A stretch of 60,375 nt of DNA, counting the filler, from Thelocarpon superellum (Eukaryota): the NCBI GenBank assembly GCA_026025795.1. It is 2 parts of 2 records of this genome, joined end to end, with 100 filler letters (N's around TTAATTAATTAA, not from the genome) between each part and the next. Parts side by side here need not be neighbours in the genome. Positions count along the whole stretch, not along the records: positions 1 to 30,147 come from JAPEUG010000207.1; 1 more part is not named here. One strand, given 5' to 3'. Below, piece after piece: positions 1-60,375 of the stretch. Every line of letters begins with the position of its first letter. Position 1 is the stretch's first letter. Under the pieces are notes generated by a model. That model saw only the letters and a list, made by a program, of their open reading frames with translations, ran no database searches and had not been told where the DNA came from. The translations under genes were made by a program, and so were the position numbers.

Positions 1-5
1 GAAAA

Positions 6-154
6 AGAATACATCGATTCCCTCCGCTACAAAACCTCACCAACGACGAGAAATGAAAATAGAATACATCGATTCCCTCCGTTACAAAACCTCACCGACG
101 ACGAGAAATGAAAATAGAATACATCGATTCCTTCCGCTACAAAACCTCACCGAC
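6..154. repeat. 55-bp tandem repeat (about 2.7 copies) overlapping the DNM1 stop codon and 3' UTR
   Basis: The unit AGAATACATCGATTCCYTCCGYTACAAAACCTCACCRACGACGAGAAATGAAAAT starts at 6, 61 and 116. The third copy runs into the DNM1 coding sequence. Confidence 0.9.
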
Positions 155-2781
155 AATCTGCGCAGCCTCGCGGTAGGTCTTCAAGAGACGCTCGCACTTC
201 TCGCGCTCGGCTTTGATGCCGTCGTCCTCGTACAGCAGGTCCTGGAAGTACTCCTCGCGGTACAGTTCGCTGACCAACCGGTTCTGCACGACGTCTTTGC
301 TGTAGTTCACCAGCAGGTGCATCACTGCTTTTGGGACTTGGTCGGCGATGGTTTCTCGTACGATGTTGAAGTAGGATTGGATCAGCCGTCGGATGAGCTC
401 CGTTTCGAGCGCTTCGCGTTCGGATAGCGGAGGTGTCGTGTCTTCCGTCGTTGGGGGCTAGATACGTCAGCGCATGGGGAGAGAAGTACAAGCATACGTC
501 ACTTACGTATCCCGTGTTGTGGTCAAAGTCTCGTCGGGTCCGATCCGGATCGTATTCTGACTCTTGGTACTGCGATGCCGGCGATGAACGTTCCAAGGCC
601 TCGCGAGGATTGGTGCGTCGCATGCTCTGCGCGAAGCTGGCCTCGGTGCTGTGGGCGACGTGGCGGCTGCCTCCTGCGCTGGTGCTGACCACGGTCGAGG
701 ACGAGGTGGCGTTGGCCCCGGGAGGGAGTTGGCCTTCTTTTCCAAAGAAGTAGTTCAGGAATGAATCCTTGGTGCTTCCGGGCCCCCCGCCGTTCATGTG
801 TGCCGCGATGTTATTCTGGTTATTCTCCATGCCACGCGCCGCCGGAGACATGCTGCGGGTACCGCGGGCTTGATTCTGTCGGAGCGCTAGGCCTTGTCGT
901 TTGTCGTCCTCGCCTTCCTCATCTTCCGGCATCTCTGCCCCATTGATACCGCCAGCATCTTTCAGTCGTCTACGCTCTCGCCGTCTTCGATCTTCTGCGA
1001 GTGCTGCTTTTCGCTCCTTCTCTTGCTTGCTGTTGATCACCGAACTCATTGCCGCCGCGGCCCCAAGGAAGTTCGGGTGGTTGGTGTTGATATATGCTCG
1101 TTGAATGGCGATGAGAGACTCGACGTAGGTCGAGCTGGGGCCAAGACGCTCCCGCAGAAGATCCGACACCACTTCGATGAGCTTGCCCTGCAGGCGTGGG
1201 AAGCGCGATAGCTCCTATCTCTTGGTCAGCACGGCCAGGGATAGCGACGGGCCGATACACACATTTGAACCGCACGTGTGACAGATCTTGATCAGCTCCT
1301 CGTACACCAGCTCCACGCATCGTTGACTGGGCACTTCTAACATCTTGATCTGCGGCTTGACCAGGAGGTCAAATGCGAGCTCGGGCACGAACAGGCTCGG
1401 CCGCGGTCCGGTGGAGTTTCTGATGGCCGTTCGGATGTCTGACACGGACAGATTCACGGTTGGATCGATGCTCTCGAGGGAATTGCCAAAGACCGAATTG
1501 AAGATGTAGTAGATGCGTGCACCTCCACAGAGCTCTTTCGTGGAAATCTCGGAGGAGGTACCGTCGATGGACGAGATGAAGGACGTGGCGAAACGGGTCA
1601 TGAGTTGGAGAATCAGAGACCCTCGGTGTTCTTTGCCGCTGAAGTGCATGTCTCCGTAGCTAGCCAGCTCCTGCTGAGTTTGGCCCATCAGCGTGTTCAG
1701 TCGCGCCTTGATGTCGGGCAGTCGTTCTCGGATGTGCGCCATGAGCGTGGCATTCAGGCTCTTCGCCAGGAACTGTGTCCCACAGCGGTGGGCCATATTG
1801 CGGTAGGCGGGATGGGTACGGAAGAACTCCTGTTCGGATTTGAGCGCCGCGGCGAGCGACTTGTTGCCTTGGATGTCCTGCTGCGACCGGTTCACCACGC
1901 CGATGAAGCCCAATTTCAGCGGGTACACCCGGCCCGACAAGATATCCAGCGCGTTGGTTCCGTGGTCCATCAGGTCCAGTTTGGTGAGCACGCCGATGGT
2001 CCGGCGGCCCATGGGATCGACATGGCGGGCCAATTTCAAGGCCTCGGAGTTGACAATGTCGACGTTGGCGGGCGAGACGGCGAGAATGATGCTGTTTGGC
2101 TTGGCAATGTATTCCGAGATCAAGGTCCGAGTCTGCTTCTCGATATCGGTCGGCTGGTCGCCGATGGGTACCTACACCCACCACGTCAACTTCCGTCTCC
2201 TGCATTCTCTCGCTGGTACCTCAGCCTACCTTGGTCAGGCCCGGCAGATCAACGAGGGTCAAGCTCAGAACATGGGGCGAGTAGATCTTCAGGTTGATCG
2301 GTTGCCGGTTGATGCCCTTGTTATTCCCGGCAATGCGCGCCGTCTCGTTCTCAATCTCATGCTTCACGTCGAGGAAATCGTAGAAGCGTCGGCCGGGGAT
2401 GTGGTGGAACTCGGCCCACTCGCCTTGTCCTTCGACGCCGGCGGCAGAGCGACCGTCACGGGCGGTGAAGGAGTCATCTCCTTCAGTAGGCACGTTGATG
2501 AGTTGCAAGATCAGGGGTCGCCGGGTGACGATGCCACTGCCCCGGGGTAGGAAGTCTCGGCCCACGATGTTCTCAAGGACGGATGATTTCCCCGACGACT
2601 GCGATCCCACCACGACCTGCACAGCGGCATTAGCACTCTGCCGGTTGACTCAGGGGCCACGCGGCCGCGAGTAGGGACAAACAATCTGGGGTAGATCCAA
2701 AGAATCGTTTCCGATGGTGTTGAAGACGAGATCCTGCAACTTGTTGACGATGCCGAGGAGATCCTCGCCAAGGGAGGCCAT
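137..2781 (-). CDS. DNM1: Dynamin-related GTPase (mitochondrial/peroxisomal fission), spliced, 4 introns
   Basis: Starts [17 protein letters not shown]. Has P-loop [27 protein letters not shown] and ELCGGARI motifs and a GED C-terminus ([16 protein letters not shown]). GT-AG introns join the ORF pieces in frame. Confidence 0.95.
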
Positions 2782-2914
2782 GACGGACACTGGTTGGTGA
2801 CGTGGTCACTTCCAGCAAACGTGGTGATGGCAGTTGAGCCCACGCGCGTTCCACGTCTCCTCACGTCGTTGCCAGGGATATGCGAATGGATGACGATGCG
2901 CTGGACTAGAGTCG

Positions 2915-2946
2915 CTGCTACCGTCTGCTACCGTCTGCTACCGTCT
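2915..2946. repeat. 10-bp tandem repeat (CTGCTACCGT)x3 upstream of DNM1
   Basis: Read directly from the sequence. Confidence 0.8.
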
Positions 2947-3655
2947 AGAGGCGATCGCGCTTAAAGATGGCAATGTCGCGTCGCCGGCCGACCCTTTTGC
3001 TGGTGCCCTGGTTGGCGGAATCCTTGCCCTATGCCGGCGATGCTGCATGTCACGGCAAGACTGGCTCTCGTCCTTCTTACCACTCACGAGCCACGGTCAT
3101 CTGCTTTACTCTTGACTACAGCCAAGCATCCATTTCAGTAATCTTGCCTTGCTGTTCCCCTTTGGTCGTCGGCCATATTATGTTGATCTACTGCTCGGTT
3201 CTCGCGCATTAGCTCTTGCCCCATCCTCTCGCCTACCTGAGCGTGACGAGATACCCCAGTCGGCCAACGCGAACGCGTTGAACACCAGGTGGGACCTAGA
3301 CTTCGTAGACTCGCAGTAGACGTCAGAACTCGGCAGCTTGCACCCCTCCCGCCAACCCTTCTTTTACACGTATGTGCCGACGTATTTCACACTTTTTAGA
3401 CCAGAGTACGCAGCTGGGGGTCGCAGAGTGTGCTCCGTTCATTGTATAATGCATACCACTCGTCAGAGCCGTCGAGGGAGCGATGGCCGGCGGCTATCTT
3501 GATCCACCCCCAGTCCTTCGGATGACGTCGTGGTTACTGGCTCCGCACCCAGACCGTTCTTTCCGACTGTGGACAAGTTGTCCCACAAAGCTCACTCCAC
3601 AAGCTAGCATTTGACAGCGGAAGCCTTTACGTATGACTCTTTCGAGCTTGCTATC

Positions 3656-4500
3656 ATGAAATTAAGCATGAAAAGTCCTCCAATCGCCCTTTTCCACTTA
3701 ACCCTCCTGGCCTTGGACGTCACTGCGGAGCAGCTAAGGCTGCAAGATCCACCAAGCCTTGAGGATGTTCGGGCCAAGTAAGACCTCCGCCATGGCCCGA
3801 TCTGTGGCATGGATTTACAAAGATCTGCTGTAGGCTCAAGCTCAGCGGCATCATTCCGGAGGGTTCGTTCATTCTGCCTCCATACCTCCAGTGCGGCGAC
3901 CGAGCTCCGTTTATGATTGACTCTTCGGCTTGGTAGTTCTAGATGACTTCCATCCGTCTATCGAAGTGAACCTTCTGTACGATGACACGAACAAGACGGT
4001 GCGCTTGGGGAATCACATCTCGCCCGCAGATGTCCATTCTGCCCCTATCTTTGAGGCTCGTCTCGTGGCCCCAGATGCTGCAGCCACCACCCCTTATACC
4101 TTGGCCATGACAGACCCCGACGCCATGACCCCGGAGCACGTCAAGCTCTTTGAGTTCTGCCATTGGATCGCGACCAATGTTTCCTTAGTTCCAACGGCAA
4201 TAGCGAGTCCAGCGGAGGTAGAAAGCTACTACCCACCCGGGCCACCTCCCAAAACGGGTCCACATCGCTACGTGTTTGTCTTGCTGCGGCCCAGACGCGG
4301 TCATGGATCCAAGGATCTGACGAAACCCGAATCTCGCTACCACTGGGGCTTTTCCAAGCCAGGACAAGGGCTGAGATTATGGGCCAACGAGAATGACCTT
4401 GAGCCAGTCGGTGAGTTACGTGAAGGCAAATGTGAGACCCGATGGCGATTGACACGCAGCAGGCGCCAATTTCTTCCTTGCTGCGAATGAAAAGCAATGA
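3656..4500 (+). CDS. Phosphatidylethanolamine-binding protein (PEBP/TFS1-like protease inhibitor), spliced
   Basis: Has the YTLAMTDPDA, EFCHW, YYPPGPPPKTGPHRYVF and final-exon GANFF motifs. The N-terminus is hydrophobic. Three GT-AG introns are inferred, and the start codon is less certain. Confidence 0.85.
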
Positions 4501-4956
4501 ATCCCTCAGATTGGTAGTGGCAAAGCGGGTAGAGCAGGATGCGCCGCGTCATCTCGTAAAGTCACATACTACAACTTTCTACTCGGAATGGATACGTTAT
4601 GTGCCAGATAAAGTATGCTTGCAACAAAATCATAGCAGGCAAGGAAGAGCACTACTCTTCCCAAGTAGGACACCTGTAGGATCAAGCCGCTCGACGTCAT
4701 TCCAATCTGTCGTCCCCATCACGTATTGTAAGTAGCGGCACGGCTTCGTTGTGTCGATAACGTCCCTCTAGCCTGATGAGGCGTTTTGGCTGTGACCTCG
4801 ACGACTTGGCGATTCTCTCACGGCTGGTGTAGGTAATGAAGCCGGTTCGCGCATTAAGAACGCCGCGTACGCCTGACAAAGACTGGAGCTCAACAGAGTC
4901 GACGCGCGACGGCCTCTTCCCCACGCCCCATTTGCTTCCAAGGGACAATCTGATGG

Positions 4957-6088
4957 ATGTCTGCAGGAAACGAGCATCTCAAAGATGAGGTGGGTGGTGC
5001 GGTGTCTTCGCGCATGTCGTCCCATGGTGATGCTCACCTCAGCGATAGGGTTCGAGACAACAGACGGTCATTGCGGGCGCCACGGCGGGCTTGATCTCCC
5101 GGTAACACGATCCTCTGCCAGTTACGCTTGCGTATCTCTAACGGCGCAAAGGTTCTGCGTCGCCCCTCTAGACGTGGTCAAGATCCGACTCCAGCTCCAG
5201 GTGCATTCCTTGTCGGATCCTCTCACCCACCGCCACGTCAGGGGTCCCATATACAAGGGGACCCTTCCGACGCTCAGGGCCATTCTTCAGCATGAAGGCG
5301 TCACGGTATGTCTGTCCTCATGAAGACTCTTGTCCGAGATTCTCCTCTAAGACTTGGCGACATGGTACCAGGGGCTCTGGAAGGGCAATGTTCCGGCGGA
5401 GATGCTGTACGTCTTGTACGGCGGCGTACAATTCAGCGTGTATCGATCCACGACCATGTTCTTCCAATCCAACCCCATGATCCCACGTCTGCCCGACGCT
5501 GCCGAATCCTTTGCCTCGGGCGCCGTGGCTGGTGGTGTCGCGACGACTGCTACCTATCCCCTGGACCTCCTCCGAACGAGATTCGCCGCGCAAGGCACGG
5601 AGAAGATCTACACCTCGCTTCTCTCCTCGATCCGAGACATCTACCGACAAGAGGGATGGAGAGGATATTTCCAAGGCCTGGGAGCCGGCGTGGGCCAGAT
5701 TGTGCCGTACATGGGACTGTTCTTTGCGACCTACGAGTCTATCCGCGTCCCAATCGCCACCCTTCCGCTAGCTTACGGCTCGTCAGACGCGATGGCCGGT
5801 GTGCTGGCCTCGGTCATCTCGAAGACAGGCGTGTTCCCGCTGGATCTGGTCCGGAAACGACTCCAGGTACAAGGACCGACCCGGGCCAAGTATATCCATC
5901 GCAACATCCCCAAGTACCGGGGGGTCTTGCATACCTTGTCAACCATCGTCCGCCAGGAAGGGTGGAGAGGGCTGTATCGGGGGCTGACAGTCAGCCTGTT
6001 CAAGGCTGCGCCAGCCAGTGCGGTCACCATGTGGACGTATGAGAACGTACTCAAGCTGCTCATTGACAGGAATCCAGCGGGAGGATGA
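4957..6088 (+). CDS. TPC1: Mitochondrial thiamine pyrophosphate carrier (SLC25 family), 3 introns
   Basis: Starts [12 protein letters not shown]. Has three PLDxxK/RxR carrier signatures ([29 protein letters not shown]) and [10 protein letters not shown]. Confidence 0.88.
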
Positions 6089-6278
6089 AGACTATTCATG
6101 TAAAGAATCACCACCTGATGAAAGAACCAATTGAAGACTCCCAAGGAATCGTTCACACACGATTATATCATTTCATTCATTTCAGTCAACGTCATTCGAT
6201 TCAAGCACAGCGTTGTGCAAACGTCGACAAGCCTCATGTGACGTTATATAGTGCGTGTTAAGCGAAGTCTAGCAATCG

Positions 6279-6360
6279 GCCCAGTTAGCTCAGTGGTAGA
6301 GCGAGAGATTGCAGCCGGCAACCCATCTCTAGGTCGTTAGTTCAAGTCTGACACTGGGCT
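6279..6360 (+). tRNA. tRNA-Cys(GCA) with a 10-nt intron
   Basis: Acceptor stem GCCCAGT/ACTGGGC with U73 discriminator and D-arm GCTC/GAGC. Anticodon stem AGAGA/TCTCT with loop TT-GCA-G[ccggcaaccc]A. T-arm GTTAG-TTCAAGT-CTGAC. T-runs downstream fit a Pol III terminator. Confidence 0.93.
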
Positions 6361-6987
6361 GATCTTTTGGTTTTTGGCACCTCGAAGTTCTCATGACAAT
6401 GATCAACAGATAATCCATGATCATGGGTCGCCTATCTAATGCGGCGGCGGCGTACGCGCAGAGACGTACAAATAATTTCAGGACGGACTTCATGATGCTT
6501 AGTGGGTCACGCGAAGATGGAAATCCAATGCTCAACGTTGCGGGAGTTAATGCTTGCCACACCATAAGATTTCAGAATGTGCACTTCGTCGCTCGATGAT
6601 CCACATCTCCGTCTACACGTCCACGTCTTTCGATCTATCAGGTCTTTCCTCTCTTTGGTGCTACTTGGTCACCGCTCCCCGCCTATTTCCTGCGTGCCGT
6701 ATTCATGAGGTCATCTATGCGTTCTGTGTTACAGACCCGAAGTCTGAATGCCGACCGGGTGGTAATGGCCCGGTCGATGGAGCAATCACGTCCGATTGCC
6801 AGCAGTATTTCGCTACCTGCGTAGTTGCTGCAATCTATTCTGAGTGTGGCGCCATCTCGATGGCAGAAGCGGCTGCATTGAGCTGGGTCATGGGGCGGCT
6901 CATGTCATTCATACCATTCTTATCCTCATCTCTCGTATTTGCAGCAACGTCTTTTTGAGCTGCAGCTGTCAGCAGAGACAGTACCAA

Positions 6988-8043
6988 TCACTTCGCCCTT
7001 CCTGACCCTCCCTTCTTGACCAATACACCGGTCGCGAAAGGAAGCGAAGACCATTCGCCAATGTATTCTACCTCCACCTTCTCCCATCCCCCCTTCGCGT
7101 TCCCAATCGACGTGAGCAGATTCCCTGTATCTCGATTCAACTTGCAGTCGCCAACGAAAAAAGACCAGCCAAGGATGTGGAAGAGGACTTGGAATGCCCG
7201 GCCGATGATACTGCCTCGTGGAGAGGTCCTCCACGGATTGAGGACATGCTCGCAGATGATGAATCGTCCGCCGGGGCGGAGGAGGTCGTAGAGCGTCTCG
7301 AGCGTGGCGGGAAAGTCGGGCACACTACAGAGGACCCTCACGCAGACGATGGTGTCGAAGGCTCCCTCTCCACTCTCTACTTTGACACCGGCCTTGTGAA
7401 GAGCGGGCAACAGGGACTCTTTCTGTGCACCGCAGGCGAGGACCTGGGATTTTTCGCCGAGTCCTGCCGCATCGACGCTCCGTTTCAGTGCAGGGTGGAA
7501 TTCCACGGCCGGCTCTGCCCCGTAGATGCTCCGAACTCGAGGGGCGTCGTAATAGACGGTGAACCCACCGGTGCCCGGGCCGAGATCAAGGACATCACCA
7601 TACGCAGTCGACAGGAGTGACGGAACTTTGCTCATAGCACTGTCGGGATCGAGCTCTGGAGGAGCTTCGTCCGACGAAGATACCCCAGGGGCTATCAAGG
7701 CGTCAATGATAGTGATGATAGTGATGATAGTCGTGTAGAGATAGGGGACGAACAAATCGACAGCCAGAGCCGTGCCATGGCCTTGAAGCGTATCTCAGTG
7801 ACGTTAAGAAGCGAGAGGGGGGAATGGTCGACGAAGATGACATCCCATACGGTGAGGATATAGTCTGGATCCACCATCAGTGACTCGGTCGAGAGTACCA
7901 ATCGGGACGAAGAGTGTGGAGCCCATTTAACGAAAGGCGTCATTCGAGAATTCACGTGGAGTATGCTTACAGTATACGGCACATAGCAGCAACGATCCCA
8001 CTTCCGCACAAGCTCGTAGGCGAGCAAAGAGACCCGGAGGCAT
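6988..8043 (-). CDS. Class I SAM-dependent methyltransferase (METTL7-like), spliced
   Basis: Motif I VLDLGPGTG, plus YGAEP, FDTIVCVRVLCSV, LLRPGGRFIICEH and GDCKLNRD. The 5' exons and the start at 8043 are inferred. Confidence 0.82.
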
Positions 8044-8375
8044 GCTGAGAGAGGGGACGTGAGGTATTCTAGTAGAAGATATTACTCTAGACGAGAAAAT
8101 TCAGGTCGACGGAATATGTAAGATCATCACGGCATGAGGCATTAGATGCACCGAAGCTAGAACGAGTCCCAGATCGACTCGAGCGGGATATCTCATATCA
8201 AAATGTCGTCTGGATGATCTCCGGACGGGCGGACGGGGTGGCATCGTATCTATAGTCGGAGGCGCCCCGGTTAACGATGGAAGGGTCGGAGAGCGAGTAC
8301 GACGAGTACAGTCGAGTGGCCGAGGCTCATTCAGCAACGCCAATCCTCCGCCAATGAAGCGACACCAGGGAGCGA

Positions 8376-9986
8376 ATGCTCATCCGGACAGCTTCAGCCA
8401 CCACGATGAAGGTCAATTGGATATCAGTGACGAGATTACGCCGATTGGATAATGGCGTCACGTCAAGTAACGTCTCCTCTGTCAGGAGCAGACGGTTCCC
8501 GCAACCTGCGAGAGGTTTTGCGGCCAGCTGCCGCCAGCGTCAACAGAACGGAGAGCTTGCTGTGGATGCAGGCCCGACGGCCAGCGATGCCTTGGAATCC
8601 CTCGAGCAGGTAGCACGCAGGTCGATACCACCTCGGGCGGGGTATCCTGCAACGAAAAGATCATGGCCGAATCGAGGAAAGGTCAACTCGGCCCAAGCAT
8701 TCGCCAAACGCCTGAATGTGTCCATCGACGGCCAGCTAGAACAGTTCGATTACATCTTCCTGCGAGATGCCTGTGCATGTCCGCTCTGCATCGATACGTC
8801 GACCCGCCAGAAACTGTTTCAAACCAGCGACATCCCGGCAGACATCACGTCGCGGAATCTGCTGCAGAGTCCGGATGGCACAGTGCAGCTCCGATGGACG
8901 AAAGACGTGCCGGGATACTCGGCAGAACACAGCTCGACCTTTACACCCTCCTTCCTCCGCACCTACTCGCGCCGCCGAAACCGCATGCGGAGCCGATACA
9001 ATGACACGCGGCAAGTGCTCTGGAACCGGGACATCATGACTTCGGACGTGCGCAGTCTCGACTTCACCGACTACATGCAGCACGACTCGACGCTGCTCGA
9101 AGCCCTGCAGCAGCTGAATCTGTACGGGCTCGTGTTCCTGCACAACGTACCGCCGTCCGCCAGCTCCGTCGCTGAAATCGGGACCCGCATCGGCCCGCTC
9201 CGCCACACCTTCTACGGCGAGACGTGGGACGTGCGCTCGGTGCCGTCGGCCAAGAACGTGGCGTATACGTCGCAACACCTGGGGATGCACATGGACCTCC
9301 TGTATTTCGCCGATCCGCCGACGCTACAGCTCCTGCACTGCGTGCACAACACGACGCAAGGCGGATCCTCGCTGTTCTCCGACTCCTTCCGCGCCGCGGC
9401 CCAGCTCCGTCTCGGCTCGCCCACGCTGTTCAGAGCGCTGCAGCACTTCCCCGTCACGTACCACTATGTCAACGACTCGCAGCACTACCACGCCACGCAC
9501 CCGACAATTGAGATGGACCCCCACCCCTCCTCTTCCGCCTCTTCATCCTCCACGCCCACCTCGTCCATCCCGCACGATCCCCCACACCGGCTGCACAGCG
9601 TGAACTACTCGCCGCCCTTCCAGGCGCCGTTCGAGATCAACACGGGGAGCGACGACCAGGGGGCGCGCCTCCGACACTACCACGCTGGCATCCGGGCCTT
9701 TGCGCGCCTGCTCGACAGCGACGAGGCAGTGTATGAGCGGCGCATGGCCGAGGGCGAGTGCGTCATCTTTCATAATCGCCGCGTGCTGCATGCACGCCGC
9801 GCCTTCGATACCAGTTCTGGTCGTCGTTGGCTACGGGGCGCGTACCTGGACGGAGATGCGTTCAAGAGTCGGTATCGTGTTTTGATGGAGCAGGAGAGGG
9901 CGCAGAGAGCGGAGGGGGAAAGGGAGAGGGAAGGGAGGGAATGGGACGAGGACGGGCGGCAGAGTGATGGCTTTGAGCACGTCTGA
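8376..9986 (+). CDS. Fe(II)/2-oxoglutarate dioxygenase, gamma-butyrobetaine/trimethyllysine hydroxylase family (AIM17-like), intronless
   Basis: N-terminal FLRDACACPLC zinc-binding module, HxD motif (HMDLLY), NVAYT, FHNRRVLHARRAF and RWLRGAYLD. The Arg/Ser-rich N-terminus resembles a mitochondrial presequence. Confidence 0.88.
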   Translation: MLIRTASATTMKVNWISVTRLRRLDNGVTSSNVSSVRSRRFPQPARGFAASCRQRQQNGELAVDAGPTASDALESLEQVARRSIPPRAGYPATKRSWPNRGKVNSAQAFAKRLNVSIDGQLEQFDYIFLRDACACPLCIDTSTRQKLFQTSDIPADITSRNLLQSPDGTVQLRWTKDVPGYSAEHSSTFTPSFLRTYSRRRNRMRSRYNDTRQVLWNRDIMTSDVRSLDFTDYMQHDSTLLEALQQLNLYGLVFLHNVPPSASSVAEIGTRIGPLRHTFYGETWDVRSVPSAKNVAYTSQHLGMHMDLLYFADPPTLQLLHCVHNTTQGGSSLFSDSFRAAAQLRLGSPTLFRALQHFPVTYHYVNDSQHYHATHPTIEMDPHPSSSASSSSTPTSSIPHDPPHRLHSVNYSPPFQAPFEINTGSDDQGARLRHYHAGIRAFARLLDSDEAVYERRMAEGECVIFHNRRVLHARRAFDTSSGRRWLRGAYLDGDAFKSRYRVLMEQERAQRAEGEREREGREWDEDGRQSDGFEHV

Positions 9987-10149
9987 CGCTCCTCTTCTCT
10001 TCCTTTCTCTTCTCTTCACTCTCTTCACTTCTCTTCAACCTATCTACTTGCTTCATCTTGACTATCTATCCCTTCAATCTACCTACTTGTACCAACTTCT
10101 CATGAGCTTCATGACTGATAAGTGCAAGGGTCCATGATGAACGACCACA

Positions 10150-13100
10150 TCAATCCATGTCGCCAACCCTGGCCCAGACAGCACGGCAATCGACCGCGGT
10201 CTTCCTGACGCCTCTCTTCGGATCGTCCAGGGCGCTCAGGAGCCGCTTCAGCACCTGCGCGCGCACGGGCAGGATGATCTCGCCGCGGAAGGCGGCCGGG
10301 AAGAGCGATAGCGCTGCCAGTGCGCTCTGTCGTAGTCTCTGCACGCGCACAATTCCTTTAGATCAATGTCGGGGAGAAGGAAGGAGGGGGAGGACGAGGA
10401 CGAGGACGAGGATGGGTTACGTACCGGAGGATCAACTCCCACGCTCCCCTTCTTGTTGTTGTCCCTTCCCTCCGTGAGACTCAGTAATCTTGCAATCAAG
10501 CTGGACACATGGCTCTCGACCGCGCCGGGGGATTGTTGAATCACCACCGTCAGCGTCTGGAGCGTGGCTGCTTTGACGGGCACGTCGGACAGGTCGAGAC
10601 TCTGGAGGAGGAGTGGCAGCAGCGTGTCGAGGTACGCCAGGACAATTTCGCTGGAAACGTCCTTGAGGAGGCCGGAGAGCGCGATGAGGTAGTTGGATCT
10701 GACCGAGGTCGTGCCATCGGTCAACGTCGGCGGGGCGCCGCGAAAAGCACTGGCGAGTCTAGGGGCACAGTGGGCGAACAGACGCTGTTTGTGCAGGAGA
10801 CGCACGCTGACAAAGTTGGCTCTGGTCATAAGATCGTCTGGCGCCAGGAGGATAGAGAAGAGTCGGGCGCTGGGGTGCCCCCATTGGGGAGAGTCGAGCA
10901 GCGTGAGGAGTTGGTCGATGAGGGTGTTGACCTGCTTGTCCGTGCGCAGGACCAGTGCCTTCGCCATCCAGAAGAGTACGCGAAGAGTATTTGACCCCCT
11001 TTCGGCATCCGGCTCTTGTGAGAGGTGTTCCAACTGGGTCGTGGCCACTTCCAATACAATCTCGGTCTCCGCGGGCGACATCCACTTGTTGATCACCAAG
11101 CACAGCTGTCGGAGCAGCGACAGGCGGATGACTACGGTTTTCTCGGCGAGACAGCATGCAGTCAGATGCTCGAGGGCTGACTTGGGTTCGTAGGATGGGA
11201 GCGTGTGCTGTATGCGACGGCCCTGTCAGCTCGAATATGCAGCGATCGTTGCAGGGGGAATACCTCAGGCCGCATAGCTCCAAGGATGTATGATGACACA
11301 ATCGATTTCCGCGTCTGACGCGTTCCAACCTGGGCCGGCGATTGAGATGAAAGGGCATAGGAACCCCACACGTGGCTGAGTTTGACAGCCTCAAGTTGAG
11401 ATGGTCCAGGCAAGGCCCGGATTATGATGTTGACCACTTTACCCACACCATCCAGAACGGCCTCATCCTCGAGTGCGTTATGGGGAAAGTTGTCATTGTG
11501 CGTGGACAAGTCCAATTCTTCCATGAGGGGTATCACGAGCTGCTCTGAATATCGTGGTACGTTGGGGTCGTGTTCCAAATCTCGATGACCGAGCGAGTAG
11601 AGGAGGGTGGCGAGGAGCGCCTGTGCATATCCCGCGTTGATTGGGGCGTTCTTCGGACTTTGAAGGGACAGGGTCTCATAGCGTCGGAACTCCTTGATCG
11701 GGGCGCGGATCACGGTGAGGAGTCGGTTGGCCAAGCGTCGTAGAAGCACTTCAAACACGTTCTTCTCCACACTTATCCGCGCCAGATAGGCTAGTCCAGA
11801 CTGACATTCTCTCTGATTCGTCTCCTTGTCCTCCGTTTCCGGTAGCGTCGCGAGGAAGGCAGGAAAGGAGACGTCCAGGATGAGATCGGGTCGAAATTTG
11901 GATACCTCCACGAGCGCTGTCACCGCTTCATCCTTCAGCCGGGCCGATTGATGTTCGTCCTCGCCCAGCAGGATCTCATCCAGGTATTGCACGATCATGC
12001 CGATTTCGTTCGAGACGAGCAATTCACGGACCTGAGCGAGGCGAAGGAGGCTGTTGAGCGCAACAATGCGAAAGGAAACCTCTTCCTTGGCCGTACCCAT
12101 GAGCGCCTGGCATGACAGTTCGAATAGCCGATCTCGATACCCATCCAGTGGGTTCTCAGTCGCTGCCGCTCCCAACCCTCGCTCGCCTTGTAGGTGAAGC
12201 GCGGCGTCGAGCATTCGGACCAGGACCTCGAGCAACACATGCTGCGATCTGATGACCCCTGCCTCTTTGTATGCCGTGAGCAAGGGCCCCATCACATTCT
12301 TGATCACCTGGCCGAACGATAACTCCGAGGCCTGGGCCATGGCCTCGAGGATCTGTCCCACCGGTTTCGCTTGCTTTTGATTCGGCTCCCGCAACTGCTC
12401 GGTGCATTCCGTCGTGACGGATCGGACGTATCTTGCCAGTGGGGTTGTGGCCGCGGCCGACTCCAGTCCAAAGGAGAGACGTTTCGCGATGGCGCCGACG
12501 GCCGTCAACGCCTCACTTGCCAGCTCTTCGTCTTGAGCGTTTAAGATCTCGAATTTGATCGAGTCCCATAACTGCGTAGAATGCGTAGCGATTGCGAATG
12601 GAGTGTACGACGCTGCACACGCCGAGATGGTCTGCAACACGTCTTTCTACCGTGTGTCAGCAGAAGGTCGTCCGTGCGTGGAATCGTACCTACCTTGACA
12701 TTAGGAGACGTTGAATCTAGCTTTTCGAGGAGCGCTGGAAACGCATGACCGGCCACGTCCGAAGAAGCAGCAATGCATTCACGCAAACGGCCCTTCAGAT
12801 CTTGAGCCGTGATACCGTACGGATCATCAGGCGGCGGTCGAAAGGTGATGGGAAAGTAGCAAAACACCGCATCAAACATTCGCTGTCGCCGTCAGTATCG
12901 GAGAGAGCGAATGTTGATTCGGTCATGGCACACCTCCGTATGCTCGCTGATATTCCATTCCACCATGACCACGTGGAGCATGGAAAAGACCACCATGAGG
13001 TTTCGCGGGTCCTTCTCTGCATTGACCAAGTCGGTGATGCCGACGACAAAGTCACCGCCCATGCCCTTGAGCGCTGGCCCAGTCAGCTTATCCATCGGGT

Positions 13101-13800
13101 ATCAAGGGATTCGCACATACCCTCCCGCTGCTTGGCCAAGATCGAGTTGAGCAGCGTCAGGACCACGAATCGACTCCCTTGAGGATGTTGCTGCAGTTCC
13201 GGGCAGCCAGTGAATAGCCTGGTGAATCGTCAGCAAAGGGATCCTGACACGGATGGTGAGTCTCGCCACACTAACGCTGTGGCTACCTGCACTGCATTTT
13301 CTCCGGAGAAGCGGTCATATCGTTGCACGGCGGCCAGGCCCTCGGCCGCCTCCCGTAAACCTGATGCATCGTGGATGCGATCGCAGAAGAATTGAACCGT
13401 CACCGCAACTACCATCGATGAGAACGAGTCGTGGCATCAAGCAGTGAGCAGAAGGTGGACCACGCACTCTGTTGTCTGGTCAGGAATCTTGGCTCCAGTG
13501 CTCCAAGCACGGCGGCGAAATAGGCCACCGCTGTCAAAGGTCAGTTTTGGACAAAAGATCTGAGGGCCATTGACTCCACCTTTGGCGCGGATTGTAGCAT
13601 CGTCATCGGTAAGGTAGTCGCCCAGCGATTGCACCACGCCGAGCAGCTTCACCTGTTTGTTCTCCAGCTCTACCACGGATGAGCGTCTAACCATCCCACG
13701 GAAGCGACCTAAACCTACGTCTTGCAGTTCCATCGGCTATTCGAGCGGCCTCGTTCTTGTCTCTGTCCACGGCCAGGAGAAACTGCTGGGCATCTGACAT
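10150..13800 (-). CDS. MMS19: MMS19/MET18 cytosolic Fe-S cluster assembly targeting factor (HEAT repeats), multi-exon
   Basis: Has EKDPRNLM, FCYFPITFRPPPDDPYGIT, LLEKLDS, RLLHKQRLF, LLPLLLQSL and a terminal LDDPKRGVRKTAVDCR. Exons are linked by GT-AG introns from the start MSDAQQFLL. Confidence 0.92.
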
Positions 13801-14167
13801 AATTCATGGAGCGAAATCCAGACGGAATCTCAGCCACCATGTCATGTCTTGGGGTCATTGGTCGCTCGCAGTCACACGGAATGCTCCGAAGTCGAGCTCG
13901 CACTCGTGAACCGGACCCGAAGTCGGCGCTTGTAGCCCTATCGGCAAAGGCGGCAATGCATGACACTGATACTGCACGAGCACGAGCGTCACGCTACGGT
14001 CGACGCGATCACCGGTACGCGTAGGAGTGCCCCCACTAACGACATTAAAGGATTTTCATTCCAGTCCCTGTAATTCATGTTCGTACCGTACAAATATGTT
14101 GAGGGAGGCAGAGCCAATTGGCGGGTGGTGCTGGTACAGATGCATCCTCGATCGTTGATCGTGCAAG

Positions 14168-15399
14168 ATGGCTGCTCATGGTGCAGACGTACCGGCGTGC
14201 AAAGTAGTCCTCCCTGGCACCGTGGCAAAAGGTCTCCTCGCCGAGGTGTCCGAAGGGCTCGCGAAGCTGGCCCGGCCGCCAATACTGGTAGGCTTCCTGG
14301 CGAATGATGACCCCGCTGCACGCATGTACGCCGACTGGACGGGGCGGACGTGTCGAGAGAAGTGAGCATCTCGTGGACCGTGGTCCCCCCCTTGGAGACA
14401 GATGCTGACTCCTCTAGTGGCTTTCGCTTTGAGCTGCGCCAGGTCGACCGGGAGGAGCTCGAGGAGCACCTCTTGACGGCGAACAAAGACGACGGTGTAG
14501 ATGGCATCATCGTCTACTACCCCATCTTTGGGAATCGGCAGGACCAGTATCTACAGTCGGTGACGGACGTGAGCAAAGACGTGGAAGGACTGAGCCATCG
14601 ATACATCTTCAACATGTATCAGAACATTCGCTTCTTGGACGGAGAGCAGATGCAGAAGAGCATCCTGGTAGAGCCCTGTTCGCCTTCCTCCTCCATCATC
14701 CGCGCCTGACCAGACGAATCGTCTAGCCGTGCACTCCGCTTGCCGTGATCAAGATCCTCGAGCATCTCCGGATCTATAACACCATCCTGCCGTACGGGAA
14801 CCGCTTGTTTGGGCACACCATCACCGTCATCAACCGATCCGAGGTCGTCGGCCGACCGCTGGCGGCCTTGCTAGCCAACGACGGGGCATGTGTGTACTCG
14901 GTCGACGTGGCCGGGGTGCAGCAATTCTGCCGCGGTGAGGGCATCAGGAAGAAACGACATGACGTGACGGAGAAGCCGGGGTGGCGACTGAACGAGTGTC
15001 TGCCGTTGTCCGACGTCGTCATCAGTGGCGTCCCGGGCGACTCCTTCCAGGTACCAATCGGGCTGATCAGGGAGGGTGCCGTGTGCATCAACTTCTCCAG
15101 CCAGAAGGTAGGCGACGAACGGGCGGCATGCGCGGTCGCACCGGTTGACGAGGGTGACAGAACTTTGCGCCCGAGGTTAAGGAGAGGGCGTCCATCTATG
15201 TGCCGGCGATCGGGAAGGTGACCATCGTGGTGTTGCTCCGTAATCTGCTGGTAAGCATGTCTGGTCTCGCGCGTCGCGATTGGCGACCTCAATCATGGCG
15301 CTGACGGCAGTGCAGAGGCTCGTCCAGAACCACGGGGAGAAACGTGGGTCGCCGAGGGTGGAGGCGCCCGGGGATGCGACAAGAGTCGAGGCGTCATGA
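14168..15399 (+). CDS. MTD1: NAD-dependent methylenetetrahydrofolate dehydrogenase, 4 introns
   Basis: Has GFLANDDPAARMYADWT, DGIIVYYPIF, QDQYLQ, KDVEGL, ILPCTPLA and INRSEVVGRPLAALLANDGA. Confidence 0.93.
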
Positions 15400-15593
15400 C
15401 GCGGGCGCAGGCTCGGACACAGGCAGCAGGGAAGGCGACAGTGATCCACGAAGATAGGAGAGAGAAGGAAACTTACGCAACACAACACGCAAGCAACGCT
15501 ACAGGACAGGTAGGGGGCCATGGTCACGGGCAGAGTCACGCGGGCGTGGGTGATTTCCCCGGGACCCGCGAGGTTCTAGTCAGGATAGATATA

Positions 15594-16024
15594 CTGAAAT
15601 AAACCCAGCTTCTTTCGAGGTCCCGGTAGGCTTGGCCTACTGGGCGGAAAGGACCCTCGGGTGTGCCTCGAATTACGTCGGTACGGCTCCATCGGGCTTC
15701 GGCCCGGTGGACACCCGGATCGGCAGGAGTAAACAAACAGCTGTGCGGGGGTGCACACTCCACAGCTGGGAGTTTCAGAACGCCATCAGCGGGGACCAGA
15801 TCCCCAGCTAGATGGCCGACGCTTTTGCCTCCTCATCCTTTGAGCTGTTTGGGTTGCTTGACGGAGCGGGCGCTCGCCCTTTTGCCCCCAAGGTGCTCCC
15901 GGACGAGGCGCTGTCTTCTCGTCCTCGAGACGTGTGACCTTGTCGGAGAAGGCATTCTCTTATGCCCGCGAGATGCTCCCACTCAATGCCTGACATATCG
16001 GCCTGGCCCTCAGCTGTTGGTGAT
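15594..16024 (+). ncRNA. Candidate structured non-coding RNA of unknown family
   Basis: At least 6 closely packed stems, including a 10-bp stem capped by C(UUCG)G. The G-U pairs form only on the + strand. It lies between convergent MTD1 and RPF2 and has no convincing ORF. Confidence 0.5.
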
Positions 16025-16187
16025 GTAAGTGATGGTGGTGGTGGTGGTGATGGTGGTGGTGGTGGTAGTGCTGTACGGTCAGCAGGTGGTCGGTTCGAGA
16101 CTCGGCGAGGGAGGTTTCTTTTTCAACTTTTTCAACTGTTTTTCGCCACAGGTGGTGCCAGAGGCATGGAATCAGACGGCTCGTGCC

Positions 16188-17364
16188 TCATAGAGCTCGC
16201 ACTCGTTTGGCAGCTGCGCCTGTGTCTAAGTCATTTTCGTCCGCCACCAGCGTCATGGCCTCTGCATCCAGCCCTCCATCCTCATCCCCATCTTCGTCCC
16301 CTTCCATATTCCCCTCGTCATCCTCACCCTCCCGCTCCTCCAAGTCCGCCCGCGCTCGCTTCAATCCCTTCATCTTCCGCGTCTGCAGCGTGCCCAGATC
16401 CTGCCGTCCGAGATGGATCCGTCCCACCTTGTCGCCCATCAAGTCCGTTTCGATGTTCTTCTTCGTTCTCGGCTAGATGGGACGGTAGTTAGCCATGCTG
16501 GTCGGTCGGCTTCTCGTGGGGTGGAACGACGTCACATCACGTACCTCGGAAGTCTTCCCTTTGCGCAGGGCCTCCTTCATCATGTTCTCCTCGGCCTCTT
16601 TGACGCGGCCGATGCGAAAGTCCATGCGCGGACCCATCTCCTCGACCTCGACCCGCGGTAGTCGCTGCCCGCTCTTCTTGGTCTGGATCAGGTACATGCG
16701 CAGATGCACGGGCGGACCTTTCTCGCCCTCGCCCTCCTCCCCGACCGTGACGGCGACGAGATACCGCAGACCCTCGACGTCGATCGTGTTCGTCTCGTGC
16801 CCGCGGAAGAAGTCGGATAGGACGGATTGGAGGAGGGTGTAGGGCGTCGGGGTGGGCGAGTCGAAGGCGGTGCCGGCGAAGAGGAGTAAAGGCTTCAGAC
16901 CAACGGCCGGCTTGGGTGTCTTGAACTGGCCAAAGGTGCGAAAGGTATCGGGGTCGAGGTAGAGCTCGAGCATGTCGAGGACTTTGTGGTCGAAGGTGCG
17001 CACAAAGGTGAGGCAGTGCGGTCGCTTCTTGCTGTGGGCGCCGAACACGATGAGGCTGGCGTCGTTTTTCTCGGAGAAGAACTCGAGGCTGGTGGCGTCC
17101 TCGAAGGGATGGATGGGATTTTTCTTGGTGAACTTGATGGACAGCGGGCGTTTCAGGGCATGCAGGTCGGTCATGGCCAGCTGGACAATCTGCGATGCCG
17201 TGCTGCCCCGCAGGAGGAGGGTCCGTTTGGCGTGTTCGTGCACCTGCGGCGCTTTCTTCTCCAGCGCTCGCTTCGAACGCGCATTGCGCGGCTTGCTGGG
17301 GACGGATCAGCCCAGCCTTTGCTTTTTCCGGGACTTGCCATGTCACTTACATTTGCCGCAACAT
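16188..17364 (-). CDS. RPF2: Brix-domain 60S ribosome biogenesis protein Rpf2, 2 introns
   Basis: Starts MLRQI|KPRNARSKRALEK. Has KKNPIHPFED, EFFSEKND, HSKKRPH, LPRVEVEEMGPRMDF and IHLGRQDLGTLQTRKMKGLKR. Confidence 0.95.
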
Positions 17365-17582
17365 CGTGGCGTTGCCGTCGATGCCGAGTGGGACGAGCAA
17401 GACCGACACTTCGAGGTCGAGGTCAGTTGAAATCGTCGTGCATACACTGCGAGCATGTGTGGCCATTGGCCGTTGTGGGACCCCGCCCAGTGGTAGCGAA
17501 GCGACGCCATCCCAGACGAGCATGGCGCCGTGCACCCGTCAAAAAAGTATTGTGGCGGGCGATGGGGGCCGTGTGGCACGGC

Positions 17583-17700
17583 TACGGGTCGGGGTACGTG
17601 TACGTGTACGGGTACGGGTACGGGTACGGGTACGGGTGCGGGTACGTGTACGGGTACGGGTACGGGTACGGGTACGGGTGCGGGTACGGGTACGGGTACG
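17583..17700. repeat. (GGGTAC)n hexanucleotide microsatellite, about 19 units with variants
   Basis: Read directly from the sequence. It accounts for the spurious RV/GY/GT-repeat ORFs. Confidence 0.95.
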
Positions 17701-18001
17701 TCGGCTGTTGCAAAGCAAAACCATGATGCGGGTGGTAGAGTAACGACTATGATAACTCCAAGCAACCGATCTTGGAACACACGGTAAACAGACACACCGT
17801 TCACCAGTGCTCAGAGTATTAGAAGTGCTCAGGGTAGTAGACTCTGAGCTACTAGCTACTGGAACCTCCCGTCTGCGGTGGTGAGTAGGCACTGGGCACG
17901 ATGAAAGACGACGGGACCAATCCTCCCTGCGAGCACACCGCAGGCAAAGGGCAGGAAGATCACGGACAGGAGGTCGAGGACGAACATGCTATTACTATCA
18001 T

Positions 18002-19471
18002 TTACATGACCAAACACCGATTATGACCCTCGCCCCACCGATCGACCGCCGCCGCCCGCTCGTTCTCTCGCTGCTTGGTCTTCACCTCCTTGGGGAAATA
18101 GGTTTGCAAGAAGACCATGAGTTTGGGGTCCAGATTGGCTGTGGGACACATCAGGGTGGCTTTGAAGAGCATCGGCAGGGGAGACATACCACTGTCAGCT
18201 TCCATGACCACGTTACCGCGACATAACGGGCAGTTTTTCGCGCGGTCCCGCTGCATCGTCACCAAGCAGCGGATGCAGAAGACATGTTGGCAGGTCAGTC
18301 GCACGGGTTTGTATGAGATGCTGAAGCAGATGGGACACAGATAGTCGTTCATCTGTGGAATCAGGGACACGATCTCCTCGGACACTTTGAAGGAGAGGGC
18401 CTTGGCCATGGTCCGGGCGAAGAAGGGGTCGCGGCCTATGGATTGGAGGAATTTGGTCTTGGCCCCCAGCGCTGTGCGTTTGTCAAATTCTGCGACAGAG
18501 ATCGTGAGTGGGGATCCGACGGGCGTGGTTCAAGGGACGGTCAGGCTGACTCTTCAGGATCTTGGACAAGGCGAGATCATTGATCTCCTGAAACCTCAAA
18601 TTGCGCAACAGGGTCACGTGGATGCTCAGGAAGTGCCGTAGAGCGACACGGCTCTCCTTCTGCTTCAGCCGATTCGCACGACTTCTCTCCGTCACCCGTT
18701 CGATGAACCACGTCAGACGCTGTTGCGCCTCGGCCGAGCGGCGGTGCTGCGCGTCTGGGTCGTTGGTGGAAAAGAGGACCTTGGCCTGCAGGTAGACGTC
18801 GAAGATGTCTCGCCATTGATAGAGATCATGACTGGAGTGTGCGGCAACCGCGGCGATCGTCTGGCCGACCTCGTTGATACGAGTGGTCACATTCGTCTGC
18901 TCCTGCTCTTGAAGCTCATCGAGTGCGGTGATCTCGTGCTTGAGGAGACCGAAGAAGGTAGAATCCGAGGCTAGGGGAATCTCAATGGTCTCGATGCTTC
19001 CCGTCGGCTCATCCGAGAGCGGAGACTCTTCCGTGGTAGCGTGAGATGTGTTGGCCTGGGGTGCTCCATCCGAGGACCGTCGACTTGCCGTGAGCGATTG
19101 AAGATACGTTTTGGTATCGGTGGACAGTCGAGCGTCGAATGGCACGCCATCTCTGGTGTTGACCACGGCATACAGTCTCGGTACCGGCGGCCCTTGGTCG
19201 CCTGGAGGTCATTAGGATAGTACCGAGAGGAGAATGACGTGGACGGACCCGTGATGGAGTATTGAAACGGCGCCGCACTCTCGTGCTCCGGCCCTTCCAC
19301 TGCTTGCACGACCCGACCCAGAGTCTCTGCGTGCAGCCCAATACTGGCCAGTTCTCCTTCCAGCGCCTTGATACATTTCTTGAGCTGACGATAGGAGATG
19401 GCGGACTTAAGCCACTCGTCCGGGAAGTCTTCCTTGGCTAGAGTATCGTGGTATTGATGGGCAAACTTCAT
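18002..19471 (-). CDS. SPX-RING domain protein (putative E3 ubiquitin ligase), 3 introns
   Basis: SPX hallmarks MKFA, AISYRQLKKCIK and NDLALSKILK|KFDKRT. C-terminal C3HC4 RING: CPIC...CQHVFCIRC...CPLCR. Confidence 0.9.
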
Positions 19472-20277
19472 CCTGAGAATCGGGGGGCGTGGGGACGGGA
19501 GAGCCGCATTGTCGCGGCGCCATCAGCGCCACCACCAGCTGAGCAGGTTGAGCTCTCCTCACGCGGTACTGTCAATCCGCGGAGGGTTGGGAGGCGAAGT
19601 TACGACTGTTACTACTGATGGTATGAGGACGGAATATGGGAGTGCTTGAGTTTTCGTCTATTTCATCCTGCGGTTGGGCTCGCCTTGGTGTAAAGGTGCT
19701 GGGTCACGAGACGGACCGAGTTAGATGCGGTGATGGCGTAGAGGGCGTGGTTTCCGTGTGGCACCCACCTCGCATAGCAGCAATTCTACATGGAGAGGAA
19801 ACACGGATGTGACCTCCTGCTGGTCTTTGACTTATGGCGAAACGCGCACCGATTTGCGGGCAAGCTTCCTGTTCCTCCACAGCTACGCGTGGGCGGTCCC
19901 GTCACATGCCAATTCTGCCCCTCTTTCGTCGCCGCTTCGGTGTCTGTGCCGTGGCTTCGGGGCGCTACAGGGGCACGGCAACTAGCACCAAGCCGTTGTG
20001 GGGTGCGTGCTCCAGCGGCCGGCTCTCTATCAGGGAAGACAGGCGAGAGGGCGACGCAGCGTAGGCCCAAGCATGCTGCACCTCCAACAGGCTTTGTCAC
20101 AAGTACACCTTCCCCCACCCATCCACGTCTTGACTGCGACTTCAACACACTACGGGAGACTCGCCAGCTGATCCAGATGATCGTCGAGATCACCGGACAG
20201 ACCTCCCCGCTCCTTCGTCTCGCGACATCTTCTCTCGCGTCGACCTCGGCTTTACCGAGGTCCATTTCCCACTCATC

Positions 20278-21187
20278 ATGGACAGCATCAAGGTAGGCCA
20301 GCAGCCGCTCGACTCCCGACCCAGAAACTGACCACGCATCCAGAGTGTCGTGAATCGGATCATCCTAGACCCCCAGCATGCCGACGTCCTGGCCGTCATC
20401 AAGGCGGCACGAAATGGCGCCGTATACGGGGCCAAGATCCGCTTTCCCCACGCCCTGGTGTCCGTCGTCCCGTCTCTCCCCCCGTCAACGCCGCCCCGAC
20501 TGACCGATGACCATCTAGCATGGTCTTCCTCTTCCGGTCCGGGACGTGAGTACCGCCCGACTAACCTCGCATTTTCCGCATCTCCCGTATCTCTCGCATC
20601 CCTCGCCGTCACCGTCTGACGATCCTCAGGTTCCAAGACAAGCTCAAGCTCGTCATCAAAGCGACGCGCCAACACGCACGCAACCTCGCCATCTTCGCCA
20701 CCATCTACAAAGCCACCTGCCTTGTGCTCCGGCGCGTGTCACCCACGGGCAAAGAGCGGCAATACGACACCTTTCTCGCGGGGTTAGTCGGCGGCTACGC
20801 CGTCTTCGGCCGCGGGATGCAGAGTTCCGTGAACCAACAAATCGTCATCTACGTCTTTGCACGCGTCACGCTCGCGCTGGCAAAGATGTCCGTCCAGCGC
20901 GGCATTGTGCCTGATCTCGACGGGCGCACCACCACGCACGCGTGGCCCGTTTTTGCCAGTCTCAGCTGGGCCCTCGTCATGTACCTCTACCGGTGGTATC
21001 CCGAGATGTTACAGCCGAGCTTGAAGAGCAGCATGAAGTATATGTATGTCGCTTTGCCGCAATCCCCATTTCCCACTCTCCACCCTCGCCGAAACGACGA
21101 GGAAGAACAGAGAGCTGACACAACAGCAGATACTCCAACGCAGACCACTGGGACAGTTTCCGGAATTTCCTCATTTACAACCAATGA
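20278..21187 (+). CDS. Peroxisomal membrane protein 4 (PXMP4/PMP24, Tim17 family), 4 introns
   Basis: Has ARNGAVYGAKIRFPHALV, ATRQHARNLA, FLAGLVGGYAVFG, VNQQIVIY, WPVFASLSW and LQPSLKSSMKY. Confidence 0.9.
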
Positions 21188-21860
21188 GGATAGGGCGGGG
21201 CCGAGACGATGTCCATCTGCGATTGTTGGATGTACTTCTCCCTCGTGCTCGGACGGCTAGAGAAGAGACATCGAGAGGGAAGATGAGACATTACGAGAGG
21301 GGGGACGGGGAAGGTGGCAAAGCGAGGAGCATGAAGACGATGCCCGTATCGACACCACCCTACTACACTACCACCCTCACCGCCACCGCCACCGCCACGA
21401 ACGTTTGTCAATCGCACGGCGTGTATGAGCGAGGAGGTGGACATGGACATGGACATGGACATGAATCTCCGCTATGAACCTGGCCAATAGACAAGTAGAT
21501 TGATAGATCTATGAAGACCGGCTTATGACATGACCATATGACAAGAGGATACGTATCCCTTCTATTTCTTCTATTGCTTCTTCTATCTGTCCAGCTATCC
21601 AGTCTATCCAGTCTCTCCTTGGTCTTGCTCTTCCAGGCGCTGTCTAACAGACTCACCGTTCTCTTCTCTCTCACCCCCTTCCCTCTCTCACACGCCATCA
21701 TCAACCCTTGGAGATCTCAAAGAGTTGGAAAAGAAAAAGAAAGGAAAAGAAGGACAGCAAAGCAAAGCAAAGCAAGCAAAGTGAAACGCAACTCGCTTTC
21801 GTAAATGGCCGTCGAAAAGCACAGTCACACATCTGCAGTCCGATGGACTCTCAAATGAAT

Positions 21861-24833
21861 TCATCGTCTAAATCCCTTCCCCCCTTTCCCTCCTTTTCCT
21901 CCATTGGACCGAGTCGGGTCCATAACGTCAGTGAACGAGCGCTGCGGGCGTCGAAGGGGGTCTTCGCCACGAGAGCCGGGCGGCATGGGAAACGCCGAGG
22001 CTGCCACTGGTGCGCCAGGAGGTCCGTCGGCGTTTGGCACGACCGAGTGCATCTCAACCGCCTGCGAACTGATGTGGCCCGTGCGAGGATCAAAGCGCGC
22101 CGCGTTGGCCGTGGAGGTCGTGCGCGGGGAGACTTCGGGAATGTCGGCCATGGCGCCGCTTTCCAGGTCGGCCGGCTCGTCGATGCTGACGGCCCGGTGA
22201 CGACCGAAGAAGCGGTTGCGGTGCGCGGAGGTGCTGGTGCTGCGCTGTCGGCTCTGAGACTCCGTGCTCCGTCGTACGATGCCGCTGGGGAGGTCGGAGG
22301 AGGTCGACCGCGCGGCGGCCTCGTCCGTCAAATTCTGGGGCTGCGTCATGGACGGATTGGCGACGGCGTTGGCGGGAAGGAGATGCATCTGGGACCGATC
22401 GTTCTCATAGAGGTCCGACATCATGTCGCCCGACGACATGCCGCGCATCCCGAGGGAGAAATCGAGTCGCTTGCTCATCGCGGACATGGTCTCCCCACGC
22501 ACACGGCCTGCATTCGCCGCAGATGGGCCCGAGCGACCGGCTTCGTGCGACGACATCGCATCGCGAACCAGCGAGCCCGACCGAGGCACCCGACCATCGG
22601 GCCCATCCTCGCTCCGTGCCGATTGGCTGTACTGCGGTGGGGGCTGGCTGTTGTGCACAAACATCGGATTTGTCTCCCCACTGCCGGGAATGCGGGCACG
22701 AGGGCCTTCGAAGCCGAGGTCCTGCATGCACACCATCATCGCGCAAATGAACTTGTTCCGTCGCTGAAGCCGGAGCAGCTCATTCTGCCAGTTGGACTTG
22801 TAGAAGAAGACCACGTTCAGCGTGATCGAGTAGGCCTCGGTCACGTCGCGGAGCTCCGTGAGGATCTTGCCCTGGAACTCACGCTTCTCCTCCTGCACAA
22901 AGGCGAGGAGACGCTGGCGCAGGGCGTCGATCTGCTCGAGGCTGGTGCCGAACTTGACCGTCACGGGCACCCCCTCGGCGAGCCCGCCACTGCGGCGCAT
23001 ATTGAGGATGAAGAGCGTGTTCAGATAGCTGTTGGGCGCCTGCACGACTTGGCCCTCCATCTTCTTGAATTCCGTGTACAGCAAGGCAATCTCCTTGACA
23101 AAGTAGTCATCACCGCGGCCCAAGGCGCCCGTGTTGCCGTAGATGGAGACGCGGTCGCCCACGTCAAAGGGGTGCTTGACGAAGACGAAGATGACGGACT
23201 GCAGGAACTCCTGGGCCGTGGCGGAGAAGAGCCAGGACAGCGCGAGCAGGGTCGAGCCGGCCGAGGTGAGCACGCTGGCCGTCGAAGCCGAGATGAGCGA
23301 GAGGAAGATGAGCAGGGTGACGATGACGACAAAGAAGACCAAGACATTGTCGAGCTTGGTCACGACCGAGTCGAGGTCCTTGAGAGAGGCGGTGATGGAC
23401 TTGCGCTCGCGCCCGATCTCCACGCAGACGGACTCGAGCTCTTCCATGGAGATGTCGCCGTTCAGGTCCTTGTCGAACATCTGGAAGGCGGCGTCGGCCT
23501 CATCGTCGTTGGCAAAGGCCTCGCGCAGGTCTTCTTGATAGACAGTCTCCACGCCGGTCCGGACAAAGGTGCGGTACAGGCGCCGCGCCAGCACCTGGCT
23601 GCCGTTGGTGGTGTGCAGCAGGGCGAGCACGACCTGGTGCGGACTGGTGCGCTTGACGATCTGCTTGCCGGTAAAGTCGCCGGCCATGGCACCGGCTGCG
23701 TCGCCGACCTTGCTCAACGCCTCGCGCGCGTTCTTCTGCGCCTTCGTCATGAGCTGCATGGGCGTCTGGGCGCCCGACGATCCCGGCTTCTCGTGGTCCT
23801 CAAACTCAGAGTCGTCCATCTTGATCTTCTCCTTGGAATGGGCATACAGCTTCGTGAGACTGGCGATCTGAAACTTGTTGACATCAATGCGGTCGGAGTA
23901 GGTGCGCAGGTGGAAGCTGATGGCGACCAATTGGATGCAGATCTTCTCGAAAAAGTTGAACACGGTGCCGGCGAAGATAGACACGAGCACCTTGTTCATC
24001 GTGTCCTCCCAGGGCCGGACCGCCTTCTGATCGGACACGGCGGGATCGAAGAGATGATGATTGGTCATGGTCGGCAGGAAGGACACCTCAATGGCCAGCC
24101 ACCAGAAGAAAAGGGTGGCGGGCACCTCGAGCTGCTTGCCCAGGTCGCGCCACTTCTTGCTGTTGTTGGTGAAGGCGCTCGAGACGACGCCGAGCGGGTA
24201 GGGGATGCATTTGGCGACGATGCGGCCGGCCCAGAGGGTCAGCCAGACAATCTCAAGCCAGATGCTGAACCAGAGGAGCGTCACACCGCCAACGGTGGCC
24301 TGGGTGAAGACTAGGGCGCCCAGCAGCAGCGGGATCAAGAGCACGCCGACGACGGGGGTGATGTAGGTGAAGTAGCGAACCAAGAAGCTCGACTCGTGCA
24401 CCCGCTTGAAGAAGCGGGCGAAGCGCGTGCTGGGATTCTCCGGCGGACGGTAGACGTTCGTTTTCTCGTGTAGCGGCGTGGTACCAATGTCGAAGGCGTC
24501 TTCGGGTTCGACGTGACGTTGCCGGCTCCGGGCGTTGGACTGCGAATGGGTCAGGCTGGCCTGCTTCTGAGCCGTGGCCGCGGCCGAGGCCTGACGCTCG
24601 ACGCGCAGCAATTCGAGGTCATCATCGAGCCGAGAGTTGTGCTCCCGCAAGCCCGACGGCGAGAGTTGGGCGTGCAACGGGGGCTCGGCCTCACCAACGG
24701 TGTTGACGTTCAGAAAGCTGCCATTATGATAGGAACCCTCGCCGACGAACGTGCCCTCTCCCTCGGAGGACGGTCGCGTGTCGTCGCTGTTGGGGAATTG
24801 AGGCCGGGGGATTTCATGCTGTGGGGTTGACAT
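21861..24833 (-). CDS. MscS-like mechanosensitive ion channel (Msy1/Msy2/MscA type) with EF-hand, intronless
   Basis: 990-aa ORF with multiple TM segments, [14 protein letters not shown]-hand [27 protein letters not shown] and [16 protein letters not shown]. Confidence 0.92.
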
Positions 24834-26685
24834 GGTGGCCAGGCGAGACCCTCAGGAGGCAAGGAGCGTGTGAAGGACAGAATGAAGACTCGCGGAGCCA
24901 GGTCTACGGGCCGAGCGAGGTTGGGCTTGAAAGGGATCCGTCGCTGTTTGTTCCCGCGAGCCAGCGCGATCGAAACACGACACACGATACGGTCCAGAAT
25001 GCGTCGGAGCGAGCGTCGGTAGAGCAGCCAGGACCGGTACCTGAGCGAGGGTGATGGCGACAGTCGGTTGCCAGGATCACAGGAAAGAGATAAGACTCCG
25101 TCTGCCGTCCGATGGAAGAGAGGGTTTGGGTTGGCCTACGACCATGAAGAAGAGCCTCCTCCGTTTCTGCGCTGTACGAGTACGAGTAGGACGTGCCAGG
25201 GTGTCAACCGTGGTAAGCTTGCCGGGCCCTTCGTCGTTCGCTATGACGATCCTCTGCAACGCGGACGCGAAGAGCTGTTTCATCCTTCGCCCACCACAAT
25301 TCCAGGAGGGTTCCTGCACAAACAGGCCGTAGCCGAGCGACGCTGTTGAGATTGGTTGACACGACCGACGGACCCACTCGGTACGATGAGCACCGCGGCA
25401 GGCAGTCTACTCGCACCGAATCACAATTGAGGACTCGGTATGACGTTCCGCACAAGGCCAATGGCACTTCATCGCCCCCCTCGCGGCCGGGGCGCGAAGA
25501 CATGTGGCCCCTTGTCTGGTAATTTCAGAAATGTCGTCTTCGCCTGTCCGCGGTATGGATCTCCTTTTCGTGGTGCTCTAGCGTTCCAGTGTGCTGCAGC
25601 TGCTACAGGGGCCGCATTCCCTATTCCACTAATCGTGGGCACCGCAGTAGAGGAGATAAGACGGGCAGGTCGTGGTGTTTCAGCCACCGAAGCCTGCCTC
25701 CTACGTGTCGTTCGATCGTTATCTTAGAGCGGGCGGACACAACAGTGCGACTCGGAGTAGAAGGACTAGCAGTCTGCGCGCCGCCGGCTAGAGCATCGAA
25801 GAGTAGAGCTTTTAATGTGCCTGGTGGCACCTAGACTATGTTGAATGTCGATGCTGATGAAATGGAGAGTACTCCAGAGTCCAGACCACCCACTCAGTAA
25901 AGAGGAAAGCCCCCAGTAGCTCTGCTCATTTGCGGGTATCGAAGGTGATTAGCCCAGGCTTCGTGGGGGTGCGCAGATTGGTGTCCACCATATCTTACGG
26001 CACGGCGCACCGGTCGTACAACTTCCACAGGCACGTGTAGCGAGCTCCACCGAGTAATCTATGACGTGCGGGGAGCCACGAAAGTCGCTGCTCACGAGTA
26101 AAGCCCGACGCCCGGTCGTTGTTTCAGCTGTCTGGTCGCTTGCGGATCTACGTTGCGTCGTCCCAACGCACATTGGCACACCTGTCAGATTGCCAGTTCG
26201 GAAGTTTATACTAGTGTCGGTATGTCGGCCAACCGGAACAATGCAGGCGCAGCTATTTATGATCATGGTAGGGGCAACATGCACGGCGACGTGGCTGATC
26301 AAGGCACCGCGACCGTGCTTCAGGAAACGCGTGACAATGGGTTTCGGTGGTGCATTGATGCCATCGATGACGGCATTACGACACCAGCCGATCCAGATGT
26401 CGGCGGTGACAATTGTCACTTCAGTTCCTGCAAAGAGAATGACGTGGAGGGGAGCAATGCGCTAACTCAACATGGTTGACAAAGTGTCCAGGCTCAGACA
26501 ACATGAGGAGCAAGACCTTGCGGCACACAGGCCGAAACTCCCAGCATCCTCTTGCTCTCAGGCTACGTCTGCTCGGCTGAACGAAAGCCAAAATCCAGCT
26601 CCGTCTCGTTCTCTCCACCGAGCCGAAAGACACGCGGACGTCGTCGGAATAGATCCGCTGGCGACGCAGACCACATGCGCTTCCA

Positions 26686-28587
26686 CTACGGCCGCGCGCG
26701 TTTGGCCTCTTCCTCCTCCCGGATATGCTCGAGCGTGAGCTGGAGGATACCGATGGAGAGGTTCATTGTTCCCGGGTGCACGACCCGCGTGCGATACAGG
26801 CACTTGTATCCCCCGTAGAAGAGGAGGACGAGGGGCGCCGTCAGATAGGATTGGAAGAAGCTCGACGTGCGCTGCGCCGCGCTGAGGCTTTCGTAGCCGA
26901 TGGGCACGATGGCGGTGACGATTCGCAGGATGAGCGCCACGACGAACATTGTCAGGCCATACCACGATCCCGCCACCCCCACCGACGACCGGAAGGCCAG
27001 CTTCTCCAGCGAGTGTCCCTGCATCTTCCATGCCTGTCGGAAGCGGATGTGGCAGAGGCAGATGGAGGCCCAGGTGAAAATGCCTGCGAGACTTGAGATG
27101 GAAGTGAACCACTGCAGCACCGTGATCTGCGTGCTGGTCGCCGGCGCGCCTAGGTATGAGAGCAGGCCGATGACCAGCGCCATCAGGATGGCAAACACCG
27201 GCCGGCCGTGGCGATCGATGTAGCTCAGGAAGTGGGGCGCCTGCCGCTGTTCCGCTAGCGCGGCCAGGGTCCGCGTCGATGCATAAACGGATGAATTAGC
27301 CACCTCAAAGGTCGACAGGATGATGACGGCGCTGAAGACCGAGTCCACGCCGTGCACGCCGGCCCTCCTGATGGCGATGACGAACGGAGAGACCCCCGTG
27401 TCGCCAATCGCCGTCGATTTCTGCAGCAGACTCGGATCGTTATTCGGCACGATGAGCCCGACGAAGAGGAGCGAGATCACATAGCACTGCCCTCACGTCA
27501 GCCCCTTTTCGCCGACGACTCTCGCGATCGGTGCCGCATACAAAGGAAATGCGCCAAAACGTCTGCCGCACTGCGCGCGGGATCATCTGCCGCGGATGTT
27601 GCGTCTCGGCGGCACACAGTCCAATCAGTTCGGCCCCTTCGTATGCCAGTGCCGCCGTTGGGATGACGGTACAAAAGCCCTTGAAGCCGTTGACAAACGC
27701 CCCCGGATCGTGCCAGTACTCGCCGCCAATGAAATGCCCCTGCGGGCCACCCGCCAGGTCAATCACCAAGGCGAAGAGGCTTTGTCGTGTCAGCACCTCG
27801 TCAGCATGGTATGGCATATGGAATGCACTCACACGAATCCCGTGATAGCCGTGAGCTTAATGACCGTGACGACAAAGTCGACCTCGCCGTACCAGCGCAC
27901 GCCAAAGCTATTCACAACGGCCAGTGCCACGAGATAGACGTGATCCAGATGGCGGTGGGGATACCGCCTTTGGTCCAGAAGTCGACCGCGATCGAGGCCG
28001 CCGTATTCTCCAGCGGGATCAAGGTGAGCCATTGAATGGCATAGCTGCCAACGTTAAACCTGACAGTTGCAGACGCCGGGGCTCCAGGGCCGACCTACTT
28101 CCACCCCATGGCAAAATCCCAGGCTGGATCTAGGAATCGCGTCGAATAGGCGGAGAAGGAGCCGGCCACAGGGAAAATGACGGCCATTTCGCCCAAAGCC
28201 TGGGACATGCAATAGATGGCCGTCCCCGCGATGACAAAGGCCAGGAACAAGGAGCCAGGGCCTGCGACGGCCAAGAGAGCGCCGGTGTTGATGAAGAGCC
28301 CAGCGCCTGCGTTGCGGGTCAGCAAGAATCGTCCACGGGCTCGTCGTAAATGTGGCCGCACCGATGGCTCCGCCCACGGCAATCATCTGGAGATGGCGGG
28401 CATTCAGCTGCCGCGCCAAGGGCGAGCGGGCCGTCGCCTCGTACCCATCTTCCAGATCCCAACCCTTGTCATCGGCGCGGAGGAGGCCGTGGGGCACAAC
28501 GCGGGCATTGGGGTCGCGCCGGAATCCGTAGAGGATGTCTTGGAAGAAGGTCTTGGTTGAGCGAGCCTGAGATGGAGCTCCCTTCAT
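26686..28587 (-). pseudogene. Gap1-like amino-acid permease (APC/YAT family), apparently disrupted
   Basis: Has RHLQMIAVGGAIGAGLF, ALGEMAVIFPVAGSF, YSTRFLDP, GELIG-like AELIG and SPFVIA. A 1-bp deletion at 27939/27940 and an in-frame TAG at 26686-26688 disrupt the frame. Confidence 0.75.
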
Positions 28588-29206
28588 GGCGGTGCGTGAG
28601 ACGAGCGATGGAGTGAAGGCGGAGGGAAGCCCAAGAAAACGGACGACAATAGCGGATTCACGCTCTAGTGGCGGGTCTGACGGTCATGATATTTCATGCT
28701 GGAGCCAAGCTGACCGATGCTGAACCTGTGTTGGAACTATGTTGAATCCTCACGCTGTCACCGGCCCCACTGGTCCCGGCAGTCGAAGGCAGAGTTTCCT
28801 GGTCCGGGCTATGGCGCTGTGGCTGGCTCGCTAGAGACGCCCCGCGGCCGCCCTCGAGCCTCCGAGGGTGTGGGGAACGGAGATGGGCGAGCTTGGAGAG
28901 CGTGCGACTGGCAACAACACGCCAGGCCAGCATACCATACAAGGATTGAGAGGCAGAATACGAAGTTATCTACCCGTGTTGTGCCACCGATACTATCTAC
29001 GGTACTCTACCGCGGAGTATTCGTGCCCTTGACAATCAGGATAGCCGAAGGGAAGGAAGCAGAACACGCGCCAAATGAGCAGCACCAGGACGGATCTGAT
29101 ATTTCCTTACCTGGCACTACCTGTAATTTGGGGGATTGGGGTCAATAATCCCCAAGCCCGTACTCGTACTTGTGTTCGTGCCACGCGGCGCCTCACACCG
29201 TCCGAT

Positions 29207-29464
29207 GTGGGCGTGGGCGTGGGCGTGGGCGTGGGCGTGGGCGTGGGCGTGGGCGTGGGCGTGGGCGTGGGCGTGGGCGTGGGCGTGGGCGTGGGCGTGG
29301 GCGTGGGCGTGGGCGGGGGCGTGGGCGTGGGCGTGGGCGTGGGCGTGGGCGTGGGCGTGGGCGTGGGCGTGGGCGTGGGCGTGGGCGTGGGCGTGGGCGT
29401 GGGCAGGGGCGTGGGCGTGGGCGTGGGCGTGAGTGTGGGCGTGGGTGTGGGCGTGGGTGTGGGC
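29207..29464. repeat. (GTGGGC)n hexanucleotide array, about 43 units
   Basis: Read directly. A few variant units (GGGGGC, AGGGGC, GTGAGT, GTGGGT) occur, mostly at the 3' end. Confidence 0.97.
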
Positions 29465-30147
29465 ATTGGCGAGAGATCCCCAAGTGTCCGGAGCTATGAC
29501 GCATGGTCCGACGCGAGAGCCAGGGGCGGCTCGCGACAGCGGGACCCACGCCCCACCAGCGCGGCCCTGGACCCGACGCCCGCGCTGCTTGGACGTGTCC
29601 GCCACATTGGTGCGTCCACGCCGCAGAATTTGGGGGACCTTTGACTTCAGGTGGAAGACATGGTCAAATCCGGAGCTTTGAAAAACCTGGGAAGTTCCGC
29701 AGTGAGCATCCCCGCAGCCGGCAGATGGAGATCGATTCATATACAAGTACCAGTACGAAGATATTAGAAGGTAATACCTTCAACAAGTATAAGCCTTACG
29801 ATACCATATCAGACCCTACGTCAAGGCGTGGGCATCACCTACTACGACTAACGTATGATTTACCGCGCATTCGTACTACTCGTACTACTCGTACTGGTAA
29901 AGCTTTCGGCCCATGTTCACCCACTACTTCGCCTCTGGCTCAGAATCTTGGTCTAACACCCATAATAGCTTCCTTCCCCGTGCAAGCTGCATGTTCCTCA
30001 ACCGGAGCATGCGCTTGACACCCGTCACACGCGGCACGCACCTCTTCCGGTTCCATCTTTTGGTTGGGCATGCCATACTTTCCTCAACCGTCGCCACGGC
30101 CATGATTGTTGGTACTTCGTACATCGCCGATGGTACCGTTGTAAGAC

Positions 30148-30247
30148 NNNNNNNNNNNNNNNNNNNNNNNNNNNNNNNNNNNNNNNNNNNNTTAATTAAT
30201 TAANNNNNNNNNNNNNNNNNNNNNNNNNNNNNNNNNNNNNNNNNNNN
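30148..30247. other. Assembly gap: 100-nt N spacer containing a TTAATTAATTAA linker
   Basis: 44 N + TTAATTAATTAA (30192-30203, stops in all six frames) + 44 N. Confidence 0.95.
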
Positions 30248-30320
30248 TCGGACGTTGACCAATTGATCTCATCTACCGCTCCCTTCAGTGTGAGCGTACT
30301 CTGCTTCTTTGCTTGACATC

Positions 30321-32205
30321 ATGGAGGCCCTCTTGCACCAGTCCCGCACCCTCTGTCCCTTCCTGAACAAGGCCTCGCCCGCCACCCTTCGTTCGCTGTC
30401 GACCACGACCGCCCGCCCGACTTCGCCCTGTGGGAGCACCATGTCCAACCTGCAGGTCGTCGCACGCCGCTGCCCCGTTATGAGCAAAGCCTTGGCCGTC
30501 CAGAGCGTTCGTGTTGGACGCCGCAGTGTCGGTGTTGGGTTGCACAGCGCTCGCGCCCACAGTGGCAAGGCGCGGTTGCACACAAGCCGTGTGCAGGAAG
30601 CACAGGCGGTCGACGTCGGCCTTTTCGGTCAAAACAAGGGCAAGTATGCCGTGCTCCGAATCAAATATGCATGCTGACCTGTGACTTTCTACAGCATCCT
30701 ACCCACGTCCCGCGAAATCGGCCGGCAAGCCTGCGTCTCCCGGTATGGCGACGGCCCAGGCTCCATTCGACTACGATGGCTTCTACCAAGCTGAGCTCGA
30801 CAAGAAGCACCGTGACAAGTCGTACCGCTACTTCAACAACATCAATCGACTGGCGAAAGAATTTCCCCGCGCCCACATGTCGTCGAAAGACGACCACGTG
30901 ACGGTGTGGTGTTCGAATGACTACCTGGGCATGGGTCGAAATCCACAGGTGCTCAAGACAATGCACGACACCCTGAACACCTATGGCGCCGGCGCCGGCG
31001 GGACACGGAACATCTCCGGCCACAACCAGCACGCCGTGGGCCTGGAAGCCACCGTCGCCACACTCCACGCCAAGGAGGCGGGCCTCGTCTTTTCCTCGTG
31101 CTACGTGGCCAACGACGCAACGCTCGCGACGCTCGGCAGCAAACTACCCAACTGCGTCATCCTGAGCGACTCCATGAATCACGCCAGCATGATCCAGGGC
31201 ATTCGTCATTCCGGGGCGAAGAAGATCGTGTTCAACCACAACGACGTGGTGGATCTGGAGGAGAAGCTAGCCGGCCTCCCGCGTGAGGTACCCAAGTTAA
31301 TTGCGTTCGAGAGCGTCTACTCCATGTGCGGCTCCATCGGGCCCATCGAGGCCATCTGCGACCTGGCGGAGAAGTACGGGGCCATCACCTTTCTCGACGA
31401 AGTTCATGCGGTGGGTATGTACGGACCCCACGGCGCCGGCGTGGCCGAACACCTAGACTACGACGCGCACGCAGCGGGGCGCACCAAGGGCACCGTCATG
31501 GATCGGGTGGACATCATCACGGGCACTCTGGGCAAGGCGTATGGGTGCGTGGGCGGGTATATTGCTGGGTCCGCTAAGATGGTCGACACCATCCGTTCCT
31601 TGGCCCCTGGCTTCATCTTTACCACGTCGCTGCCTCCGGCGACTATGGCTGGCGCGCAGACCTCGATCGAGTACCAGATGGCTTACCACGGAGACCGTCG
31701 CCTCCAGCAGCTGCACACGCGTGCGGTCAAGGCGGCGCTCTCGGCGCAAGATATCCCCGTCATTCCGAACCCAAGTCACATCATCCCGGTGCTGGTGGGA
31801 AATGCCGAAGTGGCGAAGCGGGCGAGTGACCTCCTTCTGGAGGAGCATGACATCTATGTGCAAGCCATCAACTATCCCACCGTGCCCGTGGGTCAGGAGC
31901 GGCTGCGCATCACCCCGACCCCCGGCCATGTCCGCGAGTACCGCGATCATCTCGTCAACGCCATCGATCGCGTCTGGACGAAACTGGACATCAAGCGCAC
32001 GAGTGCCTGGGCGGCCGAGGGGGGCTTCATTGGTGTAGGTGAGGCCTTGGCGAGCGAGGAGCAGCCGCTGTGGACGGACAAGCAGCTGGGTCTAGACGCG
32101 ATGATGGGGGATGTGCGGGCGGGAGGCGAGATCGCTGGGGCCATGGAGTCCATGCTCGAAAAGGAGCTTGGAACCACACCCCGGGTGGTTACCGCCGTTG
32201 CGTAG
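30321..32205 (+). CDS. HEM1: Mitochondrial 5-aminolevulinate synthase, one GC-AG intron (30640-30694)
   Basis: Presequence with CP motifs. Has [39 protein letters not shown], the PLP lysine in GTLGKAYG, and QAINYPTV. Confidence 0.96.
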
Positions 32206-33880
32206 TCGGAGGATGACCTGCTGTTCATGGCACATAAGGTCGTGGTATTTCTGAGGGGGACGATGTTCATTGGGGGCAGAGGGGTTCACTTGGCTGCTTG
32301 GAATCTTGTCGATCAGAGGTAGTCTTGGTATCATCTTCGCACAACTATCGCACGCATTCGTAAGAACTCCCCCTACCGAAACATTCTTGGATGGTAGGGG
32401 CTCTTTAAACGGCTCCGTGGCCGTTGACGTGAGGGACTCTAGAAGCCCCTGTAATCATATCACGTGATGGAGTAAACGAGACACGAGAAACCACAGGGGC
32501 GGCGGAGATCTCGATTCGTTTGCCCGCCCTGCACTTTCATCCACATCCTATATATATAGAACCTATGCCATCGAGATCCGTTCAGGCTTGTGAGCAGGTG
32601 TACGTCTTATCCCGTTATACGCTGAGACTGTATTCTGTGTCCCATACCTTGGCAAGTGTCGTTCAAACCTCATGGATCCTGAGTTGCCGCGTTATGCCTT
32701 GCCGGTCCAGCTGGATTGTACAAAGACCACGTCGTCTGTCTCCAGCATGCTGGTGATCCGATGACACAGCAAGCCAGCCATGAGATGTCTGGCCTGAGGA
32801 TCTCTTGAACGTGTGATATCAGTGACCAGAATCGGCGAGGGACCTGAGCTTCTGTCGTGACCGGTGTGAAACGAAGCCGAGCGTAAAGCCCCGTCCCGGA
32901 CACCTCGGATTCGACTTCTGCATAAGTCCGGCTTCCTTGTTGCCAGAATCGTGTTGGTATCGCGTGGCTCTGTCGACCTGATCCCAAGACCTTTTCCCAT
33001 GTTAGGCCGGGTGCTCGTGACGAATGAACGCGGTATGATTCCGCAACAGGCAGTGCCGTGGACGTCTGAGTCATATACCGTTCGATCCTGCTGTTCATTG
33101 ATGAGTTCGATGCCTTGCCGTGCTCTCAATCTATACGGTACGCCTTTGCGAGCCCGGCTTGTCCCCTAAAATCCGAACGGACCCGGCTCTCCGACTAGTC
33201 TCGTGCCGGGGCCAGGGAGTGCTGCTGTCACTGCGTACTGCAGTACTCCCGATCACGGCAGAGGAAGCGGCCCTTGAAGACTCGCACCAGCTAACCGTCG
33301 CCTAGCTCACTGCCAGCATCATCCGTTCGGATGTGAATTGTCAATCTGCAGATGAACATCTCCAAATCGCAGCGGACGAGATTGGTCGACAACATCACTC
33401 TCAGATACTTACTTATTCACGGTCATCACTAATTCAATCTGTCCTATCGCCCCTTCGGTGCCATTATGGCGAATCTCGGAGCTAAAATAAGCAATCCATG
33501 TTCATCATCCAAGCGAACAAGTGTTGCCATTCACGACATCTCACCGCCAACGCGTCCCTTCAAGGCACCTCGGATGCTAATAGAGAGTGTTGAGATGCTT
33601 CACTCATATGTAGGGCTGGGAAGATCAATCCCACAAAGCGAAAGGTCGTCCGGTCAGTCAACATCCTGTTTCTTACCTTCCGCGTCTCGACCTTTCCAAA
33701 CACACAAGAAGCTCCAGATCTCCAGTGCAGAGTGTACGACCAAGACAGTATCTCCCGTCCGCCCCAACATTCGTTGCTCCTCTCGATCCATCATCCGCCA
33801 TTGCCTGTCGTCGATCCCGCACTTGATCATTCTCTAGAATCCATTCTTGAACTGTAATCGTTCGAACCTGTCTAACTAAG

Positions 33881-35281
33881 ATGGATCACCAGAGTCTCTG
33901 CGCCATCTTCTTCCTTCTGGTCCTGTATGCTATCCAATTCCTCCGTGCTTCGATTGGACGAGAAGCTAACCTGGTCATAGGTTCTATCGCTATGTGCGCC
34001 TACTTCTCCTCGTGGTCGGGTACTCGCACTACCGCCCGATCCCTTGCCCAGAGAAGCCGACCCTTCTCCCAAAGGACGTTACGGTGATCATCCCGACGAT
34101 CAATGGTGTCGGAGATGCATTCGTCGAATGTCTACGGTCCATTGCCGCCTCCAACCCGTTCGCGATTTACATTGCCACGGTTGATTGGGAACTCGTGCGT
34201 CTGCAGCGACTGGCGAAGGAGCTTGGATTCGGCAACGTCCGCGTGCTTTCTATCGACTGCGCTTCGAAGCGACTTCAGCTTAGCCATGCTGTGAAGTCCG
34301 TCTCGACGAAGATCACCGTGTTTGCGGACGACGACGTCTACTGGCCTGAAGGGTACCTGACAAAGGTCCTGGCGCCGCTTGAAGATCCGGAAGTCGGTGG
34401 CGCTGGGTCCCTGCAGCGAGCCGTCCGCACCGGCACCCCGAACATGTGGAATGCACTAAGCGCCTTCTACTTGGCTCGTCGCATGTTTTGGGTCTGCGCC
34501 ACTCAGTTCCTCGATGGGGGCATCACCACGCTGGCCGGACGGACCCAGATTATCCGCACGAGCATTCTCGACGACGACTTCATCACCAGCTTCCAGAATG
34601 ACCTGTGGATCGGCCGGTATCCTCTTGCCCGGGTCGATGACGACAAGTTCATCACCCGATGGCTCTTTACCCACGGCTGGAAGATTAAAATCCAATCTGA
34701 CCCAAGCGCGGCAATGACGACCAATCTACACACGGATTCTCGCTTCCTGGGTCAGTGCTTCCGATGGGCCCGGACCAGCTGGCGTGGCAACTTTACCACG
34801 CTACTCCAGGACTGGCAGATATTGAGGTAAGCCCTGACTTTTCGTCCATTGGATCAAAGCATTGGCGGAAGCTGACTCTCCACAACAGGGAGCAGCCCTT
34901 CTCCTTCTACATCACCTATCTCCGCACCCTTCAGCCGCCGACGGTGCTCTACGACTTTGTGCTCCTGTACTCGCTCTGGTACGCGACGGAATCGTGGACG
35001 ATGGTCAACCGATCGACCGCGGTGACATACTTGGTCGTGTGGATGATCATCGCCAAGGCCATCAAGCTGATCCCGCATTTCTGCAATTTTCCTCGCGACA
35101 TCTACTATCTCCCAGCGTCGATCATCTTTGGATACCTGCACGGCTTCATCAACGTCTACGCGCTGTTCACGACGTATCAGGTTCGTTTCCGTCTCCCCTA
35201 TTCGCAAGTAGGAGGTGCTAACGTCCGCGGCAGCTCAATTGGGGAAGCATCGCCAAGCCTGAGGTGATCAAGACTGAGTAG
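33881..35281 (+). CDS. Membrane-bound processive glycosyltransferase family 2 (Cps1/hyaluronan-synthase-like), 3 introns
   Basis: Has VTVIIPTI, a DxD motif (FADDDVYWP), GRT, DDDKFITRW, QxxRW (QCFRWAR), C-terminal TM helices and a terminal NWGS. Confidence 0.85.
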
Positions 35282-37352
35282 AGAATTTCAGGGCAAGATG
35301 CGGAGCTTTCGACGCAGCCAGTTGGGTGACTGCGCATGGCAAGAGTTGGGAATGTCAAGGCTGTGCCGGTTTCCATCGCCTGTTAGACCACAGCTGACGC
35401 GAGTCATACCAGACGACGATTAGGTACGACGATAGACTTCGATGCTAGAATTGACCCCGATGTTAGACCGAACAACGAAGAGTAGATGCAATTCAAACAA
35501 TGTGATCTCTTGCCGCCTCGATCCATCTTGGCCGTCAGCCATATTCCTCCAGGCTTCTTCGACGATGCTTGCTTCATGTAGTCTATTTCACATTGCTTCG
35601 TTGTGGCGAGTCGCCCCCATCCTCTCTCACGAGTCTCCCTCTAGGTACATTACATGATCGGAAGGGTTGACATCGGGAACTGGGACATGGGACATGGACA
35701 ACGGGAAATGAAAACGCGCGCATCGCGGTGACCCGTCCAACTCATTTATCTGTTCCCCGCCGACTCGGCCCCGTCCCGTGTCCAGCGCCGCCCGGCCTAG
35801 AAATCGTCAGCAATTTCTCAATTTCCCGCACCCCAATATTGCGAGGAGGCTGACCCTCAGCCCTGTGCGCCGTTCATCGCAGTCGCGGTTTCGACACGTG
35901 TAAATAAAGCAGGACGGAGGCGATCAGGGTCCACCACGTGAGCATCAGGCCCAGGAGGAGCATGATGGGGCTCATATCTGCTCTTGAAGCTACTCACCCA
36001 TCAGCACCCAATGATTGCAGTCACACGAAACCGGCGAACGCGCACGCACCCCAATGGGAACTGTGTCCTTGTTCGAGGTTGAACCCGACGTCGAGGAGTC
36101 CAAGGTGCGCAATTGGTCCAATTGGATGGTTTTGAAGGCCGTTTCTTCGCCGTACAGCTTCTATTTTCAAGGAGGGGTCCTAGATAATGGCGGCTGAGGA
36201 AATTGAGGAGGCGGAAGAGGAGGAGGCAGAGGAGACCTGAATCGATCGCAGGGACGGGACGGAAACGACTGTTGTGCGCGACCGGACAGTGGTGTTGAAG
36301 GATAGCCTGCCATCTTAGCAAGGCGCGTCGACGAAAGCAAGAGGTACGCGATCTCGCAGGTTGTGCGGAATAACACAGAAGTGAATTGCTTCATCGCTTG
36401 ACATGTTGTCGGTCTGGTGTTGGCTGGTCATCAACGTCTCTGTGATCCAAAGCGAATGGCTTCTACTCAGCAGCTGAACCCTCGACACATTAACGCTTTG
36501 TCGCTCTCTTCACACACAGGCTGTGAGTGCAGACAACCACAGAGGAGCCTGTAGCCATTGAGCACCACAGGTGCTCAAGAAGAACCAGTGCACGGCATGG
36601 ATGAGTCCGTGAGACATGTTTACCACTACACGACCCACGAACAAAGATTTGAGCAGCACATGTGAAAACATGAGCGATTCGATCCAGCCTGAGCTTTACA
36701 CAACGTACGACACATATTGGTGGCCTTCAGATTGTTCAAGTGCCATCATCATGGCGATGGGTGATAGACATAGCGACGTCGATGTTGGGGATGTCTTGTG
36801 ACCCAACAACCCTGAGGTGCAACGTGCAAAACACACCCGCTGCTTACCACGGTGCATTGGCATGTTTGCGGAGCTGAATCATCATCGTAGCGATTTGGCG
36901 TAGGCGACCGCTAGGAGGTCTAACTCGATTCTAATTGGATGAGGAGCTCCTCATGATCGACAGCGGGCGAGTCCCAACGAGGAGGCCGCCCGACTATCAC
37001 CGCAGGTAATTTCCAATCTCACAAGCAAGGTCAGGCTGTCATCATCTGCCTGACTGATGAAGGCAGGCAAGGAATTGCTCGCGCGATGAAGCCGGCACAA
37101 GGCGAAAGTAGCCGTCTTGTGACAGCAGCAAGGGTAATGAGGGTCTCCACCCCACGGCACAAACCTGTTTCAGCCGACGAGAGACACCATCGCCACCCCT
37201 CGCCTGTGACATGGACCAGCGCTTTCCGGACAGACCACGGATCGAGACAAGGTAGTAGGATTCGGTACCTCCATCTCATTCTCGATACAGTTGACGGTGC
37301 ACGTCCTCGTGCCAGTCTGGGCGACCTCCGTGGCGCCAGAGGATCGATTAGA

Positions 37353-37399
37353 CGAGGGGGCGAGGGGCGAGGGGCGAGGGGCGAGGGGCGAGGGGCGAC
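37353..37399. repeat. (CGAGGGG)n heptanucleotide repeat, about 6 units
   Basis: Read directly from the sequence. Confidence 0.9.
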
Positions 37400-39403
37400 G
37401 GCGAGCGCGAAGGATCGAGACGGGACGCGTCAAGCGAGAGAACCTCTTGGACGCGTCCGACGCGTCGTGCGTTTGGCGAGACGCGTCCACTTAGCTGCGC
37501 GCACTCGTGCCAACCGCCCCGGGCCTCCAGACCGTCCGTCCTCGGCGCCAGCACCCGGTACAAGCACAGCTCATGGGAGACTCCCCGATCAGCGAAGAGG
37601 TGGCCTGAAACCCTCCCTTTGGTCTGGGTGTAGATGTCTTCAGCCGCACAGAGCGTGTCTCCAAGTGTGCAATGTGATGGTAGGTAGAGCTTGTGCACGC
37701 AGGCTCATATCCGGCGGTGGTACCGGCGGCCTCGAATCATCACCGAGGCCGATCAGCAGAGCGAACGGAGGGATGAGGGATGCGTGTCAGCTGCTTGTAA
37801 TCACCGATCAACGGTCGGCAGACTGCATTGCACGAGAAGGTGGTCCGACAGTCCCCCACTGTTTCACGAGCGTCGTCTGGTCTCGTCGGCTCTTTCCCCA
37901 CAGAGCTGTGGCCTGCATCTGACAAGTGATCGACCGCGGTCTCATCCGCAGGGCGCATATACGAAGCTCGGCCGCCGCCTGCCGATATGACGGTAGTGGG
38001 AGGGCGCAAGAGTGATGCTAATTTGGGAGAGGGTGGGACGCAGATCCCCTAGGTCCCAAGAGGCGGAAACACTTCCACATGCCTCTAGAAGGCACGGGAG
38101 TCTCGACGATGCACCGGCGACGGGATGATGATGGCCTGGAGGCTACGATGTGACACGCTCGCCCAGATGCGGGGGCCCGCGACTTGACATTTACCTGCCG
38201 ACAGTGCTGATCGTCATCGTAAGGCCAACGGCGTCGCCCCCAGTCGGGAGGAGACATGATTCTAGCACTTGAAACATCTTCGAGGACATGCACGATGCCG
38301 GCCCTGCCACGCACCTCCTCGTTTGGAGTGTCCGCTCCGGCGGAGGGAGGTGGACTAGGGCCGGCCATCGCGGCACCAGCTATCGGGGCGTCGCTCATCT
38401 CCTCCACCAGCACCGAGGCGTGTGGCGGGGAAGGTCGTGCGCGGTGGAGGTGGTGCGTAATGAAAGAAGTGATCAGCCGATCCATGGTTCAATCCCCCTC
38501 GGCCTGTGGGGCGTTCCTTGCAGAGGTCGAGAAGTGGTAGGTTCGTCGACGCTACGTACAGGCGACGGTCGCCGTGGACCACCTCCAGGCCCGTGAAGGA
38601 GCACTGGGCGCATTATAGTACTTGGAAGCACTGCGGGCCATGGGGGCCGTCGGCGTGGGCGCTGGCGTGGGCGTGGACGGAGGGCCGTACCATAGCGCTC
38701 GAACGAGTAGGACGGGTAGTGTGGTGAACGGACATGTCGGCCTCTCCCAGACCGGTGGGTGCTGGGAACTTAGGCCCAGGGCAGCGACCAACTGGGTCTA
38801 GCGATTGGGCGGGCCAGGGATAGGCCTCGGGGCTGCCCTTGGGACCAAGGTCAGCTGCACACTTTAGCCTGGAACTACTGTTAGTCGGGGCCCCCCGGTC
38901 ACATCCTCTTCGCTCTCCACCCCCCCTCCCCCGCCCGCGGCGTTCCTTGCAGCGATGCGGCGATCGAGACCGGGCATGAGCAGCGAGAGCATCCTCGGGC
39001 TGGTGCGCCCCCGTCAATCTGCCCAATCCCCAGTCTCATCCGATGCACAGTGGCACTAAGGCGCTGCAGCTACTGCATAGCTACTTATGGTAGGATATCC
39101 TCCCACGCTTCGCCCATCATCTTGCGATCCCTCATCTCATCATCCCGCCTCTCGACCCTGCTGTCAGGTGTCGCTGTGTGGTAGAGAATCTCTTGCGCCG
39201 GAAGCACTCCTGGGTCAATCGACTCATCGACGACGTCTCTCACCTGGCGCACTCCTCGCGACCGCTTTGCTCTCTTCGTCTCTCCGCTCCTTCGCCCCTC
39301 TCCGCCCGCGCAACGCCTCGAACCTTGCGCGCCAAGCCCATCATCCACTACATCATCACCCGTGGCCAGTGCCTTGGAACCTACCTCGTCACCATCCTCA
39401 ACC

Positions 39404-40111
39404 ATGTTCCTTCCCACCTCCCTCGCGTGTGAGGGCCGTACCACTCGGACTCGGTCGTCGCGCATCCTCCCGCTCTCCGTCTTTGCAACGCCTCCTCCCA
39501 GCGACGACGACCCGATATCGCCGCGCAACAATGGCCTGGTCACGACGTGCAGGGCCTTGCAATCCATGTTGACCGCACAACCTACCTCTCCCGTGACTCC
39601 ACGACTCGGGCGTGCGCTGGCGCCGCCTTCGCTCTCCAGCCCCATTGCCCTCTCCTTCCCCCCCACCCGCATCCAGAAAAGCAGCCCGCGCGGCGGGCGC
39701 AAGCGACGACGCAGCGTGGACGACGAAGACGACAGCGACAAGGAGCTGCAGCAGAACTTCAACCTGCGCTACTCCACGCCCAAGCGGCACTGTGCCGCCC
39801 CGATCTCGCTCCCGCTCGGCCTCGAGCGATCCGACTTTGAGGCCCTGGAGACGCCGTCGGACGAGGAAGAGTTCCTGTCGATGGACGAGGAGGAGACGTG
39901 GTCGCTGGAGGAAGATCGTGCACTGGTCGACATGGTGCTTGACAAGCTGAAGCTCACCAAGAGCGAATGGCAAGACTGTGCGCGATCACTCGGCAAGAAA
40001 AGTGGCAGTATCGGGAAGCGATGGCAAAGTTTGATGGGAGAAGGGAGTGTGGGCTTGCGCAAGAAGAAGGCGAGAGCCCGACCGACGGTAGACCCGAAGA
40101 TGTGGACGTGA
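39404..40111 (+). CDS. Hypothetical protein with a C-terminal Myb/SANT-like domain
   Basis: WSLEEDRAL...EWQDCARSLG...IGKRW shows Myb-like tryptophan spacing. Also has a basic NLS-like RKRRR and a Ser/Pro-rich N-terminus. The first in-frame ATG is at 39404. Confidence 0.7.
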   Translation: MFLPTSLACEGRTTRTRSSRILPLSVFATPPPSDDDPISPRNNGLVTTCRALQSMLTAQPTSPVTPRLGRALAPPSLSSPIALSFPPTRIQKSSPRGGRKRRRSVDDEDDSDKELQQNFNLRYSTPKRHCAAPISLPLGLERSDFEALETPSDEEEFLSMDEEETWSLEEDRALVDMVLDKLKLTKSEWQDCARSLGKKSGSIGKRWQSLMGEGSVGLRKKKARARPTVDPKMWT

Positions 40112-40214
40112 GGGGAGATGGGGGACGGGACAGCCAGAATATGACTTGTACGATACACATACCCAAACATAGCGTTGCTGAAATCCGGACTCGAATCCCA
40201 TCTGTGAAGACGCC

Positions 40215-40249
40215 GCTGCTGCTGCTGCTGCTGCCGCTGCTGCTGCTGC
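40215..40249. repeat. (CTG)n trinucleotide tract
   Basis: Read directly, between the Myb-like gene and RIT1. Confidence 0.8.
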
Positions 40250-40360
40250 GAGATTGCATCATACCGAGTATTATCCATGTCGGGGGCGCCTCATGCCCAA
40301 CCAACTCTCACCCCTCTAACTTTACTTTCCGGCAGCAGACGCTGTCTACCCGACAACACC

Positions 40361-42473
40361 ATGGACCGACCCCGACCCACCACCGACCCACCGACCGCCA
40401 GTCTAATCTTCCCGTCATCGACGACGCACAACCTCGCCGGAACGCTCTCGGCACTTCGAAAATCCACCCTGTCGATTCACAACCGCCTACGGTCCATCCG
40501 AAGCGACGCAGAATTCGTGCTACGCGTCTCGTCCGCGTTCGGAACCTCCCGGCCTGTCTTCGCCAACGAGCGATGCGGGAGCTGGTATATTCCGCCGGCG
40601 CGCAAAGGCGGGAGTTGTTACTTCAAGAGCACCGACGGCCATACGGGTCAATGGGGATTTAGTCTGCGGAGACTGAATTCCGCTTTGTTGGAGGCAGTGT
40701 CGGGACGTGCTCTGCCTGCTTCATCACCTGATCACATCCCCTCGCTCGACGTAGTCCCCGCTCCTGCTGCTGTCCCGCCGTGTGACGCCGCTCCTTTGAC
40801 TGAAGCCCTGTCATCTCCCCCCCTCCTGGGTTGTATCGTTGTGGACTCGACTAGGCGTGGTAAATCCATGCCGGATGCGCTCGCCAAAACCATCCCGATC
40901 TGGTGTGCGGTATGGAATCGGATCTGGTCTCGGGGGATGAGCGTCGACGACGAGAAAGGAAGACGAGCAGGACGGCTGCACACGCCTCCTAACGCCGTGT
41001 CTCAGTCTGAACATTCGCAAATTGATGAGAGACTCGATGGATTTGTCAAGGGATATTTGGTGGGTTTCGCTCCATTTCTTTGGTAACTGTTTTCTAATCA
41101 ATAAAAAACAGGATTTGGGAATTGAACCCCCTCCTCGTCCACTCAAACCTCTCCGACCCATTTGGATCACGCAAGAATCCTCCCTCCCCTCTACCCCACC
41201 CGTCTTCGACGACTTCATTCCAGTCATATGCTGCACGGCCTCTCGTCGAGTGGTCGGAGCCGAAGCATCCGAAAACGGATACATCCAGGGCGCGGGCGAC
41301 GATAGCGAGGGATGGGCAATGGTGAGTTGAGCATCATAGGTACATGTACATAACATCTTGAGAGGAATGAGTGGCCGATGACTGACTGACCGACTGATGA
41401 GTGGCTGATAGGGCCTAACTCCATCTCGGTTTTGGGAGCACTCGGAGGAACTGTGGGCGTTGTCCGAACCCGATCTTCGAATACGCATCGCGCAGATGGT
41501 CGATGAATCCAAACGTCCTTCTATCCCTCGACTGCATGCTCCCTTTTCCTTTCGGCCACCAACGGTCATCTCGCCTACCAAATCGTTTTGTGTGATGCCA
41601 CTACCGCTACATTGGTCGCCGACGGACTCGCTCCCGTCCGAGATATTGTCTTCATACGCGGTGGTCATCACCAGTTCTCCTTCACCTTCTTTTCCTCTCT
41701 CCTGTGCCACCATACCACCCGCCCCTACCGTCAGCGCATCAACCAAAGCGCAGACAAACCCGCATCTACATATCCACATCCCACTCCCGTCCGGCCCAAG
41801 CAAGCAGGGAAGCAGAGCTCTCCGACCGCTCTTACGAGCTGCGTTGGCCCTACTCTACTCTCCATCCATAACCAAAGCAGAGAGGCGAATAGACGGCGGC
41901 GACGACGACGATGACGACGACGACGACGAAGAGGACGACGAAGAGGACAAACACGAAGAGGAAGACGGAGAGATCCCCATCCTCATCGCGTCCACTTCCC
42001 CCTTCGATCACGGAACAGGCATCGCATTGGCGGTGTTATGTCTCTTGTATGACTCCAGTGGCAGTCAGGAGCGTTCCTTCTTGGAGTCTTCCTCGACCAC
42101 CACTACCACGCCAAAAAGGACGAAGATGACTTTGGATACGAACACGAGCACGGCGAGATCTACATCTACATCTGCAGCCGGAAGAGAAAGAAAACGGGCG
42201 AGCTCAATGGGCATACAAGAAGATGAAAACGAAAACGAGGAAGAGCGGAAAGAAGGAGGAGGGCGGAAGAATATAGACAAAGCAGAGATACGGCGAAAAC
42301 TGGCTTGGCTTCTTTCCTCCTTCTCTCCCTCTCCCCTCTCTTCGGCGTTCTCTTCGATCGATTCTGCAAAAGCCAGGCGAGATACTGCTGGTGGACCCTC
42401 ACGAGCTACCATCCAGGCTGTTCATGACGTCCTCATGTCTCCGTCTCCTTCCCGTTCTCACCTTCAGTCTTAG
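40361..42473 (+). CDS. RIT1: Initiator tRNA A64 2'-O-ribosylphosphate transferase, 2 introns
   Basis: Has LSIHNRLRSI, ANERCGSWY, YFKSTDGHTGQWGFSLRRLN, VDSTRRGKSMPDAL, KPLRPIW, YIQGAGDDSEGW and a terminal PSRATIQAV. Confidence 0.92.
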
Positions 42474-42797
42474 TCTGGACCCCGCACCATCGTCTCGGTA
42501 ATGATACATCTATTCGTCCTATCCCGAACTCTCTGTTCCTAGTACCGCAAGTTCTACCAATACCAGTATCCTCTCCAGTATCAGAACCATAGTCCGTACC
42601 ATCCACGTCCGGTCCATCCTATCTGCCTGTCGTGACTCTGTCATTGTACACGCCATGATCCACTCCCCGTCCGTATCAGTACCACCACCCTGTACTCTCC
42701 ATCAATGTCTACACCACAACCATCGCATGTTTTCCGAAAACCCGAATCGACCCAGAACCTGAACCCAAGGTGAGGAGAGTGAAGTGATGTGAAGAGA

Positions 42798-45700
42798 TCA
42801 CCTCCCCTCTAATCCACCATCTCCATCCGCAATCCGCAATCGTTCCTTGGCCGTCTTGGCCTTCTTCGATGTTCCCTTCCGGGGACGAGCGGTCGAGGCT
42901 GGTGCTTCGACAGGCGTCGCGGTTCCGGACGGCTTGTTGCTTCCATCGTCAAAGTGTCCTTCGCCTACTCATCGCAATCGTCAGCCTGTGCCCATCCACA
43001 TGTACTTCGGGAGAAGATCACGGTACTCACCCTCATGATACATATCATCCAAGCTGACATCCGCCTTTCGCTTCTTGCCCGCCTTCTTCCTTCCCAGCGG
43101 TTCCTTGGCTTCCGCGGCAGCCAGCTCGGCTTCCTTGCGTTCAATCTCCGCCGCTTGGTCGTCGTCGGCCAGCCACATGGCAATGTCCTTGGTTCGGTTC
43201 TCGCGCGATCGGGTGTTGAAGTCCACGCCGGCACCTGATCCTCCGGAGATGACCACGCGCTGCACCTCTTCTTTCTGCAACGCACGCTTCCGGATCCGTT
43301 CTTCGATCGTGCCCCGCGTAATCATCCGGTACACCGTCACCTGTCGCGTTTGTCCGAGACGATGCGCTCGGTCCATGGCTTGGCTGTCGATCGTCGGATT
43401 CCAGTCCGAATCGTAGAAAATAACCGTGTCGGCCGCCGTCAAGTTGATGCCCAGGCCACCAGCTCGCGTCGATAGGAGGAAGACGAAGATCTCCGGTCGC
43501 GTTTGGAAGTCATGAACCGTGTCGCGACGGTCCTCCAGCTTCGTCGAGCCATCAAGACGCAAATACTTGTAGTTGCGGTAGGTTAGGTACTCCTCCATGA
43601 GGTCAATCATCCGCGTCATCTGGAAGTAGAGGAGCACGCGGTGTCCGCCTTCCTTCAGCTGCACGAGCAGTTCATCCAGCTTCGCTAGCTTGCCCGAGTC
43701 CGTCACGAAGCGGCGCATCGACGGCACTTGGATGTTCGTGTAGCGAGCCTTGTCGGAGATGGGCGCCGGGAGCATCTTGCTCGGCGGAAACCAGGCCAGA
43801 TTCGTCTTGCGCTCGACGAGCTTCTGCTCGACCAATTCCGTCGGCCCGAACAACGCCCGCCGCACCTCCAGATCAAACAAGAGGTGCTCCTTCTCCATCT
43901 CGGCGCTGCGGCTAGAACAAAAGACGTCGATTGGCGGGGCGGACGCGCGAGGACGAGCGCATTGTTCGATCTGATTCAGTCCTGAATCCTCCCACACCTT
44001 CCGCGACACGCCCATCAAGCTACGGAGCCGTCCTTCGTTGGTCACTTCAGCCAGCGCCGGTCGGTCGTTGCGTCGCGTGATCTGCAAGAGAGCATGGACA
44101 GGAGTGAAGGCCTGATCCTCGTCGTCGTCATATGTAACCCTGAAGCGGTCCAAAGGGCGATCTGACTCGCGCCATCGAGTCGCCCGCGTGAAGGGACTCT
44201 CGTAAAAGGCTTGCGACACTTCCTGCACGGAGGTGTCGGCAAATCGCAACCATGAAAAGGCTCCGTGCGCCTCCTCGCCCTGCCGGATGTTGTCGGGCGT
44301 CCAGACATTCATCAGATGGTCCAAGTACTTCCCGCGGAACCCGGCCCGAGGGTTATCGTTACCAGGCAGATCGAGTCGGCCACCGTGGCGGTAGAGCAGT
44401 CGGGGCACCGGCCATTCGATCAGATTCCGCGTCGAGTAGGCCACCGTAACGACGGGACCTTCACGGAGGAAGGAAGCCGTCTCCGCAAAGTGCGCCAGCG
44501 ACAGCGGTGACGACGTCTCGGCGCGTTCAAATAAATCGGGGTGATTGCAGACCTTGCGGAATTGCATCACCAGGTTCATCAACGTCGCCGTGTCCTGGTC
44601 ATCACCAACCGCTGCCTTCTCGATCAGGTCCATGATACTGATGCGGTTTCGCAGATTCCCGTAGTAGGCGCGCTGGCGGTAGGTGAGGTCGCAGAAGACA
44701 TCAAGTTCAATCTTATCGCCCAACTCCTTCTGCACGTGCTTCTTGATACGTCGTAGCATGAAGGGCTTCAGGATCATGTGGAGCCGCTTGAGCTGATCCT
44801 CGTTGAGCTTCGTGTTGCTCTGCGCGTGGCTCTCGATATCCTTTGAGAACCAGTCGCTGAACTCATCGTGCGAGTCAAAGAGACTGGGCATGATGAAGTG
44901 TAGCAAGGCCCACAGTTCCTGCATGTTGTTCTGGATCGGCGTGCCGGTCAGCAACAAGCGGTTGCGACAGTGGAACCCCAGCAGACTCTTCCACCGCGAG
45001 CTCTGCGAAGACTTGATGGCCTGGGCCTCGTCGAGGATCATGTACTGCCAACGGATTTTCTGGAAGTACTGCGTATCCTGGACCACCAGCTGGTACGACG
45101 TCACGAGCACGTGGAAAGACGATTCGCGTCCGTAGGTGATATGCTTGCGGTCCCAGAACTTGCGCAGCACTTTGCGGTCCTTGGCGTTGCCCCAGTAGGG
45201 TAAGACCTTTAGGTCCGGTACGAAACGCGTAATCTCTTGCTGCCAGTTGTGCAGGGTCGAGGCCGGAGCAATGACGAGGAAGGGCCCCCAGATGTTGTGA
45301 GCCTCGGCCAGATAGGCCATGACGGAGATGGATTGCACCGTCTTGCCCAGGCCCATTTCGTCGGCCAAGATGCCGTTGATGCCCTGCTCGTAGAGATTGA
45401 CAAGCCAGTTGAGCCCCTTAAGCTGGTACTCTTTCAGCTGCGCCGTCAACATCTTCGGCTGGGCCACGTCCATGTCGACCAAACTGGTAGGGTTTTGGAA
45501 GTTCATTTCTTCGCCATCCGGGTCCGCAGCGGAGTCGGCGGCGGCACCTTGGTTGAAGGCGCGGGCGCGATCCTGTGCCTCCTGCACGGCGTTCTGAGCA
45601 TTGGCGCGGGCAATGTCCTGTAGACGCGACTCGTCATCGTCATCAAAATCAAGGTTCTCGAAATTGGTGACCTTGGCCGCGGGCCTGCTGGGATCCGAGG

Positions 45701-48152
45701 CCGGTAGGGGCTGCGTCGTTACGACGGCGGTTCCAGTCTCACTTCCCTTGGCCGCGGCCGCGGCGGCCGGGTCGACGCTGTCGGTGGACCGTTCGACCTC
45801 GTCCGTCTTGACCTTAGCGCCAACGAAGTGCGAGTACAGCTCGGTTTGGGAGATGAGAAAGTTCAGCTTCCGCTTCTGCCGGTTGGCCTCGCGATCAGCC
45901 TCGGCTTTCTTGGCCATCTCGAGCTCCTGCTTCTCCGCTAAGCGGCGGAGGTCGCGCTCCTCGCGCTCGTTCCGCTTCCAGAAAGACATCATCTCCCGCA
46001 TGCTCCGCTTAGCGCGGGCCTGCACGTCCTTCATGCTCTTGTTGGTGCGCAGCTGCCAGCGGCGGGCCTCCTTGGACGCAAGCTGAGCCGTCTTCCGCAG
46101 ATTGGACTGCTTGGTGGACAGCGACTGCTCTTTGATGCGGTAGACGCGGGGGATATCCTTGCGGGCGAGGTCGCGCCAGATCTGATCATAGATCTGGTTG
46201 TAGCCCTTGGACACGAAAGGGATAAAGGGCGCGGGAGTGACATCCTTGTCCTTGGACTTGGCCTCTTTGGCCTCTTTGGCTTCCTTGCTCTCGCGCTTCA
46301 GCGCTTCGCGCCGGTCCTCCTTGGGCGCGATTGTGACGGGCTCGGGCTTTCCGCCTTGGGCGGCGGCGTGGGCGGCCTCGGCCGCATCTTTCTCGGCCTG
46401 TTTCTGCTCCTTGGACTTGCGTGGGCGGGCGCCGCCACGGCCGCTCTTCTTCTTCTTGGGCGGCTCGGGGTCGATGCTCTCGGTGAGCAGGGAGAAGGAG
46501 GCCATGGTGCCGCCCTCGAAGTTGGGCGCCAGCGGTGTCACCTCGCGTAGCTCCTGCGCGCTGGCGCCATCGCCGCGCTCAAGGATCATCTTGGTGGCGC
46601 GGGCCTTCTTGTCTGCGCGCTGGGCCTCGCGCACGAACTTTTCGCGCTCGGCCTCATCCGCGGCACGCTGCGCCTTTTCGATGGCTTCATTGCGCTTTTG
46701 GTATTCATTCTGCACCGTCTTCTCGCGACGGCGCTTCCGCTGCATGTCCTTCTTGCGCTCCTTTTCATCAAGTACCTCGCGGCGCTGCACCTCTGCGACA
46801 GCCTCGTCGCCATATTTGCCCCGGAAACGACTCTCGCCGGTCTGAGCGAAGCGGAAGAGCACGTCGCCAAAGCGGGTGGTCACAGCCAATCGACGACGCT
46901 TGCGCTTGGCCTCCTCGCCCTCCTCGATTTCGAGGGTCCGCTTGCGGCTCCGCTCGCGAAAGGCGGCGCGGGCGTCGTCAAAGGCGGGGAGGTCTATGTC
47001 GCTGAGCTCGGGGTCGTCGATCTCAGCCGCCACGGCCGTGGCTTCATTTTCTTTGTCGGAGCTGGTGGCTTTGGCCTTTCCGGTTTTGACGCTGGGCGGA
47101 TGGACATCGTCGCCGTCCCCACCGCCGCGAGCCTTACTTGTCCGCTCGACGGTGGGTGTCGTGGTGCGATGGGATGACTGTCGCGCCGCGGCCCGCGCGG
47201 TCGGTCGAGGCTGTGACTCTTGTGGTGATGCTGCCGGGCCAACGGAGTCTCTCGCCGGCGCTCGTGGAGCCTTCGGTGCGGATTGAGTGTAGACAGAAGG
47301 AGGCGGAGGAGGTGCGGGGGTCGCCGAGGGCTCGGCGGTCGAGGTGGAGAGAATATTGGCAAAGGCCATTGGATCGGCCGTACGATTCGGCTTCTAGAAG
47401 ACGATCATTAGCATGGCCGTGATCGAGAGATGTTCGGCGACCAACTTTGGATGGAGTGGACGCTTCAGACACCGCGGTCGGTTGCAACGACGTGCCGTTC
47501 CGATGAACGTCAATCGCGTCAGCCTCCCACCCGGGACGGTAGGACGATTGTGAGATGGAACCAGTCCGACTAGGTGGGTGTGAGTGAGACGATGGCTGGA
47601 TGGGCGAATGATGCTGCCGGTGTGATTTGGTTGGGGATCCTTGCGATGGATCAAAGCCGCCGTGCTCACTGGGGCTCTCGGGGTAGGAGTAGGAAGGGCA
47701 AGCCTGCAAGCAGAAGGTGAGTGGGTGTTACTCAATCAACCCATTCGACTCAAGAGGCCGGCAGTGAATGAGCCACGGGCGTCAAGGAGGGCCACACTTA
47801 CTGATTGGGTTTGGCCGGGAGAACGGACGGATGGATGATGATTCCGCGCGCTCTCGTACGTGCCCTGGTCCAGCGTGGGATCGTAAAATGTCGACGTTGC
47901 TTTCTCTCGCGGACGATGGGGCGAGCCATTCATGGTGGTCAAGCCGTTGGCCGGCGGCGACGGGGGAGGTCGCACTCGCGGGCTGTGCGCCGCCGCAGGC
48001 ATAGGCAGCGCAGCGGGCGTCGGCGGATGATTTTGCGAATGATAGCTGGGCCGGGTATAGGCGCCGTTAGTCGGGGAGAAGGCATGGTCGTAGTGAGTGA
48101 CGGTGGGCGAGCGGGCGGCGAAAGGGGAGTGTTGCTGACTGGAACCCGACAT
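42798..48152 (-). CDS. INO80: Chromatin-remodelling ATPase Ino80, 3 introns
   Basis: DBINO region ([15 protein letters not shown]), [24 protein letters not shown], a split ATPase insert, [11 protein letters not shown] and [11 protein letters not shown]. The N-terminal exons are inferred. Confidence 0.95.
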
Positions 48153-48531
48153 GGCTGGATCGAGCACAGGAGGACGGGGGAAAAAGCGTCCTGGCACTCG
48201 TGACGAAGCGCTGGAGGGACCCAGCTGGGTCTGCAAAGGGCGAAGGCCCGAGACGACCTTGCTTTAGGGCGCGATCAAGGTGGAGGAAGGCTGACGGTCC
48301 ATGCTGGAGACGGGCGGCGATCCAGGTACCGTGGCTTCAGCGACGGGCCGGCCAAGGTGGTCCGGACACGATTCGAAGCTCGGATAGGGTGACCGTGTCA
48401 CGATGGTGGAGTCGCAGAAGTCCGACGGGCAAAATTCTTGGTCGGTCGGGCGCCGTCGTGGCTGATTACCGGACGAGAGCTGGGCGAGGCGCGACCGTGG
48501 CGATTCGGATGGTGCCGAGCCGGCGAGCGCC

Positions 48532-48557
48532 GGTGGTGGTGGTGGTGGTGGTGGTGG
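48532..48557. repeat. (GGT)n tract upstream of INO80
   Basis: Read directly from the sequence. Confidence 0.75.
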
Positions 48558-50239
48558 AGCAGAGGGGTGAGTTGGTCTGGCGACACTGGGGCAGCGGCGG
48601 TGGTACTCGTCCCGCGTACGAGGTTGGGTGGTGATGGGGCGAGGGCGGATGGTGAGGACGGCGATGATGGGGAAGAGAAAAAAAGGTGCACGAGGGACGA
48701 ACGCTGAAGGAAGTGGATGGAGGAGAGGGAATGGACGAGTTCGGGGAGCCGTGGTGTGCCGAACACCTTTGCTCCATCACGGACACGGCGAGCCCTTTCC
48801 GAACGCGCGCGGAGCTCTTGATTATGCCTGGAGGGTGTGTCGGTTCTACACTCATCGTTCTCCCACTCCCACGCCCGCGCCAACGCCCGCGCCCACACAC
48901 TACTTTTCCACCATCCAACTCCACCTAGGCGGACCCACGCGACGTGTTACAACCTGCGTACCCTCAACTCTACTTTTAGATAGCAGTCGCTCTTCGTGCT
49001 CTAGAGCAACCTGTGGTTGAACACATGTATGCCGATGGAAACGGGAATTCTCCAGACTCCCTTCGCGGTCGACTGGGAGCACCCCATGAGCTGCGCACGT
49101 GTGCTAGTAATGAGGTTGGTCAGTCTGAGCCTTGGAGGTATGCGCAGACCGTGTTAGTGTCCACCAATTTGGTGACCACTACTGGCCGGGTGGGACATCG
49201 ATCATCTGTCGCAACTTTCCCGTGCATTCAGGTAGGGACGAGCGAGGGAGGGCGTTTGCGTCCCTCGACCGGTGGCGTGGCCGGTCCTTTTTCCCGTGAC
49301 CGGCACTGGTGGCATTGATCTCGTGCACCAGGTCGAGCGTCAGCCGTCTAATACCATCCGTTGAACACCATCCGTTGGCAAATGGTGGCCGACGGGCCGG
49401 ACTCGGACCACGGAGGAACTACCACCGCTACCACCATCGAACTCGTAACCGCAGCGGCGCAGAAACAGATGGTGGTGGATGGATCTTCGCCTCGAGGGTG
49501 GATGAAGGGCGAGTACTCGTACGAGTAGGAGGGCCACTTCCTTGCCACTCGTCCTGTTCCGCGGTCAGCTCCTCGTCGAGAATGAGGTCGGCAATAATCC
49601 TCTGCTGATCCCTGTGGAGCAAACCCCCGTACTGTTACAAGTCTTAGTGGTCGGGATGCTCATTATTCACTGCGTTCCTCGTCACAGCCAACGAATCCGC
49701 CCTCGCTCACGGCGTAGCGGCATTCGTCGCCGCGTGGCCGGTCGTGGTTAGACTGTTCTCATCCCCCTGCATCGCAGCTCCGGCAGCGAGCGAGGCAAAA
49801 TAGCGACGCTACGCTGTCGTGGCCGTCCTTGTTCCTAGGCACGAGTAATCTGGAGACCCGCCCAGCCCGGTCCTTTGTCCACTCGGAGGAGGCTGGCGTC
49901 GGGTAAAGACGAAAGTCACGGTATCGAGGATGGCTTGAGGGCGCCAACATCTTCTGCGCACGCACACGCGATTTCGTCTGCGTACTTTCTGGTAGTACAT
50001 ACTCGCACGGCGCACGAGGTACTCCCGTACAAAGTACCCAGATGCAGGCACATACAACAAATGATCTATCGACGCTTCGACCAGATTATAGAAAGAAGCC
50101 ATTGATCGTGCATACCCACCGGTGACGTCCACCAGAGATGCCGACCGCCGACGCGAAAACTCCCCGCGAAGCCAGTCATATCCATGCCGCACCCGTGATT
50201 TCCTGATTTCCTGATGCCCCGATTCCTCCGCTTCAACGT

Positions 50240-52517
50240 TCAAACGGCCCCACCACTACCTCCTCGACCACCACCTTGATTCTGATCGAGCAGCAGTTTA
50301 GGCTTGATAAAGTCCTCGTCCAGCTGCCGGAACCAGGCCGCCTGGTCTTCTGACGTGCCTGAGAACAGTTGCGTGATGGCCCCCCGCGCCGTGAGATGAC
50401 CGTCGTGGCTCTCGCTCGGCCCGGCCGTGCCCGACGTCGGGTAAGGGGCCGGACTCGCGCCGGATCGGGCAGTGCCGCTCGCTTGGGGCGAGGGTCGGCG
50501 GTGAGGCGAGAGTCGCGAGGCCGGAGGTGGTAAATCGGATGTGTCCGAGTCGCCATCGTCCTCATCCTCCGTGCCAACCGTGCCGCGGCCCATGAGCTGC
50601 TGTTGTGCGGGATCGGCGTCTTTAGCACCCCGGACAGAATTGCGGCGCGTGGCCAGGTCGGATTGCGGACGATCGGGTGGGCTGTCGTTGCCCGTTGTAT
50701 ACGCGTTGCCATTCGGGCTTGGCGGGACCTGGCGCGCCGCGTTGACCGGCGAGAGGGCCAGGCCTCGGGCGTTGGGTCGTGGCGTGTGGCCGACGCCGCT
50801 GCCGAAGCGCTTGTAGTATGTGCCGCCCGCGACTGTCTCGATATCGAACTCGTCGTCCGAGTCGATCTCCTCGACAACGCCGGTGCGGATGCCCAGGATC
50901 TCGAGCATACGTGACGTCGTCCCGCCGAAGATGATGACCGTCAGCACCACCACCACTAGCACCGTCGCTCGCAGCGCGTGGCTATTGGGTCCCTGTAGAC
51001 TCGCTGCCAGCGCCACGCCAACCGCGCCCCGAAGCCCGGCCCAGAACAGCATAGCTTGGTAGGGGTAGGGCAGCTCATCGGCCACGTCCTTGCCGCGCCG
51101 ACGCGCCCGATAGCGGATGAACCAGTTGATGGCCTTTGAGAGTGGGAAGACGGCGGCCCATCGGGCCGCGCAGATGCCGGCGAAGGTGACGAGGATGAAC
51201 AGTGGCTTAAAGTCCATGTTCTTCTCTGTGAACAGCGACAGGCCAAGGTAGATGAAGATGAAGTTTTCCGACAGTTGCGACAGCACTTGGAAGAGGTATT
51301 TCGTCGTGAGCTGGGTGCGTCGCGACATGTTGTAATAGGCGTAGTGCTTCAAGGTAATGCCGCAGAACAGTAGCGAAACGATGCCTAGAAAACGAACGTT
51401 GGTCAGTGGCTGAGCCGGAGGGGGAGACGATAACTTCGGCACGTACCCGACAACTCGAGACCGTTAGAGAAGAAGTAGCTCGCGTATGCGATCAAGATGA
51501 TGAGGCAGCTCTCGATCTTGGGGAACTGTCGCACGCGCGTATATTTGAGACCCAAGGCCGTGGCAATACCGACGATCAATCCAATCAGAAGGCTGCCGAA
51601 GAAGAGCAGGGCGAAGTTGCCCATACCCTCGAGCAATCCGAGGAGGCTTAGGCCCGAGCCACTGGCCCGATGGCGCTGAGCCGTTTCGAAGAGGACGATG
51701 GCGATGGCGTCGTTGAGGATGGATTCGCCAAAGATGACAATGTAGAGCTTCGGGTCGACTTTGTACGTATTGAAGATGGCCAGGATGGTGACGGGATCCG
51801 TAGCGGACAAGGTGGCGCCAACAGAGATGGCCTCGACCAGGGAGATGTCGAGACCCTCGATCTGCATCCGCGTCCAGAGGAAGATGATGAGGCCTAGGAC
51901 GACGGCGGAGATGAGGGTGCCGGCAAAGGCAAAGGTGAGGATGGTGCCGATGTTGCGGAAGAAATTGGCCTGATGCAATTCGTAGCCCGAGGCTAAGATG
52001 ATGGGTGGGAGGAGAAGATTGAAGAAGAATTGGTAGTCGAAGCTGACGCTGTCTTGGATCGAGTTCCCCGAGGTCAATCGAATGACCAGACCCACCACCA
52101 TTCCTACGGACGCACATCAGCCTTCGATCGCGGATCGTCAGTGGGCGAGGCTCGGACGCACCAGCGAAGATGGAGATGACGGTCTCGTGAACGGCCTGAA
52201 TCCTCTTTCGCTGCAGCATGTAGCTGGAGAAGAGGGCAAGGATGAGGAGGACGATCAGGATGAAGAGCGCCCAAGAGGAAAACTTCTCTTTCTGCCCCAC
52301 CTCGCCAGGGTCTGAACACAAGAAGGGTTAGCACGAGGGGGTCCATGAGCTTGAGGCGGATAGTAGACGTCTAGCACGTACCCTCGCCATCAGCATCGTC
52401 GGCCTCACGTCCTGGATTTGGTCAGCATATCGTGTCTCTGGGGACAGCGCGGAGGTAGGGGCACGCACGAAGCAGCTCGACCACGGTCGAGCTTACGGCC
52501 GACGCCATGAAACCCAT
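50240..52517 (-). CDS. NHX1: Endosomal Na+(K+)/H+ exchanger (CPA1), multi-exon
   Basis: Has FFNLLLPPIILASGY, SATDPV, FGESILNDA, GIVSLLFCGI, WAGLRGAVGVALA and LDEDFIKPKL. Confidence 0.93.
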
Positions 52518-53619
52518 GGCGGACTGGCCCCGCACTGGGCTCGCAACGAAGAGTTGGATCACCAGAGAGACACTGCCGCGTGTCGATAGGAGATATAGGA
52601 GTCATTCGACTGGACGGATTGAACGGTGGCTGTGTCTGTCACACCAAGTAGGTCGGCGAAGCTATTCCTCGATGCTTTGATGCCACATTCGACTTCATTT
52701 GTTCCGAACGATGATGACTAATCGAAACATGCACGTGGCTGCTTCTTGACGTTGGCTTGACACCACTCTCTTACGGATTGGCACCATTCGACCTTCTCGC
52801 GCCAGCGCCTGTACGAGTGCGTGGGCAGAGTACCCGCAGCGACCGCCGAGTTCGGCTTATCTAATTATGTTACTATGTTGTTGGCGGCGCCGCGACGGCA
52901 AAAGGATCCAGGGTCCCCCCTCAATCTGGCACGGTTGATGCGCAGTCATATGCGGGGAATACTGCGGGACAGACTCGAGAGGTTCTTCGTGTTCTCCGCC
53001 GCGCCAGCTCGTTGGTCAAGCCTGAGTAGCGGGATCATGCAGGAACAGTGAGGTGGCCATCGGGCTCCCTGTGAGGGTGCGCATTGCTTCAGTTCGAGCT
53101 GGCACCGCTGGACCCACAAGTTCGGCTACAGTTATGTTACCAACGTAGGACGAAGTACAAAGTACGTTTGGCGGTAGGGGACGCAAAACGATGTCATAGG
53201 GCCTGTAGGCACTTGCGTAGCGCTGCCTTGCGGGCAGCCAGGTGATTCCTCCACAACTCCTTCTCGTACCTGTGACGCCGTTCGTGAACCTTGGTTGCCT
53301 TCTTGGTCTCGCTGGTGCTTCCCTATCGTTGCTGACCATGACCCGGTGAGCATCCTCAGCTGCCCCACGACCTAGAACTATGGGCATTTATCACTTGTCG
53401 TCCCTCTTCACCACCCGCACCACCCGCACCACCCGTCCCACCTACGCTTAACTTCATCACAGATGTAACCTGCCCCGCGCTCCCGGAACTCCCGGCCGCG
53501 TCTCCGTCTGACCTCTGGCTCGCCTTGATGCCGCCATCCACGCATCAAATTCGAGTGTTTTGTCGTGCGCACACTGGACGCGTCAAAGGATAGGACTTCC
53601 TCGGCCACCGTCCGTGTCC

Positions 53620-55654
53620 ATGTCGACCGATGGTCCCTCATCCCCCGCCCGCCATGCTCCACGCCATGCTCGGCCCCGGTCGACGATGACCCCACGGCCT
53701 GGCGCCTCCGGGCGACGCTCGATCGACCGGGCGCCAGAAGCATCGAACGAGCATTCTCCTTTGCTTTCGCCGCGACTCTCCCCCACCCTCGCCGGCTCGG
53801 ATGGCCCGTCAACGCGCGAAGATCGGGAGAACCACGAACAAGAGAGCAAGAGCACTCTGTACCTGATCCTACTGGTGATCAGCATCGGAGGTCTGCAGAT
53901 CGCGTGGTGTGTCGAGCTCTCAAACGGCACGCCGTATCTTCTCTCGCTGGGCTTAAGCAAGTCCGTGATGGCGCTTGTGTGGATTGCTGGTCCTCTCTCG
54001 GGCACACTGGTGCAACCGTACGTGGGCATTCGCAGCGACAACTGCCGCGTGCCATGGGGCAGACGGAAGCCCTTTATGATCGGCGGAGGGCTTGCGACTA
54101 TTCTGTCGTTACTCGGTCTTGCCTGGACCAAGGACATGGTGCATGGCGCATGTGGCTTCCTCGGCATGGACGTATCCTCGGAAGGCGTCAAGGTGTTGAC
54201 CATCATCACCGCTGTGGTTTTGGTCTATGTTCTTGATTTCTCCATCAACACAGGTAAGTTGGCCATTTGGTGTGAGGAATGAATTCTGACATAAGTTGTC
54301 ACGACAGTTCAGGCGGCTATTCGCGCCTTCATTGTGGACTGCGCACCGACGCATCAGCAAGAGAGTGCCAACGCTTGGGCCGGCCGCGTGACTGGCTTGG
54401 GGAATATTCTGGGCTACCTCTCGGGATATGTCGACCTCCCCCGGATCATGCCATTCTTTGGCAATACGCAATTCAAGGTGCTGTGCGTCATCGCGAGTCT
54501 ATCCTTGGGCAGCACGGTCCTCATCAGCTGTCTCTCTATTCACGAGCGTGATCCACGTTTGGATGGCCCGGCGGCGGATGACGGCGGCGGTGTGATTTCG
54601 TTCTTCCAGCAAGTTTTCCGGTCCATCAAGAGGCTACCGCCGCAGATCCGGGCGGTGTGCGACGTGCAGTTCTTTGCGTGGATCGGCTGGTTTCCGTTCC
54701 TCTTCTACATTACGACTTATATCGGACAGCTGCGTGAGTCGTGGAGTGGGCACTGGTATGGCGGTGAATCGAGCACTGACAAGCTCCATAGATGTCAACC
54801 CCATCTTTGCGGAGAACCCACACATGTCACGCGACGAGGTCGATGCCGTGTGGGAGCATGCGACGAGAATCGGCACCTTTGCCTTGCTCATATTCGCCTT
54901 TACCTCGTTTGCAGCCAACATGCTGCTTCCCTTTATCGTGGCCCCATCTTATGTGCGGGTTCCCCCAACGGCCATGGCGACCTCCCCACGGAAGCCTTGG
55001 CTCGATCGACTAGTCATCCCATGGCTCACACTTCGGCGGGCATGGCTACTCTCTCACCTCCTGTTTGCGCTTACGATGATCATGACCTTTTTCATCCGGG
55101 ACTCAACATCCGGAACCGTACTGGTTGGCGTTATCGGGATTGCCTGGGCCTGCACGTTATGGGCCCCCTTTGCCCTGATCGCTGCCGAGATATCCAAACG
55201 CGAAGCGATCCGTCGCGGACGCCTCCGCGTCCCGGACGCTCCTTCGATCCTAGAAGACGGCTTCGAAGACCAGGCGGGCATCGTCCTCGGTCTGCACAAC
55301 GTGGCCATCGCCGCACCGCAGATCATCGCCACCGTCGGCAGCAGCCTCATCTTCCGAGCGCTGCAGAAGCCACGCGGGACGGCGGGTGATGACAGCGTTG
55401 GCTGGGTCCTTCGCGCCGGGGCAGTTTTCACTCTCATCGCAGCCTACATGGCGACACGAGTGGGGGAGGAACGCGAGAATGCCGTCGTGGTTGACTCAAC
55501 CAAAATCGACGAAGTAGAAGTGCCAGACGTTGACGTGGACGGAGCAGATTACGAGGGCGACAATGAAGATAATGACAGTGGGTATGAGGACGTGGGACGA
55601 CCAAGGGGACGGAGCCGGAGACGAATTTTCGATCGATTAAGACGGGCTCCTTAA
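53620..55654 (+). CDS. Sucrose/alpha-glucoside:H+ symporter, GPH family (Sut1-like), 2 introns
   Basis: Has GLQIAWCVELSNGTPYL, WIAGPLSGTLVQP, SDNC..WGRRKPF, DFSINTVQA, FAWIGWFPF and GLHNVAIAAPQ. Confidence 0.9.
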
Positions 55655-56801
55655 TAGGACATGGGACAGAGAAGGTGGGAGGCATCACTTGTGAGACTGG
55701 CGTGCACACTACATATCCGTCCCTAAACGCACTTTTATGATTCCCCAATTCAGCCTATACTGCAGCATCTGCATACTCATGAACATATGCCGTTGTTCAC
55801 CCTGATGAGCTGCAGGAGGCCTCCCAGTACCCCGCACATCAAGCAACCACGTAGGAAGAGGGGCAAGATCACAGACCTCCTGATGCTGCTAACACCCGGA
55901 GCTCTCCCCATTGAATGAAATGCCTCGAGGGCACATATAGCCAGGATGCCCCTTGAGGAGGTCCCCCGTTGTTCCTCCCTCGCATATTGTCATCTGCTGG
56001 AGCTTACCTCACCGCGATCAAAGGCCGAGTTGACGGCCGCAAGAGACCGCCTACCTGTCCTCTATGACTACCGCAGTTGCCAGCCGCCGTCGTGCAAGAC
56101 TCTATTCGGAGCCGGTCCCTGAGCACCGTCATAATCGCGGAAATCTGGTTCCGAGACGACTGGAAGATGGGAAGTTTGGACGCCGGGAGTCCTCCTGGTT
56201 ATAGCCATGTCTGATGAGTGAACATGGAATACTGGGTGTGCTGACGTGCCAGGAGGTCTCTGGCTAGGCGAGGCTGAAGTTCGAAGCGACGGCCGGTGCA
56301 GTTCTGCTTTCTTCGGGGGCCCCTCCGTTACACGAGGTTTTACGGAGTATGGTCGGGACTCCTATACGTCATCGCTTTTTCAGAATCAGATTCGCAGTTT
56401 CGGGTTAGATCAAACGTGGATCATCGATTCATTAAAGTGCTGCAGAGGGCGTCGTAGACGTGATGTCGAGGTGTAGATAACCAGACACGCGTTTCTGAGA
56501 TCGAGAGACCGAAAGAGACACACGGAGAGAGGGAGAGAGAAAGGAAAAGGATAAACATGAGGAGAAAGAGGAAATCCGTAATTCCGTGAGAACGGTGAGC
56601 ACCACCATGATCACCACATTTTTGTGTTCGAGTCTTGAAGGGTTTGTGGTGGGTCGGAGAGGAGAAGTGCAGATTACAGGACGACCAACACAACAGGGAA
56701 TCTAGAGGTGCCTGCCAGCGCCATGATCGAGCAGGGGGGTCAACGCCACAAGTCGCCGCCAAATCCAAAGCCAATTCCCACCCAATATGATTCCCCATGC
56801 C

Positions 56802-59107
56802 TTACATGGGTTGCTGCAGCATCTGTTGCGTGTTCATGAGCTGGTTGGGCGTGTTCATCGCCGAGCCCGGCATTCCCAGTGGCGCTGTCATGGCCGTCAT
56901 GTCGCCGATCGACCCGGTGAGGTAGCCTTGCTCCGAGTTGGGCGACGCCTCTTCCAGCGAGCCCAGTTGTTCGTCCTCTCCCTCGAGGTCCTCTTCGCTG
57001 AAGCTACCGTACGCTTCGCCGCCACCTTCCATTTTCTCGTGCGTGCGTCGGTGCCTATTGAGGGATGGGTCAGCAAGAGAAACCATCTCACTAGGTGCGT
57101 GGACGCTTACTGTGCGAGGTTGTCCGACCGCGAAAAGGCCTTGTTGCAGTGCGGGCAGATATAAGGACGTTCCTGCGTGTGCGTTCGCACGTGCCGCTTG
57201 AGATGTTCTAACCGCTTGAAGAGGCGGCCGCAGGTGGGGATGGGGCACGAGTGCGATTTCTGTGGGTACGGTCCCAGCTCCATCACCGTGGCGCTGCGGG
57301 CTCGGCGCGCCGGGCCCGGACGCTTGTCCGACATGGCGTGCATTCCTCCATCCTGCGACAGGTCGCCGTTGGAGAGCACGCCATACTCGTCGTGTGACGG
57401 CATCGGCCCCATGGAATGCGGCGCCGGGCTGCCCTCAAGCGTCGGTAGAGGCGTGCCGTGGCGGGAGAGTTCGAGCAGATCCTTGTGTTGTGACATGGGC
57501 ATGGCATAGCCGTTGGTCAGGCCCGGGGGCGAGTCGTTGACCGACTCGTCGCCCTCCGTCAGCGGCACCACCGAGCTCGAGACGGAGCGTCGCAGGTCGC
57601 TGGGGCGGTGCGCCGTGTGAGCGCCCGCTCCACCGGCGGCCGTGGCGGCAGCGACTGCGGCAGCCATACCCGGCGGGATCGATGAGCGTCGTCGTCGCTG
57701 CTTGTAGGTGGGTGAGCCTTCGATGACCGAGTACACGCCGTTGCCGCCGAAACCACGCGGGTTGGGCGTGAATTGCGCGCCCGTCAGGTTCGACGGCGGC
57801 AGTTGCATCAGCCCGTTCATGTTGCCCATCGAGTGCACTTCAGGGATGGCCGTGTACAGGCCGGTGTCCTCGTTGGCGATGTACGCCGGCTCTGCTCCCA
57901 GTGGGATCGCTTGCTGGGGTGGCGTGATGGGCTCGTACGAGATGCCGCGGTTGCTGTAGTCCTCGTACTGCGACGACACAAAAGACGGCGCGGGTGAGTA
58001 CTCCATGTACGTCGGCATCGACGCATGACGCTGGTGGGCGCGCGACAGCGGGATGCCGTTGCGATCATACTGCATCTGGCCGAAGTCGGGTTCCATGCGC
58101 TTCGGGGCGCCGTTGGGGTTGTTGGCGGCAACGTTCATGTTTTGCGGCATCGATGACATCTGACTGAAGTTGGTGACCTGGTTGAGCTCTTCGGGCGCCG
58201 ACTGCGGTACGGAGTTGGGGATCATCTGAGGCGGGGGCATGGAGTCCATGGCGCGCATAACGGGTGAGGTCGACTGCGAGTAGTTGGGGTTCGCGTTGGC
58301 GGAGAAGGAGGACGAGTTGGCTTGTTGCGCCTTGGTGAGCTGCTCGAACAGCGACTGCGAGGAATCGAATTCAAACGACAGCGCCGGCTCGTTGACGGCC
58401 ATGGTCGTCGCCTCCTGGCCCATCTTCTCGCGTTTGAGGTCACGCTCGAGCGCGTCGAGGAAGAGGCGGTCATGAGGCACGCTGTACCAGTAGAAGACCT
58501 TCTGCTTCTTCTGTGTGCGGATGCAGTTGTTCTTGTACAGGAAGTCCAGGAAGCCGCTCTTGGGCTCCTCGAGCGAGGCGTCGGTGCCGGACTTGAGGTT
58601 GCGCAGGTCGGAGAAAATGCCCTCCTCGAACTTCTTGGAGTTCTTGACGGGACGGCCAAATGCCTGGAAGCGGAAGGACAGACATCGTACGATGTCCGTG
58701 CCGGAGATGTGGAAGAGGTTGTTCCTGCGAGCGGGCCAGGTCAATTCGGATCGCGCCCACGTCGGAGGCTCGGGGTCCTACCAGAGCACACACGAGACGT
58801 ATTCGCCGGTGGGAAGGAGGAAGCGTCGGATGTACTGGTCCGGCGTCCAGTCGACCGGCGCGGAGATGAGGAAGTATTTCACTGCGAGGCGGAGGTCAGC
58901 AACTGCGGTCGGTCGGGTGGCACACGCCGCGATGAGACAGGCTGGTGGGGAGAGGAAGGTAAACGCACAGTTGTCGACCTGTTGCAGCGCGACCTGAGCA
59001 TCTTGCGGCAAGCTCTGCTGTGCCTCGTTGGAGAGCATGAAGGTCTCGGGTTTCTGGGGCGGTGCCATGGCGGCCGGATGCGGTTGTGAATACATCATGT
59101 GCGCCAT
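56802..59107 (-). CDS. steA: Ste12-like transcription factor (STE domain + two C2H2 fingers), 3 introns
   Basis: Has [34 protein letters not shown] and [28 protein letters not shown]. Zinc fingers are CPIPTC..HLKRH and CPHC..NLAQ|HRRTH. Confidence 0.96.
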
Positions 59108-60375
59108 CTGTGGCAGGATGGTCGCGGCCCTTTAAGGTTGACTATGCCAAACGGATGGATGAAGGTGCAGAGGAAGACAGGCACAGTGGCCGGTGGCAGG
59201 TGTCGGAGTTGTTGAAGCAAACGAAAGTTGTGTGCGGAGTTCCAGCCTCCAAAGCGAATCAACGCGGGTGAGGCAAGTGAAGGGTGATGTCGAGACCGGC
59301 CTGCGACCAAAACAACCCGGGGCTCTCAAAGTAAAAAGGGTAAAGGAAAAAGGCCAGACGACCGGGGACGCTGGTGGTGACAGCAACAGGTTTGAGGTCG
59401 GCGCGGGATGGGAAGGATGGAGGGAAGGGAGAAGGTAAAAGAGGGAGGGGTGCTGTGATTCAAGCACCGGAACAGCGGCGGTGGAGTTGATGCGAAGCGT
59501 GGTCGGAGAAAGGGACCTGGGTGCCGGGCGGGTTAAAGAAGGCTACGTTTGAGAAGGGTCAGGGCGGGTGGGCGGCTGTAAGAGATCGGAAACCCGCAGC
59601 GAGCTGCTTCGGGGGGGAGGGCAAGCGTGCGAGGATGGGAGGGGGGGTGGACTACCGGGGTGACTTGGTCTTCCTTGGCTCGCTGGGGCCACCGAGGCCT
59701 CCTTGGGGTGGCGCGCTGGTGTCGACGCGGGCGGATTGAGCGGATGATTGGGTGGACGATCGGCCCACTCGTGGAGCAGCCCGTTCCATGGCCGACAAGT
59801 GGGCCATTTTTAGGGGTTGTTCGGCCACGCCCAACCCGCCGGCGCGCCCATCCTCAAACAGGCGCCAGGGGAAGATTGCACGCTGAGGAGCGCGAAGCAG
59901 GGAAGGCGAGTGCGCAACCGTGGGACTAGAATTCTGCCATACTTAGAACAGCTGGCAGGTCACAGGTCGGCCAGTCGCCTCGCTGGCGCCCCGCCCCCGC
60001 CTCTCTCTCTCCCCCCTCCCCTCCTCCACTTCTCCGCCGCTTTCTCTTGCCCCCCGGTTTTTCTCCCGGTTCGCGTTCGGCTGGACTGAGCAGGGGAGGT
60101 GGGAGAGAGCTTCGCGAGTCCGCGCGCGGCTTGTCTCTCACTTGCCTCAAGCGGACGAGTTACGAGCGCAGCCGAGCGGCCTCGTCCACGTTTCTGACAT
60201 GGGGGGTTGTTCCCCGGTCGCTGAACGGACCGGACGATATGACCATCACGACAGCTAGCACTCTGCTCTGCATTCACCACGCAAGACCATCGCGACTTCG
60301 GTCTACTCCTTTTGTCCTTTTGCTCCCCTGCGACCATGTCGAGCGGCGCCGTGCTGGCTGAGCGGGAGGAGGGCT

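Follow-up and report, generated by a model that had tools for sequence, protein, structure and literature searches.

Stable stem-loops, absent from sampled relatives, in the spacer between the convergent MTD1 and RPF2 genes of Thelocarpon superellum

Few structured RNAs of fungi lie outside the classical families, and to our knowledge none acts on polyadenylation. RNase III (Rnt1) fail-safe terminator hairpins lie downstream of yeast poly(A) sites and are capped by AGNN tetraloops, and fungal MITEs are small elements with inverted-repeat ends that are polymorphic for presence or absence between lineages and fold strongly on both strands. The covariation-defined structures of fungal 3' UTRs and intergenic regions described by Gao, Jones and Rivas 2021 (PMC8216456) are the closest published analogues of the locus studied here. 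In the sections of that paper used here, four Pezizomycotina intergenic structures, standalone and outside Rfam, are listed; the definition of each structure is based on significant covariation, over sets of 59-875 genomes; and two Saccharomycotina structures, GLY1 (four stems around a junction) and MET13, are placed inside the 3' UTR by RNA-seq. The cluster of stem-loops found in Thelocarpon superellum shares with the structures in these sections a multi-stem build, a size of 120-190 nt, the lack of an Rfam family and a position behind or between fungal genes, a likeness that, for the Pezizomycotina structures, could in principle extend to identity. As no homologue of the cluster was detected, covariation cannot be scored, and membership among structures of the PMC8216456 type is not claimed.

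The spacer and its stem-loops

The cluster lies in the 788-nt spacer between two convergent genes, MTD1 (+) and RPF2 (-), in fungal nuclear DNA with short introns and a GC content of 0.586 over the window (the whole 60,375-nt stretch of DNA that was analysed). Matches to Pfam PF00763 and PF02882 identify the upstream gene as encoding an MTD1-type NAD-dependent 5,10-methylenetetrahydrofolate dehydrogenase, and the MTD1-like protein matches PDB entry 1EDZ (E 3.3e-38). The downstream gene carries a Brix domain (Pfam, E 2.6e-44), and all eight of its PDB matches are RPF2 chains (best E 7.8e-84). On the + strand, a motif scan found a TATA-like TAGATATAC at 15586-15594 followed by AATAAA at 15598-15603, 199 nt beyond the MTD1 stop. 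Together these motifs are likely the MTD1 poly(A) signal; alternatively, the TAGATATAC site may be a TATA-like element serving a downstream unit. On the opposite strand, an A-rich block 44-73 nt beyond the RPF2 stop is likely the poly(A) signal region of that gene.

The remainder of the spacer is made of simple or duplicated pieces, among them a (GGT)n microsatellite at 16015-16068 and a weak 22-nt repeat at 80-nt spacing, a composition that fits DNA grown through duplication and slippage. A B-box-like GGTTCGAGACT lies at 16092-16102, with three T5 runs after it on the + strand (16119, 16128 and 16139). These runs are the RPF2-side A-rich block read on the - strand, and a tRNA or SINE reading of the box and the runs was set aside, as neither ARAGORN nor Rfam finds a cloverleaf. 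The heptamer CCCAGCT occurs three times within 206 nt (at 15604, at 15764 on the - strand and at 15803) and 15 times in the 60-kb window, where 9.4 copies are expected; the first two of the three copies make up the closing helix of a 185-nt domain, and the third forms part of hairpin 4, on its 3' side.

Six inverted repeats had been described here in an earlier note, and all six are in place (Table 1), as are the enclosing CGGGTGT/ACACCCG pair, the AAACAA at 15731 and the ACA at 15993-15995. Hairpin 4 had been positioned correctly but drawn without its two bulged A's: the 3' arm actually reads TCCCC-A-GCT-A-GATGGC. The long-range helix proposed between CTGAAA..CCCAGCT and AGCTGGG..TTTCAG also exists. 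This closing helix (strands CTGAAAT / CCCAGCT paired with AGCTGGG / GTTTCAG) is present in the 237-nt fold of 15594-15830, but other pairings displace it in the 405-nt fold. It competes, moreover, with hairpin 3 for positions 15764-15768. The robust structure consists of the local hairpins only. The loops of hairpins 1-4 are UUG, UUCG, a 15-nt loop and CCAGA, and their stems are interrupted by single bulges and 1x1 or 1x3 loops only. A T4 run at 15823 lies just 3' of hairpin 4.

Table 1. Coordinates of the stem-loops and of the flanking features in the MTD1-RPF2 spacer (z values refer to dinucleotide shuffles)
Feature	Position	Strand	Evidence or folding score
MTD1-like gene, stop codon	15397-15399	+	sequence, Pfam/PDB identity
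TAGATATAC, then the sole AATAAA in the spacer	15586-15603	+	motif scan
185-nt domain, split closing helix around three arms	15594-15778	+	MFE and centroid of 15594-15830
Hairpin 1, 10 bp, one G-U pair, 3-nt loop	15622-15644	+	z -3.39 (+), -3.72 (-)
Hairpin 2 (15688-15711, 10 bp, C(UUCG)G loop) with two outer stems	15677-15724	+	
Hairpin 3, 8-bp CAGCTGTG/CACAGCTG stem	15738-15768	+	z -2.67 (+), -1.71 (-)
Hairpin 4, 14 bp, two bulged A's, 5-nt loop	15782-15816	+	z -4.94 (+), -3.92 (-)
Hairpins 5 and 6 and terminal ACA, ordinary sequence	15901-15995	+	z -1.35, +0.02
A-rich block (GAAAAA x3, AAGAAA)	16115-16144	-	motif scan
RPF2, stop codon	16188-16190	-	sequence, Brix domain/PDB identity

Excess stability and strand bias

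When 15594-15830 (237 nt) was folded on the + strand, the energy was -115.2 kcal/mol with a z of -5.00, and on the - strand it was -100.9 kcal/mol with a z of -3.54; on either strand 0/200 shuffles were equally good. The entire 405 nt gave z -2.90 (+) and -2.26 (-), and 200-nt windows over the 3' part gave z -0.33 and +0.80 on the + strand. The hairpins were also scored one at a time, with 200 dinucleotide shuffles each. On the + strand, equally good folds arose in 1/200 shuffles for hairpin 1, in 2/200 for hairpin 3, and in none for hairpin 4 or for the arm at 15677-15724 that holds hairpin 2; the counts were 21/200 for hairpin 5 and 96/200 for hairpin 6, the one before the ACA. The 5' part is a true local structural outlier; the 3' part, with its ACA, is unremarkable. 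The hairpin-dense structured segment proposed earlier therefore stands for its 5' part and not for hairpins 5 and 6, which are at chance level.

The predicted ensembles are well defined as well. For 15594-15830 the + strand ensemble has a diversity of 17.3 (1/80 shuffles as low) and an MFE frequency of 0.023 (1/80 as high), and the - strand ensemble has a diversity of 21.7 (0/80 as low). Well-defined ensembles on both strands are as expected of DNA-level inverted repeats.

As a background we used 590 non-overlapping 200-nt windows from both strands, outside 15200-16200. Their z values had a mean of 0.01 and an sd of 1.14, with 6/590 at <= -3.0 and 4/590 at <= -3.3; the candidate 200-nt windows on the + strand gave -3.31 and -3.30. 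Since z in this comparison and in the second one below was computed with T for U, which removes the special tetraloop bonus from real and shuffled sequences alike, the candidate is slightly understated in both. A second protocol, which kept the best of 6 offsets for 237-nt windows and used 20 shuffles, was applied to the candidate and the 11 best background windows, and gave a z of -6.8 for the candidate, noisy because 20 shuffles only were used, versus -2.06 to -4.09 for the others. The competing top windows were a (GCGTGG)n microsatellite, the pairing of a CT-rich with a GA-rich tract, and coding sequence with a GC3 of 0.79-0.90; by this protocol no other non-repetitive, non-coding segment of the 60-kb window is as structured as 15594-15830. 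The window has no general excess of short hairpins (6 Watson-Crick stems of at least 8 bp vs 6.07 expected; 49 stems of at least 9 bp including G-U pairs vs 47.3 expected), so no genome-wide mutational habit accounts for the cluster.

Two of the competing tracts can be placed more precisely. The (GCGTGG)n hexanucleotide microsatellite spans 29223-29459 and owes its z of about -4.1 to the repeat alone; some 700 nt past it lies a run of N at 30148-30235 (88 N in the window). At about 59900-60220 the CT-rich tract pairs with the nearby GA-rich tract at z -3.7 to -4.1 on both strands, and this has the look of promoter or UTR sequence of low complexity rather than of a discrete RNA.

Better folding on the + strand, which had been noted before, was borne out most clearly by the arm at 15677-15724. 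With three G-U pairs, this arm reaches -30.2 kcal/mol and z -4.82 on the + strand versus -19.0 kcal/mol and z -1.23 on the - strand. Hairpin 3 leans to the + strand and hairpins 1 and 4 fold equally well on either. Over the whole 237-nt fold, G-U pairs make up 7/80 pairs on the + strand and 4/83 on the - strand. A strand difference in z of at least 2.1 is seen in 5.8% of the background windows, so the strand evidence is suggestive only, either way. The + strand folding bias is thus real but modest.

Known RNA classes, coding potential and related fungi

A search of the entire window with Rfam 15 at gathering thresholds returned a single match, a tRNA at 6279-6360. With relaxed filters and E<=10 (1001 nt, then 271 nt), the spacer drew far sub-threshold matches to implausible families only: the best scores were 17.2 bits vs a gathering threshold of 50 and 14.8 bits (guanidine-III aptamer) vs 36, and the others include a CRISPR repeat and a plant miRNA. 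Neither the THF, ZTP and TPP riboswitch models nor any H/ACA family scored at E<=10. The Rfam families covered, none of which came near its gathering threshold in the spacer, include the snRNAs, U3, RNase P/MRP, SRP, telomerase RNA and ribozymes. The absence of a known family, claimed in the earlier note from the sequence by eye, is in this way upheld at both stringencies. Term look-ups in the accessible text of Li and Breaker 2017 (PMC5640933) and of PMC8216456 returned neither MTD1 nor RPF2.

Over 15300-16300 ARAGORN reports 0 tRNA genes and the Rfam tRNA model likewise gives no match; ARAGORN is a weak witness here, because it is blind to the Rfam tRNA at 6279. That tRNA (6279-6360, +) scores 58.2 bits in Rfam, and ARAGORN reports none window-wide. 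Its length of 82 nt suggests that it probably contains an intron, and it has a TATA-like TTATATAG about 35 nt upstream and T4 and then T5 runs just downstream. Inside the 185-nt domain, no A or B box was seen by eye, nor a tRNA-like fold.

The exact C box RTGATGA is absent from both strands of 15400-16190, and the + strand of 15594-15998 holds no copy with 1 mismatch. Two 1-mismatch C boxes on the - strand (15830-15839) would place hairpin 4 in the guide region. Judged by its motifs, the cluster lacks C/D box snoRNA architecture. Window-wide, matches to RTGATGA within one mismatch number 473 vs 323 expected (0/100 shuffles reach 473), an excess that presumably reflects codon usage, the coding sequence being rich in GAT/GAG.

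The segment is non-coding. Its GC content by codon phase is 0.56/0.72/0.55 and 0.59/0.57/0.61, compared with 0.59/0.41/0.84 in the flanking exons, and a Pfam scan of the 4 longer ORFs in or around the spacer gave 0/4 with a match. Codon-phase GC also rules out the small ORFs, such as one of 41 aa on the + strand (15812-15937) and one of 62 aa on the - strand (15996-15808). A possible + strand intron (GTGTGA 15931, CTGAC 15989, CAG 16013) is joined to no coding exon and leads nowhere.

Related loci were gathered by a metagenome scan with an RPF2 exon, and the best 80 of the 154 loci were used. Among these best 80 of 154 the closest RPF2 has 74% protein identity, and MTD1 was seen in 25. It is convergent with RPF2 and directly downstream of it in 18 (L001, L003-L007, L010, L013-L015, L019, L021, L026, L028, L033, L042, L047 and L051); in the remaining 7/25 it has another orientation or is 3-6 kb distant. 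Convergence of MTD1 and RPF2 in 18 loci indicates that the gene pair is old. As a proxy for the spacer we measured from where the RPF2 C-terminal match ends to where the penultimate MTD1 exon ends, two points that could be placed in 17/18 loci. This distance is 245-409 nt in 16/17 loci, 3762 nt in one, and 941 nt in the window. MTD1 and RPF2 nearly touch at their 3' ends in 16/17 measurable convergent pairs, and the spacers are too short for the element; many RPF2 matches end ahead of the stop codon, so that the spacers of the relatives are, if anything, shorter than the proxy suggests.

Other comparisons gave the same picture of absence. When the window was aligned with four relatives, about 15560-16240 fell mostly opposite gaps in 4/4, and the short scattered blocks aligned inside it showed no real similarity. 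A blastn search of the spacer against the best 80 of 154 loci found nothing below E 1.2, and a covariance model of the 185-nt domain matched only itself in 596,732 nt (window and loci). A second copy of the element was found neither in the 60-kb window nor in the best 80 of 154 loci. The spacers of 12 relatives, when folded, gave z values of -1.68 to +2.51 on either strand and are therefore unstructured. This absence across syntenic relatives indicates that the element is not an ancient syntenic feature, and the test for conservation in MTD1-RPF2 spacers that had been proposed earlier has a negative outcome, a weak result given that the relatives are distant: with RPF2 at most 74% identical, absence says little on conservation within the family or genus. 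At this distance, a young functional RNA and a neutral insert look alike in sequence comparisons.

Readings of the cluster and known systems

Four stable, non-coding stem-loops spanning about 225 nt (15594-15818) are thus present here and absent from the sampled relatives. The cluster is not a snoRNA, not coding and not in any curated RNA family. It starts at the AATAAA, most likely the polyadenylation signal of MTD1, and ends about 250-300 nt ahead of the A-rich block that likely directs polyadenylation of RPF2, which would put it in the termination zone between the genes. The reading we favour, tentatively and at somewhat less than even confidence, is lineage-specific, inverted-repeat-rich spacer DNA that lies where MTD1 transcription would terminate and is itself transcribed, at most, by read-through. 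Such DNA may have been gained through insertion or local duplication. With both poly(A) signals active, the stem-loops at 15618-15818 would fall between the cleavage sites, directly downstream of that of MTD1; transcription, if any, would be as the read-through tail of the MTD1 pre-mRNA, and the hairpins could fold co-transcriptionally on the + strand of this RNA. As a secondary effect, the polymerase, or a trailing 5'-3' exonuclease, might be paused or blocked before RPF2. The poly(A) sites, the read-through transcription and any role in termination are what we infer here. Several observations sit uneasily with mere spacer DNA: the + strand bias of the arm at 15677-15724 fits selection on RNA, G-U pairs number 7 on + vs 4 on -, a C(UUCG)G tetraloop caps a 10-bp stem, and the cluster cannot be put down to a genome-wide mutational habit. 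Insertion is not demonstrated, as there is neither a target-site duplication nor a second copy (window, best 80 of 154 loci).

A second reading is a lineage-restricted, small + strand ncRNA gene of about 180-230 nt, with its start downstream of the TATA-like TAGATATAC and its end around the T4 run at 15823. Although this is the strongest structured non-coding segment in the window, with a well-defined fold by its MFE frequency and a C(UUCG)G arm specific to +, we consider an independent gene unlikely: its promoter elements are putative, the TATA-like and AATAAA motifs being more simply read as the MTD1 poly(A) signal, and it has no homologue in the searched sequences (best 80 of 154 loci, 596,732 nt), no plausible Rfam match, no properly placed snoRNA boxes, no A or B box and no tRNA-like fold. 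The sole tRNA gene of the window does carry a similar upstream TATA-like motif and downstream T4 and T5 runs, and standalone structured RNAs of Pezizomycotina outside Rfam exist, going by the sections of PMC8216456 cited above. A cis-acting element of the MTD1 transcript, carried by the nascent RNA or by an isoform with an extended 3' UTR, is likewise doubtful. Here the closing helix would pair part of the AATAAA (15598-15600 paired, 15601-15603 in an internal loop) and, by covering it, would modulate which poly(A) site is used, how stable the mRNA is or how MTD1 transcription terminates. MTD1 adjoins on the same strand, the hexamer is covered by the closing helix in both the MFE and the centroid of 15594-15830, and the passages of PMC8216456 on GLY1 and MET13 describe conserved multi-stem 3' UTR structures in these fungal one-carbon genes, although the authors report evidence against a riboswitch function for both. 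The helix is lost, however, once more 3' sequence is folded, and pairing AGCTGGG with the third CCCAGCT is 18.7 kcal/mol worse (-96.5 vs -115.2), a cost that supports no two-state switch; nor do the relatives have such an element behind MTD1, or the riboswitch models (THF, ZTP, TPP) any match at E<=10. A lineage-restricted + strand RNA of a new class, whether standalone (about 190-230 nt, a four-way junction and a 3' hairpin) or an AATAAA-engaging structure, we hold to be improbable.

A decayed MITE of about 185 bp, with CTGAAA..CCCAGCT and its complement as imperfect terminal inverted repeats, overlaps in part with the favoured spacer DNA and is in itself quite unlikely. With fungal MITEs the cluster shares small size, inverted-repeat ends (6+7 matching bases; short, imperfect and with an unequal gap), presence here and absence at the same site in relatives, and strong folding on both strands. 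Unlike them, it is GC-rich (0.60) and has no target-site duplication in its flanks, TAGATATA and AACGCCAT; neither the 60-kb window nor the best 80 of 154 related loci contain another copy; and its interior is a set of separate local hairpins, not a single long one. Least probable by far is a large H/ACA box snoRNA, which the terminal ACA had suggested. The segment does share the two motifs of that class, AAACAA at 15731 fitting ANANNA and the ACA at 15993-15995 lying one base past the AATGCCT arm, but some 260 nt separate these boxes, and shuffles fold as well as the stem preceding the ACA in 96/200 cases (z +0.02). In contrast to H/ACA snoRNAs, the segment has no hairpin-hinge-hairpin-tail layout, no above-chance 3' hairpin and no covariance-model match, no H/ACA family appearing at E<=10; and strong hairpins with 1-nt bulges and 1x1 or 1x3 loops only offer no pseudouridylation pockets. 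Its architecture (pockets, box spacing, chance-level 3' hairpin) contradicts an H/ACA snoRNA.

If the cluster is mere spacer DNA, as favoured, it shows that conservation is not needed for a hairpin-dense segment of z near -5 to appear in a fungal termination zone, a warning against calling RNA genes from structure alone where the genome is GC-rich. Transcribed as a discrete or regulatory RNA, the cluster would instead be young and lineage-specific, a structured RNA next to a gene of the folate pathway. Were the AATAAA-engaging form true, the structure would govern how the 3' end of a one-carbon metabolism transcript is formed, and would be a eukaryotic analogue of structure-controlled polyadenylation beside the gene of a metabolic enzyme. 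The conserved MTD1-RPF2 pair offers a natural comparison, with and without the insert, for its effect on the termination of convergent genes. Like the Rnt1 terminator hairpins, the cluster consists of stable stem-loops just beyond a poly(A) signal, between genes; unlike Rnt1 substrates with their AGNN tetraloops, its loops are UUG, UUCG, a 15-nt loop and CCAGA. Finally, MTD1 is a gene of one-carbon metabolism, as are GLY1 and MET13 in the sections of PMC8216456 that treat them, and, unlike the 3' UTR structures described there for GLY1 and MET13, the cluster begins at a likely poly(A) signal.
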